From IMG/VR virus record IMGVR_UViG_3300045988_098362: a DNA stretch of 53,272 nucleotides, one strand, 5' to 3'. Numbering within the stretch: the first letter of the stretch is position 1; each line of letters begins with the position of its first letter. Positions 1 through 53,272 of this stretch are shown here, in pieces. Source of the stretch: a virus. The position numbers were made by a program, and so were the translations under genes. The notes under the pieces were generated by a model. The model searched no databases. It saw only the letters and a list, made by a program, of their open reading frames with translations, and was not told the DNA's origin.

Positions 1-55
1 ATTTCGTCACCCTGACCGCTATTGAGATCTCAAACAGCACGGACAAGGTAAACGC
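1..55. repeat. Terminal direct repeat (left copy), assembly overlap of a circular or circularly permuted genome
   Basis: Bases 1-55 (atttcgtcaccctgaccgct...aaacgc) are identical to 53218-53272. Confidence 0.95.
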
Positions 56-785
56 AACGGAGCGCACCAAGATGTATCAGACCATCATTTCCAAATACTC
101 CGCCAAAGAGCGGGACGGCATGGCCGAAATGCTGGCCGAGGTGGTCATGGGCATGGAACAGAACCCCGACCAAGATTTCCTCGGCTCCTTGTACATGATG
201 TGTGAGCTGGGCAATGACCACGCCGGGCAGTTCTTCACCCCCTACGATGTGTGCCGCTGCATGGCCGAGATCACGTTTGACCCGAAGCTGCACCCGGACA
301 TGGAGGGCTTTATCTCGGTATCTGACCCGGCCTGTGGAGCTGGCGCCACGCTGCTTGCCTTTTTGAACGTCTGCAAAAGACGGAATATCTGCTACCACAA
401 CAAAGTCCTTGTCATAGCCCAAGACATTGACTTTATCGTTGGGCTGATGTGCTACATCCAGTGCAGCTTCATGGGCTGCGCTGGATATGTAGTCATCGGT
501 GACACCATCACAGACCCGGCAACTGCTTACGATGACCGAGGGCTTCTCCCGGCCGGACCACAGAATCGCATCTGGTATATGCCGTTCTTCTCCACGGATA
601 TGTGGTATATGCGGCGGCAGATAGCCAAGATGAATCTGTTGATAAAGCCGAAAGAGCAGCTTCCTAAAATCGAAAAGCCGGAAACTAAGCCCGAAAATTT
701 GCAAAAATCTATCAAAAATGAGCCTAAAGCACCCGAAAAAGCGGCTCTTAACGAAACCCGCACCGGGCAGCTCACGTTTTTCTGA
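1..785 (+). CDS. N6-adenine DNA methyltransferase-like protein, 3' part of a junction-spanning gene (297 aa in total with 53109-53217)
   Basis: Same reading phase as the ORF starting at 53109 once the 55-bp overlap is removed. Motif X-like GQFFTP and motif I DPACGAG are present. I found no canonical (D/N)PP(Y/F) motif IV. Confidence 0.6.
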   Translation, partial: FVTLTAIEISNSTDKVNATERTKMYQTIISKYSAKERDGMAEMLAEVVMGMEQNPDQDFLGSLYMMCELGNDHAGQFFTPYDVCRCMAEITFDPKLHPDMEGFISVSDPACGAGATLLAFLNVCKRRNICYHNKVLVIAQDIDFIVGLMCYIQCSFMGCAGYVVIGDTITDPATAYDDRGLLPAGPQNRIWYMPFFSTDMWYMRRQIAKMNLLIKPKEQLPKIEKPETKPENLQKSIKNEPKAPEKAALNETRTGQLTFF

Positions 786-811
786 CCCGAATTCAGAAAG
801 GAGTAAACACC

Positions 812-2365
812 ATGGCAGACATTGCTTACATCCCCATCCGGCAGCTGCATCCGCACCCGGATAACCCGCGCAAAGAGCTGGGTGATTTGTCCGAGCTTGC
901 AGCCAGCATCAAGGAAAACGGCGTGTACCAGAACCTGACCGTCATTCCGGGACACTACCTCGGCAAGCAGGAGTACATTGCCCGGTGCATTGCCGATGGC
1001 GGCGATGTTTCGGCAGCAGAGGCGGCATGGACACCCAAGGCCGTGTGGTCCAGCGAGGACTACACCATCATCATCGGACACCGCCGAGCGGCGGCAGCGC
1101 AGCAGGCTGGCAAGTTTGAATTGCCCTGCTCTGTGGTCGATATGACCGAGAAAGAGCAGCTGCAAACCATGATGGTGGAGAATATGCAGCGGTCTGATCT
1201 CACCGTCTACGAGCAGGCGCAGGGCTTCCAGATGATGCTGGACATGGGCGATACTGTGGAGTGCGTCGCAGACCGCTCCGGCTTCTCTCAGTCCACCATC
1301 CGACGGCGCATCAAGTTGCTGGAACTGAACCACGACAACTTCAAAAAGGCAGAGCAGCGCGGCGCAACCCTTTCCGATTTTGTTGAACTTAACAAAATCG
1401 AGGATTTGGATGCCCGGAACCGGGTGCTTGAAACCCTCGGCACGGCTAATTTTAACCGTGAGATGCAGAACGCCTTGTCCGACCAGAAATACCAGCACAG
1501 AAAAGCTGAATGGATCGAGCAGCTTCGCCAATTTGCCGTGGAAAATCCTGATGCCAATTACAGCACTCACACGCACGTTGCCGGATACGGATATTGGAAC
1601 ACCAGCAAGGACGTTGAAGTGCCGGACGATGCCGACAGCGTAGCGTACTGCTACAAGGTCAGCCAAAATCAGATTGACCTCTACAAAGAGCGTGATTTAG
1701 AAAAGGAGAATGCGGAAACGGCAAAGCGAGAGGAAAAGCGGCAGCAGGAACAGTTCTACAAGGATCAGCTTGCAGCTCTCACGAACTATATGTTCGAACT
1801 GCGCCGGAACTTTGTGACGCAGCTTTCCACGGCAGAGTGCAAAAAACATCTGGGCGAAATCGTCCGCTTTGCTGTGGATGCGTTCGATTCAAATTACGAT
1901 GGCGAGTTGACAATCAAGCTGCTGGGCGTTGCTCCCCCGGAAACGGACGGCGTTGACCTGCTTGATTATCTGGAAAGCACTTCGGTGTTCAGCGACCAGC
2001 CGGAAAAGGCACTGCTCTCCTTGGCCTATTCGGCTGCTGACGATGGCAGCAACGGATACTGGGGCTGGGTCTGGAAACCCGACTACCAGAGTGGCGGGTA
2101 CGGCTGGGAGGAAAACGGCAGTCTCGACGCTATTTACACTCTGCTGGTAGCCTTGGGCTATGAAATGTCTGACGAAGAAAAGGCGTTGCAGAACGGAACC
2201 CATGCCATCTTTTCCACCAATGCCCCTAAAAAGGCAGATGCGCCCTGCGACCGTTGCAAAGCGGCACATCCGAACTGCGATAAGTGCTGCAAAGCCTGTG
2301 ATGAACCTTGCAATGCCGCTCAGGCTTGCAAGAAAGACGAAGAAAGGACGGAAAATAATGACTGA
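812..2365 (+). CDS. ParB/Srx-fold (ParB-like nuclease domain) protein with a Cys-rich C-terminus
   Basis: N-terminus IPIRQLHPHPDNPRK...IIIGHRRAAAAQQAG is typical of the ParB N-terminal domain, and STIRRRIKLLEL looks like an HTH. The C-terminus reads CDRCKAAHPNCDKCCKACDEPC. An SD (aaaggag) lies upstream of the ATG. Confidence 0.7.
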   Translation: MADIAYIPIRQLHPHPDNPRKELGDLSELAASIKENGVYQNLTVIPGHYLGKQEYIARCIADGGDVSAAEAAWTPKAVWSSEDYTIIIGHRRAAAAQQAGKFELPCSVVDMTEKEQLQTMMVENMQRSDLTVYEQAQGFQMMLDMGDTVECVADRSGFSQSTIRRRIKLLELNHDNFKKAEQRGATLSDFVELNKIEDLDARNRVLETLGTANFNREMQNALSDQKYQHRKAEWIEQLRQFAVENPDANYSTHTHVAGYGYWNTSKDVEVPDDADSVAYCYKVSQNQIDLYKERDLEKENAETAKREEKRQQEQFYKDQLAALTNYMFELRRNFVTQLSTAECKKHLGEIVRFAVDAFDSNYDGELTIKLLGVAPPETDGVDLLDYLESTSVFSDQPEKALLSLAYSAADDGSNGYWGWVWKPDYQSGGYGWEENGSLDAIYTLLVALGYEMSDEEKALQNGTHAIFSTNAPKKADAPCDRCKAAHPNCDKCCKACDEPCNAAQACKKDEERTENND

Positions 2366-2918
2366 GAAAACTATGGGTGCTATCCCTGTTTCTGCACTGG
2401 AGCGTTTGGAGCAGAGCGCAGTGAAGCTGAGCCTGATTACTTTTTGCCTGCGCCATGAAGAACTCAAGGCCGCCCCGGATGCGGCAGAAATCCACAGCAT
2501 CAAGTCTGACCTGAGCCGGGCATTGCAGGAAGTCAGCGCCAATGCTACCGCCTGCGCGCTGAGCGGCGGCATCCCGGAAAAGGCAAAGGCAAGCCCCCCT
2601 GCGGGGGCAGAGCCTAAGCGTGTCCAGCGGAAAGAAATCCACAAGGGCACGGCCTACGGTGTCCTGCGCCTGCGTTGCCCGAAATGCGGCGACGTATTTG
2701 GCCGCTTCCTGCGGGAACCCAGCGCCAGCGTGACCTGCCGCTGCGGCGGGGAAGTTCAGCTGGACAACCTGACACGGTATGAGTTCACCTGCCCCTGCTG
2801 TGACTTTGAAGCCCACGGCCGCACCAATCTGGAAGACCCCGAAATCACGGTGCCCTGCAAGTGCGGCAACCCGGTCACGATGAAGTGGGACCGCAACAAG
2901 CGTATGTACCATGAATGA
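2358..2918 (+). CDS. Zinc-ribbon protein, function unknown
   Basis: The ATG overlaps the upstream stop (ATGACTGA). Several Cys pairs are present: CPKCG...CRCGG...CPCC...CKCG. Confidence 0.5.
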   Translation: MTEKTMGAIPVSALERLEQSAVKLSLITFCLRHEELKAAPDAAEIHSIKSDLSRALQEVSANATACALSGGIPEKAKASPPAGAEPKRVQRKEIHKGTAYGVLRLRCPKCGDVFGRFLREPSASVTCRCGGEVQLDNLTRYEFTCPCCDFEAHGRTNLEDPEITVPCKCGNPVTMKWDRNKRMYHE

Positions 2919-2977
2919 GGGCGGAAGCAATGACACTTGTGGGTGCCGCTGCTGGAGCCGCCGGAGGAAGAAAAGCA

Positions 2978-3223
2978 ATGAAAGAAAAAACCATCACAGT
3001 TTCGCATGAAGTGTCACCGGAATATGGAAAATGCAGTTTCGGTGGGGACTTTTGGGGAGAAGAAGTGTGCAAGTACCATGCAATTCGTACCCAGACACAC
3101 GGAAATAAGGCACCGCCGGAATATAGAAAACCTAAGTGCCTGTTATTCAACTGCTGGCTTGATGAACCGTACAAAAAGTGCGAGATGTGCCGCAAGGCGT
3201 GCGCGGAGGTGGACAGGAAGTGA
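2978..3223 (+). CDS. Cys-rich small protein, function unknown (alternative start at 2915)
   Basis: A GGAGGA SD lies 9 nt upstream of ATG 2978. The product is rich in Cys and His (CKYH...CLLFNC...CEMCRKAC). Confidence 0.45.
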   Translation: MKEKTITVSHEVSPEYGKCSFGGDFWGEEVCKYHAIRTQTHGNKAPPEYRKPKCLLFNCWLDEPYKKCEMCRKACAEVDRK

Positions 3224-3486
3224 AAGAAGCAATCCGTGCTCGATGCCCTTTGTGCGGCGGGGAAATTATAGTTTCCGAGTATTATCAGACATCACGAGAT
3301 TACAAAGTTCTGATGAACGGGAAACTGTCCAAACGGTACATCGTCACCGATGCCGGTCCCATAAATTCGATGACAGCATCATGCGGCAGTTTTTGCGGCG
3401 CATACTGGGAGCATGAGGAGTTTGACATTTCCGAGGACGGAATGTTTTACGATAAAAAATATTTGGAAGAAGAGGTGAGCACATGA
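3220..3486 (+). CDS. Zinc-ribbon-like small protein, function unknown
   Basis: GTG 3220 overlaps the upstream stop (GTGA) and has a GGAGGTGG SD 6 nt upstream. Contains CPLCGG...CGSFCG. Confidence 0.45.
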   Translation: MKEAIRARCPLCGGEIIVSEYYQTSRDYKVLMNGKLSKRYIVTDAGPINSMTASCGSFCGAYWEHEEFDISEDGMFYDKKYLEEEVST

Positions 3487-4016
3487 AAGCAGTCCTTATC
3501 AGCATCAAGCCCAAGTGGTGTGACCTGATCCGGCGGGGGCGCAAGACGGTTGAGGTCCGCAAGACCTGCCCGAAGCTGGAAGTGCCGTTCAAGGTTTATA
3601 TCTATGAGACCATGGATGGCGGTCGTGGGAGCGGCCTTGTTTTCGGTGAGTTCACCTGCACCGGCTTTGATGTGTTCAGGCCGATCGGTAAGGGCATCAG
3701 CATCAAGCGCTTCCCGGCGCTGTATGAAAGCTGCCTGACCCTTGATGAAATCGTAAAGTATGCGCAGGGTGAGCCGGTATACGGCTGGCAGATCTCTCAG
3801 CTGAAGCTCTACGAGGAACCGCTCAAGCTGGAGGACTTCTCTCGGCACGGCTTCTGTGGCATGAACGGGACTGGTGTTTGCGGCAATGCAGACTGCGAGA
3901 ACTATCAACCGTCCGGCAACTACATGGATCCGCCTACCTGTGCAATCGATGGCTGCATCCTGTATGAAGCGCCGCAGAGTTGGTGCTATGTGGAAGAAAG
4001 GGGATGCTCAGAATGA
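3483..4016 (+). CDS. ASCH-domain protein
   Basis: The N-terminus MKAVLISIKPKWCDLIRRGRKTVEVRK matches the ASCH beta-barrel signature. The start overlaps the upstream stop. Confidence 0.6.
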   Translation: MKAVLISIKPKWCDLIRRGRKTVEVRKTCPKLEVPFKVYIYETMDGGRGSGLVFGEFTCTGFDVFRPIGKGISIKRFPALYESCLTLDEIVKYAQGEPVYGWQISQLKLYEEPLKLEDFSRHGFCGMNGTGVCGNADCENYQPSGNYMDPPTCAIDGCILYEAPQSWCYVEERGCSE

Positions 4017-4138
4017 TGTGGATTAAGATGGCCGAAGCCGTAAAGTGGATCGCCGTGAGCATCGCAGTATCTGTTGCTATCTATGTGACAGGGAATTGGA
4101 AGTTGCTTTGGTTCTTCCTTATTCCCATGTTGTCTTGA
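4013..4138 (+). CDS. Possible 41-aa membrane peptide
   Basis: The ATG overlaps the upstream stop (ATGA). The product MMWIKMAEAVKWIAVSIAVSVAIYVTGNWKLLWFFLIPMLS is hydrophobic. It is shorter than the ORF-track cutoff. Confidence 0.3.
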   Translation: MMWIKMAEAVKWIAVSIAVSVAIYVTGNWKLLWFFLIPMLS

Positions 4139-4155
4139 GGGAGGGGGAATGCCTG

Positions 4156-4386
4156 ATGTCAAGTTTTCAAAAAGATGTCCAGCTCCTCACTGATTTGCAG
4201 GAGCTGATCTCCGATGCAGAGCGCACCGCCAATATGCCGGGGTATGCGGGGGCTGTGTTCAATGCAATCTCCCCGGCGCTGAAAGCGGCCATGCCGGCGG
4301 CACAGAAGAAAGCCCGGCGGCAGATCGATGTGCTGACCCGCGCCAAAGAACGGCTGATGGAGCTGATGGAGGAACCGCAGAAATGA
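4156..4386 (+). CDS. Hypothetical protein (76 aa)
   Basis: ATG 4156 follows a gagggaggggg SD. It fills the gap in a co-directional gene string. Confidence 0.45.
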   Translation: MSSFQKDVQLLTDLQELISDAERTANMPGYAGAVFNAISPALKAAMPAAQKKARRQIDVLTRAKERLMELMEEPQK

Positions 4387-4577
4387 CCAACGGTGACTTT
4401 ATCCGTTCGATGTCGGATGCAGACATCCGGGAAAATTTCACCCAGCTGCTCTGTGAATTCGTCCAGCGGAAGCAGACGAGCCGTTGCCGGAGCAGGGAAC
4501 ATTGCTTCCACTGCATCAAGGACTGGCTGAAAGAAGAAAGCGTGGCGCTTAGGAGGGCCGATGATGACACTGAATGA
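4383..4577 (+). CDS. Hypothetical protein (64 aa)
   Basis: The ATGA overlaps the upstream stop. It lies in the co-directional string. Confidence 0.4.
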   Translation: MTNGDFIRSMSDADIRENFTQLLCEFVQRKQTSRCRSREHCFHCIKDWLKEESVALRRADDDTE

Positions 4578-4785
4578 GATTCGCAAGCTCCGGGGGATGA
4601 CCCTCAGCGAGTTTAGCCGGAAGTCAGGGCTGTCCCCGCATACTGCACGGAACCTGATGGGCTACAGGGAACTCTACGGAAATCCTCGGATGGACACGAT
4701 GGTGGATGCGGCGCGGGCGCTGAATGCGGTCGTGACGATCACCCCCAAGGGCGTGACGATCCGCGCCAGAAAGGAAAGCGCATGA
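4561..4785 (+). CDS. Small HTH (XRE-like) DNA-binding protein
   Basis: MTLSEFSRKSGLSPHTARNLMG resembles a helix-turn-helix. Confidence 0.5.
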   Translation: MMTLNEIRKLRGMTLSEFSRKSGLSPHTARNLMGYRELYGNPRMDTMVDAARALNAVVTITPKGVTIRARKESA

Positions 4786-5018
4786 CTCCTATTCCATTCC
4801 GTGAGCAGAACATCACCTATAACCCGCCGGAGGGCATGGAAGACAAGTGCGAAGCGCTTCCAGCTTTCCGGGGAGAGGGACAGGTGATCTCCTGCTGGCA
4901 TCTTACATTATGGGAGCGTATCAAGCTCCTGCTGACCGGGCGGCTGTGGTTCTCGGTGATCGGCAATGGACAGCCGCCTATCTGGCTGGGCGTGGATTGC
5001 CCGTTCATCCGTAAATAA
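4782..5018 (+). CDS. Hypothetical protein (78 aa)
   Basis: ATGA overlap with the upstream gene. I recognised no family. Confidence 0.4.
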   Translation: MTPIPFREQNITYNPPEGMEDKCEALPAFRGEGQVISCWHLTLWERIKLLLTGRLWFSVIGNGQPPIWLGVDCPFIRK

Positions 5019-5118
5019 TCCGACTGCAAGACCTGTATTTTTGCCGTAAAATGTGCTAAAATAATTGGGTAGCACCTCTACAAATTGGAGGCCGCGCACA
5101 TATTACTGGAGGTCAGGT

Positions 5119-5517
5119 ATGACGGTGCAAGAGCTGTCCAGATACTTAACGCTTCGCAAGCAGATTGATGAGGACAAAGAAATCTACGAGAACATGTGCC
5201 AGAAGATGGGGCCAGCATCCCCGTCACTGTCAGGAATGCCCCATACTCCCGGTGTTCGTGACAAGGTTGGTGATCTGGCCGCAGACCTGGCAGATTTGGA
5301 TGCCGGCATCAAAGAGCTTGAAGCCGAAGCCGAGAGGGTGCTTCCAGCAATAGAAGAATTCTGCGTGTCGATTTCAGACCCGCGGATGCGCCTGATTTTC
5401 AGGCTCCGTTTCGTGCGGTGCCGCTCATGGGCAGAGATCGCAGGAACACTCGGACGGTACTATACCGAAGCCGGAGTGTGCAAGATGGCATATAATTACC
5501 TCAAAAAGATAGCCTGA
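5119..5517 (+). CDS. Sigma-70 region-4-like late transcription regulator (RinA/ArpU/DUF1492-like)
   Basis: A GGAGGT SD lies 5 nt upstream of ATG 5119. The C-terminus RLIFRLRFVRCRSWAEIAGTLGRYYTEAGVCKMAYNYLKK resembles a region-4 HTH. It sits just upstream of the packaging and late genes. Confidence 0.5.
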   Translation: MTVQELSRYLTLRKQIDEDKEIYENMCQKMGPASPSLSGMPHTPGVRDKVGDLAADLADLDAGIKELEAEAERVLPAIEEFCVSISDPRMRLIFRLRFVRCRSWAEIAGTLGRYYTEAGVCKMAYNYLKKIA

Positions 5518-5531
5518 ACCAAATTCAAAAG

Positions 5532-5577
5532 GCCGCTGCTTCAGTGTGAAAATGCTGATTCAGCGGCTTTTTCTTTT
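5532..5577 (+). terminator. Rho-independent terminator after the regulator gene
   Basis: Stem gccgctg...cagcggc (plus an inner tcag pairing) followed by tttttctttt. Confidence 0.6.
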
Positions 5578-5613
5578 GCTTGCCTGCCACGGGTGGAAAG
5601 CGTAGTTTGTCAG

Positions 5614-5687
5614 ATGACTTCCAATGGTTTCTGATGGGTTCCAATGACTTCCAATCGGTACGAATGCTTTCCAATGCTTTCTGATGA
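5614..5687. repeat. Helically phased TTCCAAT repeat cluster (possible late-promoter or regulator binding array)
   Basis: TTCCAAT occurs at 5619, 5639, 5649 and 5669 (spacings 20, 10 and 20 bp). ATGACTTCCAAT occurs at 5614 and 5644. TTTCTGATG occurs at 5628 and 5678. Confidence 0.6.
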
Positions 5688-5891
5688 CGCAAGGCGCAAG
5701 GCATGGTATTATTATGCTACAAAATCCTAAACAAAGCCGGGCGGTGCAGATCATCTGATGTGCGCCGCCATTTTTATGGGAAGGAGGATTTTTCGCCCCG
5801 CGTTGCTCCTTTGCGCGGGAAATCGTGCTTCCAGTCATCCCCGGTTCGCCGCCGGAGCTGTCTGAAAGCAGGTCATCATAAGGAGCAATTC

Positions 5892-6593
5892 ATGGAAATC
5901 AGAAAAGTACCTATCAGCCTGCTCAATGCAGCACCCTACAATCCGAGAAAGGATTTGCAGCCCGGAGACCCGGAATATCAGAAGATTGCCCGGTCAATCG
6001 AAAAGTACGGCTGTGTTGAGCCTATCATCTGGAACGAGAAGACCGGCAACGTGATTGGTGGTCACCAGCGCTTGAAAGTGCTGGCGGCGACTGGCGCGGT
6101 GGAAGTGGATGTCAGTGTGGTGCAGCTGTCCCTTGAGGACGAAAAGGCCCTGAATTTGGCGCTGAATAAAATCAGCGGCCAGTGGGACAATGAAAAGCTG
6201 TCTGCCGTCCTGCAGGATCTTTCTGCAGGCTTCGATGTTGAGGTGACAGGCTTCGACCAGCATGAGGTTGACGCACTGGTTGCATCCTTTGCGGAGAGCG
6301 GCCACGAGTACGAGCTTCCCGGCTCTGAACCCTATATCAATAATTTCTTTGATTCCGGGGTTCAGGCAAAGCCCAAGGCCGAGGAACCCGCTGCCGTTCC
6401 TGCACCGGAAGCCCCGGCACAGGATGCAGAGATGCACCCCAGCGCTGCACCCGCACCCAATGAGGTGCAGGCAGTCCAGCCCAGCGGGAAAAAGACCGTC
6501 ATTGTGCCTAATCTGTCTGAACAGGATGCAACCACCCTCGTGGACGTTCTCAAGGACATGGGCTTTGCGTACCGTCTGGAGGATGCGGCATGA
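5892..6593 (+). CDS. ParB/Srx-fold protein, candidate DpdB-like partner of the DNA transglycosylase
   Basis: An AAGGAG SD lies upstream of ATG 5892. ISLLNAAPYNPRK...VIGGHQRLKVLAA...LNLALNKISGQWD is the ParB N-terminal domain pattern. A Pro/Ala-rich linker and a small C-terminal domain follow. The end overlaps the next gene. Confidence 0.6.
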   Translation: MEIRKVPISLLNAAPYNPRKDLQPGDPEYQKIARSIEKYGCVEPIIWNEKTGNVIGGHQRLKVLAATGAVEVDVSVVQLSLEDEKALNLALNKISGQWDNEKLSAVLQDLSAGFDVEVTGFDQHEVDALVASFAESGHEYELPGSEPYINNFFDSGVQAKPKAEEPAAVPAPEAPAQDAEMHPSAAPAPNEVQAVQPSGKKTVIVPNLSEQDATTLVDVLKDMGFAYRLEDAA

Positions 6594-6928
6594 CACAGTA
6601 TGTGATATGCGCACTTCAGATGGAGGGCTTTCACTGCTGGCCGGAGGCTGATGGAGAACTCGCATATCTCAAAAACTCACACCGTCATATCTTTTTTATT
6701 ACGGCAGAGTTTCCAGTTCACAATGCAAACCGTGAAATAGAAATCATCAGCCAACAGAATGCAATCAAGCGCTATCTTCTCTCCAAGTATGGGGATGAGG
6801 ATGGCGCTTGTCATTTTGGGCGGCGCTCCTGTGAGGACATCGCCGCTGAAATTCTGAACCAGTTTGAAAACTCCACATCCTGCACCGTCCTTGAAGATGG
6901 GTTTGGGGGTGCGCGAGTTGTTCGATAA
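6590..6928 (+). CDS. QueD/6-pyruvoyl-tetrahydropterin-synthase-fold protein (divergent)
   Basis: At 112 aa it is QueD-sized. EGFHCW...NSHRHIFFI...SCEDIAAEI...CTVLEDG lines up by eye with QueD AAHRL...LHGHSF...TSEVLA...VKET. I see no Cys at the catalytic position. Confidence 0.45.
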   Translation: MTQYVICALQMEGFHCWPEADGELAYLKNSHRHIFFITAEFPVHNANREIEIISQQNAIKRYLLSKYGDEDGACHFGRRSCEDIAAEILNQFENSTSCTVLEDGFGGARVVR

Positions 6929-7808
6929 CAACATCAAAGTGCATTTTGCCGGGAGCGACGGCGGAGAGATATTCTACGCCGCCCTGCTGGCAGCACAAAC
7001 CAAATACCGGCTGTTTTCCTGTTACAAGTACATTCTCAAGAGCCGCCCGGATGATGATTTCCGGCTCCCGGCGGACCATGTGATCCGTGTGCAGGATACA
7101 GTAAACCGTCATGTGATACAGGATAGCGGCCTGTTCACGTTGATGTTCGGTGCCGGGAAAGGACAGGCGCAGACGTTGGAAAGCCTGACCGAGTGGCAGG
7201 ACAAGCTCATAGCATTCGTGCAGCAGAACAATCTCCGCTGTACCTGCGTCGAGCTGGACTGTCAGAAAGTGCTGGGCGTGAGGGAAGCGTGGTACTTTCG
7301 GGAGCGGATGAAGAAACTGCTGGATAACCCCCAAATCAACGTATTCCATTTTGAGGATGGGATGCGGGGGCTGGACAGCCTGATAGATTTCAGCGACTAC
7401 ATAGCCCTGAGCATCCCAGAACTGCGCATCATCAAGCCGAAGACATTCCGGGAGGACACCCGCTATCTGACCCACTACATCAAAAACCGCAAACCTGAGA
7501 TCGACATCCACCTTTTGGGATGCACCGATGTGAAGATGATCGCGCAGAACAGCTTCTGCACCTCAGCAGATAGCACCAGCTGGCTGTCCGGGGTCAAATA
7601 CGGCTGGTTCGATGATGGCAACCAAAAGGCGCACATCAACCAGTTCCGAAAAGACCTCATAGAACAGCGGCTATCCGCGGTGAGGACCGTCACAGAGGGG
7701 AGGGGGCTGGATCTGACAGACAAAACGCTTCTCTATGGAGCGAGAGCCAGCCTGTGCGCCACCATCTGCAAACAGAAATATACACGAGCCGCAGGCTCAC
7801 AAGAATAG
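6897..7808 (+). CDS. dpdA: DpdA-like DNA (7-deazaguanine) transglycosylase, TGT superfamily
   Basis: VIQDSGLFTLMFG resembles the TGT DSGGFQ catalytic motif, and DIHLLGCTD resembles the TGT xHxxG motif. Neighbours are the QueD-fold and YhhQ genes. The start is uncertain (TTG 6864, ATG 6897 or GTG 6909). Confidence 0.6.
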   Translation: MGLGVRELFDNNIKVHFAGSDGGEIFYAALLAAQTKYRLFSCYKYILKSRPDDDFRLPADHVIRVQDTVNRHVIQDSGLFTLMFGAGKGQAQTLESLTEWQDKLIAFVQQNNLRCTCVELDCQKVLGVREAWYFRERMKKLLDNPQINVFHFEDGMRGLDSLIDFSDYIALSIPELRIIKPKTFREDTRYLTHYIKNRKPEIDIHLLGCTDVKMIAQNSFCTSADSTSWLSGVKYGWFDDGNQKAHINQFRKDLIEQRLSAVRTVTEGRGLDLTDKTLLYGARASLCATICKQKYTRAAGSQE

Positions 7809-7816
7809 GAGCAAAA

Positions 7817-8488
7817 ATGAAAAAGACAAACGAGAATTTGGTGATCCTGATTACGTTGTTTGCAATCAGCATCGTCATTGCCAATGTGACCGGCGCACGA
7901 ACCATTACCACCGGCCTGCATATCGGCCCCATCGAGCTGGCCTTGAGCGGCGGCGCCATCACCTATGCCGTCACATTCCTCTGCACAGACATCATCGGCG
8001 AGATCTGGGGCAAGGCCACGGCCCAGCGCGTGGTGAAGTATGGCTTTATCGGCCAGATTTTTGCCACCGCCTGCATTATGCTCACCGGCGTTTTCCCTGC
8101 AACGGATGCCGTCATGGACAATGCCTATCAAACCCTGCTGGGGCAGAACTGGATCTTCGTCATCGGCAGTCTGTCCGCATACCTCGTTTCCCAGTCGTGG
8201 GACGTGGCCGTATTCCATGCAATCCGCGACCGCTACATTGCCAAGCATGGCAGCACCAAGGGTGGCCGCTGGCTATGGAATAACGGCAGTACCATCACGA
8301 GCCAGATCTGGGACACGGTGATCTATGCGGTCATCAGCTTCGGCTTCGGTCTGGGCTGGGTGCATACCCACGAGGGCCGGATGCAGCTTATCGGTATCAT
8401 CATCGGGCAGTATCTTCTGAAAGCCTGTCTGGCGCTGTTGGATACTCCCTTTTTCTATTTCTTCACAAGAAATGCAGACCGCCGCTGA
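7817..8488 (+). CDS. yhhQ: YhhQ/COG1738 queuosine-precursor (preQ0/preQ1) transporter
   Basis: Polytopic membrane protein. FLCTDIIGEIWG, SAYLVSQSWDVAVFHAIR and ITSQIWDTVIYAVISF align with E. coli YhhQ FLATDLTVRIFG, MAYALGQILDVHVFNRLR and GNVSDTLAFFFIAF. Confidence 0.8.
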   Translation: MKKTNENLVILITLFAISIVIANVTGARTITTGLHIGPIELALSGGAITYAVTFLCTDIIGEIWGKATAQRVVKYGFIGQIFATACIMLTGVFPATDAVMDNAYQTLLGQNWIFVIGSLSAYLVSQSWDVAVFHAIRDRYIAKHGSTKGGRWLWNNGSTITSQIWDTVIYAVISFGFGLGWVHTHEGRMQLIGIIIGQYLLKACLALLDTPFFYFFTRNADRR

Positions 8489-8567
8489 CGGCATCGTGTA
8501 GCGTGCGCTCTGTGTTCCGTCTGCCAGTTTGAGCAGAAACAAACAAAGGAGGATGGTGACTATGTAG

Positions 8568-9371
8568 ATGGACAAGCGGGATAAAGGCTACACCCTGTAT
8601 AAAAAAGGGCTGTCCTGCACCGAGATTTCCAAGAAGTTGGATGTGTCTATCAACACAGTAAAGTCATGGCGCAAGCGCTACTGGACGCAGGGTGCAGATG
8701 CACCCGCAAAACGCACCCTGCACCCAGAGGATGCACCCGCCGCACCTGACCCTGAAACAAGACCAAAACAGGGCGCGCCGCCGGGAAATGTCAATGCCGT
8801 TGGAGCAGGTGCGCCAAAGGGAAACCGCAATGCCGTCAAGCATGGTGGGTGGTCTGAACTGATGTTCCGAAGCTGGACAGAGGAACACCGTCAGCTGCTG
8901 GATGCCTGTGACGAAGATGTGGATGCAGAAGAACTGCTCATAAATGAGCTGAAATTGCTGACCGCCCGCGAGGGCTATCTGCTGGAGCGTATCTCCCACT
9001 ATTCCAAAGAGGGAGCCTATGTTCAGACGCAGACCACATCCAAGAGAAGCAGGAACTTCAAGCGGCTGGATGGTGACACTGAAAAGGAAAAGAATGATTT
9101 GCAGGCCTATGTGGAGGCCATTGATGCCAAAGTAGCCGCCGGGGAGCGTTTGCCGGGCAATGAAACCCTGACAAATTCCACTCTGGAAGCGTCTTACCTC
9201 ATCATAGAGCGCTTGAACAAGCTCCTGACTGATGTACAGCGGCAGAAAGCCCAGTGCATCAAACAGCTGGCCGAACTGCGAAGCATGAGCGGCGGCGGAA
9301 AGAGTGAACTGGTTGACGACTGGGTAGCAGCCATTCAGGCCGCAGAGGAGATGGACGATGACGCGCCGTGA
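8568..9371 (+). CDS. terS: Terminase small subunit
   Basis: N-terminal HTH (GLSCTEISKKLDVSINTVKSWRKRYW) and the motif GAPPGNVNAVGAGAPKGNRNAVKHG common in TerS proteins. It lies directly upstream of and overlaps TerL. A 4-codon mini-ORF (8553-8567, MVTM-stop) abuts the ATG. Confidence 0.7.
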   Translation: MDKRDKGYTLYKKGLSCTEISKKLDVSINTVKSWRKRYWTQGADAPAKRTLHPEDAPAAPDPETRPKQGAPPGNVNAVGAGAPKGNRNAVKHGGWSELMFRSWTEEHRQLLDACDEDVDAEELLINELKLLTAREGYLLERISHYSKEGAYVQTQTTSKRSRNFKRLDGDTEKEKNDLQAYVEAIDAKVAAGERLPGNETLTNSTLEASYLIIERLNKLLTDVQRQKAQCIKQLAELRSMSGGGKSELVDDWVAAIQAAEEMDDDAP

Positions 9372-10746
9372 GTTTTTCCAAAGAAGAATACCGCGGTACC
9401 GCAAAGACCCGCTCCTGTTTTTCAAGGAAGTGACTCACTTTGAGCCGGATCCATGGCAGCGGGAAGCGGCTGTGGCGGTATCACAGCATCGGCGTGTTGC
9501 CATTCGTTCCGGGCAGGGCGTGGGCAAAACGGCACTGGAAGCTAATCTTATGTGGTGGTTCATTGCCTGTTTTTCCTACCCGCGCATCGTCTGCACCGCA
9601 CCCACGATGCAACAGCTGGACAACGTCCTGTGGGCAGAAATGGCAAAGTGGCTGGACGCAAGCCCGGTGCTTCAAATGATGTTCACATGGACGAAGACCC
9701 GCGTGTACATGAACGGCTATGACCGCCGCTGGTTTGCCGTCCCGCGTACAGCCACAAAGCCTGAGTCCCTGCAGGGCTTCCACGAAGACAATATGCTTTT
9801 CGTGGTGGACGAAGCATCCGGTGTTGCTGACCCCATCCTTGATGCCATCGGCGGCACCTTGACCGGTGCCAACAACAGGCTTCTCTACTGCGGGAACCCC
9901 ACAAAGGCGACCGGCGGCTTTGCTGAGAGCTTCCAAGGGGACGGCATGGACTGGTACTGCATGACGGTATCAAGCCGGGACAGCCCCCGCACCAGCAAGG
10001 AAAACATAGCTGCCCTCGAAAAGAAGTACGGCAAAAATTCCAATGTGGTGCGCGTCCGTGTGGATGGCCTGCCGCCGGTCGCGGACAGTGATGTGTTCAT
10101 ACCCAGCTACATTGCGGAAAAGGCCACCATGAATGAGCCGCTTCCGCATGACAGCCCGGTGCGACTCTCCATCGGCTGTGACGTTGCCCGCTTTGGTGAT
10201 GACTGCACTGTCATTGCCCCCAACATAGATGCTGACGTTCAGGAACTGAAAATTCGGAACGGACAAGATCTGTGGGCAACGGCAGAGGACATCATCTTTG
10301 AGTATCTTTTCCTGCTGGAGAAGTACCCGCAGTACCCCGGCATGGTCTATGCCATCATTGATGATACCGGTCTGGGCGGCGGCGTGACCGATATTCTGCG
10401 CCATGAAAGGGAAGCCAGAGGGCTGAACCAGCTTGAGGTTATCCCGGTGAACTTCGGCGCATCCGTGCCGCAGGAGGATGCAGCCGCCAACTATGCCGAC
10501 ATATCCACATGGATGTGGTCACTGGTTCGTGACATGGCACAGAGCGGGCGGCTACACCTGCCCAATGATACAGAGCTGATTGCCCAGCTTTCCACGCGAA
10601 AGTACGCTTTTGCCGGAACACCGCCGAAGCTGAAGCTGGAGAGCAAGGACATTATGAAGCGGCGCGGCCTGCCCAGCCCTGACCGGGCGGATGCCGTGGC
10701 GCTGTCCCTGTATCAGCCCATCACCTACACATGGGAAATCGGATAG
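9358..10746 (+). CDS. terL: Terminase large subunit
   Basis: Walker A-like GQGVGKT, Walker B-like LFVVDEASGV and a C-terminal RNaseH-like nuclease region. Its position is between TerS and the portal. Confidence 0.85.
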   Translation: MTRREFFQRRIPRYRKDPLLFFKEVTHFEPDPWQREAAVAVSQHRRVAIRSGQGVGKTALEANLMWWFIACFSYPRIVCTAPTMQQLDNVLWAEMAKWLDASPVLQMMFTWTKTRVYMNGYDRRWFAVPRTATKPESLQGFHEDNMLFVVDEASGVADPILDAIGGTLTGANNRLLYCGNPTKATGGFAESFQGDGMDWYCMTVSSRDSPRTSKENIAALEKKYGKNSNVVRVRVDGLPPVADSDVFIPSYIAEKATMNEPLPHDSPVRLSIGCDVARFGDDCTVIAPNIDADVQELKIRNGQDLWATAEDIIFEYLFLLEKYPQYPGMVYAIIDDTGLGGGVTDILRHEREARGLNQLEVIPVNFGASVPQEDAAANYADISTWMWSLVRDMAQSGRLHLPNDTELIAQLSTRKYAFAGTPPKLKLESKDIMKRRGLPSPDRADAVALSLYQPITYTWEIG

Positions 10747-10763
10747 GAGGAAACAACAGAAAC

Positions 10764-12908
10764 ATGGCAGTATTTGGATTCGGACGGCGCAATGCCGTTG
10801 GGCGGCAGTACAATGGCGGGAACGTCAGCGTTATGCTGCCCCGGTACACTACGCCGCCTGAGCGCAATACGCGGGACTGGCTGGAAATGTTTGGCCGCAA
10901 CCCGCGTTTGGCGGTTGTGGATCGCATTGCTTCCGACCTGTCCACCTGCGCCGGTAAGCTGTACCGCAAGGATGAAAACGGGGAAGAAGTGGAAATCACG
11001 GACCATCCCTTTTTGAATTTCATGGCGCATCCGAACCCCCTCTATGAAATGACTTGGGGTGCGTGCTGGCGGTTGCAGCAGATCTATCTGGAACTCAAGG
11101 GCGAGGGCTACTTCGTCTATGAATTTGATGCCCTCGGTCGTCCGGTGGAGCTGTGGCCGCTCCCTACACATTGGGTGCAGCAGACCCCCTATGTGGGCTA
11201 CCCCTACTATGAAATCAGAACGACCGGCGGACTCATCCGGCAAATCCCGGTGGACGATATTTTCTGCATGAAAGAACTGAACCCGCTTGACCCCTACAAA
11301 AGAGGTCTCGGTGCGGCAGAGTCCCTTGCAGATGAGATCGAGACGGACGAGTACGCGGCAAAATTCCAGAAGAAGTTCTTCTACAACGATGCCACTCCGA
11401 CCACGCTGATCTCGATGCCGGGAAGCAGTAAGGATCAGCGCGACCGTTTCAGGTCCGAATGGAATGAGCGCTTCCGAGGACCGTTCAACTCCCACGGCAT
11501 TGCCACGGTGGACGGCAACGTGACCGTGACGAAGCTGGCCGAGAACATGCGCGACATGGATATGACGGAGGGGCGAAGGTTCCTCCGGGATGCCGTGCTT
11601 GAGCATTTTGGTGTTCCGCGTGAAATCATGGGCATCACGGAGAGCAGCAACAGAGCCACGAGCGAAGCGGCTCAGTACATCTACGCCCAGAACGTCATAA
11701 TGCCACGGCTCAACCGCCGGGAAGAAGCCATCAATACACAGATTTTGCCGTTCTATGGCAATGATCTTGTCTGGCATTTTGATGATGTGGTTCCGCGCTC
11801 GCAGGAGTTTGACAAGGCCAAAGGCATTGACGGCTGGAATGCCGGGCTTTTGACCAAGGATGAAGCACGCGAACTGCTGGGCATGGAACCCTGCAAGACC
11901 GGCGGTGACTGTTTCAAGATCACCATTTCCGATATGTTCATCGGCTCCAACGATGACCCAGCGGAGGTGACGACCGACCTGATGCAGGAAAGCACAGATG
12001 AAGTCGAAGTCACGGATGATGAAGATACCGGCGGGATGCTGTCTATGAGTGACCGCCGGGAGCATGAAGAAAAATCCCGTGTGCAGAACATCGGCAATCT
12101 GCTGGCGGCCGCCCAGAAAGCCCAGAGAGCGAAGTTTGAAGTTGCCACGATGAAGTTCTTCCGGCAACAGCAAAAACGGCTCTCCGGCTCTCTGAGCGGC
12201 ACTGAGAAAGCAGACTGGAGCGTGTGGGATGTCCTGATGCCCTACATCACGGAAAACCATGTGGAAGACAGCGCCGCATGGTCTGCCCTCGGTGAGCAGG
12301 AGCAGAAAAATCTTGTGGAGCAGTTCATTGGTGGCCTTGTCAACTGGCCGTCCGAAGAAACGGCAATGGAAGAAATCTTCAAGCCGCTTTGGAAGCAGAC
12401 CTATGATGAGGGTACCCGGATTGCAAAACAGGCCTACAATATCCGCGGTGTTGACCGCCCGGAACTGCTCAGTCAGGCAAAGCTCCACGGTGGGAAGCGC
12501 GTCCGTCGTGTGACGCAGACCACCAAGGAAAATATCTCCCGCATCGTGGCAAACGGCATTGAAGCTGGTATTGGCCGCGAAAAGATGGCGGATGAGATTT
12601 TGCAGGAGTATGAGATCCAGACCCGGAGCAGGGCGCGGCTCATTGCAGATCAGGAAACCGTGATGACGCTGGAGACCGGCCACTATGACATGATGCAGAA
12701 AAGCGGCGCCACCACGAAGACGTGGCATCACCGCCCGCAGAAGAACCCTCGTGATGGTTCCAATGGCGGTCCGAACCATGTCAAGATGGACGGAGAGACC
12801 GTGCCGATCGATGCCCGGTTCTCCAATGGTCTGCGGTATCCCTGCGACCCGGAGGGGCCTGCACGCGAAACTATCAAATGCAGGTGCTATGTCACCTACA
12901 ACAGATAA
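10764..12908 (+). CDS. Portal protein fused to a Mu F / SPP1 gp7-like head-morphogenesis domain
   Basis: An AGGAGG SD lies upstream of ATG 10764. The N-terminal ~400 aa are HK97-type portal-like. The C-terminus HRPQKNPRDGSNGGPNHVKMDGETVPIDARF...PARETIKCRCYV is the Mu F signature. Confidence 0.75.
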   Translation: MAVFGFGRRNAVGRQYNGGNVSVMLPRYTTPPERNTRDWLEMFGRNPRLAVVDRIASDLSTCAGKLYRKDENGEEVEITDHPFLNFMAHPNPLYEMTWGACWRLQQIYLELKGEGYFVYEFDALGRPVELWPLPTHWVQQTPYVGYPYYEIRTTGGLIRQIPVDDIFCMKELNPLDPYKRGLGAAESLADEIETDEYAAKFQKKFFYNDATPTTLISMPGSSKDQRDRFRSEWNERFRGPFNSHGIATVDGNVTVTKLAENMRDMDMTEGRRFLRDAVLEHFGVPREIMGITESSNRATSEAAQYIYAQNVIMPRLNRREEAINTQILPFYGNDLVWHFDDVVPRSQEFDKAKGIDGWNAGLLTKDEARELLGMEPCKTGGDCFKITISDMFIGSNDDPAEVTTDLMQESTDEVEVTDDEDTGGMLSMSDRREHEEKSRVQNIGNLLAAAQKAQRAKFEVATMKFFRQQQKRLSGSLSGTEKADWSVWDVLMPYITENHVEDSAAWSALGEQEQKNLVEQFIGGLVNWPSEETAMEEIFKPLWKQTYDEGTRIAKQAYNIRGVDRPELLSQAKLHGGKRVRRVTQTTKENISRIVANGIEAGIGREKMADEILQEYEIQTRSRARLIADQETVMTLETGHYDMMQKSGATTKTWHHRPQKNPRDGSNGGPNHVKMDGETVPIDARFSNGLRYPCDPEGPARETIKCRCYVTYNR

Positions 12909-12922
12909 AGGAGGGCGTGAGA

Positions 12923-13915
12923 GTGGTATTCACGCGAGAAGATGCAGCTCGTGCTGCACAGAACATCGGCATTGACTTCAAAAAGGAAGCATTCCAGCTG
13001 GAAGACCTGCTGAACGGCATGAACACAGAGCTTGCCCGGCACGGTACCAAGGCGGGAACGGCCGATGTTACACACGATGACCCCACTATGACGGCGAAGC
13101 TGGCAGTTGCAAATCTGCGGGTATCGCCGTCTTATTATTCCCAGCGCGTGGGGAAAAGCGCATGGGAACGCTCCCTTGCACGGGGAGTAAAGCACAAGGG
13201 CGCAAAGACCGAGTATAAAACCGTGGAGTTTGAACTGGAGGGCTTTGACGATAAAGAGGGCACATTCTCCGGCTATGGTGCTGTGTTCTCCAATATCGAC
13301 AGCGGCGGCGACATTATTGAGCCGGGTGCCTTCACGAAGACCATCGCCGAGGGCATCGGACGAGTGAAAATCCTGTCCGGGCATAACGATAGTCTGCTGC
13401 CGATCGGCATTCCTACCGAACTCCGCGAGGATGCAAAAGGCCTTTTTATGAGCGCCAAAATCAGTGATACCACTCTCGGCAGGGATGTGAAGACGCTGAT
13501 CCATGACGGCGTTCTGTGCGAACTCTCCATCGGCTATGACCCGGTTGTGTTTGACTACGATGAGAACGGCATCCGCCACCTCCGCGAAGTCAAGCTCTGG
13601 GAAATCAGCGTTGTCACATGGGCCATGAACGAACAGGCAGTCATTACGGACCACAAATCGGATGATGCGGCGACCCGCATCGAAGCGGAAGCGCAGGCCA
13701 TCGTTACCGAGGTAAAGGCCGGACGCAAAATTTCTGCTTCCCGCATGAAGTCCCTCAAGGATGCCTGTACGTCCATGAAAGCCGCCACAAAGCTGCTGGA
13801 TAAGATCATTTCGGAAGCACAGGGTGACAACGGCAAGGGGCATCCCCCGGTAAGCGCACACAAGTCCGTGGAACGGAAATCCGCTCCGAAGAAAACTGTA
13901 GAAATTATTTTTTGA
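12923..13915 (+). CDS. Prohead serine protease (HK97/S78 type) with an extra N-terminal domain
   Basis: An AAGGAGGG SD lies 7 nt upstream of GTG 12923. EGTFSGYGAVFSNIDSGGDIIEPGAF...ILSGHN...LSIGY is the HK97 protease pattern. The N-terminal ~100 aa (GMNTELARHG...VTHDDPTMTAKLAVANL..SPSYY) form a separate small domain. Confidence 0.75.
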   Translation: MVFTREDAARAAQNIGIDFKKEAFQLEDLLNGMNTELARHGTKAGTADVTHDDPTMTAKLAVANLRVSPSYYSQRVGKSAWERSLARGVKHKGAKTEYKTVEFELEGFDDKEGTFSGYGAVFSNIDSGGDIIEPGAFTKTIAEGIGRVKILSGHNDSLLPIGIPTELREDAKGLFMSAKISDTTLGRDVKTLIHDGVLCELSIGYDPVVFDYDENGIRHLREVKLWEISVVTWAMNEQAVITDHKSDDAATRIEAEAQAIVTEVKAGRKISASRMKSLKDACTSMKAATKLLDKIISEAQGDNGKGHPPVSAHKSVERKSAPKKTVEIIF

Positions 13916-13932
13916 CACAGGAGGAAAAATCA

Positions 13933-15522
13933 ATGCGTCTGAAGAACAGAAAGAAGTCCGCAGCCGCCATCAAGTCTATGAAGGTGGGCACCGATGAGCT
14001 GAAAGACCTCATCAAGGGCGCCGTCAAGGAAGCTATGGGCGAGGAGGACGATACCGGCGATGATGGCAGTGATACTGCCGCCGCGCTGGATGGCATTACC
14101 GCAGAGGACATGGCCGATATTATCGAACAGGCCGTGGACAATGCCAACGAAAAGCGCAAGTCCCGCAAGGATGCCGGTGAGGAAGTCGGCGACCTGACGG
14201 CTGATGAAGTCATTCAGGAAGCCGCTGAGATCATCGATTCCATGACCGCAGATGAGGGTATGGACGATGATGAAGCCGATCCTGAGGGCAAGGATGACGA
14301 TGAGGCTGACTCTGATGAAAAGGATGACGACGAAGCCGCTTCTGAGGATGATGCCAAGCGCCGCAAGTCCGCTGCATTCCGCCGTCAGGTGAAGTCCGGC
14401 ACCGCTCCTGCCCAGCGTAAGTACTCCAGCCTGTTCATGGGCGGCACCGCTTCCGCCAAGAAGCAGCAGAAGAGTGTGCCCCCGCTGGTGAACCTCGCCC
14501 GCGCCATCAAGTGTCTGGATGTCTTCGGCCGGCATGACCCGGAACGTGCCGAGTTTTACGCCAAGAAGTACTACAACGATACGTCCATGGCCCACGAGTT
14601 CAAGGCCATGTCTGCCACCAACCCGACCGCTGGCGGCTTCCTGATCCCGGAAGTCTATCTGGATGAGGTCATCGAACTGCTGTACAGCAAGACCGTCATC
14701 AAGGAGCTGGGCGCACGCACCATTCCGCTGGAAAACGGCAACCTGAACATCCCGCGCATGACCTCCGGCACCCGCGCTATGTGGGGCGGTGAGGGTCGCA
14801 AGATCGCTTCCACTCAGCCTGCATTCGGCAACCTGCGCCTGTCTGCAAAGCGTCTGGAAGCCATTGTGCCCCAGACCCGCGAACTGCTGATGAGCACCAA
14901 GTACAGCGCCGATGAACTGTTCGCCGCTGATCTGTCCCGCCGTATGCAGCTCGGCCTTGACTGGGGCGCTCTGTACGGCACCGGCGGCGAGTTCCAGCCC
15001 ACCGGCATTGCCAACACCCCCGGCGTTGAGAAAATCGACGCAAAGAAGATGGATGCCCAGTATGCCGCAGACGGTAAGCTGACTGCCGATTTCCCGGTCT
15101 ATGTGAAGTCGCTGGTTATGAGCAAGAACGTGGACGATCAGGCTCTGGGCTGGGCTTTCAACTCTTTTATGGAGGGCTATCTCAAGAACATCAAGACCAC
15201 CACCGGCGACTACATCTACCGCGATGAGATGAACGCTGGTAACTTCCTCGGCATGCCGTACAAGGTTTCCAACCAGATCCCGACCGACGGCAAGACCGGC
15301 TGCACCGAAATGTTCTTCGGCAACTGGGCAGACCTGATGATCGGCGATCAGATGGGGCTGGAAACCTACACCACTCTGGACGGCACCTGGACGGATGAGA
15401 ACGGTGTCCAGCACAACGCCTTTGAGGAAAATCTGACCGGCACCCGTGCGCTGATGTACGATGACATTGGTGTGCGCCATGTTGAGAGCTTCGCCTACGT
15501 CCACAATATCAAGGTTATCTGA
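13933..15522 (+). CDS. Major capsid protein, HK97 fold, with an acidic N-terminal (delta/scaffold-like) region
   Basis: A GGAGGAAAAA SD lies upstream of ATG 13933. TAGGFLIPEVYLDEVIELL is typical of HK97-family capsids. The N-terminus has DDDEADPEGKDDDEADSDEKDDDEAASEDD. Confidence 0.85.
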   Translation: MRLKNRKKSAAAIKSMKVGTDELKDLIKGAVKEAMGEEDDTGDDGSDTAAALDGITAEDMADIIEQAVDNANEKRKSRKDAGEEVGDLTADEVIQEAAEIIDSMTADEGMDDDEADPEGKDDDEADSDEKDDDEAASEDDAKRRKSAAFRRQVKSGTAPAQRKYSSLFMGGTASAKKQQKSVPPLVNLARAIKCLDVFGRHDPERAEFYAKKYYNDTSMAHEFKAMSATNPTAGGFLIPEVYLDEVIELLYSKTVIKELGARTIPLENGNLNIPRMTSGTRAMWGGEGRKIASTQPAFGNLRLSAKRLEAIVPQTRELLMSTKYSADELFAADLSRRMQLGLDWGALYGTGGEFQPTGIANTPGVEKIDAKKMDAQYAADGKLTADFPVYVKSLVMSKNVDDQALGWAFNSFMEGYLKNIKTTTGDYIYRDEMNAGNFLGMPYKVSNQIPTDGKTGCTEMFFGNWADLMIGDQMGLETYTTLDGTWTDENGVQHNAFEENLTGTRALMYDDIGVRHVESFAYVHNIKVI

Positions 15523-15536
15523 GGAGGAGAACTGCT

Positions 15537-15914
15537 ATGAAAAGAGCACTGTTTGATACCGTCACCGTCCTGCCGTTTGTCAGCGGCAATGAGGTTGACC
15601 GCACCGGTTATGAGAGCGCCGTGCTGGCTGTTACTGTGGAAGCGTCCCAGACGGCCACCATCAAGGTCGAAACTGCCGACAGCACCGCCGGTCCGTATGA
15701 GCCGGTCAAGGACAGCCGCATCTTCGTTGACAACCCGGTCAATGAGGATGGCGAGGCCGTCATTGAGAACGAAGCCGAAGCTCAGGCTGTGGCGAACCTC
15801 GACATTGACCTGATCGGCTGCAAGTCCTGCGTCAAGATCACCGCCACCAACGGCACCATCGGTGCGCTGGCGCTGGGTGATGCCACCAACTGCCCGGTCA
15901 AGGAAAGTATCTGA
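15537..15914 (+). CDS. Head-associated hypothetical protein (125 aa)
   Basis: A GAGGAGGAG SD and a position immediately after the capsid gene. I recognised no family. Confidence 0.45.
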   Translation: MKRALFDTVTVLPFVSGNEVDRTGYESAVLAVTVEASQTATIKVETADSTAGPYEPVKDSRIFVDNPVNEDGEAVIENEAEAQAVANLDIDLIGCKSCVKITATNGTIGALALGDATNCPVKESI

Positions 15915-15925
15915 TGGAGGGCTGC

Positions 15926-16063
15926 ATGATGGCGAGAATGTTCAAACCGCCCAAGGCCGCCCCGCGCCCTGCTGAGAACAAAGCAGTTCGTGCAAAGGAG
16001 CGGAAGACCGCCGCAACCCCGCCTGCGGCTTCGCAGGAAGCCCCGGAAAAGGGCGCTCAGTAA
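15926..16063 (+). CDS. Possible 45-aa basic, Pro/Ala-rich peptide
   Basis: ATG 15926 follows GGAGGG. The product is MMARMFKPPKAAPRPAENKAVRAKERK..., and a terminator follows. It is shorter than the ORF-track cutoff. Confidence 0.3.
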   Translation: MMARMFKPPKAAPRPAENKAVRAKERKTAATPPAASQEAPEKGAQ

Positions 16064-16068
16064 AGTTC

Positions 16069-16106
16069 CCCTCTGATGGGGAAAGCCTGTCAGAGGGCTT
16101 TTATTT
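16069..16106 (+). terminator. Rho-independent terminator after the head module
   Basis: An 8-bp stem ccctctga/tcagaggg (16069-76 and 16090-97) followed by cttttattt. Confidence 0.55.
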
Positions 16107-16115
16107 GGAGGTGTC

Positions 16116-16754
16116 GTGTTGGCCGTAACACTGAGAGAAAATGCCCTCACCACTCTGGATGCCCTGAAAACCTCGCTCGGCATCGACCCGGCGGAAGAAG
16201 ATGCACAGCGGGATGCAACCCTTGTGCAGCTTATCAATGCGGCATCTGCGTGGCTGGAAACTCAGCTGGGAAGAAAGCTGGGGAAAAGCACCTACCGGCA
16301 AAGATATTGCGGTACTGGAACACAGCAGTTATCGCTGGAACAGTACCCCATTGTCAGCGTAGAACGTATCACGGACACGTTCACCGGGAAGACCATTACG
16401 GACTTCGATTTCAACGAAACCGGCGAGATCGGAGTTCTGTTCCGTGAAGATGGATGGACATACCGCGGGCACATCGGCGGGCTGGCCTATGACTACATTG
16501 CCCCCAGAAAATATCTGGAGGTGCAGTATGTGGCCGGGTATATTCTGCCGAAAGATGCCACCGAAGACCATCCGGCCACGCTCCCGGCAGATCTGGAAGC
16601 CATTGTTTGGTACATGATCGCCCAGCAGTGGGCCATCATTGAAAATGATGCCGCCGGGCTGTCGGCGTTCTCTATCTCCGATGTGAGCTGGACTTTCGAT
16701 AAGAATATCAGCGAAACATGGCAGTCCGTGATTTCAAAGTATCAGCGGTGGTAA
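16116..16754 (+). CDS. Head-tail connector (gp6-like) protein
   Basis: GTG start after GGAGGTG. The N-terminus TTLDALKTSLGIDPAEEDAQRDATLVQLINAASAWLETQLGRKL is the typical gp6-like connector motif. Confidence 0.6.
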   Translation: MLAVTLRENALTTLDALKTSLGIDPAEEDAQRDATLVQLINAASAWLETQLGRKLGKSTYRQRYCGTGTQQLSLEQYPIVSVERITDTFTGKTITDFDFNETGEIGVLFREDGWTYRGHIGGLAYDYIAPRKYLEVQYVAGYILPKDATEDHPATLPADLEAIVWYMIAQQWAIIENDAAGLSAFSISDVSWTFDKNISETWQSVISKYQRW

Positions 16755-16755
16755 C

Positions 16756-17463
16756 ATGAAAATCCTTAAAGATGGATTTCGCGCAGATATGGAGCGCATC
16801 AAGCGGGAACTGACAGTGCTGCAAGGCGTGAGTATTCATGTGGGCATTCTGGGAGATGCGGGAAGCGACATCCTGATGATTGCCGGTGTGCATGAATATG
16901 GAGCGACAATCAGTGCGAAGAATGTCAAGCATCTGGCTATTCCGTTGAATATGGAAGCAAAGAATGCTGGCAGTCCCCGCAAATTCAATGACCTGCGGTT
17001 TATTCCAATTTCTCCCGGCTATGGCTTTTTGGTACGCGACAGAAAGCATCCCCAGAAAGCCCCCGGCAGAAAGAAGCAGGAAAAACATGATGCAAAAAAG
17101 CATCCGAGCGGCGGTGAAGAAGACCCGCGCCCGAATGAGGACTACGAGTGGATGTATATGCTGGTGGACAGTGTGACCATCCCGGAACGCAGTTTCATCC
17201 GAGCGAGCTTCGACACCGGCAAGGCCACGCTGGAAAATATCTGCAAAGAAGCTGTTGACGGCATCATTTTGAAAAAATGGACGGCTAAGGAGGCGGCAGA
17301 CTATATCGGGAAGTGGGCGGTCGAAATGACCCACGACTACTTCAACACGAAGCTGTCACCTCCAAAGTCTGCCACAACGCAGCTGACAAGCACCCAGTAT
17401 CAGCCCCTGTTTGATACAGGGCGGCTGTACAACAGCATTTCGTACAGCGTGGAGGGTATCTGA
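16756..17463 (+). CDS. HK97 gp10-like neck/tail-completion protein with an inserted Lys-rich segment
   Basis: VHEYGATI...IPERSFIRASFD resembles the HK97 gp10 family. Confidence 0.45.
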   Translation: MKILKDGFRADMERIKRELTVLQGVSIHVGILGDAGSDILMIAGVHEYGATISAKNVKHLAIPLNMEAKNAGSPRKFNDLRFIPISPGYGFLVRDRKHPQKAPGRKKQEKHDAKKHPSGGEEDPRPNEDYEWMYMLVDSVTIPERSFIRASFDTGKATLENICKEAVDGIILKKWTAKEAADYIGKWAVEMTHDYFNTKLSPPKSATTQLTSTQYQPLFDTGRLYNSISYSVEGI

Positions 17464-17466
17464 TCT

Positions 17467-17835
17467 ATGAGAAAATGGAAAGGACCGCAGATTCCGCGAA
17501 GTCTGCTGCACAGTATGTACGAGGTGCATACTGAGGGCGGCGGCTATGATAAGGAGCAGGGCGGACAGTGGAAGCCGGGAACAACGGTCGAAACTGCTTT
17601 TCAGGGCGTTGTGATGCCGCTGAACAATGAGGATTTGCAGTACATTGACAGCGGAAGCTATACGCTCAATGCTCAGAAAGTCTATACGAATGGGCATACC
17701 CTGCAGGTGGGTGCTCAGTTCCGGGATGGGTTTGACGGCCAGATCTATACGGTCAAGCAGGAGCTGACCCACGGCCCTGTGCATTCGATGAAGCGTTACA
17801 TGGTTGAGAAGAAAGGGGAGAGCAACCCGAAATGA
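17467..17835 (+). CDS. Head-closure / head-tail adaptor-like protein
   Basis: Assigned from size (122 aa) and position in the neck module, plus a weak pattern match to head-closure proteins. Confidence 0.35.
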   Translation: MRKWKGPQIPRSLLHSMYEVHTEGGGYDKEQGGQWKPGTTVETAFQGVVMPLNNEDLQYIDSGSYTLNAQKVYTNGHTLQVGAQFRDGFDGQIYTVKQELTHGPVHSMKRYMVEKKGESNPK

Positions 17836-18341
17836 ATTTCAGGGAACTTCGGAACCGTCTGATCTCAAGCCTGTGGGATTACATTGGATGCCCGGTCATT
17901 CTGTCAAATCAGGTTCAGCCGGAAGCTGAGCCGCCGTTCTGCATCTATACGGTAACTGCACCGTATATCCCGGACGGCGGCATGGGTGACTATGAGATTG
18001 CCGATGTTGCCGAGGGTGTGAAAATCTCTCGGATGGAAATGCCCTCGGCTACATTCTCATTCACCTTTTGCAGCCAGAACCGCACTGCAGAGGATGGATC
18101 CGTGGTGAATGGTGAGGATGAAGCATGGGCGGTTGCTGATAAGGCCATCAGCTACTTTAAGCACGCCGGGCAGGATGATTTCCTTGCGCTGGGCGTGGCG
18201 GTAGTTGATGTGGGTCAAGCACAGGACCGCACAACGCTTCTTGTAGACGAAGCTGCCCGGCGGGTCGGCTTCGATGTGCAGATTCGGTATACCCGCATCG
18301 ATGAGCGCGAAACCGCGTCCATCGAAAAAATCAAAATTTAA
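17832..18341 (+). CDS. Neck/tail-terminator-region hypothetical protein (169 aa)
   Basis: ATGA overlap with the upstream gene. It lies directly upstream of the sheath gene. Confidence 0.35.
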   Translation: MNFRELRNRLISSLWDYIGCPVILSNQVQPEAEPPFCIYTVTAPYIPDGGMGDYEIADVAEGVKISRMEMPSATFSFTFCSQNRTAEDGSVVNGEDEAWAVADKAISYFKHAGQDDFLALGVAVVDVGQAQDRTTLLVDEAARRVGFDVQIRYTRIDERETASIEKIKI

Positions 18342-18358
18342 GGAAAGGACTGAATTGG

Positions 18359-19783
18359 ATGAAAGACATTCAGGTTTTTACCGCGCTCGATGCAAAAACC
18401 GTGGCGGCGGAAAAGCTGGACATCCTGCTGCTCTCGACTGAGGGCGCAGCTGACATGGCAACATACAATGACCTTGAAAAGCTCAAGGCGGCATTTCCGG
18501 GGAAAAAGGTCACGGCCATGGTGGACAAGATGTTCAATCAGGATAACACCCTTGCAGATACGCTTATCCGCAAGGTGCGTGTGGCTGGCATCGAAAATCC
18601 GCAGAATGTGGGCGGCACTGCGTCCCGCATTGAAATTGCATTCGGCGAAAATATGCCGACCGAAACGCTGGAAGCAAGCACTACCTACTATGCCAAAATC
18701 GGCGGCAAGGCTGTGGTGGAGATCACCACCAGCGAGGAAGTGCCGGTGGACTGCGCCGGGCTGGCGAAGCTGTTCGCGGGAACATCCTTTGAGGAAGATG
18801 GTGTGAAATTCATCGCTGCTGTGGACGATAATACCGTTACCTACACCAGCACCACCCGCACGGCTGTTTCTGGCTATGCGGAGAGCATCAGTCTGTACAA
18901 GGATGCAGACTGCTTTGAGGATATGGGCCTGAGCGGCGCTGTCGTGGCGGTTTCCGTAGGCAAGGCGGACACCACTAAGGCTGAAAACCTCATTGCCGCC
19001 ATCGAAGACCTGCGCGACCACAACGATGACTGGTACTTCATCCTGACCGATGTTACCGACCCGGCCTGCGTGACTGCCCTGTGCAAGTGGGCGGAAAGTA
19101 CGGAACCCACGGAAGCGGCGCTGGGTGCCGGTGTGGAAGATCACCGCAAGTTCTATTTCGGTCAGACCAACGACAAGGAATATGTCAACGAGTATGGCCG
19201 CAGTGTTGTGACCTATGCTGATGATCTGACCGAGTGGGCGGATGCGGCATGGGTCGGCAGTGTCGGCCCGTTCTGGCCGGAGAGCGTCACATGGAAGTGG
19301 AAAGTGCCTGATAACGTGAGCGTTGCGGACCTCCGTGACAGCGAGCGCGACCTGCTGGAGGAAAACCGCGTAAATTTTATGACGGCGGAGTATAAGCACG
19401 AGTACATGAAGAACGGCATCTGCGGTGATGGGAATTTCATCGACAATGTGCTGGGTGCCGACTACATCACCTATCAGATCCGCGAAAATCTGTATAAGAT
19501 TTTTATTGCCAACAAGAAGATTTCCTACACGGATGACGGCTTCACACTGGTTGCCGCCGGTGTATTCGCGGCACTCAACCGGGCTGTGGAACTGCACATT
19601 ATCGCAACTGACCCGGAGGATCACACCGCTGTGTACACGGTTGTGATCCCCAAGCGGGCAGATGCGACCGATGAGCAGGTCCGCAACCGCCAGATGCCCG
19701 ACATCAGGTGGAGTGCCCAGCTGGAGGGAGCCGTTCACGGCGTCAAGGTTAACGGCACTCTGCGCGTCACCCTGAATGGCTAA
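18359..19783 (+). CDS. Tail sheath protein
   Basis: A 474-aa protein immediately upstream of a 137-aa tube-sized gene, the chaperone and the tape measure. This is the gene order of contractile tails. Confidence 0.65.
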   Translation: MKDIQVFTALDAKTVAAEKLDILLLSTEGAADMATYNDLEKLKAAFPGKKVTAMVDKMFNQDNTLADTLIRKVRVAGIENPQNVGGTASRIEIAFGENMPTETLEASTTYYAKIGGKAVVEITTSEEVPVDCAGLAKLFAGTSFEEDGVKFIAAVDDNTVTYTSTTRTAVSGYAESISLYKDADCFEDMGLSGAVVAVSVGKADTTKAENLIAAIEDLRDHNDDWYFILTDVTDPACVTALCKWAESTEPTEAALGAGVEDHRKFYFGQTNDKEYVNEYGRSVVTYADDLTEWADAAWVGSVGPFWPESVTWKWKVPDNVSVADLRDSERDLLEENRVNFMTAEYKHEYMKNGICGDGNFIDNVLGADYITYQIRENLYKIFIANKKISYTDDGFTLVAAGVFAALNRAVELHIIATDPEDHTAVYTVVIPKRADATDEQVRNRQMPDIRWSAQLEGAVHGVKVNGTLRVTLNG

Positions 19784-19800
19784 GAAAGGAGGAATCTGTC

Positions 19801-20214
19801 ATGGCAAGTAATATCGAAGTTGCATCCTATGACCCGAAAAAGGTGAACTTGGTGATGAACGGCAAGATCATTACCGGCTTTGCTTCGGACTCTATGATCA
19901 CGATTGCCCGCAACGAAGACACGGTTACTACGCAGGTCGGCGTAAAGGGCGATGTGGCATACAACGAAAATGCAAATGAGAGCGGCACCATCACTGTTAC
20001 GCTGATGGGTACTTCGTCCAGCCTGCCGTATGTCCGCAGCCTTGCGCTCAAGCGTAAGGAAGTCTCGCTGATGATCGTCGATGCAAACGATTCGGCATCG
20101 GTCAATGTGGCAGAGGAACGCTGCCGCGTCATCAAACCGCCTGACATCACCCGCGCAAAGGAGATCGGTTCTGAATCGGTCAGTATCTTTGTGCCGTCTC
20201 TGAATTATCGTTAA
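19801..20214 (+). CDS. Tail tube protein
   Basis: 137 aa with an AAAGGAGGA SD, located between the sheath and the chaperone. Confidence 0.6.
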   Translation: MASNIEVASYDPKKVNLVMNGKIITGFASDSMITIARNEDTVTTQVGVKGDVAYNENANESGTITVTLMGTSSSLPYVRSLALKRKEVSLMIVDANDSASVNVAEERCRVIKPPDITRAKEIGSESVSIFVPSLNYR

Positions 20215-20217
20215 GCT

Positions 20218-20550
20218 ATGGCCGGAACAAACTGGCCAGAGCGTCCAAAAAGTTTATCTGAAAGGGGCTACCGAAAATATATGGCTAAGACTAAGGAAAT
20301 CACCATTGGTGAGCAGAAGTTCACTCTCCAGAGTGTTTCACCCTCGTGGTACTACGACTTCAACGATGAGTGTGGCAACACCGGCAATGGCAAGCGCAAG
20401 AGCGCAAAGTACATGGATGGCATGTTCAAGAACTGCGTTGTGGCACCTGCTGAGGTCAAGGCAACGGGCATGGAATACTTTGACAACAACGAAGACCTGA
20501 AGACCGCCGAAAAGCTGATCGCCGCCATCGAGCAGTTTCTTCGCAGCTGA
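20218..20550 (+). CDS. Tail assembly chaperone (alternative start at ATG 20281)
   Basis: A small acidic protein directly upstream of the tape measure gene. It is followed by a start-less ORF in the +1 frame. Confidence 0.5.
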   Translation: MAGTNWPERPKSLSERGYRKYMAKTKEITIGEQKFTLQSVSPSWYYDFNDECGNTGNGKRKSAKYMDGMFKNCVVAPAEVKATGMEYFDNNEDLKTAEKLIAAIEQFLRS

Positions 20551-20734
20551 ACTGGACATTGCCAGTGCTGCCCACAAAGCCAAAGTCAACAAGGGCTTTT
20601 GGTGCATGGTGTGGTCTGGCAATGGCGTGACCTACACAGAACTGCGTCAAATGGATCTGGCAGAGTACCAAGAGTGCCGTCAGGCCAAACGCCTGTGGAT
20701 AGAGCAGTGGCGTGAAGAAGCAAAACCAAAATGA
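20519..20734 (+). other. Start-less +1-frame ORF: candidate frameshift extension of the tail chaperone
   Basis: The +1 frame is open from 20519 to the TGA at 20732-20734 and overlaps the last 10 codons of the chaperone. No ATG, GTG or TTG occurs before ATG 20606. The candidate slip site is CAG-TTT-CTT-CGC (20533-20544). Confidence 0.4.
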
Positions 20735-20791
20735 GAGCCGAACTCTTTCAAGAGCCGGCTTTTTCTTTTGCGCATCGGGAGGTGAAACCAC

Positions 20792-23695
20792 ATGGATGAT
20801 GCGCGCAACCTGCAATACGGTATCGGTTTTGATACTTCTAATGCTGAAATCTCTGTTGAGAACCTCGGTGAAAAGGTTGAAACCCTCGAAGAAAATATTG
20901 GGGCGGTTGAAGTTGGGGCGCAGCAGATGGGTGCATCTGCGGTTTCTGCTTGCCAGATGGGGCAGGGCGCGGCCGAGCGCTTCACCGGGGCTGTTGGTGA
21001 TGCTTCGGGTGGACTGGATGATATGGCTTCCAGTGCATCCGAAGCGGGCAACGCGGCTCAAAAGGCGGCGGGTCATTGGAACATGACCGCTGAGGGGCTT
21101 GAGTGGGTGGAAGAAGCTGCTCAGGCCGCAGAAGCCGCCGCTGAGAGTTTCCGTGAGGAAATGGATGACTCCGGCGGTGCCGCCGGGCGCTTTCGGGCGC
21201 AGATCAAAAAAACGGCTGAGTCGGCGCAGGACATGGGTACTGCATTCAATGGTGCAATGGCCGATGGTCTTGATGCCGGCCAGAGCATTGCGAAGTCTTT
21301 TCGGACTGGCGTGACCGGGGCGATGGATTTTACCAAGAAACGGGCAGAAATTTTCGCCAACAACATGGTCCGAAATGCAAAAAACATCAGCAAGGCATTC
21401 CAGCACCCCATTAAAATCATCCGCAGTGGGCTGGTGTCCGCACTTCGCCGGGTAAAGAAATCTGAGGATGAAACCGCAGACGGCGCGGACGATGCCGGAG
21501 ACCATCTTGCGGAAATGGGTGCCGCCGGGGAAGATGCCGGCAACCAAATCAAAGAAGCTATATCCGGGGCGGTCAAGGCTTTTGTCGGCTTTGAAGCCAT
21601 AAAACGCGGCATCGAACTGCTCAAGCAGTTTGGCGCGGCGGCGGTGAGCGCATTCTCTGATGCCGAAAGCACTTCAAAGAAATTTGGCCGCTCTTTCTCC
21701 GAGGAAGCGTCCGCATGGGCGGATAACTACGCTGACGCGGTGCATCGGAGTACTGCCGAAGTCCAGAGTTTCATGGTCTCCAACAAGGCCATGTATAACG
21801 AGTTGGGCATTACGGCTGCTGCGGCCGAAAACCTCTCTGAAATGACAACCTCGCTGGCGTATGACTTTGGTAATGCGTTCAGCATGGACGATTCGGAAGC
21901 GCTGTCGCTCATCCAGAGCGCAATCGGTGGCAGCACCGATGCTTTGAATGAGTACGGGATTGTCCTCGACAAAACGGCCTTGAAGAGCAGCGCCGCAGCT
22001 CTTGGGCTTGGCACCAATATTGATGCTCTGGATGATGCCGCAATGGCTCAGGTCAGGCTCAATGCCATACTGGAGCAGAGCGGCGACATTCAGAAAGCCG
22101 CGGTCGAGCAGACCGGCGGTTTGACGAACTCCATCAAATCGCTGAAAGGCGAAATGGCTGACTTCATGGCCGATGCCGGAGAAAAATTTTCCCCGGCGCT
22201 GGAAGATATGGTCGGCGTTTTTCTGGATGAATGGCCGGAACTGGAGCCGACACTGCTTGAATTCGTTGGAATTCTGGCAGATGGGATGAGCGCCGCGGTG
22301 CCGGTCATTTCCAATCTGGCGCAAAGTATCCTGCCGTCCCTGATTTCCACGCTGGGAACTCTGTTTGATGCCGCCGGGCCTGTCCTGAGTATCATCGGAG
22401 ATCTGGCGCAGGAAATTTTGCCGCCGCTGGCTGGAATTATCAGCGAGTTGGCGGCGAATGCGCTTCCGCCTTTAAGAGATATTTTCGATGAGCTGAACTA
22501 TCGTGTGGTTCAGCCCCTGATGCCTGTGTTGCAAGAACTGGCCGAGGATCTACTCCCTGTCCTCGGTATGGCTCTTGGGTCAGCGGCGGATATGGTTGGC
22601 CCTCTCGCAGATGCGTTTATGCCGCTCCTGACGGACATTCTCCCTGTGTTCGGCTCGTTGGTATCGACGCTGGCCGGGTCGATCATCCCGCCGCTGACCG
22701 ATATTTTGCAAGTTGTGATTCAGGCACTACAGCCGATAATTCGGCTCGGCCTGCAAATCGTAGAAAATATCCTGCCGGTGGTGACCCCGCTCATCGAAGC
22801 GGCGGGTTCTGTGCTGTCCGGCGTGGTCGTGCCGGTGCTGGACTACATTTCGCCGGTGCTGGGGGTAATCGCCGATGCACTCGGCGTTGTGGTGGGCTGG
22901 GTAAGTGATTTGCTCGGATTTTTCACCAGCGGCGTGAGTGCAGTGGTCGATTGGTTCAGCGGGCTGTTCGGCGGGGCAAAGGACAGCACCGATGCCGTGC
23001 AGGAACTAACCGGCGCTGTCAGCGATTTGGACGGTGCTGCTGGCACGGAAACCTCGCTGGCGGTTGACACGTCGGAGTATTCCTCCAGCGTTTCACAGGC
23101 TTCCCAGCAAGCGCAGAAAGCTGTTTCTGAGGCAGCGACCGCTGCCCGCGAAATCTCCAACGAGAATTACGGGCAGATGGCAGAGGATGCAGAGACTGCC
23201 TATGCGAGCATGACCCTTGATGCAGAAAATGCTTGGGACCGCATGGAAAAGGCGGCATCCGAGGGCGCAGAAAACATCATCGGGTCTATCCAGAAAATTT
23301 TGTCTGCGGCTGATGCTGTCAGCGGCATCAATATCAATCTGAGCAGCAGTGCGAACATTCCGCACAATGCTGATGGCACAGATGATTTTGAGGGCGGCTG
23401 GACACACATCAATGAGCGCGGCGGCGAAATGGCATATCTGCCGTCCGGCACCGCAATTATCCCGGCCGACAAGACAGATGAAATTATCAACAACTCTACC
23501 AGCAGTTCCAGCGTAACCTATGAGGATCATTCTACTTTCTCTCCGACCATCAGCATCACGCTGGGCGGGGAAACCACAAAAGCCGATGCTGAAGAAATCG
23601 TCCGCCGGGTAAAACAGGCGATGGAAGATTTCTGGCAGGAGAAGAAAGAGGAAGAATATCACGAGCGCACCCTGCAGGGAGCGTATGCACAGTAG
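20792..23695 (+). CDS. Tail tape measure protein
   Basis: 967 aa, Ala/Gly-rich and helical, with internal repeats (ILPPL.., LLPVLG..). A GGAGGTG SD is present and the position is canonical. Confidence 0.85.
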   Translation: MDDARNLQYGIGFDTSNAEISVENLGEKVETLEENIGAVEVGAQQMGASAVSACQMGQGAAERFTGAVGDASGGLDDMASSASEAGNAAQKAAGHWNMTAEGLEWVEEAAQAAEAAAESFREEMDDSGGAAGRFRAQIKKTAESAQDMGTAFNGAMADGLDAGQSIAKSFRTGVTGAMDFTKKRAEIFANNMVRNAKNISKAFQHPIKIIRSGLVSALRRVKKSEDETADGADDAGDHLAEMGAAGEDAGNQIKEAISGAVKAFVGFEAIKRGIELLKQFGAAAVSAFSDAESTSKKFGRSFSEEASAWADNYADAVHRSTAEVQSFMVSNKAMYNELGITAAAAENLSEMTTSLAYDFGNAFSMDDSEALSLIQSAIGGSTDALNEYGIVLDKTALKSSAAALGLGTNIDALDDAAMAQVRLNAILEQSGDIQKAAVEQTGGLTNSIKSLKGEMADFMADAGEKFSPALEDMVGVFLDEWPELEPTLLEFVGILADGMSAAVPVISNLAQSILPSLISTLGTLFDAAGPVLSIIGDLAQEILPPLAGIISELAANALPPLRDIFDELNYRVVQPLMPVLQELAEDLLPVLGMALGSAADMVGPLADAFMPLLTDILPVFGSLVSTLAGSIIPPLTDILQVVIQALQPIIRLGLQIVENILPVVTPLIEAAGSVLSGVVVPVLDYISPVLGVIADALGVVVGWVSDLLGFFTSGVSAVVDWFSGLFGGAKDSTDAVQELTGAVSDLDGAAGTETSLAVDTSEYSSSVSQASQQAQKAVSEAATAAREISNENYGQMAEDAETAYASMTLDAENAWDRMEKAASEGAENIIGSIQKILSAADAVSGININLSSSANIPHNADGTDDFEGGWTHINERGGEMAYLPSGTAIIPADKTDEIINNSTSSSSVTYEDHSTFSPTISITLGGETTKADAEEIVRRVKQAMEDFWQEKKEEEYHERTLQGAYAQ

Positions 23696-23706
23696 GGGGT
23701 GATTTT

Positions 23707-24303
23707 GTGGCATACACCATTACAGGCGAAAAGTGCGGGACGGTCCGCCTTGACGCTGAAAAGACCGGCGTAGTCGTAACGGAAAGCGTCCAGCGCAGCA
23801 GCAAGGTTACATCAAACCCGGTGGAAAAGGGTTCCGACATCAACGACCATGTTATCAATGATCCGGTGGTCTTTTCCATTACGGGTGTTTTTCTTGACGA
23901 AGATCAGTCCGATATTCTGGAAAGAATGTGGAAAGAAAAAGACGTAGTTGAGTATACCGGACGCACTCGGATCTCTGACTGCGTTATAACTTCGTTCAAA
24001 TCCGACATAAGCGCTGACAATAAAAACGGCTCAAAGTTCACCGTAAGCCTCAAGGTCATCAACCGGGTATCCGCAGAGTATGTGGCAAGCGGTGAGCAGA
24101 TGATGTCCGCACAGGATGCAAACGCATCCAAAAAGGTCAGCAAATCGCAGACAAAATCGACTACGGCCGATGGTCTGCATACAACGGTGTCCCAGACTAT
24201 TTCCTCCAGCGCGTATTCCTCTTATGTCAACAGCTATGCGAACAAGGCGGCAAGCAGCAGCGGGCCGTCTGGCCGCACGACAAGGGCCTACAGCGCCGCG
24301 TAA
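23707..24303 (+). CDS. Post-tape-measure tail/baseplate-hub-associated protein
   Basis: GTG start after GGGGGTG. Assigned from its position after the tape measure, as in PBSX/Mu-like tails. Confidence 0.4.
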   Translation: MAYTITGEKCGTVRLDAEKTGVVVTESVQRSSKVTSNPVEKGSDINDHVINDPVVFSITGVFLDEDQSDILERMWKEKDVVEYTGRTRISDCVITSFKSDISADNKNGSKFTVSLKVINRVSAEYVASGEQMMSAQDANASKKVSKSQTKSTTADGLHTTVSQTISSSAYSSYVNSYANKAASSSGPSGRTTRAYSAA

Positions 24304-24315
24304 AGGAGTGAAGCT

Positions 24316-24678
24316 ATGGAGGGGTTGAAACTCATCGACCTCGGAAATGAGGTCAGCTATATTGATGTTGACACGTCAAAGGTGCCTTATACGTTCTCCG
24401 TCAAGCTGGGCGACAGGACGTTTGCATTCAGCATCCGCTACAATGAGGTAGGCGGTTTCTTTACGGTAGATCTGTCGATTGCCAGCACAGGTGAAGTGCT
24501 GGTGTACGGTGATATTGTGAGATATGGCCGACCGCTGTTCAACAGCGTGGAGGATGAGCGCTTCCCGGTGCCGGTCATTATGCCGCTGTGCCTGACCGGC
24601 GACGATATTTCGGAGGTCACATTTGAAAATTTCGGCAAAGAAGTTCGGCTGTACCTCTGGGAAAGGAATGCAGCGTGA
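24316..24678 (+). CDS. Baseplate-region hypothetical protein (120 aa)
   Basis: An AAAGGAG SD is present. It lies in the baseplate gene string. Confidence 0.4.
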   Translation: MEGLKLIDLGNEVSYIDVDTSKVPYTFSVKLGDRTFAFSIRYNEVGGFFTVDLSIASTGEVLVYGDIVRYGRPLFNSVEDERFPVPVIMPLCLTGDDISEVTFENFGKEVRLYLWERNAA

Positions 24679-25514
24679 AGTTTTGGAAGCGTCAAGCGAC
24701 CTTGCAAATAGGGTCGAAGCGGTTTGGCATGGATGATCTCTATTTCAAGTTTACGGTGCCCTTTGAGGACAGCGAAAAACTGGGAACAGCGACCATCGAA
24801 GCCTACAACCTATCTCCGGCCACTCGCAACAGCATCAAAAAAGGAATGCCGATTATCCTCAATGCAGGATATGAGGGGGACATAGGTGCTATTTTCACCG
24901 GGAAAGTTTCACAGGTTTCAGACAAGCATAGCGGCACAGAGGTCATTACCACCATTGCGGCCGCTGAAGCTCTGGAAGAATGGCTCTCGAAAGAGGTCAA
25001 CAAGACCTACACCGCCGGGAGCAAGGCCAGTGCCATTGTAAAAGACCTGCTCAACATTTTTGGGCTTGAGGTTGGAACGATGGAGCTGGCGGTGGATAAA
25101 GAATACCCGCGCGGCAAGGTCTGCAAGGGCAAGGTGAAAAATGTCCTGACGGAGATCGTTACCTCTGACTGCAAGAGCCGCTTCCTCATAAGAAACGGCA
25201 TTGTTACCATCAATGACCCAAAAACAGGCACGAAAACAGGATATGTCCTCAGTGCTGAGTCGGGGTTGTTGAAGGCAGCGGAAGCCACGGATCGCACCGA
25301 AACGACGACCCGCCAAACGACCGTCAAGGATGGGAAAGAAAAGCAGGAGGTCACTTATAAGCGGGAATGCCTGCTCAACTACCATCTGGCCCCGGCGGAT
25401 GTTGTGAAAATAAAGTCGGATACTCTGAATGGAAACCACCTTATCAAAGGCGGTCAGCATACAGGGTGCCCGGACGGTGACTGGAAAACAACGATTGAGG
25501 TGAAGCCTGTATGA
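24675..25514 (+). CDS. XkdQ / gpD-like baseplate hub protein
   Basis: IEAYNLSPATRNSIKKGMPIILNAGYEGDIGAIFTGKVSQV resembles the XkdQ/late-control-D family. Position supports the call. Confidence 0.5.
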   Translation: MKFWKRQATLQIGSKRFGMDDLYFKFTVPFEDSEKLGTATIEAYNLSPATRNSIKKGMPIILNAGYEGDIGAIFTGKVSQVSDKHSGTEVITTIAAAEALEEWLSKEVNKTYTAGSKASAIVKDLLNIFGLEVGTMELAVDKEYPRGKVCKGKVKNVLTEIVTSDCKSRFLIRNGIVTINDPKTGTKTGYVLSAESGLLKAAEATDRTETTTRQTTVKDGKEKQEVTYKRECLLNYHLAPADVVKIKSDTLNGNHLIKGGQHTGCPDGDWKTTIEVKPV

Positions 25515-26107
25515 ACGGAAAAAGAGAATATGACCTGAGAGATCAGGAACGCCGTGAGCAGGCGGCCAATGTCCGCGTTGGAGCCTTGTGCCGGGTGGAA
25601 AAATTTGACCCTGCGGCTATGCGGGTTGATGTGCAGCCGCTTTCCAAAGCACTGGATGCCGGCGTGTATCGTACCCAGCCGCAGATTTTGTCTGTCCCGG
25701 TCGCGCTGGTTCGGGGCGGCGGCTTTGTCCTGCGCCCCTGCTACAAAGCGGGGGATGTTGGGGTGCTGCTCTATATCGACCACGATATTGACCGCATTGC
25801 GGCATCTGGAGAAGAAAGCGAGCCGAACACGGAACGCAACCACTCTGATGAAGATGCCGTTTTTATCGGTGCATTTGTGCCGGCATCTAACCCGCTGTCT
25901 GGACTGCCGGACAACTGCCTTGTGATGGCGACCGAGGGCGGCGGGATCTATGTGGCAGTGAAACAGGACAAGGTGGAAATCAAGGGCGATGTGGAAGTTC
26001 AGGGCAAAGTTAAAGTCCGGGATGACGTGATCGCCAAAACGATAAGCCTTGTCAACCACAAACACACGGACAGCAGGAACGGCAACACGTCGGCCCCGCT
26101 GCCCTGA
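25511..26107 (+). CDS. Baseplate central spike (Gp138 / Mu gp45-like OB-fold)
   Basis: VDVQPL...SVPVALVRGGGFVLRPCYKAGDVGVLLYIDHDID...DEDAVFIG matches the spike N-terminal domain pattern. Confidence 0.55.
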   Translation: MNGKREYDLRDQERREQAANVRVGALCRVEKFDPAAMRVDVQPLSKALDAGVYRTQPQILSVPVALVRGGGFVLRPCYKAGDVGVLLYIDHDIDRIAASGEESEPNTERNHSDEDAVFIGAFVPASNPLSGLPDNCLVMATEGGGIYVAVKQDKVEIKGDVEVQGKVKVRDDVIAKTISLVNHKHTDSRNGNTSAPLP

Positions 26108-26118
26108 GGAGGGGAAGA

Positions 26119-26493
26119 ATGGCAAACATTACTGTTCTGGCATTGGATCCTCAAACAGGAGATTTGTGCTTTGATGCCAATGGGATGCTGATGCTCCGTG
26201 AGGATGCAGAAGCGATCGCGCAAAACGTCAGAAACAATCTTCTGACATGGAAAGGCGAATTTCCACTCAATACCGATCATGGAACCGACTGGGAACGTGT
26301 TGTGCAGCAGCCCCGCAGTGAAGCGGTGGATGAAGCGGACAGCGTTGTGCGGTCGAGCATTTTTCAGGAACCGTATGTGCAGGAAATCAGTTCTCTTTCC
26401 ATGATGGCCGATGGCCGGGCGCTCGGTGTGGAATTTTCGGGTGTCCTGTACAATGGCGAAACAATCAGAGTGGAGGTGAACACTGGTGGATGA
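26119..26493 (+). CDS. gp25/XkdS-like baseplate wedge protein
   Basis: 124 aa, directly upstream of and overlapping baseplate J. Confidence 0.5.
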   Translation: MANITVLALDPQTGDLCFDANGMLMLREDAEAIAQNVRNNLLTWKGEFPLNTDHGTDWERVVQQPRSEAVDEADSVVRSSIFQEPYVQEISSLSMMADGRALGVEFSGVLYNGETIRVEVNTGG

Positions 26494-27673
26494 ATACGGA
26501 TGGGGCCTGACCTCAGCTGGTTTCCGCCGCCCGACATACAATGAACTGCTGGACGCTCTGGAGCATAAAGCGAGGGAATTGTTTGGGGCAACGGCGAACC
26601 TGACCGTCAGAAGCCCTCTCGGCCTGTTCCTGCGCATTTTTGCATGGATACTCAATATCCTGTTCTCTGTGCTGGAAGATGTCTACAACAGCCGCTTTGT
26701 GGACACAGCGGTTGGCACCTCGCTGCTGAACCTCGGTAGAGCCATCGGCCTACGTGTGCTGTCTGCCCAGAAAGCCAGCGGCTATATCATGGTGACTGGC
26801 CCGCCGGGGGTCATAGTACCGGCGGGATGGCTGGTTGAAACTGCGGCCGGCATCCAGTTCTTTGCTGTTTCGGATACTGAAATTGGTGCAGAGGGTACGG
26901 TTATGGTGCCGTTCCGCTGCACAAGCACTGGCCCGGACGGCAACGTGGCTGCTGGTACGATCACCACCATCACAAACCCCGGCTCGGTCGCAGGTATCAC
27001 GGCGGTGACAAACCCGGCGGCGTTTACTGGTGGTAGAGAGAGGGAAACGGATGAAGAATTCCGAGACCGCTACTATGCCAGCGTGGACTATGCCGGCGGC
27101 GTGAATGCTGACAGCATCCGTGCCGCTCTGCTCCAGAATGTTGATGGCATTATGGAAGCAAAGGTATTTGAAAATGATACTGACAATGTGGATGAGTACG
27201 GTCTGCCGCCGCACAGCATTGAAGCTGTCGTTTACGGTGGTCTGGACAGCGATATTGCGCAGATTATTTACAAAGAGCTGGGTGCCGGCATACAGACGAC
27301 CGGTCAGAAAGTGGTTGAGGTCATCACCGCTTCCGGTGCCACAAAGGCGATTCACTTCAACCGGCCGCACCCGGTACCTGTCTATGTGAAAGTGGTCGGG
27401 CTGTCTACCAGCGGGGATTTCCCCCATGATGGAGTAGACCGGCTCAGAGCGGCCATTGTCGCATACATCGGCGACAATGAAAGCGGCGGGGTGAGCATCG
27501 GCGAAACATTGTATCACCAGCGGCTTCCGGCGGTGCTGTACAAGGTTCCCGGTGTTTTGGATTTCGATGTGCTGATCGGTACGGATGCGGAAAATCTTCA
27601 GGCGGATAACATCCCGGTGGATAGCCGCTCCAAGGTTGTCACGGATGATGGGATGGTGACCATCGATGCGTGA
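26486..27673 (+). CDS. Baseplate J-like protein
   Basis: GPDGNVAAGTITTITNP...VTNPAAFTGGRERETDEEFRDRY is the Baseplate_J signature. GTG start after GGAGGTG. Confidence 0.8.
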   Translation: MDEYGWGLTSAGFRRPTYNELLDALEHKARELFGATANLTVRSPLGLFLRIFAWILNILFSVLEDVYNSRFVDTAVGTSLLNLGRAIGLRVLSAQKASGYIMVTGPPGVIVPAGWLVETAAGIQFFAVSDTEIGAEGTVMVPFRCTSTGPDGNVAAGTITTITNPGSVAGITAVTNPAAFTGGRERETDEEFRDRYYASVDYAGGVNADSIRAALLQNVDGIMEAKVFENDTDNVDEYGLPPHSIEAVVYGGLDSDIAQIIYKELGAGIQTTGQKVVEVITASGATKAIHFNRPHPVPVYVKVVGLSTSGDFPHDGVDRLRAAIVAYIGDNESGGVSIGETLYHQRLPAVLYKVPGVLDFDVLIGTDAENLQADNIPVDSRSKVVTDDGMVTIDA

Positions 27674-28514
27674 ATACGGCTATCTTGAAAAGATGCTGGA
27701 CATGCTGACAGATCCATATACCCACCGGGATCTACAGAATGTCCGAAAAAACCGTAAGCTGGAAACGAACATCGGAAAACTGTTTTCCCTGCTGTCAGAT
27801 GGCTTTGAGGTCATCCATAAAAATGCCGAACTGGTTCGGCTGTGGGATGACCTTGAAAATGCTGAGGGCGCAGTCCTTGACCGCTATGGAGCCAACTTTG
27901 GTGTACAGCGCGGTGCAGCAAGTGATGCCCTCTACCGAATTTTAATCCGGGTCAAGATGCTGGCACAGCTTTCCGGCGGCGATGGCGATACCGTCATCCG
28001 GGCAGCGGGGGAGCTGCTGGGTGTTCAGTTTTCGGATATTGAGTTGCAGGACGTGTACCCTGCAAAGGTCGCACTGTATGTGGATCAGATCTTGCTTTCT
28101 GAGGAACGGCTGGCGCTGATAGATCAGATTGCAGTTGCCCTCAAGCGTATTCTGACCGCCGGTGTTGGCCTACGCCTGTATCTGCGGACCTACCGCACAT
28201 ACCGCTATGACCTGAACATTGGTCACGGCGCGATGGTAAATGTGGTTCGCTGGCTTCCTCCCGTTTCACAGGACCGCAGCAGCCGGGCAGATTTCAAAAT
28301 CGGCCACGGCGGCTTTACCGAAGCTGATTTCTATCCGCCGATTGTTGGAAAAGACCGGCTGTTTGAAAGCCGCTTTGAAACATCAAGAGGAACCTATCTG
28401 CCGCCTGTGATCGAGGGTGTATACCCTGACACTGTGCAGACGGCCACCATGGCGCATGAGGGCGTGCGTGGCGCTGTTTACCATACACACCTCAAGCCCA
28501 GAAGAATTGATTAA
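27666..28514 (+). CDS. P2 gpI / YmfQ (DUF2313-like) baseplate protein
   Basis: It lies after baseplate J. WDDLENAEGAVLDRYGANFGVQR resembles that family. Confidence 0.5.
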   Translation: MREYGYLEKMLDMLTDPYTHRDLQNVRKNRKLETNIGKLFSLLSDGFEVIHKNAELVRLWDDLENAEGAVLDRYGANFGVQRGAASDALYRILIRVKMLAQLSGGDGDTVIRAAGELLGVQFSDIELQDVYPAKVALYVDQILLSEERLALIDQIAVALKRILTAGVGLRLYLRTYRTYRYDLNIGHGAMVNVVRWLPPVSQDRSSRADFKIGHGGFTEADFYPPIVGKDRLFESRFETSRGTYLPPVIEGVYPDTVQTATMAHEGVRGAVYHTHLKPRRID

Positions 28515-28525
28515 GGAGAGAGCTT

Positions 28526-29620
28526 ATGGCGAAATATGAAGACGGCAGCTATGGGTCTGCCGCCGGCATTGCCCTGATCGCAAAGGTTCTTGCTGGCCGC
28601 TGTGCGATGAAATACACGCGGGTGGCCGTGGGCAAGGGCAATATCCCGGACGACAAGACCCCGAAAACCATGACGGAGCCTGCCGATTATGTCATGGATG
28701 CCGTGATTGCGGGCATCACCAACCCGGTGGATGGTGAGTGTCAGGTTACGGTGCAGATCAACTCGGCAAATGTGGACAAGGGCTTCTACTGCACGGCGGT
28801 TGTCCTTTATGCAGAAGACCCCGATGAGGGCGAAGTCCCTTATACCTATCTCGTGCTGGAAAATGAACCTGAATGGATCCGCCCGGCAAGTTCGATTGTG
28901 GGCAAGCTGGCTACCATTGACCTGATCGCCGCCGTTGGTGATGTTGATACCGTGACGGCGGCAATCGACCCGGAAGCCATTGCAACGGTGGCGGCAGTAA
29001 ATGACCTGCTCCAGCGGCACAATGAAGACCCGGAAGCTCATGCCGGCATCATCATGGATGCAGTGGGTTCCGCCATGAAGAAGCTGGAGGAGTCCGGTCA
29101 GATCATGGATCAGAAGACTGTTGAGACTATGATTCGCAAGGAGATTGCGGAACATGGCAGCGGTGGGTACTACGGTACATACTTTCTGACGTTGGCTGCA
29201 TCGGGCTGGGAACAGGCTGATGAAGAAAGCCCGGACTACAGCTATATCTATACCGCAGAACTTCCCGACAGTACGAGCGCCCTCATTCCGAGCGGCGCAC
29301 CTCTGCTTGGAAGTTTTCATATTGCCGAAGATGCGGGTGTCGTGAACGGATGCGAAACCGGGGATGGAGTGGTGAAGTTCTACTCCAAGGAAATCCCCGC
29401 CGCAGACATTTCCACTTGCATCATTCTGTTTGGCAAGGGAGGGGGTGGAGAGAGTGACTTGACCGTTGCGACCCGCGAACAGCTGGGACACGTTAAGATT
29501 GGTAACGGAATCGAAGTGACCGAAGACGGCACGATTTCGGCCAATGCAAAGGTGTCCGAAGATCAGATTGCAACTTCGGATGATACTTCCGAAATGCTGA
29601 AAGAAATTTATGGTGAGTAA
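28526..29620 (+). CDS. Tail fibre protein 1 (tail-collar-type N-terminus)
   Basis: The N-terminus GIALIAKVLAGRCAMKYTRVAVGKGNIPDD...VVLYAEDPDEGEVPYTYLVLENEPEWI resembles the phage tail-collar fibre N-domain. The C-terminal motif is SEMLKEIYGE. Confidence 0.65.
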   Translation: MAKYEDGSYGSAAGIALIAKVLAGRCAMKYTRVAVGKGNIPDDKTPKTMTEPADYVMDAVIAGITNPVDGECQVTVQINSANVDKGFYCTAVVLYAEDPDEGEVPYTYLVLENEPEWIRPASSIVGKLATIDLIAAVGDVDTVTAAIDPEAIATVAAVNDLLQRHNEDPEAHAGIIMDAVGSAMKKLEESGQIMDQKTVETMIRKEIAEHGSGGYYGTYFLTLAASGWEQADEESPDYSYIYTAELPDSTSALIPSGAPLLGSFHIAEDAGVVNGCETGDGVVKFYSKEIPAADISTCIILFGKGGGGESDLTVATREQLGHVKIGNGIEVTEDGTISANAKVSEDQIATSDDTSEMLKEIYGE

Positions 29621-29649
29621 ATCACAGAAAATTTAGGAGGAAAACTACT

Positions 29650-30645
29650 ATGGCTTACAATGAGAAACATCTGGCAAAACTGGCTGACCTGAAGGCACTG
29701 GGTACCAAGCAGAAAGAGGTCGCCGATGCTCTGGCGGCGCGTGTTGATACTCTGGAGAATGTTGGCTCTCAGGCCAACGTCCTTGAGGGGGTCAAGGTGA
29801 ACGGTACTGCGCTGGCTATTGCCAATAAGATGGTTGACATCCTGATCGCCACTGGCTCCAAGAATGGCAGCATTTCCGTGAACGGTGCTGATGTCGCCAT
29901 CAAGGGTCTGGCTGCTCTGGCTTTCAAGGCAAAGGTTTCTCAGTCTGACCTCGATGACGCGCTGGCTGCTGTTCTGGAGGGCAAGGCTGACAAGGCAACT
30001 ACTCTGGACGGTTACGGCATTACCAATGCCTACACCAAGGATGAGATCAACGCCAAGATCAGCTCTGTCTATAAGCCTGCTGGCTCTGTGGCCTTTGCTG
30101 AACTGCCCTCTCTGTCTGAGAGCATTCTGGGCAACGTGTACAATGTCACCGATGCTTTCACTACTACCGCCAACTTTGTTGAGGGCGCGGGCAACAAATA
30201 TGCCAAGGGCACCAATGTCGTGGTGGTCAAGGTCGGCGATGCCTATAAGTACGATGTGCTGGCTGGTTTCGTTGACCTGTCCGGTTATGTTGAAAAGGAA
30301 GCAGGCAAGGGCCTGTCTGACGAGAACTTCACTGCGGCCTTCAAGGATAAGCTGGACGGCATTGCGGCTGGCGCAAACAAGTATGTTCATCCCACCCACA
30401 CCGCTGCTGCCAGCGGATTGTACAAGACCACCGTGGATGAAGAGGGCCATGTGACCGACACCACTCCTGTGACCAAGGATGACATCACCAATCTGGGCAT
30501 CCCTGCGCAGGATACCACCTATGGCAAGGCTACTGCCGCAGCTGACGGTCTGATGGCCGCTGCCGACAAGAGCAAGCTGGATGGCATGAGCATTGCCACC
30601 GACAGCGAGGTTTCTGAAATGCTGGCCGAGGTCTACGGCGAGTAA
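29650..30645 (+). CDS. Tail fibre protein 2
   Basis: Fibre repeats are present (DGLMAAADKSKLDG). The C-terminus SEMLAEVYGE is shared with fibre 1. An AGGAGGAAAA SD is present. Confidence 0.6.
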   Translation: MAYNEKHLAKLADLKALGTKQKEVADALAARVDTLENVGSQANVLEGVKVNGTALAIANKMVDILIATGSKNGSISVNGADVAIKGLAALAFKAKVSQSDLDDALAAVLEGKADKATTLDGYGITNAYTKDEINAKISSVYKPAGSVAFAELPSLSESILGNVYNVTDAFTTTANFVEGAGNKYAKGTNVVVVKVGDAYKYDVLAGFVDLSGYVEKEAGKGLSDENFTAAFKDKLDGIAAGANKYVHPTHTAAASGLYKTTVDEEGHVTDTTPVTKDDITNLGIPAQDTTYGKATAAADGLMAAADKSKLDGMSIATDSEVSEMLAEVYGE

Positions 30646-30661
30646 GTTCATAAGCATGGAT

Positions 30662-30693
30662 AGCGGCGGGGATGTCCCGCCGCTTCCTTTTTT
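30662..30693 (+). terminator. Rho-independent terminator after fibre 2
   Basis: A 9-bp stem agcggcggg/cccgccgct with loop gatgt, followed by tcctttttt. Confidence 0.65.
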
Positions 30694-30708
30694 CGGGAGG
30701 TGATCCTA

Positions 30709-31122
30709 TTGAGCGAAAAGCTCACGACCCTTTCCCAGCTTCGGGCTGTGTCCCAGAAATCAAAAGATCGGGCGGCACAGGTGGCTGATGCCGCGGCCGC
30801 TGCTTTGGATGAAATGGATGGAGTAAAAGCGGATAAAACGGAGTTCGTTTCTTTTTCTATCCCTGCAACTGGCTGGAAAACTGACAGCAGTGTTCCCGGC
30901 TATACGAACTACATCGACATTGCAATCAGCGGCTTAACGGCGGCTGACTATGTGGCGGTGGATGTTGCCCCGGCGAGCAGCGCAGTGGCACGAGCGGCAA
31001 ATTTTGTTGCGACCGAAAGCCGTGCCGGCATCCTCCGGCTTCGTGCGGAATCGGTGCCAACAGCTACGATTTCGGCGCAGTACCACATCATCACGGCCGC
31101 AACAGCGGCAAAGGAGGGTTAA
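30709..31122 (+). CDS. Fibre-associated hypothetical protein (alternative start GTG 30700)
   Basis: A GGGAGG SD lies 8 nt upstream of TTG 30709. The product is Ala-rich and lies directly upstream of the DGR target gene. Confidence 0.45.
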   Translation: MSEKLTTLSQLRAVSQKSKDRAAQVADAAAAALDEMDGVKADKTEFVSFSIPATGWKTDSSVPGYTNYIDIAISGLTAADYVAVDVAPASSAVARAANFVATESRAGILRLRAESVPTATISAQYHIITAATAAKEG

Positions 31123-31126
31123 TCTT

Positions 31127-32773
31127 ATGGCATGGGGTCCTTTTAATGCTGGCGGTGGCGGCGGTTCGTCCGGCGGCACTGCGGCAGATATTTCCTACGA
31201 CAACAGCAAGTCCGGCATTTCGGCGGCGAATGTGCAGGAAGCCATTGATGCGCTTTCTGTGCTGACCCTGACGATTCAGGCCGTGCCCGCCCAGAGCGGG
31301 AGCCTGACCTATACCGGCTCCACCCAGAGTCCCACATGGAAAGGCTATGACAGCAGCATGATGACGATCGGGGGCGTGACCTCCGGCATCAATGCTGGCA
31401 CCTATACGGCCACGTTTACGCCCATCGGCAAGTATGTCTGGACGGACGGCACGCAGGAAGCCAAGAGTGTGTCGTGGACGATTGGCCGAGCCGAGGTCAA
31501 GAATGTGCCGGCACAGACCGGCAGCGTGACCTATAATGGCTCGGCGCAGTCCCCGTCGTGGAGCAACTATAACAGTTCTCAGCTGACGATCGGCGGCACG
31601 AGCAGCGCAACCAACGCTGGCAGCTACAGCGCCACCTTTACTCCGACTTCCAATTATAAGTGGTCGGATGGGACGACTACGGCCAAGAGCGCTTCGTGGA
31701 CGATCGGCAAGGCGACCGGCAGTATTACGCTGTCCGCAAGCAGTCTGAGCCTGACCTACCCGAAAATCTCTGGCACCATCACTATTACACGGCCGGGCAG
31801 CGGTACGGTGACTGCATCCTCTGGCAATACGGACATTGCAACGGTGAGCGTTTCCGGCACCACTATTACGGTGACGGCAAAGGCGACCGGCAGTGCTACC
31901 ATTACAGTCAACGTGGGTGCAGACACCAACTATACTGCACCGTCCAGCAAGACGTTCACGGTGGCCGTTACGCTGGTGTCCAAAACGCTCAACAGCAACA
32001 GTTGGGCAGTCATCAAGGCCGTCAGCGATGCCGGGCAGGGTGCAAACTATTGGTCTGTTGGTGCCACGAAGTCCGTAACTATCAATGGCAAGGTGGGCGC
32101 AACTACGATCTCCAGCTTGAAAGTTGATGCTTTTATCATCGGCTTCAACCACAACTCCAGTAAAGAGGGAAGCAACCGCATCCACTTCCTGTTGGGCAAG
32201 ATCAGCGGCAAGTTTGTTGGTCTGGTGGATAGCAACTATAGTAACTCCACTTCTACATCTGGTGCGTTTGTGATGAACACCAGTAACACGAACTCTGGCG
32301 GCTGGGGAAGCAGTCAGATGCGGAGCAAGGTGCTTGGTAGCGCAAGCTCTCCCACCAGCCCGACCGCCAACACGTTGCTGGCCGCACTCCCCTCTGACCT
32401 GCGTGCGGTGATGAAGTCCTGCACGAAGTATACGGATAATAAGGGTGGCAGCAATACCGCCAGCAACGTGTCCTCTACCACGGATTATCTGTTCCTGCTG
32501 TCTGAGTATGAGGTTCATGGAACTCGAAACTTTGCCAACAGCGCAGAGCAAAACAGTCAGGCACAGTACGACTACTTTAAGGCGGGAAACAGTAAGGTAG
32601 CCAATAAACATTCCGCCACCGGAACGGCGGCGGTCTGGTTGCTGCGGTCGCCGTCCTGCACCACCGTCTACATCACCTACTACAACTCCTTCTGCGCGGT
32701 TTCGTCGTCGGGGTCGTTGGACTGTGGCGACGCTTACGTCGCGTATGGTGTTGTTTCCGGCTTTGTTGTCTAA
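31127..32773 (+). CDS. DGR target protein: fibre-like receptor-binding protein with Ig-like repeats and a C-terminal variable region
   Basis: An AAGGAGGG SD lies upstream of ATG 31127. The N-terminus GGTAADISYDNSKSGISAANVQEAIDALS is fibre-like. Two 74-aa tandem repeats and a BIG2-like segment follow. The last 47 codons are the VR (AAVWLLRSP...VSGFVV). Confidence 0.8.
   Translation: MAWGPFNAGGGGGSSGGTAADISYDNSKSGISAANVQEAIDALSVLTLTIQAVPAQSGSLTYTGSTQSPTWKGYDSSMMTIGGVTSGINAGTYTATFTPIGKYVWTDGTQEAKSVSWTIGRAEVKNVPAQTGSVTYNGSAQSPSWSNYNSSQLTIGGTSSATNAGSYSATFTPTSNYKWSDGTTTAKSASWTIGKATGSITLSASSLSLTYPKISGTITITRPGSGTVTASSGNTDIATVSVSGTTITVTAKATGSATITVNVGADTNYTAPSSKTFTVAVTLVSKTLNSNSWAVIKAVSDAGQGANYWSVGATKSVTINGKVGATTISSLKVDAFIIGFNHNSSKEGSNRIHFLLGKISGKFVGLVDSNYSNSTSTSGAFVMNTSNTNSGGWGSSQMRSKVLGSASSPTSPTANTLLAALPSDLRAVMKSCTKYTDNKGGSNTASNVSSTTDYLFLLSEYEVHGTRNFANSAEQNSQAQYDYFKAGNSKVANKHSATGTAAVWLLRSPSCTTVYITYYNSFCAVSSSGSLDCGDAYVAYGVVSGFVV
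31283..31726 (+). repeat. Two tandem 222-bp (74-codon) coding repeats, Ig/MBG-like
   Basis: VPAQSGSLTYTGSTQSPTWKGYDSSMMTIGG..AGTYTATFTP..YVWTDGT..KSVSWTIGRA compared with VPAQTGSVTYNGSAQSPSWSNYNSSQLTIGG..AGSYSATFTP..YKWSDGT..KSASWTIGKA. Confidence 0.75.
32625..32764 (+). repeat. DGR variable repeat (VR)
   Basis: 140 bp homologous to 33670-33809 at a constant offset of 1045. Thirteen mismatches in the variable stretch all fall on TR adenines. Confidence 0.9.
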
Positions 32774-32851
32774 TCCCCCGCAGGGATTCTCGACTTACTC
32801 AAGCCCACGGAAGTGGGCGGAAAACAGCAAACTTTCCTCAAAAAATCAAAA

Positions 32852-32881
32852 GGGCGCGTCAGCGCCCCGCGCGATTTTTTG
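32852..32881. terminator. Hairpin plus T-run downstream of the VR gene
   Basis: gggcgc-gtca-gcgccc (or the alternative stem gcgcg/cgcgc) followed by gatttttt. Confidence 0.5.
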
Positions 32882-32986
32882 AAAAAAGATACTGAAAGTG
32901 CTATCACTCAACTGTCTTATGAGTGCATACACGGCACGAAAAATGCTATACAATACTTTCAAAACCTGTTTGTTAGGAGGTATTGT

Positions 32987-33172
32987 ATGGCAACTAACAA
33001 GCGCGTCTTTACACTGCGCCTGTCCGATGAAGTTTTTGACAAGATCGGCGTTCTAGCAACAAAAGAACATCGGTCCATCACGAACTACATAGAGTATGTG
33101 CTGCTCAAGCATTTGGAAGAAGTTGAGCGAGAGCAAGGGGAAATCGACCTCGATGACCCCGAAGGAGACTAA
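32987..33172 (+). CDS. Ribbon-helix-helix (Arc/CopG-like) protein
   Basis: An AGGAGG SD lies 6 nt upstream of ATG 32987. KRVFTLRLSDEVFDKIGVLATKEHRSITNYIEYVLLKHL fits the RHH beta-alpha-alpha pattern. Confidence 0.55.
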   Translation: MATNKRVFTLRLSDEVFDKIGVLATKEHRSITNYIEYVLLKHLEEVEREQGEIDLDDPEGD

Positions 33173-33178
33173 GGTATC

Positions 33179-33637
33179 ATGTCAGTTTTGAAATCCAAGC
33201 GCACAGAAAGCAAAGCGGAGTATGTGAATATCGCCAACGCAATTTACATTGAAACGATAAACTTCCTGACCCGCATTTCCGCAAGGTATTCCAGATTGAT
33301 TGCAGAGCCGGTCGCAAAGCTAGCGGGTGAGGTGATAGACCACGCTGAAAAGGCGAACAGCATCTATCCCTCAGACGATCAGCGGCGCCAGCTTCGCAAA
33401 GCACATCTTCTGGAAGCGCGGGCATCCCTGATGGCGCTGGATGTTCGGTTGACTCACTGCTATCTCATCATGACCCAGAACCCGCAGGGATGTTTCACAA
33501 CTCCCTCAGGGAAAAGTGTCGATGCGAAGAAAGCAACCGAAAGACTGGACAAAATGGCTCAAAAGTTGGGTGAACTGATTGACAAGGAAAACGACCTGCT
33601 GCAAGGCATGATCGGAACGGTCAATCGGAAAGCCTGA
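33179..33637 (+). CDS. avd: Avd-like accessory variability determinant (four-helix-bundle protein)
   Basis: 152 aa, helical and basic. The pattern ...AGEVIDHAEKANSIYP...RRQLRKAHLLEARASLMALDVRL resembles the Avd / 23S-IVS four-helix-bundle family. It lies immediately upstream of the TR. Confidence 0.6.
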   Translation: MSVLKSKRTESKAEYVNIANAIYIETINFLTRISARYSRLIAEPVAKLAGEVIDHAEKANSIYPSDDQRRQLRKAHLLEARASLMALDVRLTHCYLIMTQNPQGCFTTPSGKSVDAKKATERLDKMAQKLGELIDKENDLLQGMIGTVNRKA

Positions 33638-33669
33638 TTTTTAAGTGGGTGTAACTCTGTCAATTCCTG

Positions 33670-33809
33670 CGGCGGCGGTCTGGTTGCTGCGGTCGCCGTA
33701 CTACAACAACATCAACATCAACAACAACAACTACTTCTGCGCGGTTTCGTCGTCGGGGTCGTTGGACTATAACGACGCTTACGTCGCGTATGGTGTTGTG
33801 TCCGGATTT
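33670..33809 (+). ncRNA. DGR template repeat (TR)
   Basis: Non-coding copy of the VR. It is rich in AAC/TAC/ATC triplets (YYNNININNNNY..YN if translated) and lies between avd and the RT. Confidence 0.9.
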
Positions 33810-33987
33810 TGCAATGCTTGGTCACATGGAGTAGCCATAGGTGAAAGACGACCATAGCAAAAGGAGAGGTACTTCCCTGAGGATAAACCTCTAAAACTGC
33901 TTTTCGATATGCTGACACGGACGCTTCTTGCATGGCGCGGGATGCATCTTACCGCGTTTCATGTGCCGGCATAAAGCAGATTAGACG

Positions 33988-35208
33988 ATGCCCTACAATT
34001 CATCTGTACGAGGAGCGAATACTTTTATGACAAGTCAGGAGCGCCATGAAGCACGATACCAGCGCCGCCGGGCAGCACGCCGAGCCAGACAGGAAGCCCG
34101 TTGTGCCGCCCTCGGTTCGTTGGAAGAAGTATTCAGCTACCACACGATGTTCAAATATGGCCGGAAATGCTGCAACGGTGTACGCTGGAAGCAGAGCACG
34201 CAGAACTTTGAGCGGCATCTGTTTTCCCACACAGCGAAGCAGCGGCGGCTTATTTTGGCAAAAAGGTGGCGGCCTAAGAAATACGTTCATTTCACGGTCT
34301 GCGAACGCGGCAAGATTCGTGGGATTGACGCTCCTCATATTACAGACCGACAAATCCACAAGGTCATCAGCAAGGAAGTACTGGAGCCGCTTTACGACCC
34401 CAGCATGATCTATGACAACGGTGCAAGCCGGATTGGTAAGGGACTGCACTGGCAGATCAAGCGCATCAAACAGCAGCTGGCACGGCATTACCGCAAGTAT
34501 GGCCGTGCGGGCGGGGTGTTACTGCTCGACCTGAAGAAGTTCTTTCCTTATGCACCCCATTCCATCATCTATCAGCGGCACCAGCGGTATATCCTGAACC
34601 CTGATTTTCGGCGGATAGCAGATACCATTATTGATACTGCTCCCGGCGAATTTCCGGGCCGTGGGATGCCGCTGGGCGTTGAGCCGAGCCAGCAGGAAAT
34701 GGCGGCGATGCCCAGTGCAGTGGACAACTGGATCAAATGCCAGATGTCCACGCACAGCGCCGGGCACTACATGGACGATTACTGCATTATTCTCCCGGAC
34801 ATCGAAGATCTGAAAAAGCTGGGACGCGCCATCGTGCGCCAGTTTGAAATCCGCGGAATCCCGGTCAACAAGAAAAAATGCAAAATCATCCCGCTGACGA
34901 AGCCGTTCCGCTGGTGCAAGGCTCGTTTTACCTTGACCGAGACCGGAAAAATCAAAGTCAATGGTAGCCGTGATGGTGTGATACGCGCCCGGAGGAAGCT
35001 GAAGCTGTTTCATCGGGAATGGCTGGCCGGGAAACGTACCCTGCAGGAGGTGGCGCAGTATATGAACTGCCAAGAAGCCTACTATAAAAATTTTGATGAC
35101 CATGGGCGGCTGCTGCGCCTGCGGCGGCTTTGCTATGCAATTTTTGGAGGTAGAGTGCCTTGTTCAACAAAATCATCAAAGCCAGTGATGGCACCGTCCT
35201 TGCCTTGA
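33988..35208 (+). CDS. DGR reverse transcriptase (alternative start ATG 34027)
   Basis: YMDD catalytic box (GHYMDDYCII), LGVEPSQ (the DGR-type LGxxxSQ motif) and IRGIDAPHITDRQIHKVISKEVLEPLY...ASRIGKGLHW. Confidence 0.85.
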   Translation: MPYNSSVRGANTFMTSQERHEARYQRRRAARRARQEARCAALGSLEEVFSYHTMFKYGRKCCNGVRWKQSTQNFERHLFSHTAKQRRLILAKRWRPKKYVHFTVCERGKIRGIDAPHITDRQIHKVISKEVLEPLYDPSMIYDNGASRIGKGLHWQIKRIKQQLARHYRKYGRAGGVLLLDLKKFFPYAPHSIIYQRHQRYILNPDFRRIADTIIDTAPGEFPGRGMPLGVEPSQQEMAAMPSAVDNWIKCQMSTHSAGHYMDDYCIILPDIEDLKKLGRAIVRQFEIRGIPVNKKKCKIIPLTKPFRWCKARFTLTETGKIKVNGSRDGVIRARRKLKLFHREWLAGKRTLQEVAQYMNCQEAYYKNFDDHGRLLRLRRLCYAIFGGRVPCSTKSSKPVMAPSLP

Positions 35209-35495
35209 CCGAGGACGTGACCTACATCAAAAAAGCCGACAACGGCTGTTATATCCTCTGCCCGGAGCCTGATGCTTCGGGCATTTCTTATGCCGGCACT
35301 CCGTACCACCTGTTTGGTCGGAAGCCTCTGGATGATGCAGAGAGCGTCATTCTGGAGCCGACCGACATTGGTGGCTGGATTATGGAGGCGAAAGCTGCCA
35401 TCGAGGATGCCGACGAGATGAACGTGGATCAGGCTTATCGCCTGACCCTTCTGGAGTTGAATGTCTCCGATACGGATGACACTGAGAATACCTGA
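35160..35495 (+). CDS. Hypothetical protein (111 aa)
   Basis: A GGAGGT SD lies 8 nt upstream of TTG 35160. It overlaps the RT 3' end by 49 nt. Confidence 0.4.
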   Translation: MFNKIIKASDGTVLALTEDVTYIKKADNGCYILCPEPDASGISYAGTPYHLFGRKPLDDAESVILEPTDIGGWIMEAKAAIEDADEMNVDQAYRLTLLELNVSDTDDTENT

Positions 35496-35510
35496 TAGGA
35501 GGAAAAGGCA

Positions 35511-35684
35511 ATGAGTAAAGCAACGGAAATGGTTCTGTATCGCACATGCAAGCGCATGATCGAGCGCGGCAGTACCGATGGTCTGGCGGAGAAGATCGAT
35601 ATTTTCTACGCCGCCGGCAAACTGACCGACGAGCACTACGCCGAGCTGACCGGTATGCTCGCCGAGAAGAAAGAGCAGGTCTAA
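35511..35684 (+). CDS. XkdX-like small protein (57 aa)
   Basis: A GGAGGAAAAGG SD is present. IDIFYAAGKLTDEHYAELTG resembles the XkdX family motif. It is shorter than the ORF-track cutoff. Confidence 0.5.
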   Translation: MSKATEMVLYRTCKRMIERGSTDGLAEKIDIFYAAGKLTDEHYAELTGMLAEKKEQV

Positions 35685-35687
35685 CCT

Positions 35688-36095
35688 ATGGAGCATGAAC
35701 GCTTTATCGCCCGCCGTCGGGCCCGCTTCGTCGGGATTGACGGGCGTGTGAACATCCCTTATGGAACCGTCCTGAGTAATCAGGGCGGTTTTCTTATACA
35801 CCAGAATAAGCGTGTATGCACTGTGAGCAGCCAGAACGCTCTGGACTACTTCGTGCAGGACGACGACGGTGCTGGTGACCTGCGGGGGAAGCTGGTTGAC
35901 AGCATCCAGCGGTGCCTTGAGCGCCGGGATGCAGCCTACCAGACCCGCTGGGATAAGGTCTGGTCGTCGGCACTCTGCCAGCGGTACCGCCGCCCTGAAT
36001 CCGATGATCACTGGCTGTGGGCACGGGCGTTTTATGATGCTCCAGTTATCGACCTGCGGGCAATCGCTGCGCTGGTCCAGTTACCAGTCAAATAA
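35688..36095 (+). CDS. Hypothetical protein (135 aa)
   Basis: Co-directional and located between the XkdX-like gene and the lysis genes. I recognised no family. Confidence 0.4.
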   Translation: MEHERFIARRRARFVGIDGRVNIPYGTVLSNQGGFLIHQNKRVCTVSSQNALDYFVQDDDGAGDLRGKLVDSIQRCLERRDAAYQTRWDKVWSSALCQRYRRPESDDHWLWARAFYDAPVIDLRAIAALVQLPVK

Positions 36096-36155
36096 TCGCA
36101 CAGGGGGTGCCGTTTTGGTGCCTCCTTTCTTTAGACGATGTAGAAGGAGGTTCAG

Positions 36156-36464
36156 ATGGACCAGCCTATTACGCGAGCCGAGCATGAGGAGTTCAAGCGT
36201 CGGCTCGAAGAGGAAAATGCCCGTCAGGACAGACGAATCGCCTTGCTGGAGGAAAGCGTAAGCAAAATGGGCGCACTGTCCACTTCGGTCGAGAAGCTGG
36301 CCCTGAGTATGGAGAGCATGGTCAGGGAGCAGGAAAAGCAGGGAAAACGGCTGGAAACTCTGGAGAGCCGCGATGGAGAGCTGTGGCGTAAGGCCATCGG
36401 CTATGCAGTAACGGCCATTATCGGTGCTTTTCTCGGCTATGTGTTCACCCAAATCGGTTTTTAG
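36156..36464 (+). CDS. XhlA-like lysis-associated membrane protein
   Basis: An N-terminal coiled coil and a single C-terminal transmembrane segment (AIGYAVTAIIGAFLGYVFTQIGF). It lies immediately upstream of the endolysin. Confidence 0.5.
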   Translation: MDQPITRAEHEEFKRRLEEENARQDRRIALLEESVSKMGALSTSVEKLALSMESMVREQEKQGKRLETLESRDGELWRKAIGYAVTAIIGAFLGYVFTQIGF

Positions 36465-36467
36465 GAG

Positions 36468-37130
36468 GTGTGCAAGTTGAGCATCATTACGTTCCAGCGC
36501 GGGGATAAGACCGCGCTCACCAAGAACTTTACCAAGTCTGAGTTCGAGTGCCCCTGCGGCTGCGGACAGCAGTCGGTTGACATGGAGCTGGCCGAAAAGC
36601 TCCAGCTCCTCCGGGACAAGGTAGACCGTCCGCTGAAGATCACGTCCGGCTACCGCTGCATCACGCACAATGCGGCTGTGGGCGGAAGCCAGAACTCCAA
36701 GCACCGCTATGGCATGGCGGCGGACTGGAGGACGGAGAACCGCAGCATCAACCCGGTGGCACTGGGCATCCTTGCTCAGGCCGTGGGGTTCGGCGGCATC
36801 GGCATCTACTGGCACAGCCGTGGGGCTTTTGTTCACGCCGACACCCGTGGCACGAAAGCGACGTGGCTCTGCACCACGCCGGGAAAGTACCCCAGCACGA
36901 CCTACAACAAATTCGTGCTTCCCACCATCCGACGGGGCTGCACTGGGCCTGCAAACCGCAGTGCCACCATTATGCTTCAGAAGCTCCTGAAGCTGAAGGC
37001 TGATGGCCTGTTCGGCGAGGTCACCGAGAACGCCCTGATGAGGGCGCAGGAGGCGCATGGCCTGACTGTGGACGGCATCTGCGGCCCTGCCAGCTGGAAG
37101 GCCATTTCCGGGGCTTCCAAGTACCTGTGA
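36468..37130 (+). CDS. Endolysin: M15-type peptidase with a C-terminal peptidoglycan-binding domain
   Basis: FTKSEFECPCG...ITSGYRC..HN..VGGS.NSKHRYGMAAD matches the M15A pattern. LQKLLKLKADGLFGEVTENAL...GLTVDGICGPASW matches PG_binding_1. Confidence 0.8.
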   Translation: MCKLSIITFQRGDKTALTKNFTKSEFECPCGCGQQSVDMELAEKLQLLRDKVDRPLKITSGYRCITHNAAVGGSQNSKHRYGMAADWRTENRSINPVALGILAQAVGFGGIGIYWHSRGAFVHADTRGTKATWLCTTPGKYPSTTYNKFVLPTIRRGCTGPANRSATIMLQKLLKLKADGLFGEVTENALMRAQEAHGLTVDGICGPASWKAISGASKYL

Positions 37131-37208
37131 AACATCCGATATAACCAACACGACAAAACGGCGCAGGGGTAGCTCTCCGCGCCGCTGATGCTTATAGGAG
37201 GCAATATC

Positions 37209-37526
37209 ATGGAAGCTATGCTGAACTTTATTCCCGCTCCCGTCGCCATCGTCTTGATGCTGGCGGGCTTTATCGCACTGGCAATCGGCGGTATCCGGCT
37301 TGGCTACAAGGCCACCGTCAAGGATCTGGCTCTGGAACTGGTCAAAAAGGCCGAGCTGTCCATCATGGGCAGCGGTCAGGGTGCCAAAAAGAAGAAGCAG
37401 GTGTTCGCTGCTCTCCGCACCAAGTGCCCGGCGGCTATCCGCTGGGCCATCACCGACGAGGTGCTGGATACTGTCATCGAACACGCCTTTGATGTTATGA
37501 CCGCAGCACTGGGCAAAAAGTCTTGA
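37209..37526 (+). CDS. Holin (LL-H-like)
   Basis: An AGGAGG SD is present. An N-terminal transmembrane segment (FIPAPVAIVLMLAGFIALAIGGI) is followed by a charged C-terminal domain. It is adjacent to the endolysin. Confidence 0.55.
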   Translation: MEAMLNFIPAPVAIVLMLAGFIALAIGGIRLGYKATVKDLALELVKKAELSIMGSGQGAKKKKQVFAALRTKCPAAIRWAITDEVLDTVIEHAFDVMTAALGKKS

Positions 37527-37639
37527 CTGCTGCATGAGTGCCGTGTAAAATAGAGGCACTTGAAAAGCTTCGGCTTTTGTAGAGAGCGGCCCGGCATGGT
37601 CCACTCTTGATTTTATATTTGGCTACCTCGGTAGCGCGC

Positions 37640-37687
37640 AAAAATCCCCCTGCATTGACCTTCGGGCCAGTGTAGGGGGATTTTTTG
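37640..37687. terminator. Bidirectional rho-independent terminator between the late operon and the minus-strand cargo operon
   Basis: aaaaa-tccccctgca...tgtaggggga-tttttt. An A-run and a T-run flank a ~10-bp stem. Confidence 0.75.
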
Positions 37688-37691
37688 TTTG

Positions 37692-37871
37692 TTAGAACTT
37701 CATCTGTGCAGCGTCTTCGACACTCACGTCGTCGAAACACTGGGTCAGTTCATCGAGGACTTTGCGCTGCGTTTTCTCACTCAAACCGGCGCTGCGCATC
37801 GCCATGACACAGTAGCCGATGCAGGCTGCGTTTGACCACGGTCCATTCAGTGACAGGAGCATTTCTTCCAT
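37692..37871 (-). CDS. Hypothetical protein (59 aa), cargo operon gene 7
   Basis: A GGAGGT SD lies 7 nt upstream of the ATG (rc of 37869-71). The product is MEEMLLSLNGPWSNAACIGYCVMAMRSAGLSEK.... Confidence 0.45.
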   Translation of the reverse strand: MEEMLLSLNGPWSNAACIGYCVMAMRSAGLSEKTQRKVLDELTQCFDDVSVEDAAQMKF

Positions 37872-37876
37872 ATCGA

Positions 37877-38122
37877 TTACCTCCGAAGATCTCCATTGTA
37901 TACGCGAACCAGCACCCAGTCGGACAGCGGTTTGACGTTCCCGGTCCAGTCCCGGAGGGCTTCATCGGTGCCGCAAGCCTCACAGATGTACACGCCATTG
38001 GCGTGGCGGCTCAGTGCTCCGTGGGTCAGTTTGTCCGGCATCCTCTCGCCGCAGCGGGGGCACAGCGGCCAGCCCTGCTGCTGGTCATAGAGCATCTTTT
38101 CGATAGCTTTTTCGTCCGTCAT
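37877..38122 (-). CDS. Zinc-ribbon protein (81 aa), cargo operon gene 6
   Basis: An AAGGAGGAAG SD is present. Contains CPRCG...CEACG. Confidence 0.55.
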   Translation of the reverse strand: MTDEKAIEKMLYDQQQGWPLCPRCGERMPDKLTHGALSRHANGVYICEACGTDEALRDWTGNVKPLSDWVLVRVYNGDLRR

Positions 38123-38135
38123 TGTTACTTCCTCC

Positions 38136-38531
38136 TTAAACATCTCGGCTAACCGAGTGATATGCAAACCAGTGACCGCGCCGCCGGAACAGATAGAACC
38201 AATTCGTGAACTCCTGCCCTGTGCAGTCATAGGGGCTGTTGTAAGCTTCCAGATAGCAGTTGCCGCGGAACCAGTCGGCGGCATCCGCCTTGTGCGCCTT
38301 GTCCAATTCATCAGGCAGCTGAACAAGCTCCAGGCGGCCGTCATAGTCGGCACAGATGATATGCACATCAGGGGCGGGGCGGTTATTGTAATTCCGAATC
38401 TCCCTCTTAATGGTTACCGCCATGTTTTTCACGGCTGCCTTCTTTTCGGCAGAGGCCGGAACATCGCTCTGCATGAACATCAGGAGTGCGTACGCATCAC
38501 GCAGCCTCTCGTTATCAGTAATGCTGAACAT
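38136..38531 (-). CDS. Hypothetical protein (131 aa), cargo operon gene 5
   Basis: An AAGGAGG SD lies 8 nt upstream of ATG 38531. I recognised no family. Confidence 0.5.
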   Translation of the reverse strand: MFSITDNERLRDAYALLMFMQSDVPASAEKKAAVKNMAVTIKREIRNYNNRPAPDVHIICADYDGRLELVQLPDELDKAHKADAADWFRGNCYLEAYNSPYDCTGQEFTNWFYLFRRRGHWFAYHSVSRDV

Positions 38532-38544
38532 GGTCACAACCTCC

Positions 38545-38949
38545 TTACTTCATGTTCTGGCGTTCCCAATCGGCCCAGCGGTAAATTTCCTTGCAGGACA
38601 TGGATTCCGGCTTGCTGGTCTGGATATAGTCCTGCTGGCCGAAGATTTCCAACTGGTCGATGTTGTCCGGGCTCTGGGTGATGATTTTCGCCGGGCGGCC
38701 AACCTCACCGCCGGGAATCTCAATGCGCCACAGGTACAGGTTGTCATCAAAGTAGAAAACGTTCGGGATGTACCGCTCTTCTGCATCGGTGCCCTCGATA
38801 TCCAAGATGTATTTTCCGAGGGCGCCGAAAACCTCCAGCCGGGTGGGAGCCTTGTCGCGGTCGTTCATATCGTACAGCTTGATATCGCAAGCCGTTCTGT
38901 TGCGGAAGGAAACCTCGGAAATGGTGCCAGTGTATTTGTAGAGTTTCAT
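38545..38949 (-). CDS. Hypothetical protein (134 aa), cargo operon gene 4
   Basis: An AAGGAGG SD is present. I recognised no family. Confidence 0.5.
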   Translation of the reverse strand: MKLYKYTGTISEVSFRNRTACDIKLYDMNDRDKAPTRLEVFGALGKYILDIEGTDAEERYIPNVFYFDDNLYLWRIEIPGGEVGRPAKIITQSPDNIDQLEIFGQQDYIQTSKPESMSCKEIYRWADWERQNMK

Positions 38950-38952
38950 GTC

Positions 38953-39213
38953 TTAGACCTCCTTGACTTCCACGGTCTTGAGGCTGCCCTCGATGTAGCC
39001 ACGGCCACGCAGATGTTCGCAGCTCCAGCAGAAACCGATTGCTCGCTCACGGATGAAGTAGGCGGTATGGTCCGCACGATCCTCATTGAATGCGGCGTGG
39101 ATTTCTTTTGCCCGCTCGTCTTCCACCAGAATAGAGGCACTGGCCTCGCCGATTTCGCCGTTCTGACCGTGCTTCATGTCCTTGGAATCGTAAGTAAAGA
39201 TTACCTTTTTCAT
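38953..39213 (-). CDS. Hypothetical protein (86 aa), cargo operon gene 3
   Basis: A GAGGAGGG SD is present. I recognised no family. Confidence 0.5.
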   Translation of the reverse strand: MKKVIFTYDSKDMKHGQNGEIGEASASILVEDERAKEIHAAFNEDRADHTAYFIRERAIGFCWSCEHLRGRGYIEGSLKTVEVKEV

Positions 39214-39226
39214 TGTTTTGCCCTCC

Positions 39227-39799
39227 TCAGTGCAGCTGGGCGCTGTGCTGGTTGTAGGTGACGGTATACACGCCGCTCTGCTTGGTGATCTGGATGTTGC
39301 TCACCACGACACGCTTCAGACCGAACTTCCGGCGAACGAATTCCTTGACCAGCGTAGAAGCCTTTTCGGGAAGGTGCTTCTTGATGCGGCAGTCACGGCG
39401 GCAGTAGCGCTCGAAGCGCTTTTCATCGGCTGCGGTGGCCTCCTCTCGCGTTCCGTAGAACACGGAATCGTCGCGGTTGCTGCTCAGCTTGTAGAACTTC
39501 TCGCAGGAGATGACATCCAACCGGTTGTTCCAGATGACATTGCAGCGCTGGTTATCGTTGGGCTTGACGTTGTCAGCGGCGATGCCGACCACAAGTTTCA
39601 GACCTTCCAGCTGGTTGTAATCTTCCCATTCGGTGAAGCTGTCCAGCAGAACGCGGACAATCTGCTTACCGTCGGTCAGGTCGATGTGAGCGATCTCGCC
39701 CTGACTGCCGGACATCGAAGCGGCGTTGATGTAGTAGCCCTGCGCCATGTAGCTGCTGACGGCAGCGGTAAATTTGCGGTTGATGTCGATGAACTTCAT
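39227..39799 (-). CDS. Hypothetical protein (190 aa), cargo operon gene 2
   Basis: A GGAGGT SD lies upstream of the ATG (MKFIDINRKF...). I recognised no family. Confidence 0.5.
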   Translation of the reverse strand: MKFIDINRKFTAAVSSYMAQGYYINAASMSGSQGEIAHIDLTDGKQIVRVLLDSFTEWEDYNQLEGLKLVVGIAADNVKPNDNQRCNVIWNNRLDVISCEKFYKLSSNRDDSVFYGTREEATAADEKRFERYCRRDCRIKKHLPEKASTLVKEFVRRKFGLKRVVVSNIQITKQSGVYTVTYNQHSAQLH

Positions 39800-39824
39800 T
39801 TTGAGAACCTCCAATAATTTACTC

Positions 39825-39853
39825 TTGACAAATCGTTAATAAAAAAATAAAAT
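39825..39853 (+). promoter_or_regulatory. Near-consensus sigma-70-type promoter facing the cargo operon
   Basis: TTGACA (39825-30), a 17-nt spacer, then TAAAAT (39848-53). Confidence 0.6.
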
Positions 39854-39859
39854 GGAGGT

Positions 39860-39929
39860 GCAAGGGGCTTGTGTAACATCGGGCTTTTAGCGGTTAGCGG
39901 TTCAGGGTGCGATCCTGAGCCGCTTTTTT
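39860..39929 (+). ncRNA. Candidate ~70-nt cis-antisense sRNA
   Basis: It starts a few nt after the promoter at 39825-53 and ends at an intrinsic terminator. The terminator has a 10-bp stem gcggttcagg/cctgagccgc (39897-906 and 39914-23) plus TTTTTT (39924-29). No credible ORF lies inside. Confidence 0.45.
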
Positions 39930-39992
39930 ATATGCTTCAAAGCGGGCTACCTGCTCGGCTCTGGTGAGCTTCGCAAATTCCTTGCTTGTCAT
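39894..39992 (-). CDS. Possible 32-aa leader peptide, cargo operon gene 1
   Basis: A GGGGGTGG SD lies 7 nt upstream of the ATG. The product MTSKEFAKLTRAEQVARFEAYKKAAQDRTLNR is hydrophilic. Its 3' third overlaps the antisense sRNA terminator. Confidence 0.3.
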   Translation of the reverse strand: MTSKEFAKLTRAEQVARFEAYKKAAQDRTLNR

Positions 39993-40051
39993 GGAGCGCC
40001 ACCCCCTTTGGGTTGCTCCCTTGCACCTCTTGACCTCCTCTCTATGTCTAT

Positions 40052-40080
40052 ATTATACTACGATTTTCGTTGTATGTCAA
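40052..40080 (-). promoter_or_regulatory. Consensus sigma-70-type promoter of the minus-strand cargo operon
   Basis: On the minus strand: TTGACA (rc of 40075-80), a 17-nt spacer, then TATAAT (rc of 40052-57). Confidence 0.65.
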
Positions 40081-40095
40081 TAAGAAAACAACACT

Positions 40096-40117
40096 TTTCG
40101 TAAATTGTTTTACGAAA
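40096..40117. promoter_or_regulatory. Operator-like perfect palindrome between divergent promoters
   Basis: TTTCGTAAA-ttgt-TTTACGAAA. Confidence 0.55.
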
Positions 40118-40121
40118 CTCG

Positions 40122-40150
40122 TTGCAATTCTGCGGCGAGTATGATATAGT
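40122..40150 (+). promoter_or_regulatory. Promoter of the small HTH gene
   Basis: TTGCAA, a 17-nt spacer (with TGa giving an extended -10), then TATAGT. A GGGAGGTG SD and ATG 40172 lie downstream. Confidence 0.55.
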
Positions 40151-40171
40151 AAAGAAAAGGGAGGTGCCTAT

Positions 40172-40399
40172 ATGATTCGCATTAAGTTGAAAGCCGTCCT
40201 CGCTGAAAAGGGTATCAAGCAGAAAGATTTGGTTGAAATGACCGGGATTCGTCAGCCCACGTTGTCGGGCATGAACAATAACTCCGTCAAGCATATTCCG
40301 CTTGATGTGCTGGACAAGCTCTGCACCGTTCTGGACTGCCAGCCTGCCGATCTGCTGGAATTCGTGCCGGATGAGAACGAAAAAAGCCCGGACGCTTGA
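40172..40399 (+). CDS. Small XRE-family HTH regulator (75 aa)
   Basis: GIKQKDLVEMTGIRQPTLSGMNNN is an HTH. It is a paralog of the convergent gene at 40419-40685. Confidence 0.7.
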   Translation: MIRIKLKAVLAEKGIKQKDLVEMTGIRQPTLSGMNNNSVKHIPLDVLDKLCTVLDCQPADLLEFVPDENEKSPDA

Positions 40400-40418
40400 C
40401 GCATCCGGGCAGGAGAGG

Positions 40419-40685
40419 TTACTTCTTGCGAGACTTGCTCACGGTCTGGGGGATATGACGTACCTCTTTGACCCTGCGCTCAATGTTGGGCTCTCGCACA
40501 ATGAGGTCTTCGAGGTCACAGTCCAGTGCCTCACAGATGAGGTCGAGGTCGTCCAGACTTACACGCTCCGCAAAATCGTGGTACAACTCGTTGATAGTCT
40601 GACTGCGAATCCCTGTGACACGAGCAAGGTCGCTCTGTGTCATCCGCCGTTCGCCAAGGCGGGTTGACAGCAAAATCCTAATCAT
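40419..40685 (-). CDS. Small XRE-family HTH regulator (88 aa), paralog of 40172-40399
   Basis: MTQSDLARVTGIRSQTINELYHD is an HTH. It shares the MIRI..L..E..Q.DL...TGIR..T...LD.LD..C..LDC...DL pattern with the neighbour. An AAGGAG SD is present. Confidence 0.7.
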   Translation of the reverse strand: MIRILLSTRLGERRMTQSDLARVTGIRSQTINELYHDFAERVSLDDLDLICEALDCDLEDLIVREPNIERRVKEVRHIPQTVSKSRKK

Positions 40686-40810
40686 AGCCTTTGGTCTCCT
40701 TTGTTGCTGATTTTAGCCGATTCATGGTCGGCTTGTCTGCATTTTGGCAAGAAACCCTCTATTCCGGCAAGTTTTTCCGTATTTCGGAAAAATCTAACAG
40801 GAAATAAAAC

Positions 40811-40856
40811 AAAAAAGACCCAAACCTCATTTCATGCGAGGTTTGGGTCTTTTTTA
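40811..40856. terminator. Bidirectional rho-independent terminator downstream of the integrase
   Basis: aaaaaa-gacccaaacctc...gaggtttgggtc-ttttt (a 12-13-bp stem). Confidence 0.75.
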
Positions 40857-40931
40857 CTTACTTTCTTATTTTCGGTAGGGAACAAAACAAGACGAACACT
40901 GAACCAACCATCTCGATTGTACTGTGTTCGC

Positions 40932-42476
40932 CTAGTTCTCTTTTGGTTGGCCATTGGAGATTACAGGCGAACTTTTTGACACATCCGGTAGTCCTGAACT
41001 ATCGTCATTTTCTACAAGGTCAAGGGCGATGTTTACAGTATCATCTTTTCCGAAGCTGTTAAACACCAACTTCAAATGATCATCGTCGTAGACGTAAACG
41101 GCTATCAAAAAGGCGTTGAATAGCTTTTCTTGATATGCCCGGTCATGAACATTTCCATGCCTAAAAGCCAATAGGCTGGAAATGAGATCCTTACGGTCAA
41201 CGTGGACGATTTCCTCCTTGGCAAGTACCAACTTTGACTTTAAGTCGGTCTGCTGCTTTTCAAGCTCGATAAGCCTGTCGCGGGTCGTTTCAGTGATAAC
41301 GCCCATCTCAATGGCTTTCATCACGTTTGAGATGGAAGACTGCACAGCGGCAAGGTCATTTTCAATCGAGTCAATCTGAAGTTTTCTGTCCTCGTCCTCC
41401 CAGTAGGCGATAGTCTGGTCGGTAATCCACTCAATCGCGTCATCTGTTAAGCAGTATTGTTTGATGGCCTGCGCCACCGCTGGCTCGATAACATCCCGGC
41501 GGATGTTCTTCTTGCCGCAGGTGTGCCCGACACGCCTGTTCTGGCAAGCGTAATAGTGATGCACATCCCCGGTCTTTGACCTGCCGGACATTCCGATCAT
41601 GTAGCCGCCGCACTTCCCACACCGCAGCTTTCCGGTCAAGAGGTAATCTTCATCGTCAGGGCGGTGGTGCCTGTTCTTGCTCTTTTTCACCTTGATAGCC
41701 TCCTGTACCTTGTACCACAAAACGTCGTCAATGATAGGTGGGATGCCCCCCTCAATTCGAGTTTCGCCGTAAATGTAAATTCCGCGGTATCGCTCGTTGG
41801 AACACATCTTGTGGAAGCTGTTCTTGTTCCATTCGCCCTTGTCTGCGGTTTTGATGCCCCGGCGGTTCAGATCGCGGGCAATGTCCATGAACATCTCGCC
41901 AGAGGCAACGCGAGCATAAACCTCCCGGACGATGGTTGCTGCTGGTTCATCTACCACGATCTTTCCGTTCTCGCCTCGCTTGTAGCCTAGCGGCTGCCGG
42001 CCATTGGCCATGCACTTGCTGGCATTGTCCATCAGACCACGGCGCACATCCTCGGCAAGGTTGTCCGAATAGAACTGGTTGACGTTCATCATTGATCTCA
42101 AAGCAAACCGCCCGGCGGCTGAATCGTCAAAATCTTCCTCGGCGTAGAACACCTTTACACCGCAATCCATCAGGCGGGATTCATTGACCATGGCCTGCAT
42201 CATGTTCCGACCCATGCGGTTGGACTTCCACGCCAAGACATATTGAAACTTTCCGTCCTTGGCATCTCGCATCATCCGTTGGAACGCCGGACGGTTGTCA
42301 GTTCGACCACTGAGCGCGCGGTCCTCGTAGGTGTCAGTGATGGTCAACCCCAGTTCGGCAGCGTGTTTCCGGCAAGCCTCGATCTGCTGCTCGATGGAAA
42401 CATCCCGTTGGTTGTGGGATGAGTAGCGGGCATAGATGATGGCATTGCCCCCGGCGGGCTTCTTCTTTTTTGCCAT
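40932..42476 (-). CDS. int: Large serine recombinase (integrase)
   Basis: A GGAGG SD lies upstream of the ATG (MAKKKKPAGGNAIIYARYSSHNQ...). It has a resolvase-type catalytic N-domain, a recombinase domain, a zinc ribbon (CGKCGG...YYACQNR...C) and a coiled-coil C-terminus. Confidence 0.9.
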   Translation of the reverse strand: MAKKKKPAGGNAIIYARYSSHNQRDVSIEQQIEACRKHAAELGLTITDTYEDRALSGRTDNRPAFQRMMRDAKDGKFQYVLAWKSNRMGRNMMQAMVNESRLMDCGVKVFYAEEDFDDSAAGRFALRSMMNVNQFYSDNLAEDVRRGLMDNASKCMANGRQPLGYKRGENGKIVVDEPAATIVREVYARVASGEMFMDIARDLNRRGIKTADKGEWNKNSFHKMCSNERYRGIYIYGETRIEGGIPPIIDDVLWYKVQEAIKVKKSKNRHHRPDDEDYLLTGKLRCGKCGGYMIGMSGRSKTGDVHHYYACQNRRVGHTCGKKNIRRDVIEPAVAQAIKQYCLTDDAIEWITDQTIAYWEDEDRKLQIDSIENDLAAVQSSISNVMKAIEMGVITETTRDRLIELEKQQTDLKSKLVLAKEEIVHVDRKDLISSLLAFRHGNVHDRAYQEKLFNAFLIAVYVYDDDHLKLVFNSFGKDDTVNIALDLVENDDSSGLPDVSKSSPVISNGQPKEN

Positions 42477-42496
42477 GAAATCCTCCAAGGTAAAAC

Positions 42497-42525
42497 TTGA
42501 TATGCTTCCCTTGATATGGTACAAT
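42497..42525 (+). promoter_or_regulatory. Sigma-70-type promoter divergent from the integrase gene
   Basis: TTGATA (42497-502), a 17-nt spacer, then TACAAT (42520-25). Confidence 0.5.
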
Positions 42526-42531
42526 AACTCT

Positions 42532-42613
42532 TGTGAGGTTGGCTATTTACCATATAAGGTAAGCTGATCTGGAACGCCTGCGGTGCTGGTAACACCGTGG
42601 GCGTTTTTATTTT
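42532..42613 (+). ncRNA. Candidate ~80-nt sRNA upstream of int
   Basis: The promoter at 42497-525 is followed by an intrinsic terminator. The terminator has a 12-bp stem acgcctgcggtg/caccgtgggcgt (42574-85 and 42593-604, with two G-U pairs) plus TTTTATTTT. Confidence 0.4.
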
Positions 42614-42791
42614 GCTGAAAAACGGAAAAATCTACCGAAGCGCTGACAAAGCAGGGAAGAAGCTGTTATATTTGAGCTACTTCCGGGAGCAATCTTACAG
42701 GAAAGGGGATGCCAGCGCATGAAATCGGAAGATTATTTCAAAATCATTGAGCAGGTAAAAGCCCTGTCGGATGCCGACCGGGAAGCGTTGC

Positions 42792-43154
42792 TCACTTATC
42801 TGCGCTCGCTGACAGGTAGCGCAGGTAGCTCAAGGCCTCCTGCTGCTTGTCAGCCGGAAGATTCACAAACAACTCCATAATCTCAGCCACTTTGCCGTCC
42901 TCCTGCTGGAGGGCGGCTTTTATTGTGTCCGGGACTTCCGGGACAGAATTGTTGTCTTCCCATCCCATCAGAAAACAAGGAGTTACGCCGAGTTTGGAAG
43001 CGATAAGACTGAGCTTGTCCATCGGGATGTTCGTAACGATATTGTTTTCATATTTGTAAACGGCCTGTTTGGAAACACCCGCACAGTCTGCAAGCTCCTG
43101 TTGGGTGATGTCTTTCTCTATGCGAACTTGACGGATGCGATCACCTACGGTCAT
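42792..43154 (-). CDS. CI-like XRE-family repressor
   Basis: N-terminal HTH (ITQQELADCAGVSKQAVYKYENN). It is divergent from a Cro-like gene across an operator-rich region. Confidence 0.7.
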   Translation of the reverse strand: MTVGDRIRQVRIEKDITQQELADCAGVSKQAVYKYENNIVTNIPMDKLSLIASKLGVTPCFLMGWEDNNSVPEVPDTIKAALQQEDGKVAEIMELFVNLPADKQQEALSYLRYLSASADK

Positions 43155-43179
43155 GGCGGTTACCTACTATTTGAACTAT

Positions 43180-43208
43180 ATTATAACAGATAAACTTTCG
43201 GTTTACAA
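43180..43208 (-). promoter_or_regulatory. Promoter of the CI-like gene
   Basis: On the minus strand: TTGTAA (rc of 43203-08), a 17-nt spacer, then TATAAT (rc of 43180-85). Confidence 0.55.
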
Positions 43209-43234
43209 TATTTTTAATTGAATTATCAAAAATG

Positions 43235-43245
43235 ACTTGACAAGT
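43235..43245. promoter_or_regulatory. Operator palindrome 1 (overlaps the -35)
   Basis: ACTTGaCAAGT. The AAGTTAC half-site follows at 43242-48. Confidence 0.5.
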
Positions 43246-43265
43246 TACAGCAAAGATGGTATTAT
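43237..43265 (+). promoter_or_regulatory. Early rightward promoter (Cro-like gene)
   Basis: TTGACA (43237-42), a 17-nt spacer, then TATTAT (43260-65). Confidence 0.6.
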
Positions 43266-43277
43266 GCTCGTGACCCA

Positions 43278-43290
43278 GCAAGTTACTTGC
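43278..43290. promoter_or_regulatory. Operator palindrome 2
   Basis: GCAAGTtACTTGC, located just downstream of the -10. Confidence 0.5.
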
Positions 43291-43303
43291 GGAGCGAAAG
43301 GAG

Positions 43304-43510
43304 GTGGCGACTACGGTAAATGTGAACCTGTTGAAATCCTACATGGTAAAGGCCGGATATACGCAGAAAGAGCTGGCAAAATCGCTCGGAATCTCTGAGC
43401 AGACGTTGACCCGCAAGCTGAAGAAGCGTGTGTTCGGCACGGACGAAGCCGCAAAGATCGTTGAGCTTTTGAGCATTGACGATCCCAAGGCTGTTTTTTT
43501 CGGCGAATGA
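43304..43510 (+). CDS. Cro-like small HTH protein (start uncertain)
   Basis: YTQKELAKSLGISEQTLTRKLK is an HTH. The GTG start lies inside an AAAGGAGGTG stretch, so the exact start is unclear. Confidence 0.5.
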   Translation: MATTVNVNLLKSYMVKAGYTQKELAKSLGISEQTLTRKLKKRVFGTDEAAKIVELLSIDDPKAVFFGE

Positions 43511-43527
43511 GTAACTTGATAAGTTAC
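43511..43527. promoter_or_regulatory. Operator palindrome 3 (downstream of the Cro-like gene)
   Basis: GTAACTTgatAAGTTAC. Confidence 0.5.
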
Positions 43528-43622
43528 ATCGTGGAGGTGAACTAAATTGACCGCAAATAAAAAACTCCCGAACCGCCGCAGCGGAAAGGGAGCGGATGGG
43601 CCAATGGCTCAGATGGTGGACT

Positions 43623-43997
43623 TCATACAAGAGAATTGGAAAACCATCGTGATAGCAGCGGCCACAACCATTGCAGTGCGTTTACTGTTAGGGTGGTGAC
43701 AAGGCTCACGATGATTGGGAGCCACAGGCTCTTAAAGAGTTCTGATTTTCTTGACTGCCGTAGATATTCTTCATAAATGCGGTAGAAGTCCGTGACACAG
43801 TAGGTGTCCAGCATGTGCATGGGCTGGTAAGTAATATCAACTGATTCGTCGCGATCTGCTTTGATTAAGCCCATCGAAGAAAGCCCAGCTACCTCAGACC
43901 GGTCACATTTTGTATGAGGGTGATGGCTGATCTTACGAAGCAAGCGCTTCTCATCGGGACTTAAAATTATTGCTTCACAGTCCGATTTTCTATTCAT
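43623..43997 (-). CDS. Membrane-anchored hypothetical protein (124 aa)
   Basis: An AAAGGAGAAG SD lies upstream of the ATG (MNRKSDCEAIILSPDEKRLL...). It has a C-terminal transmembrane segment (LWLPIIVSLVTTLTVNALQWLW). Confidence 0.5.
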   Translation of the reverse strand: MNRKSDCEAIILSPDEKRLLRKISHHPHTKCDRSEVAGLSSMGLIKADRDESVDITYQPMHMLDTYCVTDFYRIYEEYLRQSRKSELFKSLWLPIIVSLVTTLTVNALQWLWPLLSRWFSNSLV

Positions 43998-44255
43998 ACG
44001 CTTCTCCTTTCTGATTTTGCACAAGTATAGCATGACAGGGGAGAGGGGGCAACCAAAAAGGCACCGTCCTGCTGGAACAGGGCGATGCCGGAAGCGATGC
44101 GCCATACCGACCAAGGTTATCTGTCCACGTTCCCGGAGGAACGTCTAAGAAAGGCTGCATCATTGTTTTTAGTTTAACTGATTTCCCATCGGAAATCAAG
44201 AGGTCTATACAGGTGAAAGAAATCCAAGAGGTCCGATTAACAGCAGGAGGACGCA

Positions 44256-44432
44256 ATGAACAGCGACATCCACATCCACTTGGATGAAATTAGCCCCGAA
44301 ACCGCCAAAATGCTGGCGCGGGGCTGCAAACAACTCTATCTCGATATTATTGCCATGCCGAATGGACGGGCGATATTGGATGCCGAGTGGGAGGCCTACC
44401 AGCAGAGAAAGAAAGGAGAGAACAAGACATGA
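44256..44432 (+). CDS. Hypothetical protein (58 aa)
   Basis: An AGGAGGA SD is present and the stop overlaps the next ATG (ATGA). It is shorter than the ORF-track cutoff. Confidence 0.4.
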   Translation: MNSDIHIHLDEISPETAKMLARGCKQLYLDIIAMPNGRAILDAEWEAYQQRKKGENKT

Positions 44433-44635
44433 TTAAGATCCTGATGGCCGTGTACGGTGTCACCGCAGAACAGGCGGCGGCTCGTGTCCCGCTGTTCCAG
44501 TTCTGGCTGACCGCTTTTGGGGCGGCGCTGCTGATCTGGTTGGATAGCAAGGGCGTGTTCGATGTTTTTGGAGCATGGCTCGGCCGTGTTCTCCGTGATA
44601 CCGCGGTAGGTGACCTGATCCGCAAGTTTATGTGA
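44429..44635 (+). CDS. Small membrane protein (68 aa)
   Basis: An AAAGGAGAG SD is present. It has a hydrophobic core (LFQFWLTAFGAALLIWL). Confidence 0.4.
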   Translation: MIKILMAVYGVTAEQAAARVPLFQFWLTAFGAALLIWLDSKGVFDVFGAWLGRVLRDTAVGDLIRKFM

Positions 44636-44681
44636 TTTCGGGCTTGTCCCGGTTGTTTTTCTGAAAGAAAAGGAGATTTCA

Positions 44682-45743
44682 ATGAAGTACGGAAGAAGTT
44701 TGCAGGAGCTGGCGATTGAGCTTGACCGGCAGGCCAAGGTCAAAAAGGACTACGTTGCCACAGCGGGTGCTATGCAGATGACCGCCGTCAACGAGAACTT
44801 TGACCTCGTGATCGGCAACACCCCGTTCCAGCTGAACGAAAATGCCCACCGTCAGCTGGGATTGCAGTTGAAGATCCCGGCTCCCTACTACGAGCGGATG
44901 CGGGCAGAGAACCCCGGCTTGCTGATGGCAAACGTCAATGGCTGGTTCCAGCAGTCCCCGGACACCCGCCGCATGGTTCGCACCCTTGATGGTGCCGCCC
45001 GCGCCATCCTCTCCGACCGCTACCGCCGTATCGACAACTACGAGGTTGCACAGACGGTCCTGCCGATTATCTCTGAAATGCAGGGAGCCCGCATTGAAAG
45101 CTGTGAACTGACCGATACCCGCATGTACATCAAGGTTGTCAATGAGCGCATCCAGACCGAAGTAGTGCCGGGGGACATCGTTCAGGCCGGCATCCTGATT
45201 TCCAATTCTGAGGTCGGCATGGGCAGCGTTTCCGTGAAGCCTCTGATTTACCGTCTTGTCTGTACCAATGGCATGGTGGCGGATGTGGGTGTTGGCAAGC
45301 GCCATGTTGGCCGCATCAATGAAAGCGTGGATGGCGATTTCGGGATTTTCCGGGATGAGACCATCGAAGCCGACGACCGAGCGTTCCTGATGAAGATTGA
45401 GGACACCGTCCGGGCGGCGGTCGATGAAGCCCGGTTTAATGCGCTGGTGCAGAAACTCCGGGATGCCAAGGAAGCGCCCATTCTCCCGGCGGCGGCTCCC
45501 AAGGTGGTTGAGCTTGCGGCCAAGGAGTTCAACATCCGCCAGAACGAGAGCGAGGGCATTCTGGGGCATCTTATCGCGGGCGGTGACCTTTCCCTCTATG
45601 GTCTGGCAAACGCTGTCACACGGCACGCGCAGGACGTGCAGAGCTATGACCGCAGCACTGAACTGGAAGCCACCGGCTACAAGATCATCACCATGCAGCC
45701 CTCGCTGTTGAAGCGCTGGAATGAGGAGGTGAGTACCGTATGA
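44682..45743 (+). CDS. DUF932-like protein
   Basis: GDIVQAGILISNSEVGMGSVSVKPLIYRLVCTNGMV matches the pattern I recall for the DUF932 phage/plasmid family. Confidence 0.6.
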   Translation: MKYGRSLQELAIELDRQAKVKKDYVATAGAMQMTAVNENFDLVIGNTPFQLNENAHRQLGLQLKIPAPYYERMRAENPGLLMANVNGWFQQSPDTRRMVRTLDGAARAILSDRYRRIDNYEVAQTVLPIISEMQGARIESCELTDTRMYIKVVNERIQTEVVPGDIVQAGILISNSEVGMGSVSVKPLIYRLVCTNGMVADVGVGKRHVGRINESVDGDFGIFRDETIEADDRAFLMKIEDTVRAAVDEARFNALVQKLRDAKEAPILPAAAPKVVELAAKEFNIRQNESEGILGHLIAGGDLSLYGLANAVTRHAQDVQSYDRSTELEATGYKIITMQPSLLKRWNEEVSTV

Positions 45744-45916
45744 GTGGCAGACACTTGAATGCCCGGCCCAAAAGGCTGACCCGTAAGCAGAAAGAAGCCC
45801 TTTCTGCACAGGGATGGGATTCTCGGCAGTACCTTTTCATTCAGGACAGCCCGGATGCCGGCGGCTGGGTTCTGATGAACAAGACCACCGGCCATTATGT
45901 AATATTCAAAAATTGA
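45740..45916 (+). CDS. Hypothetical protein (58 aa)
   Basis: ATGA overlap with the upstream gene. It is shorter than the ORF-track cutoff. Confidence 0.35.
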   Translation: MSGRHLNARPKRLTRKQKEALSAQGWDSRQYLFIQDSPDAGGWVLMNKTTGHYVIFKN

Positions 45917-45930
45917 AAGGAGAGTGCGAT

Positions 45931-46842
45931 ATGGCACAGGATACCGCATTGCAGGTCATTGAACTTCAACAGTTGCCGATCATTGTCGAGCGGCTTCACA
46001 GCGTAAAGGCCGACATTGAGCGGCGCACCGCCGAAGCCACCTCGCTGATCTGCACCGAAGAAACCTACAAGAGCGTCAAGGAAGCCCGCGCCCAGCTTAA
46101 CAAAGAATTCAAGGAGTACGAAGCCCAGCGCACGGCTATCAAGAACAAAATCCTTGAACCCTACAATGCCTTTGAGCAGGTCTACCGGGAGTGCGTGACG
46201 GAACCGTTCCAGCAGGCAGATGCCGAGTTGAAGCAGAAAATCACGGATGTGACCTCTGGAATTGTGGCTCAGAAAACGGAAGCACTCATGGACTACTACG
46301 GCGAGCTGGTGGAAGTCGCTGATATTGATTGGCTGGACGATTTGACCTACCGCCCGAAAGTCAACATGAGCGACAGCCTGACCTCTTTGAAAAAGCAAGC
46401 AAAGGCATTCGTGGACGGCATTGCGGCCGACGTGGCCGCAATCGAGGGCATGGACAACGCCGCCGAGATCATGGTGGAGTACCGCAGCAATTTGGATTTA
46501 CCTACCGCCATCAAGACTGTGGCTGACCGGCACAAGGCGCTGGAGGAACAGCGGCGGCGGGAAGAAGAGCGCCGCGCCCGGCAGGCAGAGCGGGAAGCCG
46601 CTGCCGAAAAAGCCCGCGCCGCAGTTGTGGCAGCTTCGGCGGTTGACCTGCCCGCCCCGGTGCAGGAGCCGTCCGAATTGCCGGAAGCCGGCACTCAGCC
46701 GGAACCCCAGCCTGAACTTCAGCCTACCCCGGCGGCTGAGCCTATTCTGATGACCCGCTTCTATGCAAAAGGCACCAAGGCGCAGCTGATCGGTTTGAAG
46801 AATTATCTGGAAAAGGAAGGTATTGAATATGGCAACTTATAA
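45931..46842 (+). CDS. DUF1351-like recombination-module protein
   Basis: An AGGAGAG SD lies upstream of ATG 45931. It has an N-terminal helical region and a charged EEQRRREEERRARQAEREAAAEKARA segment. It lies immediately upstream of RecT. Confidence 0.4.
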   Translation: MAQDTALQVIELQQLPIIVERLHSVKADIERRTAEATSLICTEETYKSVKEARAQLNKEFKEYEAQRTAIKNKILEPYNAFEQVYRECVTEPFQQADAELKQKITDVTSGIVAQKTEALMDYYGELVEVADIDWLDDLTYRPKVNMSDSLTSLKKQAKAFVDGIAADVAAIEGMDNAAEIMVEYRSNLDLPTAIKTVADRHKALEEQRRREEERRARQAEREAAAEKARAAVVAASAVDLPAPVQEPSELPEAGTQPEPQPELQPTPAAEPILMTRFYAKGTKAQLIGLKNYLEKEGIEYGNL

Positions 46843-47803
46843 TCAGATGCAGGTACAGCAGAAACCCAAGTTCTCCGTGGCAATCACCACCAAGGGCTAC
46901 CAGTCCTTGATCTCCAACACTCTGCGCGACCCTGCCCGCGCCCGCCGCTTTACGGCCAGCATCACCTCGGCGGTGGCCGTCAACCCCGCCCTGCAGGAAT
47001 GCGATGCCGGCACGATTCTTGCCGGTGCCCTGCTGGGCGAAAGCCTGAACCTCAGCCCGTCCCCTCAGCTGGGGCAGTACTACCTCGTGCCTTTCAAGCA
47101 GAAAGCCAAGTATGACCGCAGCGGCAGGATGATCCGCCCGGAGAGCGTCACGGCTACCTTTGTTTTGGGCTATAAGGGCTATATCCAGCTGGCCCTGCGC
47201 AGCGGCCAGTACAGGGAACTTGACGTGATGGAGATCAAAGAGGGTGAGTACCTCGGCAAAGACTCCACGACCGGCAAGGCCAAGTTCCAGTTCATTGAGG
47301 ACGACGATCAGCGGGATGCACTGCCCACGGTAGGCTATATGGCCTACTTCGAGTACCTCAACGGCTTCCGCAAGGCGCTGTATTGGTCGAAAGAGAAGAT
47401 GATGACCCACGCTGATACTTATTCCAAGGCTTTCAGCCGCAAGATCTATGAAGACCTGATGGCGGGCAAAGTCCCGGAGAGCGAGATGTGGAAGTACTCC
47501 TCGTTCTGGTACAAAAACTTTGATGACATGGCAAAGAAGACCCTGCTTCGTCAGCTTATTTCCCGCTGGGGTGTTATGAGCATTGAAATGATGAAAGCCA
47601 TGGAGAGCGACAATGCCGTGGCAACGGTGGCCGACAACAACGAGATCGTCACTGAGCCGGAACCGATGCCCGACGCATCCGAACAGCCGGAACTGCATAC
47701 CGGGAAGCCTGAGGTGGGCGATGGGCAGGCATTGCCCCATGTGGACATTGCTCAGAGCGAACCCACGACCGCCGAGCCGGTGGTTGACCTCAGCTCGTTA
47801 TGA
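46829..47803 (+). CDS. recT: RecT-family single-strand annealing protein
   Basis: FTASITSAVAVNPALQECDAGTILAGALLGESLNLSPSPQLGQYYLVPFK...GYKGYIQLALRSGQY is the RecT signature. Confidence 0.8.
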   Translation: MATYNQMQVQQKPKFSVAITTKGYQSLISNTLRDPARARRFTASITSAVAVNPALQECDAGTILAGALLGESLNLSPSPQLGQYYLVPFKQKAKYDRSGRMIRPESVTATFVLGYKGYIQLALRSGQYRELDVMEIKEGEYLGKDSTTGKAKFQFIEDDDQRDALPTVGYMAYFEYLNGFRKALYWSKEKMMTHADTYSKAFSRKIYEDLMAGKVPESEMWKYSSFWYKNFDDMAKKTLLRQLISRWGVMSIEMMKAMESDNAVATVADNNEIVTEPEPMPDASEQPELHTGKPEVGDGQALPHVDIAQSEPTTAEPVVDLSSL

Positions 47804-48450
47804 TCGACTACAACATCATCGCAACTGGCAGTAAAGGCAATGCGGTGGTGATTGACCAAAAAATCCTGATTGACTGCGGCGTTTCGTTCAAGGCGCTGTC
47901 GAAAGTATACCGGGCGTTGAAGTTGGTTCTGCTCACTCACATTCATGGTGACCACTTCCAGCCGACAACGCTCCGGCTTTTAGCGGAAAAACGCCCCACA
48001 CTCCGCTTTGCGTGCTGTGCATGGCTGTGCAAGCCGCTGGTGGATGCAGGGGTGCCGGTCTCGCAGATTGATGTTCTGGAGCCGGGGCACATGTACGGAT
48101 ACGGCATCTGTAATGTCAGGCCCGATATGGTCAAGCACAATGTTCCGAACTGCGGGTGGAAAGTCTGGCTCCAGTCAGGAAAGCTGTTTTACTGCACAGA
48201 CATGAACAATTTGAACGGCATCACGGCTCCAAACTATGACCTGTACATGGTGGAAGCCAACTACGATGACGCAGAAATCCAAGCCAAAATTGCAGAGAAA
48301 AAGCTGAACGGTGAGTACATTTACGAGCTTGGAGTGCTGCACAACCACATGAGCCTTGCCAAGATCAATGACTGGTTATACGCCAACATGGGGCAGAACG
48401 GCACCTATATCTATATGCACTGCCATCAGGACAAGGAGAATGTCACATGA
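47800..48450 (+). CDS. Metallo-beta-lactamase-fold hydrolase (possible exonuclease partner of RecT)
   Basis: HxHxDH motif (LLTHIHGDHF). ATGA coupling to recT. Confidence 0.65.
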   Translation: MIDYNIIATGSKGNAVVIDQKILIDCGVSFKALSKVYRALKLVLLTHIHGDHFQPTTLRLLAEKRPTLRFACCAWLCKPLVDAGVPVSQIDVLEPGHMYGYGICNVRPDMVKHNVPNCGWKVWLQSGKLFYCTDMNNLNGITAPNYDLYMVEANYDDAEIQAKIAEKKLNGEYIYELGVLHNHMSLAKINDWLYANMGQNGTYIYMHCHQDKENVT

Positions 48451-48977
48451 CCGGGCGGCTGGTTGACATGGCTTTTACACTCGGTGGAAAACAGCGGGTC
48501 ACGCTGGAAATCAACGGCGACTTCCGGGAAATCTGGGACAAGCTCCATCAGGAGCCGGTTCTGGACGTGGAAATCAAAAAGCACCGTGAAAAGCGCAGCC
48601 TTTCGGCAAATGCGTATTTCCACGTCCTCTGCAACAAGATTTCTGCGGAGACCGGCGAGAGCGAGGATGCCGTGAAACGGCGGCTCGTGGTTTCGTATGG
48701 AACGCTTGCCCGCGACAAGGACGGCAAGACTGTTGGACTGAAACTTTCGCCGACCGTAGATCCCAGCGACTTTTACCCCTATGTCCGGCTCTATGAAACC
48801 CGGCAGGAAAACGGAAAAGATTACTCCTGCTATTTTGTCTACAAGGAAAGTCACAAGATGGATTCAAAGGAATTTGCTCATCTTGTGGATGGTGCAATCG
48901 AAGAAGCCAAGGAACTGGGCATTCAGACGGATACCCCGGAACAGCTGGCTCGTTACAAAGAAGAATGGTCGAAATGA
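48447..48977 (+). CDS. NinB/Orf-like recombination mediator
   Basis: EKRSLSANAYFHVLCNKIS and MDSKEFAHLVDGAIEEAKELGI line up by eye with lambda NinB NRSLDQNRKLWACLGDVS and VGEFAELLELIQAFGTERGV. Confidence 0.4.
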   Translation: MTGRLVDMAFTLGGKQRVTLEINGDFREIWDKLHQEPVLDVEIKKHREKRSLSANAYFHVLCNKISAETGESEDAVKRRLVVSYGTLARDKDGKTVGLKLSPTVDPSDFYPYVRLYETRQENGKDYSCYFVYKESHKMDSKEFAHLVDGAIEEAKELGIQTDTPEQLARYKEEWSK

Positions 48978-48995
48978 CCGGAAAGGACAATCACA

Positions 48996-49226
48996 ATGGA
49001 AATGGTTTCTATTCCTCTGGAACAGTATCAGGAGTTTCTTCAGATGCGGTTGGAGCTGCACCTGATTTATACCAAGAGCAGCGAGGAGACGGCCTATGAT
49101 ACCGGCACCTATGTTGCAGATCTGAAGCGGATTCTGCACGCCGACATTTTTCCAGACCACCATGAGCAGTGCCCGGCGGTGCCGCTGAAAGTGCCTGAGG
49201 TGATGCACGATGTTGAACAGCTGTAA
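48996..49226 (+). CDS. Hypothetical protein (76 aa)
   Basis: Co-directional, with a GGAAAGGA SD. I recognised no family. Confidence 0.4.
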   Translation: MEMVSIPLEQYQEFLQMRLELHLIYTKSSEETAYDTGTYVADLKRILHADIFPDHHEQCPAVPLKVPEVMHDVEQL

Positions 49227-49758
49227 TTTTCAGGGGCGGCTTGCCGCTGATCCTGAGTTGAGGACCACCCAGACGGGAAAGCAGGTGGTAAGTTTCCGCA
49301 TGGCGGTTGACCGGGATATGGCGGATGCCAACGGTCACCGCCCTACGGACTGGCTCACCTTTACTGCATGGGGCAAGACGGCGGAGTTCGTCAGCAGGTA
49401 TTTCCGCAAAGGGAGCGCCGCTGTGGTTCATTCCCGCTGCCGGACGCAGCAGTATGAGGATAAGAACGGCAACAACCGCACGGCGATTGAGTTCGTGGTG
49501 GACAACATCTATTTTGCCGGGCCGAAGCAGGACAACCAGCAGGGGACCGTGGATGATGGCGGGACGAACCCGCCACCGGCCACCTATCGGAACCAGAAAC
49601 CGCAGCCCCAGCAGATGGGCTTTGCCACCCAGAGCCAGCGCCAGCAGTGGCAGGGAGCCGCCGATCATCCCGGCAATGTTCAGGTCAGCCAGAGCTTTTC
49701 TCAGGGCAGTGATGATGATTTCTCAGTTCTGGACGATGCCGATGATCTGCCGTTCTAA
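49210..49758 (+). CDS. ssb: Single-stranded DNA-binding protein
   Basis: An OB-fold N-terminus (NSCNFQGRLAADPELRTTQTGKQVVSFRMAV...WLTFTAWGKTAEF), a Gly/Gln/Pro-rich linker and the acidic tail DDADDLPF. Confidence 0.85.
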   Translation: MLNSCNFQGRLAADPELRTTQTGKQVVSFRMAVDRDMADANGHRPTDWLTFTAWGKTAEFVSRYFRKGSAAVVHSRCRTQQYEDKNGNNRTAIEFVVDNIYFAGPKQDNQQGTVDDGGTNPPPATYRNQKPQPQQMGFATQSQRQQWQGAADHPGNVQVSQSFSQGSDDDFSVLDDADDLPF

Positions 49759-49770
49759 GGGGGTTCGTTG

Positions 49771-50628
49771 ATGGCAACTGGTAAACGGTACTACTGGATA
49801 AAACTCAAGGATTCGTTTATGAATTCCGAGGTGGTCGATTTCCTGATGAGCCAGCCCAACGGTGCCAACTACGTTGTCCTTTATCAAATGCTCTGTCTCA
49901 AAACCATCAATACGGGTGGTCGCCTTACATGCCAGATAGGCGATGTCATCATACCGTTCGATATGGGAAAGATTCAGCGTGACTGCAAGTGGTTCTCGCT
50001 GGACACCATCCGCATTGCGCTGGGGCTTTATAAACAACTCGGACTTATCTACGAGGAACAGGACGGAACGCTCGTTCTTGTCAACCATGCTGAAATGGTC
50101 GGCAGTGAAACCGATTATGCTGAAAAGAACCGCAGAATGCGCAGTAATGCAGCAAACAAACGGTTACAGGCTGGACAATATAGCGGACACGAAAGCGGAC
50201 ACAATGTGTCCGATGATTGTGGAGAAAATGTCCCCATAGATATAAGAGATAAGAGAAAAGATATAAGAGATATAGAGAATAGAGATAAAGACGATGGTAC
50301 GGCGGCTGTCGATGCTGGCCTGTCTGAGATTATCCGCTCTTTCGAGGACAACATTGGCAGCTTCCCCCCGGCGGCGAGTGATGCCCTGATGGGCTGGCGG
50401 GAGATTTTCACAGATGACCTCATCTTGCTGGCCATCAAAAAGGCTGCACTGGCCGGGATTCGGAAGTGGAACTACGTCAACGGCGTCCTAAAAGCATGGA
50501 AAACTGAGGGCGTAAAAACCATTGGTGATGTGCAGTCCCGCGATGATCGGCGCAAGCCCCCGGCGGGTCAGCAGCAAAAGCCCTCCGCCAAGGATGATTA
50601 TGACGCAATTTTCGGAGGTTTAGGATGA
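49771..50628 (+). CDS. Replisome organiser with a DnaD-like C-terminal domain
   Basis: The N-terminus KRYYWIKLKDSFMNSEVVDFLMSQPNGANYVVLYQMLC resembles a phage replisome-organiser N-domain. The C-terminus LLAIKKAALAGIRKWNYVNGVLKAWKTEGVKT resembles a DnaD domain. Confidence 0.65.
   Translation: MATGKRYYWIKLKDSFMNSEVVDFLMSQPNGANYVVLYQMLCLKTINTGGRLTCQIGDVIIPFDMGKIQRDCKWFSLDTIRIALGLYKQLGLIYEEQDGTLVLVNHAEMVGSETDYAEKNRRMRSNAANKRLQAGQYSGHESGHNVSDDCGENVPIDIRDKRKDIRDIENRDKDDGTAAVDAGLSEIIRSFEDNIGSFPPAASDALMGWREIFTDDLILLAIKKAALAGIRKWNYVNGVLKAWKTEGVKTIGDVQSRDDRRKPPAGQQQKPSAKDDYDAIFGGLG
50236..50290. repeat. AT-rich iteron-like repeats inside the replisome-organiser gene (candidate ori)
   Basis: AGATATAAGAGA occurs at 50238 and 50259 (21-bp spacing), followed by ATAGAGA-ATAGAGATA. 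The region is purine- and AT-rich within a GC-rich genome. Confidence 0.5.
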
Positions 50629-51197
50629 CAGTTGAATGTTTGAAGAATGCGCTGGCACTGATTGAAAACTACTTTGGTCGGCCGCTTTCTACTGATGAGC
50701 GCACAGCTCGGTCGCAGATTTACGCCGCTGCACTCAAAGACATCCCGGATGATGTGGCCGCTGCGGCACTGACAAAGGCGCTGACGGTATGCCGGTATCA
50801 GAACCAGCTTTTGGTTGACTGGTGCGCAGAAATCCGCAAGTTGCAGAGTGCCGCGCTTCCCTCGGTAAATGATTTGTGGACGCAGGCCATCGTTGCCGCC
50901 CGGAAGATTGAGCGGAACCAGTACTATGCCACCCATGGCGGGCTGGTGACGGCCACCGGGAAGCTGACCGCAGAGGACTTCCGGGCAGAGAACAGGAGCA
51001 TCTTCGGTGCCTTGCCTACCGCCGTGCGGGAATGGGCTGGCTCCCCGGCGGGGCTGGTGGATGCTCTTGACCGCTCCAATGCGGATCTCTTGCAGTACGT
51101 CAAGCCCGGTTTCGTCAAGGCAGTGGATGCTGCCAAGGATGCAGATCGAATGCCCCCGGCACTGCCCGGCGGGGCAAAGGCTCAGATTGGAGGTTGA
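50625..51197 (+). CDS. Replication-module hypothetical protein (190 aa; possibly helicase-loader related)
   Basis: ATGA coupling to the replisome organiser. I have no confident family assignment. Confidence 0.35.
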   Translation: MTVECLKNALALIENYFGRPLSTDERTARSQIYAAALKDIPDDVAAAALTKALTVCRYQNQLLVDWCAEIRKLQSAALPSVNDLWTQAIVAARKIERNQYYATHGGLVTATGKLTAEDFRAENRSIFGALPTAVREWAGSPAGLVDALDRSNADLLQYVKPGFVKAVDAAKDADRMPPALPGGAKAQIGG

Positions 51198-51198
51198 A

Positions 51199-51762
51199 AT
51201 GCAGTTTCGTTCTATCGTGTCGCTGGCCTGTGCAGTCAGCCTTTTTACCGGCAGCGCTCTTGCCAGCGCGGTCTATGCCCGCCGGGTGGATGAACTCACC
51301 ATGGAGAGGGACATTTACGCCAGCCGGGAAGAAAACTGGATGAACAAGGCCGTGGAGCGCAAGGAAACCATTGAGCAGTTGCAGACCGAGGTTGAGAAGC
51401 TCACGGACACCATTGCCGCAGATCAGAGCATTGCCCTTACATACGCAGGGGAGTTTCACTGCACAGCCTACTGCTCCGAGGAATACCCGCATATCTGCGG
51501 GGAGGGGCAGGGCATCACTTCCAGCGGCGCAAAGGTTCAGCCGGGCGTGACGGTGGCCGCAGACACCAGCATCTTTCCCTATGGCACGGTCATTCTGATT
51601 GAGGGCGTAGGGATGAGAGTGGTACAGGATACCGGCTCGCTCATCAAGGAAAATGCCTTAGATGTGGCCGTAGGCACCCATGCGGAAGCGATTGCGTGGT
51701 CTGGCTGGGGTTCTCACAAGGTCTGGATTGTGACGGGAGGTGAGACGGATGCCGCTGAATGA
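51199..51762 (+). CDS. Secreted 3D-domain (MltA/RlpA-like) protein
   Basis: A GGAGGT SD lies upstream of ATG 51199. It has a signal-peptide-like N-terminus (MQFRSIVSLACAVSLFTGSALASA). FHCTAYC...GITSSGAKVQPGVTVAADTSIFPYGTVILIEGVGMRVVQDTG matches the 3D-domain pattern. Confidence 0.6.
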   Translation: MQFRSIVSLACAVSLFTGSALASAVYARRVDELTMERDIYASREENWMNKAVERKETIEQLQTEVEKLTDTIAADQSIALTYAGEFHCTAYCSEEYPHICGEGQGITSSGAKVQPGVTVAADTSIFPYGTVILIEGVGMRVVQDTGSLIKENALDVAVGTHAEAIAWSGWGSHKVWIVTGGETDAAE

Positions 51763-52075
51763 GTACGGCGAAAAGCTGGATTCCAACGGCTATGCACCCA
51801 GCATCCTGCATGATAAGCCGGTCTGCCTGATCTGCGGGCGGTATGGTACAGCACGGCATGAGGTGTACTTCGGGAGTGCCTACCGGGCAAAGAGCAAGCG
51901 TCTGGGCCTGTGGGTGACACTTTGCCCGTGGTGCCATCAGAACGGCCCGACCGCCATCCACAACAATCGTGATGCTGATCTCCGGCTGAAGCGCTGGGCG
52001 CAGAAAAAGGCTATGGAACACTACGGCTGGCCGGAAGCCCGGTTTATTCAGGAATTTGGGAGGTCGTATTTATGA
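51749..52075 (+). CDS. Cys4/His zinc-finger protein, NinG/HNH-like
   Basis: CLICGRYGTARHEVYFG...LCPWCHQNGPTAIH. A GGGAGGTGAG SD lies upstream of ATG 51749. Confidence 0.35.
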   Translation: MPLNEYGEKLDSNGYAPSILHDKPVCLICGRYGTARHEVYFGSAYRAKSKRLGLWVTLCPWCHQNGPTAIHNNRDADLRLKRWAQKKAMEHYGWPEARFIQEFGRSYL

Positions 52076-52593
52076 GTGAAAAATGCCCGATTATTGCCAT
52101 TGATCCGGGCAACAGGCAGAGCGCCTACTGCGTTATCGACTGCAACACATTGAGGCCGCTGGAGTTCGGCAAGGTCGACAACGAAGAATTGCGCAACAAG
52201 CTGGTTTTCGCCAATGAACAGGACTGGCAGTGGGCGGCCATTGAAATGGTGGCTTCCTACGGCATGGCCGTAGGCAGGGAAGTGTTTGATACCGTCCTCT
52301 GGATTGGGCGTTTCTATGAAGCACTGTCCATCCAGATGGCGCAGAAGCCGCGGCTTCTCTGCCGCATCGAAGAAAAGCGGCACATCTGCCATGACAGCCG
52401 GGCAAATGACCCGGCCATCCGGCGGGCGCTGATTGACCGTTTCGCAACCCACGATTTGAAAAACGGAAAAGGCACCAGCAAGAACCCGGATTTTTTCTAC
52501 GGTTTCAAAGCGGACATCTGGGCGGCATACGCCGTCGGGCTGACTGCCATTGAAAATCACAATAACGATTACAAAATTTCATCTGATTGCTGA
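52072..52593 (+). CDS. RuvC-like Holliday-junction resolvase
   Basis: IIAIDPGNRQSAY (first catalytic Asp) and AIEMVASYGMAVG (Glu) resemble phage-type RuvC. Confidence 0.6.
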   Translation: MSEKCPIIAIDPGNRQSAYCVIDCNTLRPLEFGKVDNEELRNKLVFANEQDWQWAAIEMVASYGMAVGREVFDTVLWIGRFYEALSIQMAQKPRLLCRIEEKRHICHDSRANDPAIRRALIDRFATHDLKNGKGTSKNPDFFYGFKADIWAAYAVGLTAIENHNNDYKISSDC

Positions 52594-52607
52594 AAGGAGT
52601 ACATACC

Positions 52608-53105
52608 ATGAGTGAAATTTCCAACTACGAGGCCCAGAAGAAAAAGCTGCAGGGCCTGTGCGATGAGCACAACTTCACGTTCCGCTTCTTCAAGGATCGC
52701 TATCCCATCACGCTGGTGATCACCCCCATCAACGACGTTGCCACCCAGATGGATATGCTGGGCAATGTGGAAGAAACCGGCTATTGCAGTCAGGATTCTT
52801 CTATGTGCTGGTACTTTGAGAACAGCGAGCTGAAGACCAAGGTCAAGGGTACGTTCAGCATCGACAAGGTTCTCCGCACCAAGATTGAAAACATCCTGCT
52901 GAAGATGATCTCTTTCTGGCAGCAGTTCTTCTTCCGTGACCTGATGGAGAACGGCAAACTCCGCAACTTCGGCGTGCCGGTGCCTGATGTGCCGGATTCC
53001 AATTCTCAGCGGGACTCTCAGCAGGATACCAAGCAGGATGCCCCGCAGGACGACCCCGACGATGAACCGTCCGAGGACTCCGCTGAGGACGACACGGAGG
53101 AATAA
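52608..53105 (+). CDS. Hypothetical protein with an acidic C-terminal tail (165 aa)
   Basis: An AAAGGAG SD lies upstream of ATG 52608. The tail is DAPQDDPDDEPSEDSAEDDTEE. Confidence 0.4.
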   Translation: MSEISNYEAQKKKLQGLCDEHNFTFRFFKDRYPITLVITPINDVATQMDMLGNVEETGYCSQDSSMCWYFENSELKTKVKGTFSIDKVLRTKIENILLKMISFWQQFFFRDLMENGKLRNFGVPVPDVPDSNSQRDSQQDTKQDAPQDDPDDEPSEDSAEDDTEE

Positions 53106-53108
53106 TCC

Positions 53109-53272
53109 ATGGCAAAGGCAGCAGTAACGCGCAGCATCCGGGACGACCACCAGAAGAATTTCCTCAAAATCTTCAATGGCCTGACCGGAAAACATAGCCG
53201 CTGGGAGATTTGGGAGGATTTCGTCACCCTGACCGCTATTGAGATCTCAAACAGCACGGACAAGGTAAACGC
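53109..53272 (+). CDS. 5' part of the junction-spanning methyltransferase-like gene (continues at base 56 after removing the overlap)
   Basis: ATG 53109 gives MAKAAVTRSIRDDHQKNFLKIFNGLTGKHSRWEIWEDFVTLTAIEISNSTDKVN. The frame is continuous with 1-785. Confidence 0.6.
   Translation, partial: MAKAAVTRSIRDDHQKNFLKIFNGLTGKHSRWEIWEDFVTLTAIEISNSTDKVN
53218..53272. repeat. Terminal direct repeat (right copy)
   Basis: Identical to bases 1-55. Confidence 0.95.

Follow-up and report, generated by a model that had tools for sequence, protein, structure and literature searches.

The window, the whole 53,272-nucleotide stretch of viral DNA analysed here, carries four co-directional and translationally coupled genes (5892-8488) that form a tight operon and very probably serve to modify the phage DNA with some 7-deazaguanine. 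Our best explanation of the whole, in which our confidence is evenly balanced, is that a DpdL homolog processes imported 7-carboxy-7-deazaguanine (CDG), or a related base, and that a DpdA-type enzyme together with a ParB protein inserts the product, giving 2'-deoxy-7-deazaguanosine (dDG). The operon would be expressed late, and guanine in the phage's own DNA would be replaced before packaging, from a precursor that the phage does not make. DNA containing dDG would resist host restriction. If true, this would be an anti-restriction system of a kind known from phages, in a salvage-based version supplied with an imported precursor. What the genes encode, their folds and motifs, the operon layout and the pattern across relatives are shown here, while we infer each biochemical step, the nature of the imported base, the nucleoside finally formed and the role of ParB. 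A sequence-only reading had already proposed a salvage-based 7-deazaguanine module. The DpdA-type cassette, the lack of synthesis genes and the YhhQ importer agree with it, but DpdL points to dDG rather than dPreQ0.

The window shares about 98% identity with Faecalibacterium phage Roos, in which the counterparts of all four module genes are each labelled "hypothetical", and its source is a very common Faecalibacterium prophage. Phages of the Roos type are temperate (PMC11792537). All four open reading frames, overlapping or abutting upstream of terS, were present as first read (Table 1). The stop codon of the ParB gene and the start codon of the 112-aa gene overlap as ATGA, with GGAGGA just before, the 112-aa and TGT-like reading frames have 32 nt in common, and the AGGAG ribosome-binding site of yhhQ falls on the dpdA stop codon. 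The packaging start of Roos, obtained with PhageTerm (PMC11792537), corresponds to window position 8501, directly past yhhQ. The cassette is placed in the lytic-gene block, right before the pac site and terS and away from the lysogeny module. Since the arrangement was found again in a comparative set of 107 related loci (79 viral and 28 genomic), the genes are not juxtaposed by chance.

Table 1. Features of the module and its surroundings (window positions)
Feature	Position	Strand	Remarks
Hairpin followed by T-run, terminator-like boundary	5527..5572	+	inverted repeat of 18 nt, 83% complementary, 10-nt loop
Phased repeat array	5614..5693	.	about 8 units of 10 nt, ATGnnTTCCA / ATGnTTTCTG, spacing exactly 10 nt
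Promoter-like site	5684-5712		abuts the repeat array; 9/12 match with TG extension
ParB-like gene	5892-6593	+	233 aa
T-fold gene (DpdL homolog)	6590-6928	+	112 aa
TGT-like gene (DpdA-type)	6897-7808	+	303 aa
yhhQ	7817-8488	+	223 aa
terS	starts 8568		downstream of yhhQ
terL	starts 9358		beyond terS

The 303-aa protein belongs to the TGT superfamily, as its DSG and HLLG motifs had indicated. Its AF2 model (pLDDT 92.7) has the TGT TIM-barrel fold, and the top 36 Foldseek matches in the PDB were bacterial TGTs (probability 1.0, TMq 0.55-0.63). Against BFVD, the model retrieved phage "queuine tRNA-ribosyltransferases" and the DpdA3 of phage phiST (M4SLA5; rank 26, TM 0.43). The protein matched phrog_887 at 1.2e-18, but no Pfam family, TGT PF01702 included, at E <= 0.1, and it scored 11.6 bits with the NCBIfam DpdA model NF041059, whose cutoff is 200. 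A profile search against PDB sequences retrieved no TGT either, so that the protein is detected only by its PHROG family and by its fold. Invariant in 45 homologs are D76-S77-G78, E119, D121, H205-x-L207-G208 and D225-S226-T227-x-W229, and the CxCxxC of the TGT Zn subdomain is absent among the conserved cysteines. The DSG, HxxG and DS(T/S)SW motifs align with CAjan DpdA1 (CDSSSW) and with BCD7 (IDSG and GDSTTW), the invariant H205 being the HxxG histidine that is absent in DpdA2. For CAjan DpdA1 the family HMM gave only 3e-5, the database being tiny, and for the N-domain of BCD7 gp021 it gave 2e-15. A DpdA3 identity, the phiST/CP220 type found alongside DpdL, was rejected, as BLASTP to CGPG_00065 gave E 0.07 over the HxxG...DS stretch only and the family HMM gave E 0.28. 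The family comprises 783 clusters at 50% identity and looks like a distinct unannotated subfamily nearest to the DpdA1/BCD7 type, with the window's protein as a candidate DpdA-type DNA-guanine transglycosylase. It would exchange guanine for 7-deazaguanine (DG) in double-stranded DNA by a two-aspartate double displacement, in which Asp76 (IQDSG) would be the acid/base and Asp225 (ADSTSW) the nucleophile. By motif analogy, these candidate catalytic residues may correspond to Asp102 and Asp280 of TGT.

The 233-aa protein is, to judge from its sequence, a canonical ParB-N protein of the type fused to phage DNA methyltransferases. The ParB/Srx fold assigned to it earlier was borne out by Pfam ParB_N (26.3 bits, 7.9e-6, exactly at the cutoff), phrog_620 (7e-47) and a GxxR motif. 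It also matched phrog_498, the N-terminus of ParB-methyltransferases (3.5e-44), and the N-terminus of PADLOC MTase_II (1.6e-38), and 4umk and 6sdk, CTPase domains of ParB/Spo0J, align with it. GGHQR lies in its N-terminal NTPase-fold domain, after which come a low-complexity Pro/Ala linker and a C-terminal domain of about 35 aa. Among 70 module-linked ParBs, N17, P18, R19, G57, H58, R60, N92, W98 and D99 are conserved, the GxxR residues G57 and R60 at 94% or more. Fusions of ParB-N with phage DNA methyltransferases, as well as ParBc genes next to CmoX, have been described (PMC12783734). The window's protein resembles the N-terminal domain of such fusions (1e-38 to 1e-44 for phrog_498 and PADLOC MTase_II), and here as in the fusions the domain goes with a base-modifying DNA enzyme. 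In the window, however, the domain is encoded as a polypeptide of its own, paired with a transglycosylase instead of a methyltransferase. A second ParB is encoded at 752-2362 of the window.

Membership of the DpdB family was rejected: the protein lacks DGQQR and the SspE-like C-domain, and it has 233 aa compared with about 390 aa. The DpdB/DndB models of NCBIfam and PADLOC gave no match to it, provided that these libraries carry a DpdB-family model. The label "DpdB-like" therefore fails for the family, but it is reasonable as an analogy of role, since the linkage of ParB to this DpdA family is near-universal. In this analogy the ParB-N protein may be an NTP-dependent DNA-loading or sliding partner of DpdA, comparable to the DpdB ATPase, and we lean slightly towards its being a required partner. 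Other DpdAs also have an NTPase beside them: bacterial systems have DpdB (PMC10164549), and phiST and MA9V-3 encode a P-loop AAA_18 protein between DpdL and DpdA3.

Alternatively, ParB could be merely a neighbour, a DNA-binding, partition or packaging protein near terS, with DpdA acting alone. Genes with a ParB domain are common near phage packaging genes, Oscillospiraceae phages carry ParB-N either fused to a methyltransferase or on its own, as a "partition" protein, and the other ParB of the window fits such a reading, as does the position of the protein outside the DpdB family. In addition, the DpdA1 of 9g confers modification in E. coli without a ParB partner (PMC6884629). We nevertheless consider a neighbour role unlikely. 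ParB adjoins DpdA in 23 of 23 uncut dereplicated loci, which span at least four TerL families, whereas no gene family outside the module exceeds 7/23 near DpdA in the same loci. It stays in the cassette even where it has been relocated downstream of yhhQ, and it accompanies the module in phages with hosts from Oscillospiraceae to Bacteroidales, Veillonella and Treponema. Moreover, DNA-modifying enzymes repeatedly carry attached ParB domains (PMC12783734).

The 112-aa protein had been taken for a QueD/PTPS-fold protein. The fold was confirmed, as the AF2 model (pLDDT 96.7) is a T-fold and its top Foldseek match is E. coli QueD (4ntk, TM 0.71), but the protein is not a QueD. In the QueD signature CxxxHGH the catalytic Cys is replaced by Leu and the Gly by Arg, and residues 27-35, LKNSHRHIF, fit LxxxHRHxF, which defines DpdL in place of CxxxHGH (PMC10516641). 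In Pfam and NCBIfam searches the QueD models (TIGR03367 and PF01242) did not match it, whereas a genuine QueD from a related locus (L048) passed at 92.8 bits with a cutoff of 89.25. Invariant in 25 homologs are H15, L27, H31, R32, H33, F35, E51, C81, E82, E102 and D103. The founding members of DpdL are CGPG_00067 of phiST and gp125 of ACP17, and BLASTP aligned the protein over its full length with the former (1e-16, 30% identity). In a phage collection, tblastn at E <= 1e-6 found MA9V-3, BCSR5, Cellulophaga phages of the phiST group and BUCT-ZZ01; ACP17 was a weak match (E 0.09), and other weak matches had E >= 0.5. Among these phages, context or the family HMM was checked for phiST, MA9V-3 and ACP17 only, and the HMM gave 1e-31, 7e-38 and 5e-22, respectively. 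By these sequence criteria the protein belongs to the DpdL family.

DpdL is the proposed CDG decarboxylase of the dDG pathway of phiST, and heterologous expression of DpdL with DpdA yielded no dDG (PMC10516641). By analogy, we propose the same role for the window's homolog, a QueD-like T-fold zinc enzyme with Leu in place of the Cys, which would decarboxylate CDG to DG. This indicates dDG over dPreQ0 as the product, an assignment that we make tentatively and with a little less than even confidence.

The 223-aa protein had been read as a YhhQ/COG1738 transporter, and its sequence supports this: it matched Pfam Vut_1 (2e-42, 145.6 bits, cutoff 27.2) and TIGR00697 (119.3 bits, cutoff 50.95), while the equivalog model of E. 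coli YhhQ, PRK11212, remained below its cutoff (4e-8, 33 vs 252). It is thus assigned as a queuosine-precursor transporter. Searches with phmmer and HMMs that covered all 504 six-frame ORFs with a length of 50 aa or more found no FolE, QueD, QueE or QueC in the window (best E = 0.0015), in line with the earlier statement that FolE, QueE and QueC are absent. Neither is a QueF or another preQ0-processing gene apparent in the window, where DpdL gave the only T-fold or que match. YhhQ probably supplies the precursor. It would take up a free 7-deazaguanine present in the gut lumen, most likely CDG, and we propose import because the Faecalibacterium host, a predicted auxotroph, would be unable to make the precursor de novo. 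Faecalibacterium was scored as a queuosine auxotroph in a reconstruction of other strains (Rodionov 2019 Table S1, PMC6593275), so that precursor salvage would be needed in this genus. The same study treats CDG, preQ0 and preQ1 as shared gut vitamers with YhhQ, QueT or QrtT as importers. CDG transport by YhhQ is what we infer; two reports (PMC6884629, PMC7544227) cite preQ0 and preQ1, the only substrates known for it from experiments, in E. coli.

The related loci show which genes travel with DpdA. DpdL lies directly upstream of dpdA, or overlaps it, in about 85% of the DpdA clusters, down to a DpdA identity of 38-40%. The slot after dpdA holds YhhQ or QueD-QueE-FolE and sometimes both (L041, L102 and L108), and QueC was never found there with QueD-QueE-FolE. 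In the lineage of the window, YhhQ fills this slot. QueD-QueE-FolE without QueC makes a pathway that terminates at CDG, and wherever this set occurs in loci intact on that side, DpdL is present too (14-17 DpdA clusters, no exception). Relatives of the window, L048 and L074 among them, have the same FolE/QueD/QueE, DpdL and DpdA gene set as phiST. In L095, QueC stands in place of DpdL beside YhhQ (TIGR00364, 156 bits, above cutoff). As DpdL and QueC are the two CDG-consuming enzymes, this swap suggests that CDG is available without phage synthesis genes.

These data also bear on a simpler route, in which YhhQ imports preQ0 or preQ1, DpdA inserts it directly to give dPreQ0 or dPreQ1, and the 112-aa protein is uninvolved in the base or unrelated. 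It would require only the substrates experimentally known for YhhQ in the reports cited above. The host has a preQ1-III riboswitch (PMC11625349), so preQ1 salvage belongs to host biology. DpdA keeps the HxxG histidine typical of the preQ0-inserting DpdA1. Furthermore, five DpdA clusters contain ParB-DpdA-YhhQ loci without DpdL, and in some of these (L046 and L069/L070) YhhQ is 73% identical to that of the window, so the imported base may be directly usable by DpdA. No DpdA positions were found that distinguish DpdL-positive from DpdL-negative loci. However, DpdL is kept at 47-100% identity in the lineages that have YhhQ only, with all signature residues intact and overlapping dpdA, and is thus not a useless gene. 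In the relatives it is strictly coupled to pathways that end at CDG, and the lack of an apparent QueF or similar gene also speaks against this simpler route. We therefore regard direct insertion of preQ0 or preQ1 as improbable and prefer the route through CDG and DpdL.

That the cassette serves the lysogen, with YhhQ as a conversion gene for queuosine-precursor uptake and the TGT-like enzyme acting on tRNA, would suit a temperate phage (PMC11792537), a predicted queuosine-auxotroph host and the ancestral tRNA substrate of TGT-fold enzymes, but it is very improbable, as the enzyme groups by motifs and fold neighbours with phage DpdAs and not with bacterial TGT and has no CxCxxC among its conserved cysteines, the cassette stands in the lytic block apart from the lysogeny module, and YhhQ is interchangeable with the CDG synthesis set that always accompanies DpdL and DpdA.

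Among known systems, phiST has DNA with 100% dDG (Hutinet et al. 2023, PMC10516641) and a cassette of FolE-QueD-QueE, MazG, DpdL CGPG_00067, the AAA_18 NTPase CGPG_00066 and DpdA3 CGPG_00065 (PMC10516641). Like the window, it has a DpdL (same family, 30% identity, LxxxHRHxF) next to a TGT-fold DpdA, lacks QueC and includes a small NTPase gene. It differs in having FolE/QueD/QueE where the window has YhhQ, a DpdA3 to which the window's enzyme does not belong (BLASTP E 0.07, no HMM match), and a P-loop AAA_18 NTPase instead of a ParB-N protein. In addition, phiST is a marine lytic phage, whereas the window comes from a temperate gut prophage of siphovirus type.

The Escherichia phages CAjan and 9g, both Queuovirinae, carry DpdA1 with FolE/QueD/QueE/QueC, and CAjan also YhhQ (PMC6884629, PMC7544227). 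CAjan thus shares with the window a phage-encoded YhhQ clustered with DpdA, the DSG, HxxG and DSSSW-type motifs and a weak HMM similarity (3e-5). However, CAjan makes its own preQ0 and its yhhQ is dispensable, whereas in the window YhhQ is the sole phage-encoded supply route possible, and CAjan has neither DpdL nor ParB.

In the Dpd system of Salmonella Montevideo, DpdA and the ParB-like ATPase DpdB insert preQ0 (PMC10164549). Here too a TGT-fold DNA transglycosylase stands beside a NTPase-fold protein of the ParB/Srx superfamily. DpdB, with the DndB/SspE-type DGQQR, differs from the window's ParB-type GGHQR protein also in its size and C-domain, as noted above; the window's proteins fall below the thresholds of the DpdA and DpdB models, and the window has no DpdC-K genes. 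In cluster B mycobacteriophages such as CRB2, ORF1 is a ParB-superfamily gene and ORF2 is DpdA, followed by QueC/D/E, and the ParB gene was suggested earlier as a dpdB analogue (PMC6392294). By this description, CRB2 resembles the window in that a ParB-superfamily gene directly precedes dpdA, at the end of the genome near the packaging genes, and it differs in its full preQ0 pathway with QueC and in lacking DpdL and YhhQ. An importer combined with a DpdB-like partner on a phage had been called uncommon. Each of the two genes already has a published precedent beside a phage DpdA, YhhQ in CAjan and others and ParB in CRB2.

Upstream of the module, a terminator scan also marked 5553-5565 plus a T-run, at the hairpin listed in Table 1; whether this hairpin is part of the module is uncertain. 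Promoter-like and terminator matches in the window were no better than in shuffled sequence, which also gave as many promoter-like sites. The phased repeats between the hairpin and the ParB gene are, from their pattern, a candidate protein-binding array.

The four plus-strand open reading frames of the module were confirmed where the sequence-only reading had placed them. An ATGA overlap with GGAGGA upstream of it joins the ParB gene to the 112-aa gene, the latter overlaps dpdA by 32 nt, and the yhhQ ribosome-binding site AGGAG overlies the dpdA stop codon. They mark the four genes as an operon with translational coupling. The window shares about 98% identity with the Faecalibacterium phage Roos (PP479939.1), which is temperate, inducible and headful-packaging (PMC11792537) and in whose annotation all four genes are "hypothetical". 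The chromosome of F. prausnitzii UT1 (NZ_CP170812.1) contains a prophage copy of the module, 98% identical.

Positions in the window of the module genes and of the other features discussed
Feature	Position	Strand	Remark
Second ParB gene	752-2362	+	537 aa; ParB_N and HTH_ParB
Weak ASCH-domain protein	3483-4016		upstream of module
Cro/C1-type HTH protein	4561-4785		upstream of module
ORF	5065-5517		150 aa; directly before module; no Pfam match
Hairpin	5527-5572		beside 10-nt array
10-nt array	5614-5693		about 8 units, head to tail
Promoter-like site	5684-5712		beside 10-nt array; predictions no better than in shuffled sequence
ParB gene	5892-6593	+	233 aa
DpdL-type gene	6590-6928	+	112 aa
DpdA-type gene	6897-7808	+	303 aa
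yhhQ	7817-8488	+	223 aa
Roos genome start (PhageTerm)	8501		between yhhQ and terS
terS	begins 8568		downstream of module
terL	begins 9358		downstream of terS
RT-2 RNA	33817-34036	+	full length; Rfam RF03077, 175 bits

The 303-aa protein has no match in Pfam or NCBIfam and matches phrog_887, "queuine tRNA-ribosyltransferase", at 1.2e-18. Profile searches against PDB sequences gave only noise for this protein and for the 112-aa protein, and fold comparison alone worked. The AlphaFold2 model, built from an alignment of 45 homologs, had a pLDDT of 92.7, and its best PDB neighbours were bacterial tRNA-guanine transglycosylases (probability 1.0, TMq about 0.6). Its viral neighbours were phage "queuine tRNA-ribosyltransferases", with DpdA3 of the Cellulophaga phage phiST at rank 26. 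In the 45 homologs D76-S-G, E119, D121, H205-x-L-G and D225-S-T-x-W are invariant; these motifs align with DSG, HxxG and DS(T/S)SW in CAjan DpdA1 and in the DpdA domain of Bacillus phage BCD7. The family HMM matched BCD7 (2e-15) and CAjan DpdA1 (3e-5) and did not match phiST DpdA3; membership of DpdA3 was ruled out by BLASTP and HMM. We filed the protein among the DpdA-type enzymes, in what looks like a subfamily of its own nearest the DpdA1 group, and its earlier placement in the TGT/DpdA superfamily holds.

For the 112-aa protein, the earlier "QueD-fold" assignment stood as to the fold. The model has the QueD/PTPS T-fold (pLDDT 96.7; E. coli QueD 4ntk matched at TM 0.71). QueD identity was ruled out by model scores and by the motif, where CxxxHGH of QueD is replaced by LKNSHRHIF, with Leu for the catalytic Cys and Arg for Gly. 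This fits exactly the signature LxxxHRHxF that defines DpdL, the proposed 7-carboxy-7-deazaguanine (CDG) decarboxylase yielding 7-deazaguanine (DG) (Hutinet et al. 2023, PMC10516641). Pairwise BLASTP against the founding DpdL of phiST gave 1e-16, and the DpdL family HMM scored the phiST protein at 1e-31 and that of Acidovorax phage ACP17 at 5e-22. With tblastn, the phage collection yielded matches at E <= 1e-6 in Chryseobacterium MA9V-3, Burkholderia BCSR5, the Cellulophaga phiST group and Synechococcus BUCT-ZZ01, and a weak one in ACP17 (E 0.09); phiST, MA9V-3 and ACP17 were examined further. The DpdL of MA9V-3 makes up the C-terminal domain of a longer polypeptide of 293 aa.

Related loci were collected from IMG/VR (79) and GTDB genomes (28), annotated by iterated HMMs and dereplicated at 90% DpdA identity to 41 clusters. 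Their conserved core is ParB-DpdL-DpdA. The slot after it holds YhhQ in 12 clusters with DpdL, QueD-QueE-FolE in 14 and both in 3. The QueD, QueE and FolE of the relatives are bona fide, with NCBIfam scores at or near cutoff, and DpdL is present in every QueD-QueE-FolE locus intact on its upstream side. This is also the gene set of phiST, in the DNA of which dG is fully replaced by 2'-deoxy-7-deazaguanosine (dDG) (PMC10516641). DpdL is missing from five clusters, always with YhhQ present; no DpdA positions were found that separate DpdL-positive from DpdL-negative loci, the latter lineages being few and scattered. QueC occurs in a single locus and in none with QueD-QueE-FolE. That locus (L095, Oscillospiraceae MAG CANPXW010000018.1, 2163-5752) reads DpdA-QueC-YhhQ-ParB-ParB-TerS without DpdL, its QueC scoring above the TIGR00364 cutoff; a PA0069/Rv2578c-like radical-SAM gene lies upstream at 385-1107.

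The 233-aa protein has a ParB N-terminal domain (Pfam score at cutoff; phrog_620 7e-47), aligns to Spo0J/ParB CTPase domains and carries the motif GGHQR. In 70 distinct sequences N17, P18, R19, G57, H58, R60, N92, W98 and D99 are conserved. Phage ParB-methyltransferase fusions have the same N-terminal domain (phrog_498 3.5e-44; PADLOC MTase_II 1.6e-38). The label "DpdB-like", taken as membership of the DpdB family, was not borne out and membership was ruled out: bacterial DpdB, of about 390 aa, combines a DGQQR motif with an SspE-like C-domain (PMC10164549), and NCBIfam and PADLOC gave no DpdB or DndB match, provided those libraries include a DpdB model.

Among 23 uncut loci from as many 90% DpdA clusters, ParB and DpdA were each present in 23 and DpdL in 20, whereas the commonest non-module family reached 6-7. 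The loci contain at least four large-terminase families, and the linkage is kept where ParB lies downstream of yhhQ, as in the L031-L042 group with its two tandem copies. Between DpdL and DpdA3, phiST (CGPG_00066; locus L002, 6293-6772) and MA9V-3 (locus L003, 6333-6803) have an unannotated small P-loop NTPase with Pfam AAA_18 above cutoff. Bacterial DpdA requires the DpdB ATPase (PMC10164549). From these NTPases, AAA_18 in the two phages and DpdB in bacteria, an NTPase beside DpdA is a recurring theme, and by analogy ParB may assist DpdA. DpdL and DpdA alone gave Hutinet et al. no dDG (PMC10516641); phage DpdA1 was active alone in E. coli (PMC6884629). That ParB is a mere neighbour of the module is possible, if doubtful, considering the activity of DpdA1 on the one side and the linkage on the other.

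The assignment of YhhQ is unambiguous (Pfam Vut_1 2e-42; TIGR00697 "queuosine precursor transporter" 119 bits, cutoff 51). The lack of FolE, QueE and QueC claimed from the sequence was borne out, and QueD was likewise not found, when all 504 six-frame ORFs of the window were searched by phmmer with the FolE, QueD, QueE and QueC sequences of CAjan, BCD7, phiST and ACP17 and with HMMs of the relatives' QueD, QueE and FolE genes. A weak match of BCD7 QueD to 48372-48974 (E 0.0015, no Pfam support) was dismissed. CDG, preQ0 and preQ1 have been treated as gut vitamers salvaged via YhhQ, QueT or QrtT, and 5/5 Faecalibacterium genomes were scored as queuosine auxotrophs (Rodionov et al. 2019, PMC6593275; we read the order of the score columns off the E. 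coli row). F. prausnitzii has a preQ1-III riboswitch (PMC11625349). Since YhhQ neighbours DpdL or QueC, which both consume CDG, in loci lacking genes for CDG synthesis, CDG would be what must come from outside; this gene content is our main argument for such a supply. That DpdA inserts imported preQ0 or preQ1 directly is unlikely; for it speaks that YhhQ takes up both and is always present in the DpdL-less loci, against it that DpdL is retained in lineages with YhhQ alone.

We propose, as about as likely as not, that YhhQ would bring in CDG or another 7-deazaguanine base, the putative decarboxylase DpdL would turn it into DG, and DpdA, assisted by ParB, would swap G for DG in the phage DNA shortly before headful packaging. 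We further suggest, as a possibility rather than an expectation, that this abundant human gut prophage makes dDG DNA by scavenging CDG, a community-shared "vitamer", through its own YhhQ, and that its DpdA requires ParB as an N-terminal-domain NTPase clamp. ParB, with AAA_18 in its place in phiST-type phages, would then be the factor missing from the 2023 reconstitution, and the cassette would be built from three modules: precursor supply by YhhQ or by FolE/QueD/QueE, tailoring by DpdL, by QueC or by neither, and insertion by ParB and DpdA. A lysogen-benefit or tRNA role of the cassette is very improbable.

Several elements have been published: phage YhhQ together with DpdA ("some phages encode YhhQ", and CAjan can do without the gene; PMC6884629, PMC7544227), a ParB-superfamily gene adjoining dpdA in mycobacteriophage CRB2, called a possible dpdB (PMC6392294), ParBc genes adjoining phage DNA-modifying enzymes, noted and left unexplained (PMC12783734), and DpdL and dDG (PMC10516641). 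In the literature consulted we found no description of the window-type DpdA subfamily, of DpdL paired with a non-DpdA3 transglycosylase, of YhhQ substituting for FolE/QueD/QueE, of the DpdL/QueC alternation or of the near-universal ParB linkage to DpdA.

The DpdA family comprises 783 clusters at 50% identity, with prophage hosts in Oscillospiraceae, Veillonella, Bacteroidales, Flavobacteriales and Treponema. At least 1000 public contigs encode the exact window proteins, and DpdA and DpdL are annotated "hypothetical" throughout. If our proposal is true, a large fraction of the temperate phages in the gut would carry restriction-resistant 7-deazaguanine DNA, which would affect phage-host modelling, nanopore base-calling and restriction-based methods, and phage DNA modification would hinge on cross-fed gut queuosine precursors. 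Among the "other unknown enzymes" invoked by Hutinet et al. 2023, the conserved ParB would then be one specific candidate to explain why DpdL and DpdA failed in E. coli. The predicted modification is directly testable because Roos can be induced from a cultured strain, Faecalibacterium sp. FM8 (PMC11792537).

None of the ParB-DpdA and DpdL-DpdA fusions counts as Rosetta-stone evidence. Two database proteins (P0061, P0077) are in-frame chimeras of ParB and the DpdA C-half, two (P0141, P0150) join the DpdL N-terminus to the YhhQ C-terminus, all about 99% identical to the window, and P0002, with 13 members, fuses DpdL to DpdA by a frameshift within the 32-nt overlap. The fusions, on Roos-like contigs, are either natural deletion variants without dpdA or assembly artefacts.

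No preQ1 or other riboswitch was found within or ahead of the operon; the sole riboswitch-type match, to the fluoride aptamer, was sub-threshold and on the wrong strand and was dismissed. Promoter and terminator predictions were no better than in shuffled sequence. The roughly 375-nt intergenic region upstream of the module ParB gene contains the array of units ATGnnTTCCA / ATGnTTTCTG, spaced by exactly 10 nt. These units may be phased protein-binding sites, used by a late activator or in the loading of ParB; the minus-strand orf75 annotated across them in Roos is probably spurious. The second, larger ParB gene, distinct from that of the module, is also found in several Roos-like viral contigs. 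The window further contains an RT-2 RNA, which we take to be associated with diversity-generating retroelements. Its presence is consistent with the retroelement of this kind described for Roos (PMC11792537).

Follow-up and report, generated by a model that had tools for sequence, protein, structure and literature searches.

Does the pairing of a 140-bp repeat with a nearby reverse transcriptase (RT) gene in this viral genome fragment (the window, 53,272 nt) represent a complete diversity-generating retroelement (DGR), and if so, what does it diversify and is it still at work? The initial annotation had proposed a complete DGR aimed at a fibre-like gene, a claim supported by the adenine-specific repeat pair, the DGR-type RT, the location of the variable repeat (VR) at the 3' end of its gene and the helical accessory gene; the sequence does contain the ORFs on which it drew, namely the 548-aa fibre-like ORF, the 152-aa ORF and an RT ORF bearing LGVEPSQ and YMDD. 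We regard it as very probable that the region (Table 1) is a complete avd-TR-RT-type DGR of a Roos/Taranis-like temperate Faecalibacterium myophage, operating by the mechanism proposed below.

Table 1. Features of the DGR region, in coordinates of the window.
Feature	Position	Strand	Evidence
DGR target gene, 548 aa	31127..32773	+	ORF, Pfam, PHROG, Taranis orthologue annotation
VR (variable repeat)	32625..32764	+	Base-by-base comparison, repeat finder
Short hairpin AATCCC-CCGCA-GGGATT	32772..32788	+	DNA fold; overlaps target stop codon
Candidate DGR target-site hairpin/cruciform GCCCAC-GGAA-GTGGGC	32803..32818	+	Fold, conservation
Arc/CopG-like ribbon-helix-helix (RHH) gene, 61 aa, pI 4.65	32987..33172	+	Pfam, PHROG
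Avd-like accessory gene, 152 aa, basic	33179..33637	+	Directly upstream of TR
TR (template repeat)	33670..33809	+	Base-by-base comparison, repeat finder
Structured RNA, Rfam RT-2 (RF03077)	33817..34036	+	175 bits, gathering score 40, full length
DGR reverse transcriptase, 393 aa	34027..35208	+	Pfam, PDB match, motifs LGVEPSQ and YMDD
Acidic ORF, 111 aa, pI 4.06	35160..35495	+	phrog_29248; overlaps RT gene 3' end

An adenine-specific repeat pair

Compared base by base at an offset of 1045, VR and TR differ at 15 positions over 140 nt, and the repeat finder returned one family (140 nt, 89%) at both sets of coordinates, reproducing exactly the repeat of the initial annotation. Its count of substitutions was confirmed in full: within the first 103 bp there are 13 mismatches, every one an A in TR, replaced in VR by C (five), G (five) or T (three), and this comparison found no C, G or T of TR that differs from VR in that segment. 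The VR/TR positions are 32655/33700, 32658/33703, 32661/33706, 32664/33709, 32666/33711, 32669/33714, 32676/33721, 32678/33723, 32681/33726, 32688/33733, 32724/33769, 32726/33771 and 32727/33772. The translations likewise read as first given, TR as ...SPYYNNININNNNYFCAV...LDYNDAY and VR as ...SPSCTTVYITYYNSFCAV...LDCGDAY. The last 37 bp hold a non-adenine mismatch at 32755/33800 (VR T, TR G) and another at 32761/33806 (VR C, TR A). TR contains 27 adenines in its 140 nt, 23 of them in the first 103 nt, and the hypergeometric probability that all 13 mismatches would fall on A by chance is 1.1e-10 for the first 103 nt (P = 4e-11 for 14 of 15 over the whole 140 nt).

Fourteen of the 27 TR adenines are altered in VR. 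All but one (26/27) lie at codon position 1 or 2 of the VR frame, and A-to-N change at TR adenines cannot reach a stop codon; up to 18 codons, mostly AAC, TAC and ATC, are recodable, giving about 10^15 possible proteins. The mutagenised positions of VR span 32655-32727, while the ~37 nt at its 3' end are IMH-like and not mutagenised. Position 32761 is a fixed discriminator between the repeats (C in VR, A in TR), the 3' ends reading ...CCGGCTTT in VR and ...CCGGATTT in TR among the 41 genomes from which both repeats were extracted. The window has a single VR, the 31-nt invariant core being present exactly twice.

The reverse transcriptase and its kinship

The RT matches Pfam RVT_1 (E 6e-15), and its only PDB sequence match is 8ub7_A, the bRT of phage BPP-1 (23% identity over 297 aa, E 1e-8 to 5e-14), so that, as judged by sequence comparison, its kinship is shown to be with bRT. 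The initial annotation had begun the gene at 33988, where the longest ORF opens; the start is most likely ATG 34027, because TATGACAAG is conserved in 8 lineages, gene calls in 10 loci are of 392-393 aa, and an SD (GAGGAG) lies at 34010-34015.

Could the repeats instead be an ordinary duplication or gene-conversion tract beside an unrelated RT, such as that of a group II intron, a retron or a defence system? The best NCBIfam match of the protein, a sub-threshold one, is indeed a group II intron RT/maturase, and PADLOC returned weak generic matches to defence RT models alone, but the group II model reached 48 bits where its cutoff is 300, the PDB gave no sequence relative besides bRT, the motif is LGxxxSQ, and an adenine bias with P of about 1e-10 recurs in 41 genomes. 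An Rfam scan of the window for structured RNAs gave RT-2 only, with no group II intron or retron RNA. Together, the adenine bias, the Rfam result, the sub-cutoff group II score and the bRT kinship effectively refute this explanation, to which we attach a negligible probability.

A structured RNA in the TR-RT spacer and hairpins downstream of VR

The RT-2 RNA, which like the GRNA-loop hairpin described below goes beyond the initial annotation, occupies the spacer between TR and RT and overlaps the ribosome-binding site and start codon of the RT gene, with its closing helix pairing the ribosome-binding site. Each of the 13 related loci scanned has it, even where the RT of the cassette is only 67-77% identical, and RNAalifold identified 15 pairs with compensatory changes among 8 RT-2 sequences; at the level of sequence, both the family match and covariation are shown. 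In the BPP-1 control, the Rfam family 'Phage_DGR' sits between TR and brt, and by analogy RT-2 would be the DGR spacer RNA here, the positional equivalent of that of BPP-1.

Two hairpins lie at and beyond the end of the target gene. In the one that overlaps the stop codon, a divergent lineage carries CTC/GAG where the window has CCC/GGG, so the change is compensatory. The second, with a 6-bp GC-rich stem and a 4-nt GRNA loop, begins 38 nt past VR and hardly varies among 58 loci, even in the divergent lineage, whose flanks differ. In form it agrees with published phage-DGR hairpins, which have a GC-rich stem and a 5'-GRNA loop (PMC3240598), but its stem length and distance fall just outside the ranges reported for them (7-10 bp and 4-34 bp respectively).

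The accessory gene and other ORFs of the cassette

The 152-aa gene had been called Avd-like, a description that stood for fold, charge and position and failed for sequence homology. The AF2 model of its product (pLDDT 92.9) has four long helices and a short 4-residue one, and Foldseek matched it to 'Avd-like protein' entries of BFVD (prob 1.0, E 3e-3 to 0.09) and, in the PDB, to the five-chain entry 2gsc (TMt 0.8), with modest E-values as is usual for helical bundles; 4dwl was absent from the top 50 PDB matches. The protein has a pI of 9.39 (BPP-1 Avd, 9.55), and 76 of 83 loci have both its gene and the RT. By sequence, none of 44 family members matched an Avd family in Pfam, the protein had no PDB profile match, and hhalign against BPP-1 Avd gave a probability of 0.3%.

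The initial annotation also likened the gene order to that of BPP-1. The succession target-VR, avd, TR and RT agrees with the annotated BPP-1 record, but with the RHH gene lying after the target and ahead of the avd-like gene, the match to BPP-1 is not exact. This gene has a weak match to Pfam RHH_7, a PHROG match to 'Arc-like repressor' (E 2e-6) and an SD (AGGAGG) 6 nt upstream of its ATG. It was called at 61 aa in 10 prophage loci and, among nine divergent cassettes tabulated (RT 67-77% identical), is 75-83% identical in six and was not detected in three; it is possibly a regulator. The acidic 111-aa ORF is found in 82 of 83 loci, with 50-72% identity in divergent cassettes; it is at most a candidate member of the DGR.

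Concerted variation across the family and the state of this copy

Across the family, VR hypervariability is confined to TR adenines, and TR and VR change concertedly at non-adenine sites. In 41 related genomes, 536 of 545 mismatches between cognate TRs and VRs lie on TR adenines (406/413 from one set and 130/132 from another), with VRs distinct in 32 of 32 and TRs identical in 30 of 70. Non-adenine TR alleles of the related genomes are mirrored in their own VRs, as is the TR core allele GCGCCG...TCTTCGGGGGCGGCGG in its cognate VR. VR and TR are often unequal in length, in frame.

The TR of the window is a derived allele, 140 nt rather than 134 nt long by way of a duplicated CAACAT unit, and in its second adenine patch the family sequence AACGCTAACAAT has become GACGCTTACGTC. 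It has five adenines fewer than the family consensus, so the repertoire is slightly smaller. The G-to-T and C-to-T changes peculiar to it, and likewise the 6-bp duplication, all recur in the cognate VR, indicating TR/VR exchange after the lineage split from Roos and Taranis.

These data bear on whether the element is a DGR by descent whose present copy is silenced or decaying, the VR/TR differences being a record of past homing. The derived TR, which was found neither in the viral collection nor in one metagenome scan, and its depleted adenines would fit such a history, as would the several Faecalibacterium phage DGRs that lacked read-level VR variation in culture (PMC11792537). We nevertheless consider inactivity unlikely: no component is damaged, many IMG/VR copies encode an RT with 100% identity along the whole protein, the accessory protein turns up unchanged in 7,820 blocks of an assembly collection, RT-2 scores 175 bits, about half of the TR adenines (14/27) are changed in VR, and even the window-specific TR changes, the duplication included, are already mirrored in VR.

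The target and a proposed mechanism

The target closes the module of tail, baseplate and fibre genes, following those for the tape measure, baseplate hub and wedge, and tail fibre, and it matches phrog_37900 across its full length. VR is carried by a C-terminal DUF6273 domain (aa 417-527, Pfam E 4e-10), N-terminal to which is an Ig-like Big_2 domain. The predicted structure of the C-terminal domain is poor (pLDDT 60), and a fold search of that model gave nothing significant; DUF6273 has been reported as a C-lectin-like DGR target (PMC10743442, PMC11792537). By analogy, diversification of VR likely alters receptor or ligand specificity.

That the target is instead an adhesin on the virion surface that binds a different ligand (such as mucus or another environmental surface), diversified for ends other than host-range switching, seems to us rather unlikely. 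Cornuault et al. assigned no function to the Taranis target, the protein has an Ig-like Big_2 domain, and intestinal or immune-cell ligands have been proposed in the literature for related DUF6273 targets; yet the gene comes straight after those for the baseplate and tail fibre, the Pioen orthologue is fused to a domain resembling the tail-fibre protein gp105 of Listeria phage A511 (PMC11792537), and Mtd, the archetypal C-lectin-fold DGR target, binds a host receptor.

Under our favoured reading of a complete DGR, a transcript would span the avd-like gene, TR, the RT-2 RNA and the RT gene, and the RT, with the basic helical-bundle accessory protein, would recognise the RT-2 RNA just 3' of TR. 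This complex would reverse-transcribe TR, misincorporating opposite template adenines, and the cDNA would then replace VR at the 3' end of the 31127-32773 gene, guided by the IMH-like 3' segment of TR and VR (A/C at 33806/32761) and by the hairpin at 32803-32818. The outcome would be a recoded C-terminal DUF6273 (C-type-lectin-like) domain at the distal end of the tail-fibre module. We infer spacer-RNA priming and the RT-accessory complex from the BPP-1 paradigm (PMC6182149, PMC3240598), from which the putative roles of the IMH and hairpin, and of the target as receptor binder, are also taken.

Comparison with known DGRs

Whether this element was already catalogued had been left to a database search, and the answer is yes: it is published in the near-identical Faecalibacterium phages Roos (PP479939), Pioen (PP479940) and FP_Taranis (NC_047914 / MG711467), which carry the same cassette at 94.6-95.0% DNA identity over all 4,082 bp, with RTs 99.5% and accessory proteins 99.3% identical to those of the window and the same gene order, target(DUF6273)-RHH-avd-like-TR-RT-2-RT. 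In RefSeq, the target's orthologue, Taranis gp68, is annotated 'DGR target'. These DGRs were described in 2018 (PMC5883640) and 2024 (PMC11792537), with read-level VR variation published for Roos and Pioen (PMC11792537); the element is therefore an ordinary, though correct, find. The window differs from the three in having its own VR and the derived TR (140 nt versus 134 nt), and outside the cassette its genome is Roos-like, with a structural module 97.8% identical. Cornuault et al. reported Avd homologues in Mushu and Lagaffe only, no Avd is named for the Roos/Taranis lineage in the published papers, and the terms 'Avd' and 'RT-2' are absent from the main text of PMC11792537. Our small additions are the Avd-like assignment by fold, charge and position, RT-2 as the putative spacer RNA with a closing helix that pairs the RT ribosome-binding site, the in-cassette RHH gene, the derived TR allele and the VR/TR length differences.

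With BPP-1 (mtd-avd-TR-brt) the element shares a target with a 3' VR adjoining tail-fibre genes, a small basic accessory gene, TR, a structured spacer RNA, an RT, adenine-specific TR/VR differences and a GC-rich GRNA-loop hairpin downstream of VR. In contrast, BPP-1 Avd (128 aa) matches Pfam bAvd, whereas the 152-aa accessory protein does not and is unrelated in sequence; the BPP-1 target has Mtd domains rather than DUF6273 and Big_2; its spacer RNA is Phage_DGR rather than RT-2; and the RHH gene between target and accessory gene, and a 6-bp hairpin 38 nt from VR, set the window apart. The DUF6273 targets of Toutatis/Lelie, the nd4/nd12 'tentaclins' and the Mtd-like target2 carry VR at the C-terminus of the domain, as in the window, and DUF6273 of gut-phage DGR targets is reported to be C-type-lectin-like (PMC10743442; bioRxiv 10.1101/2024.10.15.618418; PMC11792537). 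The Toutatis/Lelie and nd4/nd12 elements have two targets, one of them Hoc-like or a tentaclin, whereas the window has a single VR, in a target that differs from theirs in placing Big_2 N-terminal to its C-terminal DUF6273.

A template and variable repeat that differ almost only at adenines

The variable repeat (VR), which ends 9 nt before the stop codon of the target gene, and the template repeat (TR) form a 140-nt match at an offset of 1,045 bp when 32600-32799 is compared base by base, and the flanks of both repeats are unrelated, up to 32624 and 33669 on one side and past the 3' ends on the other. A repeat finder returned this pair as the sole long direct repeat within 30-37 kb, and no second VR was found in the window. 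TR carries an adenine at 14 of the 15 mismatches. All 13 mismatches in the first 103 nt, a stretch holding 23 of the 27 TR adenines, fall on adenines replaced in VR by C (5), G (5) or T (3), with zero differences at TR C, G or T positions; the chance of finding 13 of 13 mismatches on A is 1.1e-10, and of 14 of 15, 4e-11. Close to the 3' end are the two remaining mismatches, one at a non-adenine (VR T versus TR G, 32755/33800) and one at an adenine (VR C versus TR A, 32761/33806). In the frame of the target gene, 26 of the 27 TR adenines occupy codon position 1 or 2 (AAC, TAC, ATC, GAC and TAT codons), and A-to-N changes can reach no stop codon and give a repertoire of ~10^15 proteins. The initial annotation had proposed a complete diversity-generating retroelement (DGR) here. 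The base-by-base comparison reproduced its 13 adenine mismatches and, like the repeat finder, its repeat coordinates, the ORFs and motifs that it quoted are all present in the sequence, and its interpretation is right in view of the adenine-specific repeats together with the bRT-related reverse transcriptase, the spacer RNA and the population signature described below.

Features of the DGR cassette and other elements of the window
Feature	Coordinates	Size	Remarks
DGR target gene	31127-32773	548 aa	Big_2 Ig-like domain and C-terminal DUF6273 (Pfam)
VR	32625-32764	140 nt	Within DUF6273
Second hairpin downstream of VR	32803-32818	6-bp stem	GCCCAC-GGAA-GTGGGC
Arc/CopG-like RHH gene	32987-33172	61 aa	Acidic; between target and avd-like gene; perfect AGGAGG SD
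avd-like gene	33179-33637	152 aa	Avd-like by predicted fold, charge and position
TR	33670-33809	140 nt
RT-2 RNA (RF03077)	33817-34036		Begins 8 nt past TR
RT-2 closing helix	~33899-33906 with ~34008-34015		Long-range
GAGGAG tract	34010-34015	6 nt	Likely SD of the RT gene
RT gene	34027-35208		Most likely start, ATG 34027
Acidic ORF	35160-35495	111 aa	pI 4.06; phrog_29248; overlaps final 49 nt of RT gene
Tandem array	50238-50288		7-nt unit AGAGATA, ~7 copies (or 21-nt unit, 2.4 copies); non-structural part of the genome

The reverse transcriptase

The reverse transcriptase (RT) matches Pfam RVT_1 and contains LGVEPSQ and YMDD, motifs of the DGR type ([LIV]GxxxSQ in motif 4 and YxDD). Its only sequence match among PDB chains at E<=1e-3 is 8ub7_A, the bRT of Bordetella phage BPP-1, in a structure whose chain B is BPP-1 Avd; aligned to brt of the annotated BPP-1 record, it is 23% identical over 297 aa (E 5e-14). 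Drt3a scores 17 against a cutoff of 200, and the PADLOC defence-RT models give weak generic matches only. A group II intron RT or maturase was considered and rejected: the TIGR04416 (group II) model does match the protein, but at 48 bits against a cutoff of 300, and Rfam places no group II intron in the window. A retron was likewise rejected, with no retron ncRNA family among the Rfam results and no retron RT model among the PADLOC and NCBIfam matches. The start codon in the Table is the most likely one because TATGACAAG, 11 nt downstream of the GAGGAG tract, is kept in all eight lineages aligned, and because the RT gene calls of ten independent assemblies are 392-393 aa long.

The accessory protein and its neighbours

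The gene upstream of TR had been described in the initial annotation as Avd-like, a label that stands on fold, charge and position but finds no backing in sequence homology, for which every search was negative. As a single sequence the 152-aa protein showed no Avd homology in Pfam, NCBIfam, PADLOC or the PDB; neither it nor its 43 diverged homologues (44 members) matched an Avd family in Pfam, where BPP-1 Avd, our positive control, matches bAvd; a 44-sequence profile found no match in the PDB; and hhalign against BPP-1 Avd returned a probability of 0.3%. The AlphaFold (AF2) model (pLDDT 92.9) consists of four long helices and one short helix of 4 residues. Foldseek searches of viral models (BFVD) returned five entries named 'Avd-like protein' (probability 0.84-1.0, E 3e-3 to 0.2), and among PDB structures the top TM-scores were to 2gsc, a five-chain deposit (TMt ~0.8). 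The pI of 9.39 compares with 9.55 for BPP-1 Avd and with 9.5 +/- 0.7 for Avd proteins in general (PMC5758913), and the protein occurs alongside the RT in 76 of 83 related loci. With position, size, basic pI and the confident helical-bundle model all fitting, and with this co-occurrence, we label it a putative Avd-like protein, an assignment by modelled fold, charge and position rather than by sequence. The exact protein was found in 7,820 blocks of a public assembly collection, including contigs of at least 200 kb (one of them from NCBI assembly GCA_003604815.1), on which the cassette is presumably part of an integrated prophage. Copies of the cassette abound in public assemblies, and its lineage occurs very widely in those from the human gut.

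The RHH gene was found in most relatives and was undetected in three of the nine divergent cassettes tabulated. Among the divergent cassettes that do carry it, its conservation (75-83%) exceeds that of the RT (67-70%) and of the target (51-60%), and its product could be a regulator of the DGR or of late-gene expression. Downstream of the RT, the 111-aa ORF is kept in 82 of 83 loci, with 50-72% identity in divergent cassettes. Scans of the window for tRNAs and tandem repeats gave nothing relevant.

A spacer RNA predicted to pair with the likely RT ribosome-binding site

The space between TR and the RT gene is filled by a full-length match to the Rfam RNA RT-2 (175 bits against a gathering score of 40), which recurs at the same position in each of the 13 related loci scanned, even where the identity of the RT drops to 67-77%. 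At the BPP-1 control locus, an Rfam 'Phage_DGR' RNA occupies the equivalent position in the TR-brt spacer. The RT motifs are RNAs found near RT genes, of which RT-10 has been linked to the BPP-1 spacer and others have been speculated to serve other DGRs (Weinberg et al., PMC5737381). By analogy with BPP-1, the window would be such a case for RT-2, with the RNA serving the DGR as its TR-RT spacer.

RNAalifold, applied to eight diverged copies of RT-2, recovered the architecture with 15 pairs showing compensatory changes. The GAGGAG tract is the 3' strand of the closing helix, and its pairing is backed by compensatory changes in diverged relatives. Given the RT start assigned here, the Shine-Dalgarno sequence (SD) of the RT gene is therefore likely paired within the folded RNA, and, with one strand serving both purposes, RNA folding and RT translation may exclude each other, a regulatory consequence that we infer from the conserved pairing. 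More speculatively, this DGR lineage might be regulated at up to two levels, RT-2 folding that gates RT translation and transcriptional control by the RHH protein, although we think this combination rather improbable. At the first level, RT-2 would be a functional spacer RNA (priming, recognition) whose helix over the RT SD would gate translation; at the second, the Arc-like RHH protein would control avd-TR-RT transcription. If true, the two levels together might account for the on/off behaviour of DGRs that has been reported in Faecalibacterium phages.

Relatives and the population signature

The 4,082-bp region is 94.6-95.0% identical by megablast to the Faecalibacterium phages Roos, FP_Taranis and Pioen, and outside this region, too, the window is Roos-like, with a circular permutation against the Roos record and a structural module that is 97.8% identical. 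To these relatives we added 80 IMG/VR loci sampled through the RT and 10 prophage loci, on bacterial contigs of at least 200 kb, sampled through the exact accessory protein. In the IMG/VR-based set all 32 VRs recovered were distinct, and 30 of 70 TRs were identical. Cognate mismatches lay on TR adenines in 406 of 413 cases (A>T 158, A>G 130, A>C 118) among the 31 genomes of this set with complete VR and TR, and in 130 of 132 cases among the independent ten, giving 536 of 545 over the 41 paired genomes. Where TR is polymorphic at non-adenines, the VR of that genome shows the same change: the core allele GCGCCG...TCTTCGGGGGCGGCGG in four prophage loci (L086, L091, L092 and L095), expansions of the CAACAT unit in another (L090), and a G-to-T change, a C-to-T change and a 6-bp duplication in the window. 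Repeated overwriting of VR by TR should produce just such concerted evolution. Together with the distinct VRs and the read-level variation published for Roos and Pioen, this mirroring is a positive family-level proxy for ongoing TR-to-VR homing. Separately, 27 of the 80 IMG/VR loci (L004-L083) end inside VR, at window-equivalent positions 32672-32754, as would follow if assemblies, or the stored scaffolds, break where the sequence is hypervariable and repeated.

Template alleles and length discordance

The TR of the window is a derived allele relative to the consensus of related TRs, and it was absent from 69 other TRs, from an exact IMG/VR scan and from one metagenome scan. Its CAACAT unit is duplicated (140 nt versus a consensus of 134 nt), GAACTAC has become GTACTAC, one G-to-T and one C-to-T change are present, and the second adenine patch has changed from AACGCTAACAAT to GACGCTTACGTC through four A-to-N changes and one T-to-C change. 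Every one of these derived changes is also present in its own VR, a pattern that fits either a TR that mutated and then homed or a VR converted back onto TR. Next to the two-level regulation considered above, back-conversion is a second, smaller possibility; if it did occur, the supposedly invariant template can be overwritten. An assembly chimera is unlikely, since four read switches between TR and VR would be needed and the shared non-adenine changes would be left unexplained. One IMG/VR locus, L047 (IMGVR_UViG_3300045988_048237), has a TR whose 5' half is identical to its own mutated VR, leaving 20 adenines versus ~29 and only six mismatches to VR; behind this TR is either genuine VR-to-TR conversion or a chimeric assembly across a 35-nt identical core.

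VR and TR are equal in length in the window, but in 20 of the 41 paired genomes VR differs in length from its own TR, always by a multiple of 3 nt (3-12 nt) and within the AAC/ATC tract. VR is the shorter repeat in 19 of these genomes, the sole longer VR being that of the isolate phage Pioen (TR 134 nt, VR 137 nt), and TR itself ranges from 125 to 146 nt. In-frame TR/VR length differences near AAC repeats have been found in 7% of DGRs (PMC5758913), and AAC-adjacent in-frame indels have been attributed to RT slippage (PMC5758913, PMC12875486). Compared with ~7% of DGRs, the in-frame discordance is unusually frequent in this lineage.

The 3' boundary of VR

All 41 paired genomes share the A/C difference at 33806/32761 (TR GGATTT, VR GGCTTT), which lies in the invariant 3' segment, and it is therefore an IMH/IMH*-type discriminator and not a product of mutagenesis. 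Two small hairpins follow VR, the second of which is near-invariant in 58 loci, including a divergent lineage with different flanks. Hairpins downstream of phage DGR VRs were found by Guo et al. and are needed for efficient homing in BPP-1 (PMC3240598). The second hairpin resembles these in form, with a GC-rich stem and a 4-nt 5'-GRNA loop, but is slightly atypical in its short stem and its distance of 38 nt from VR.

The target gene and its variable domain

The target is the final gene of a module that encodes tape measure, baseplate hub and wedge, a baseplate protein and a tail fibre. DUF6273 has been reported to be C-type-lectin-like (PMC10743442; a 2024 preprint). Modelling did not confirm this fold because the AF2 model of the C-terminal domain is too poor (pLDDT 60, with the VR-bearing part <50): Foldseek with this model found no PDB match at E<1, the C-lectin-like matches (the Lcl C-terminal domain and CD94) being non-significant (E>1), and a profile search of the domain against the PDB found nothing. 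Exact-protein look-ups of the 548-aa and 607-aa forms of the target found neither on record, and the protein carrying the VR of the window is on record nowhere. In Pioen (L003, 2383-4620) the DGR target is annotated as a single 745-aa gene, fused with the upstream fibre-like region, where the window, Roos and Taranis have separate genes (140 aa and 548 aa); the N-terminal attachment of the target is therefore modular.

Comparison with known DGRs

The evidence best supports canonical mutagenic retrohoming of the kind defined for BPP-1 (PMC6182149, PMC3240598). The sequences analysed show the anatomy of the cassette, its adenine specificity, the relationship of its RT to bRT, the RNA family and a population signature that runs through the whole family. 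A transcript with TR and the RT-2 RNA would be bound by the RT and the basic helical-bundle accessory protein, cDNA would be made across TR with misincorporation opposite adenines, and this cDNA would replace VR with the help of the 3' segment that is invariant in both repeats and of the hairpin downstream. In this scheme the chemistry of priming, the protein complex and the role of the hairpin are putative, as is a receptor-binding function of the target.

Whether the element was already catalogued, which the initial annotation had left to database searches, is settled by its membership of a published, experimentally supported lineage of Faecalibacterium-phage DGRs (Roos, Pioen and Taranis); as a discovery it carries little weight, being one more genome of the Taranis-/Roos-type phages. 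Of 18 F. prausnitzii prophages, 10 were described as carrying DGRs, Taranis among them, with Avd homologues in Mushu and Lagaffe only and no assigned function for the Taranis target (Cornuault et al. 2018, PMC5883640); RefSeq labels Taranis gp68 'DUF6273 domain-containing protein... DGR target'. Roos and Pioen were subsequently isolated and their RT, TR and VR identified, with VR variation seen among cognate genomes and in sequencing reads, VR placed at the DUF6273 C-terminus, and the Pioen target's N-terminal domain found to be like the Listeria phage A511 gp105 tail-fibre protein (PMC11792537, 2024).

Against this background our additions are modest: a proposed Avd-like protein for a lineage reported without an Avd homologue, RT-2 as its likely spacer RNA with a paired ribosome-binding site, an RHH gene in the cassette, a derived TR allele, and the length discordance. 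For annotation, gene 31127-32773 can be labelled a DGR target and the 152-aa gene an Avd-like accessory protein. Because the lineage is widespread, with frequent in-frame length differences and clear concerted evolution of TR and VR, it is well suited as a natural system for work on how DGRs are regulated and on how the RT slips at AAC repeats. RT-2, whose function Rfam leaves open, can here be read as the RNA of the TR-RT spacer in a DGR lineage with experimental evidence of activity, in the position that the 'Phage_DGR' RNA holds in BPP-1.
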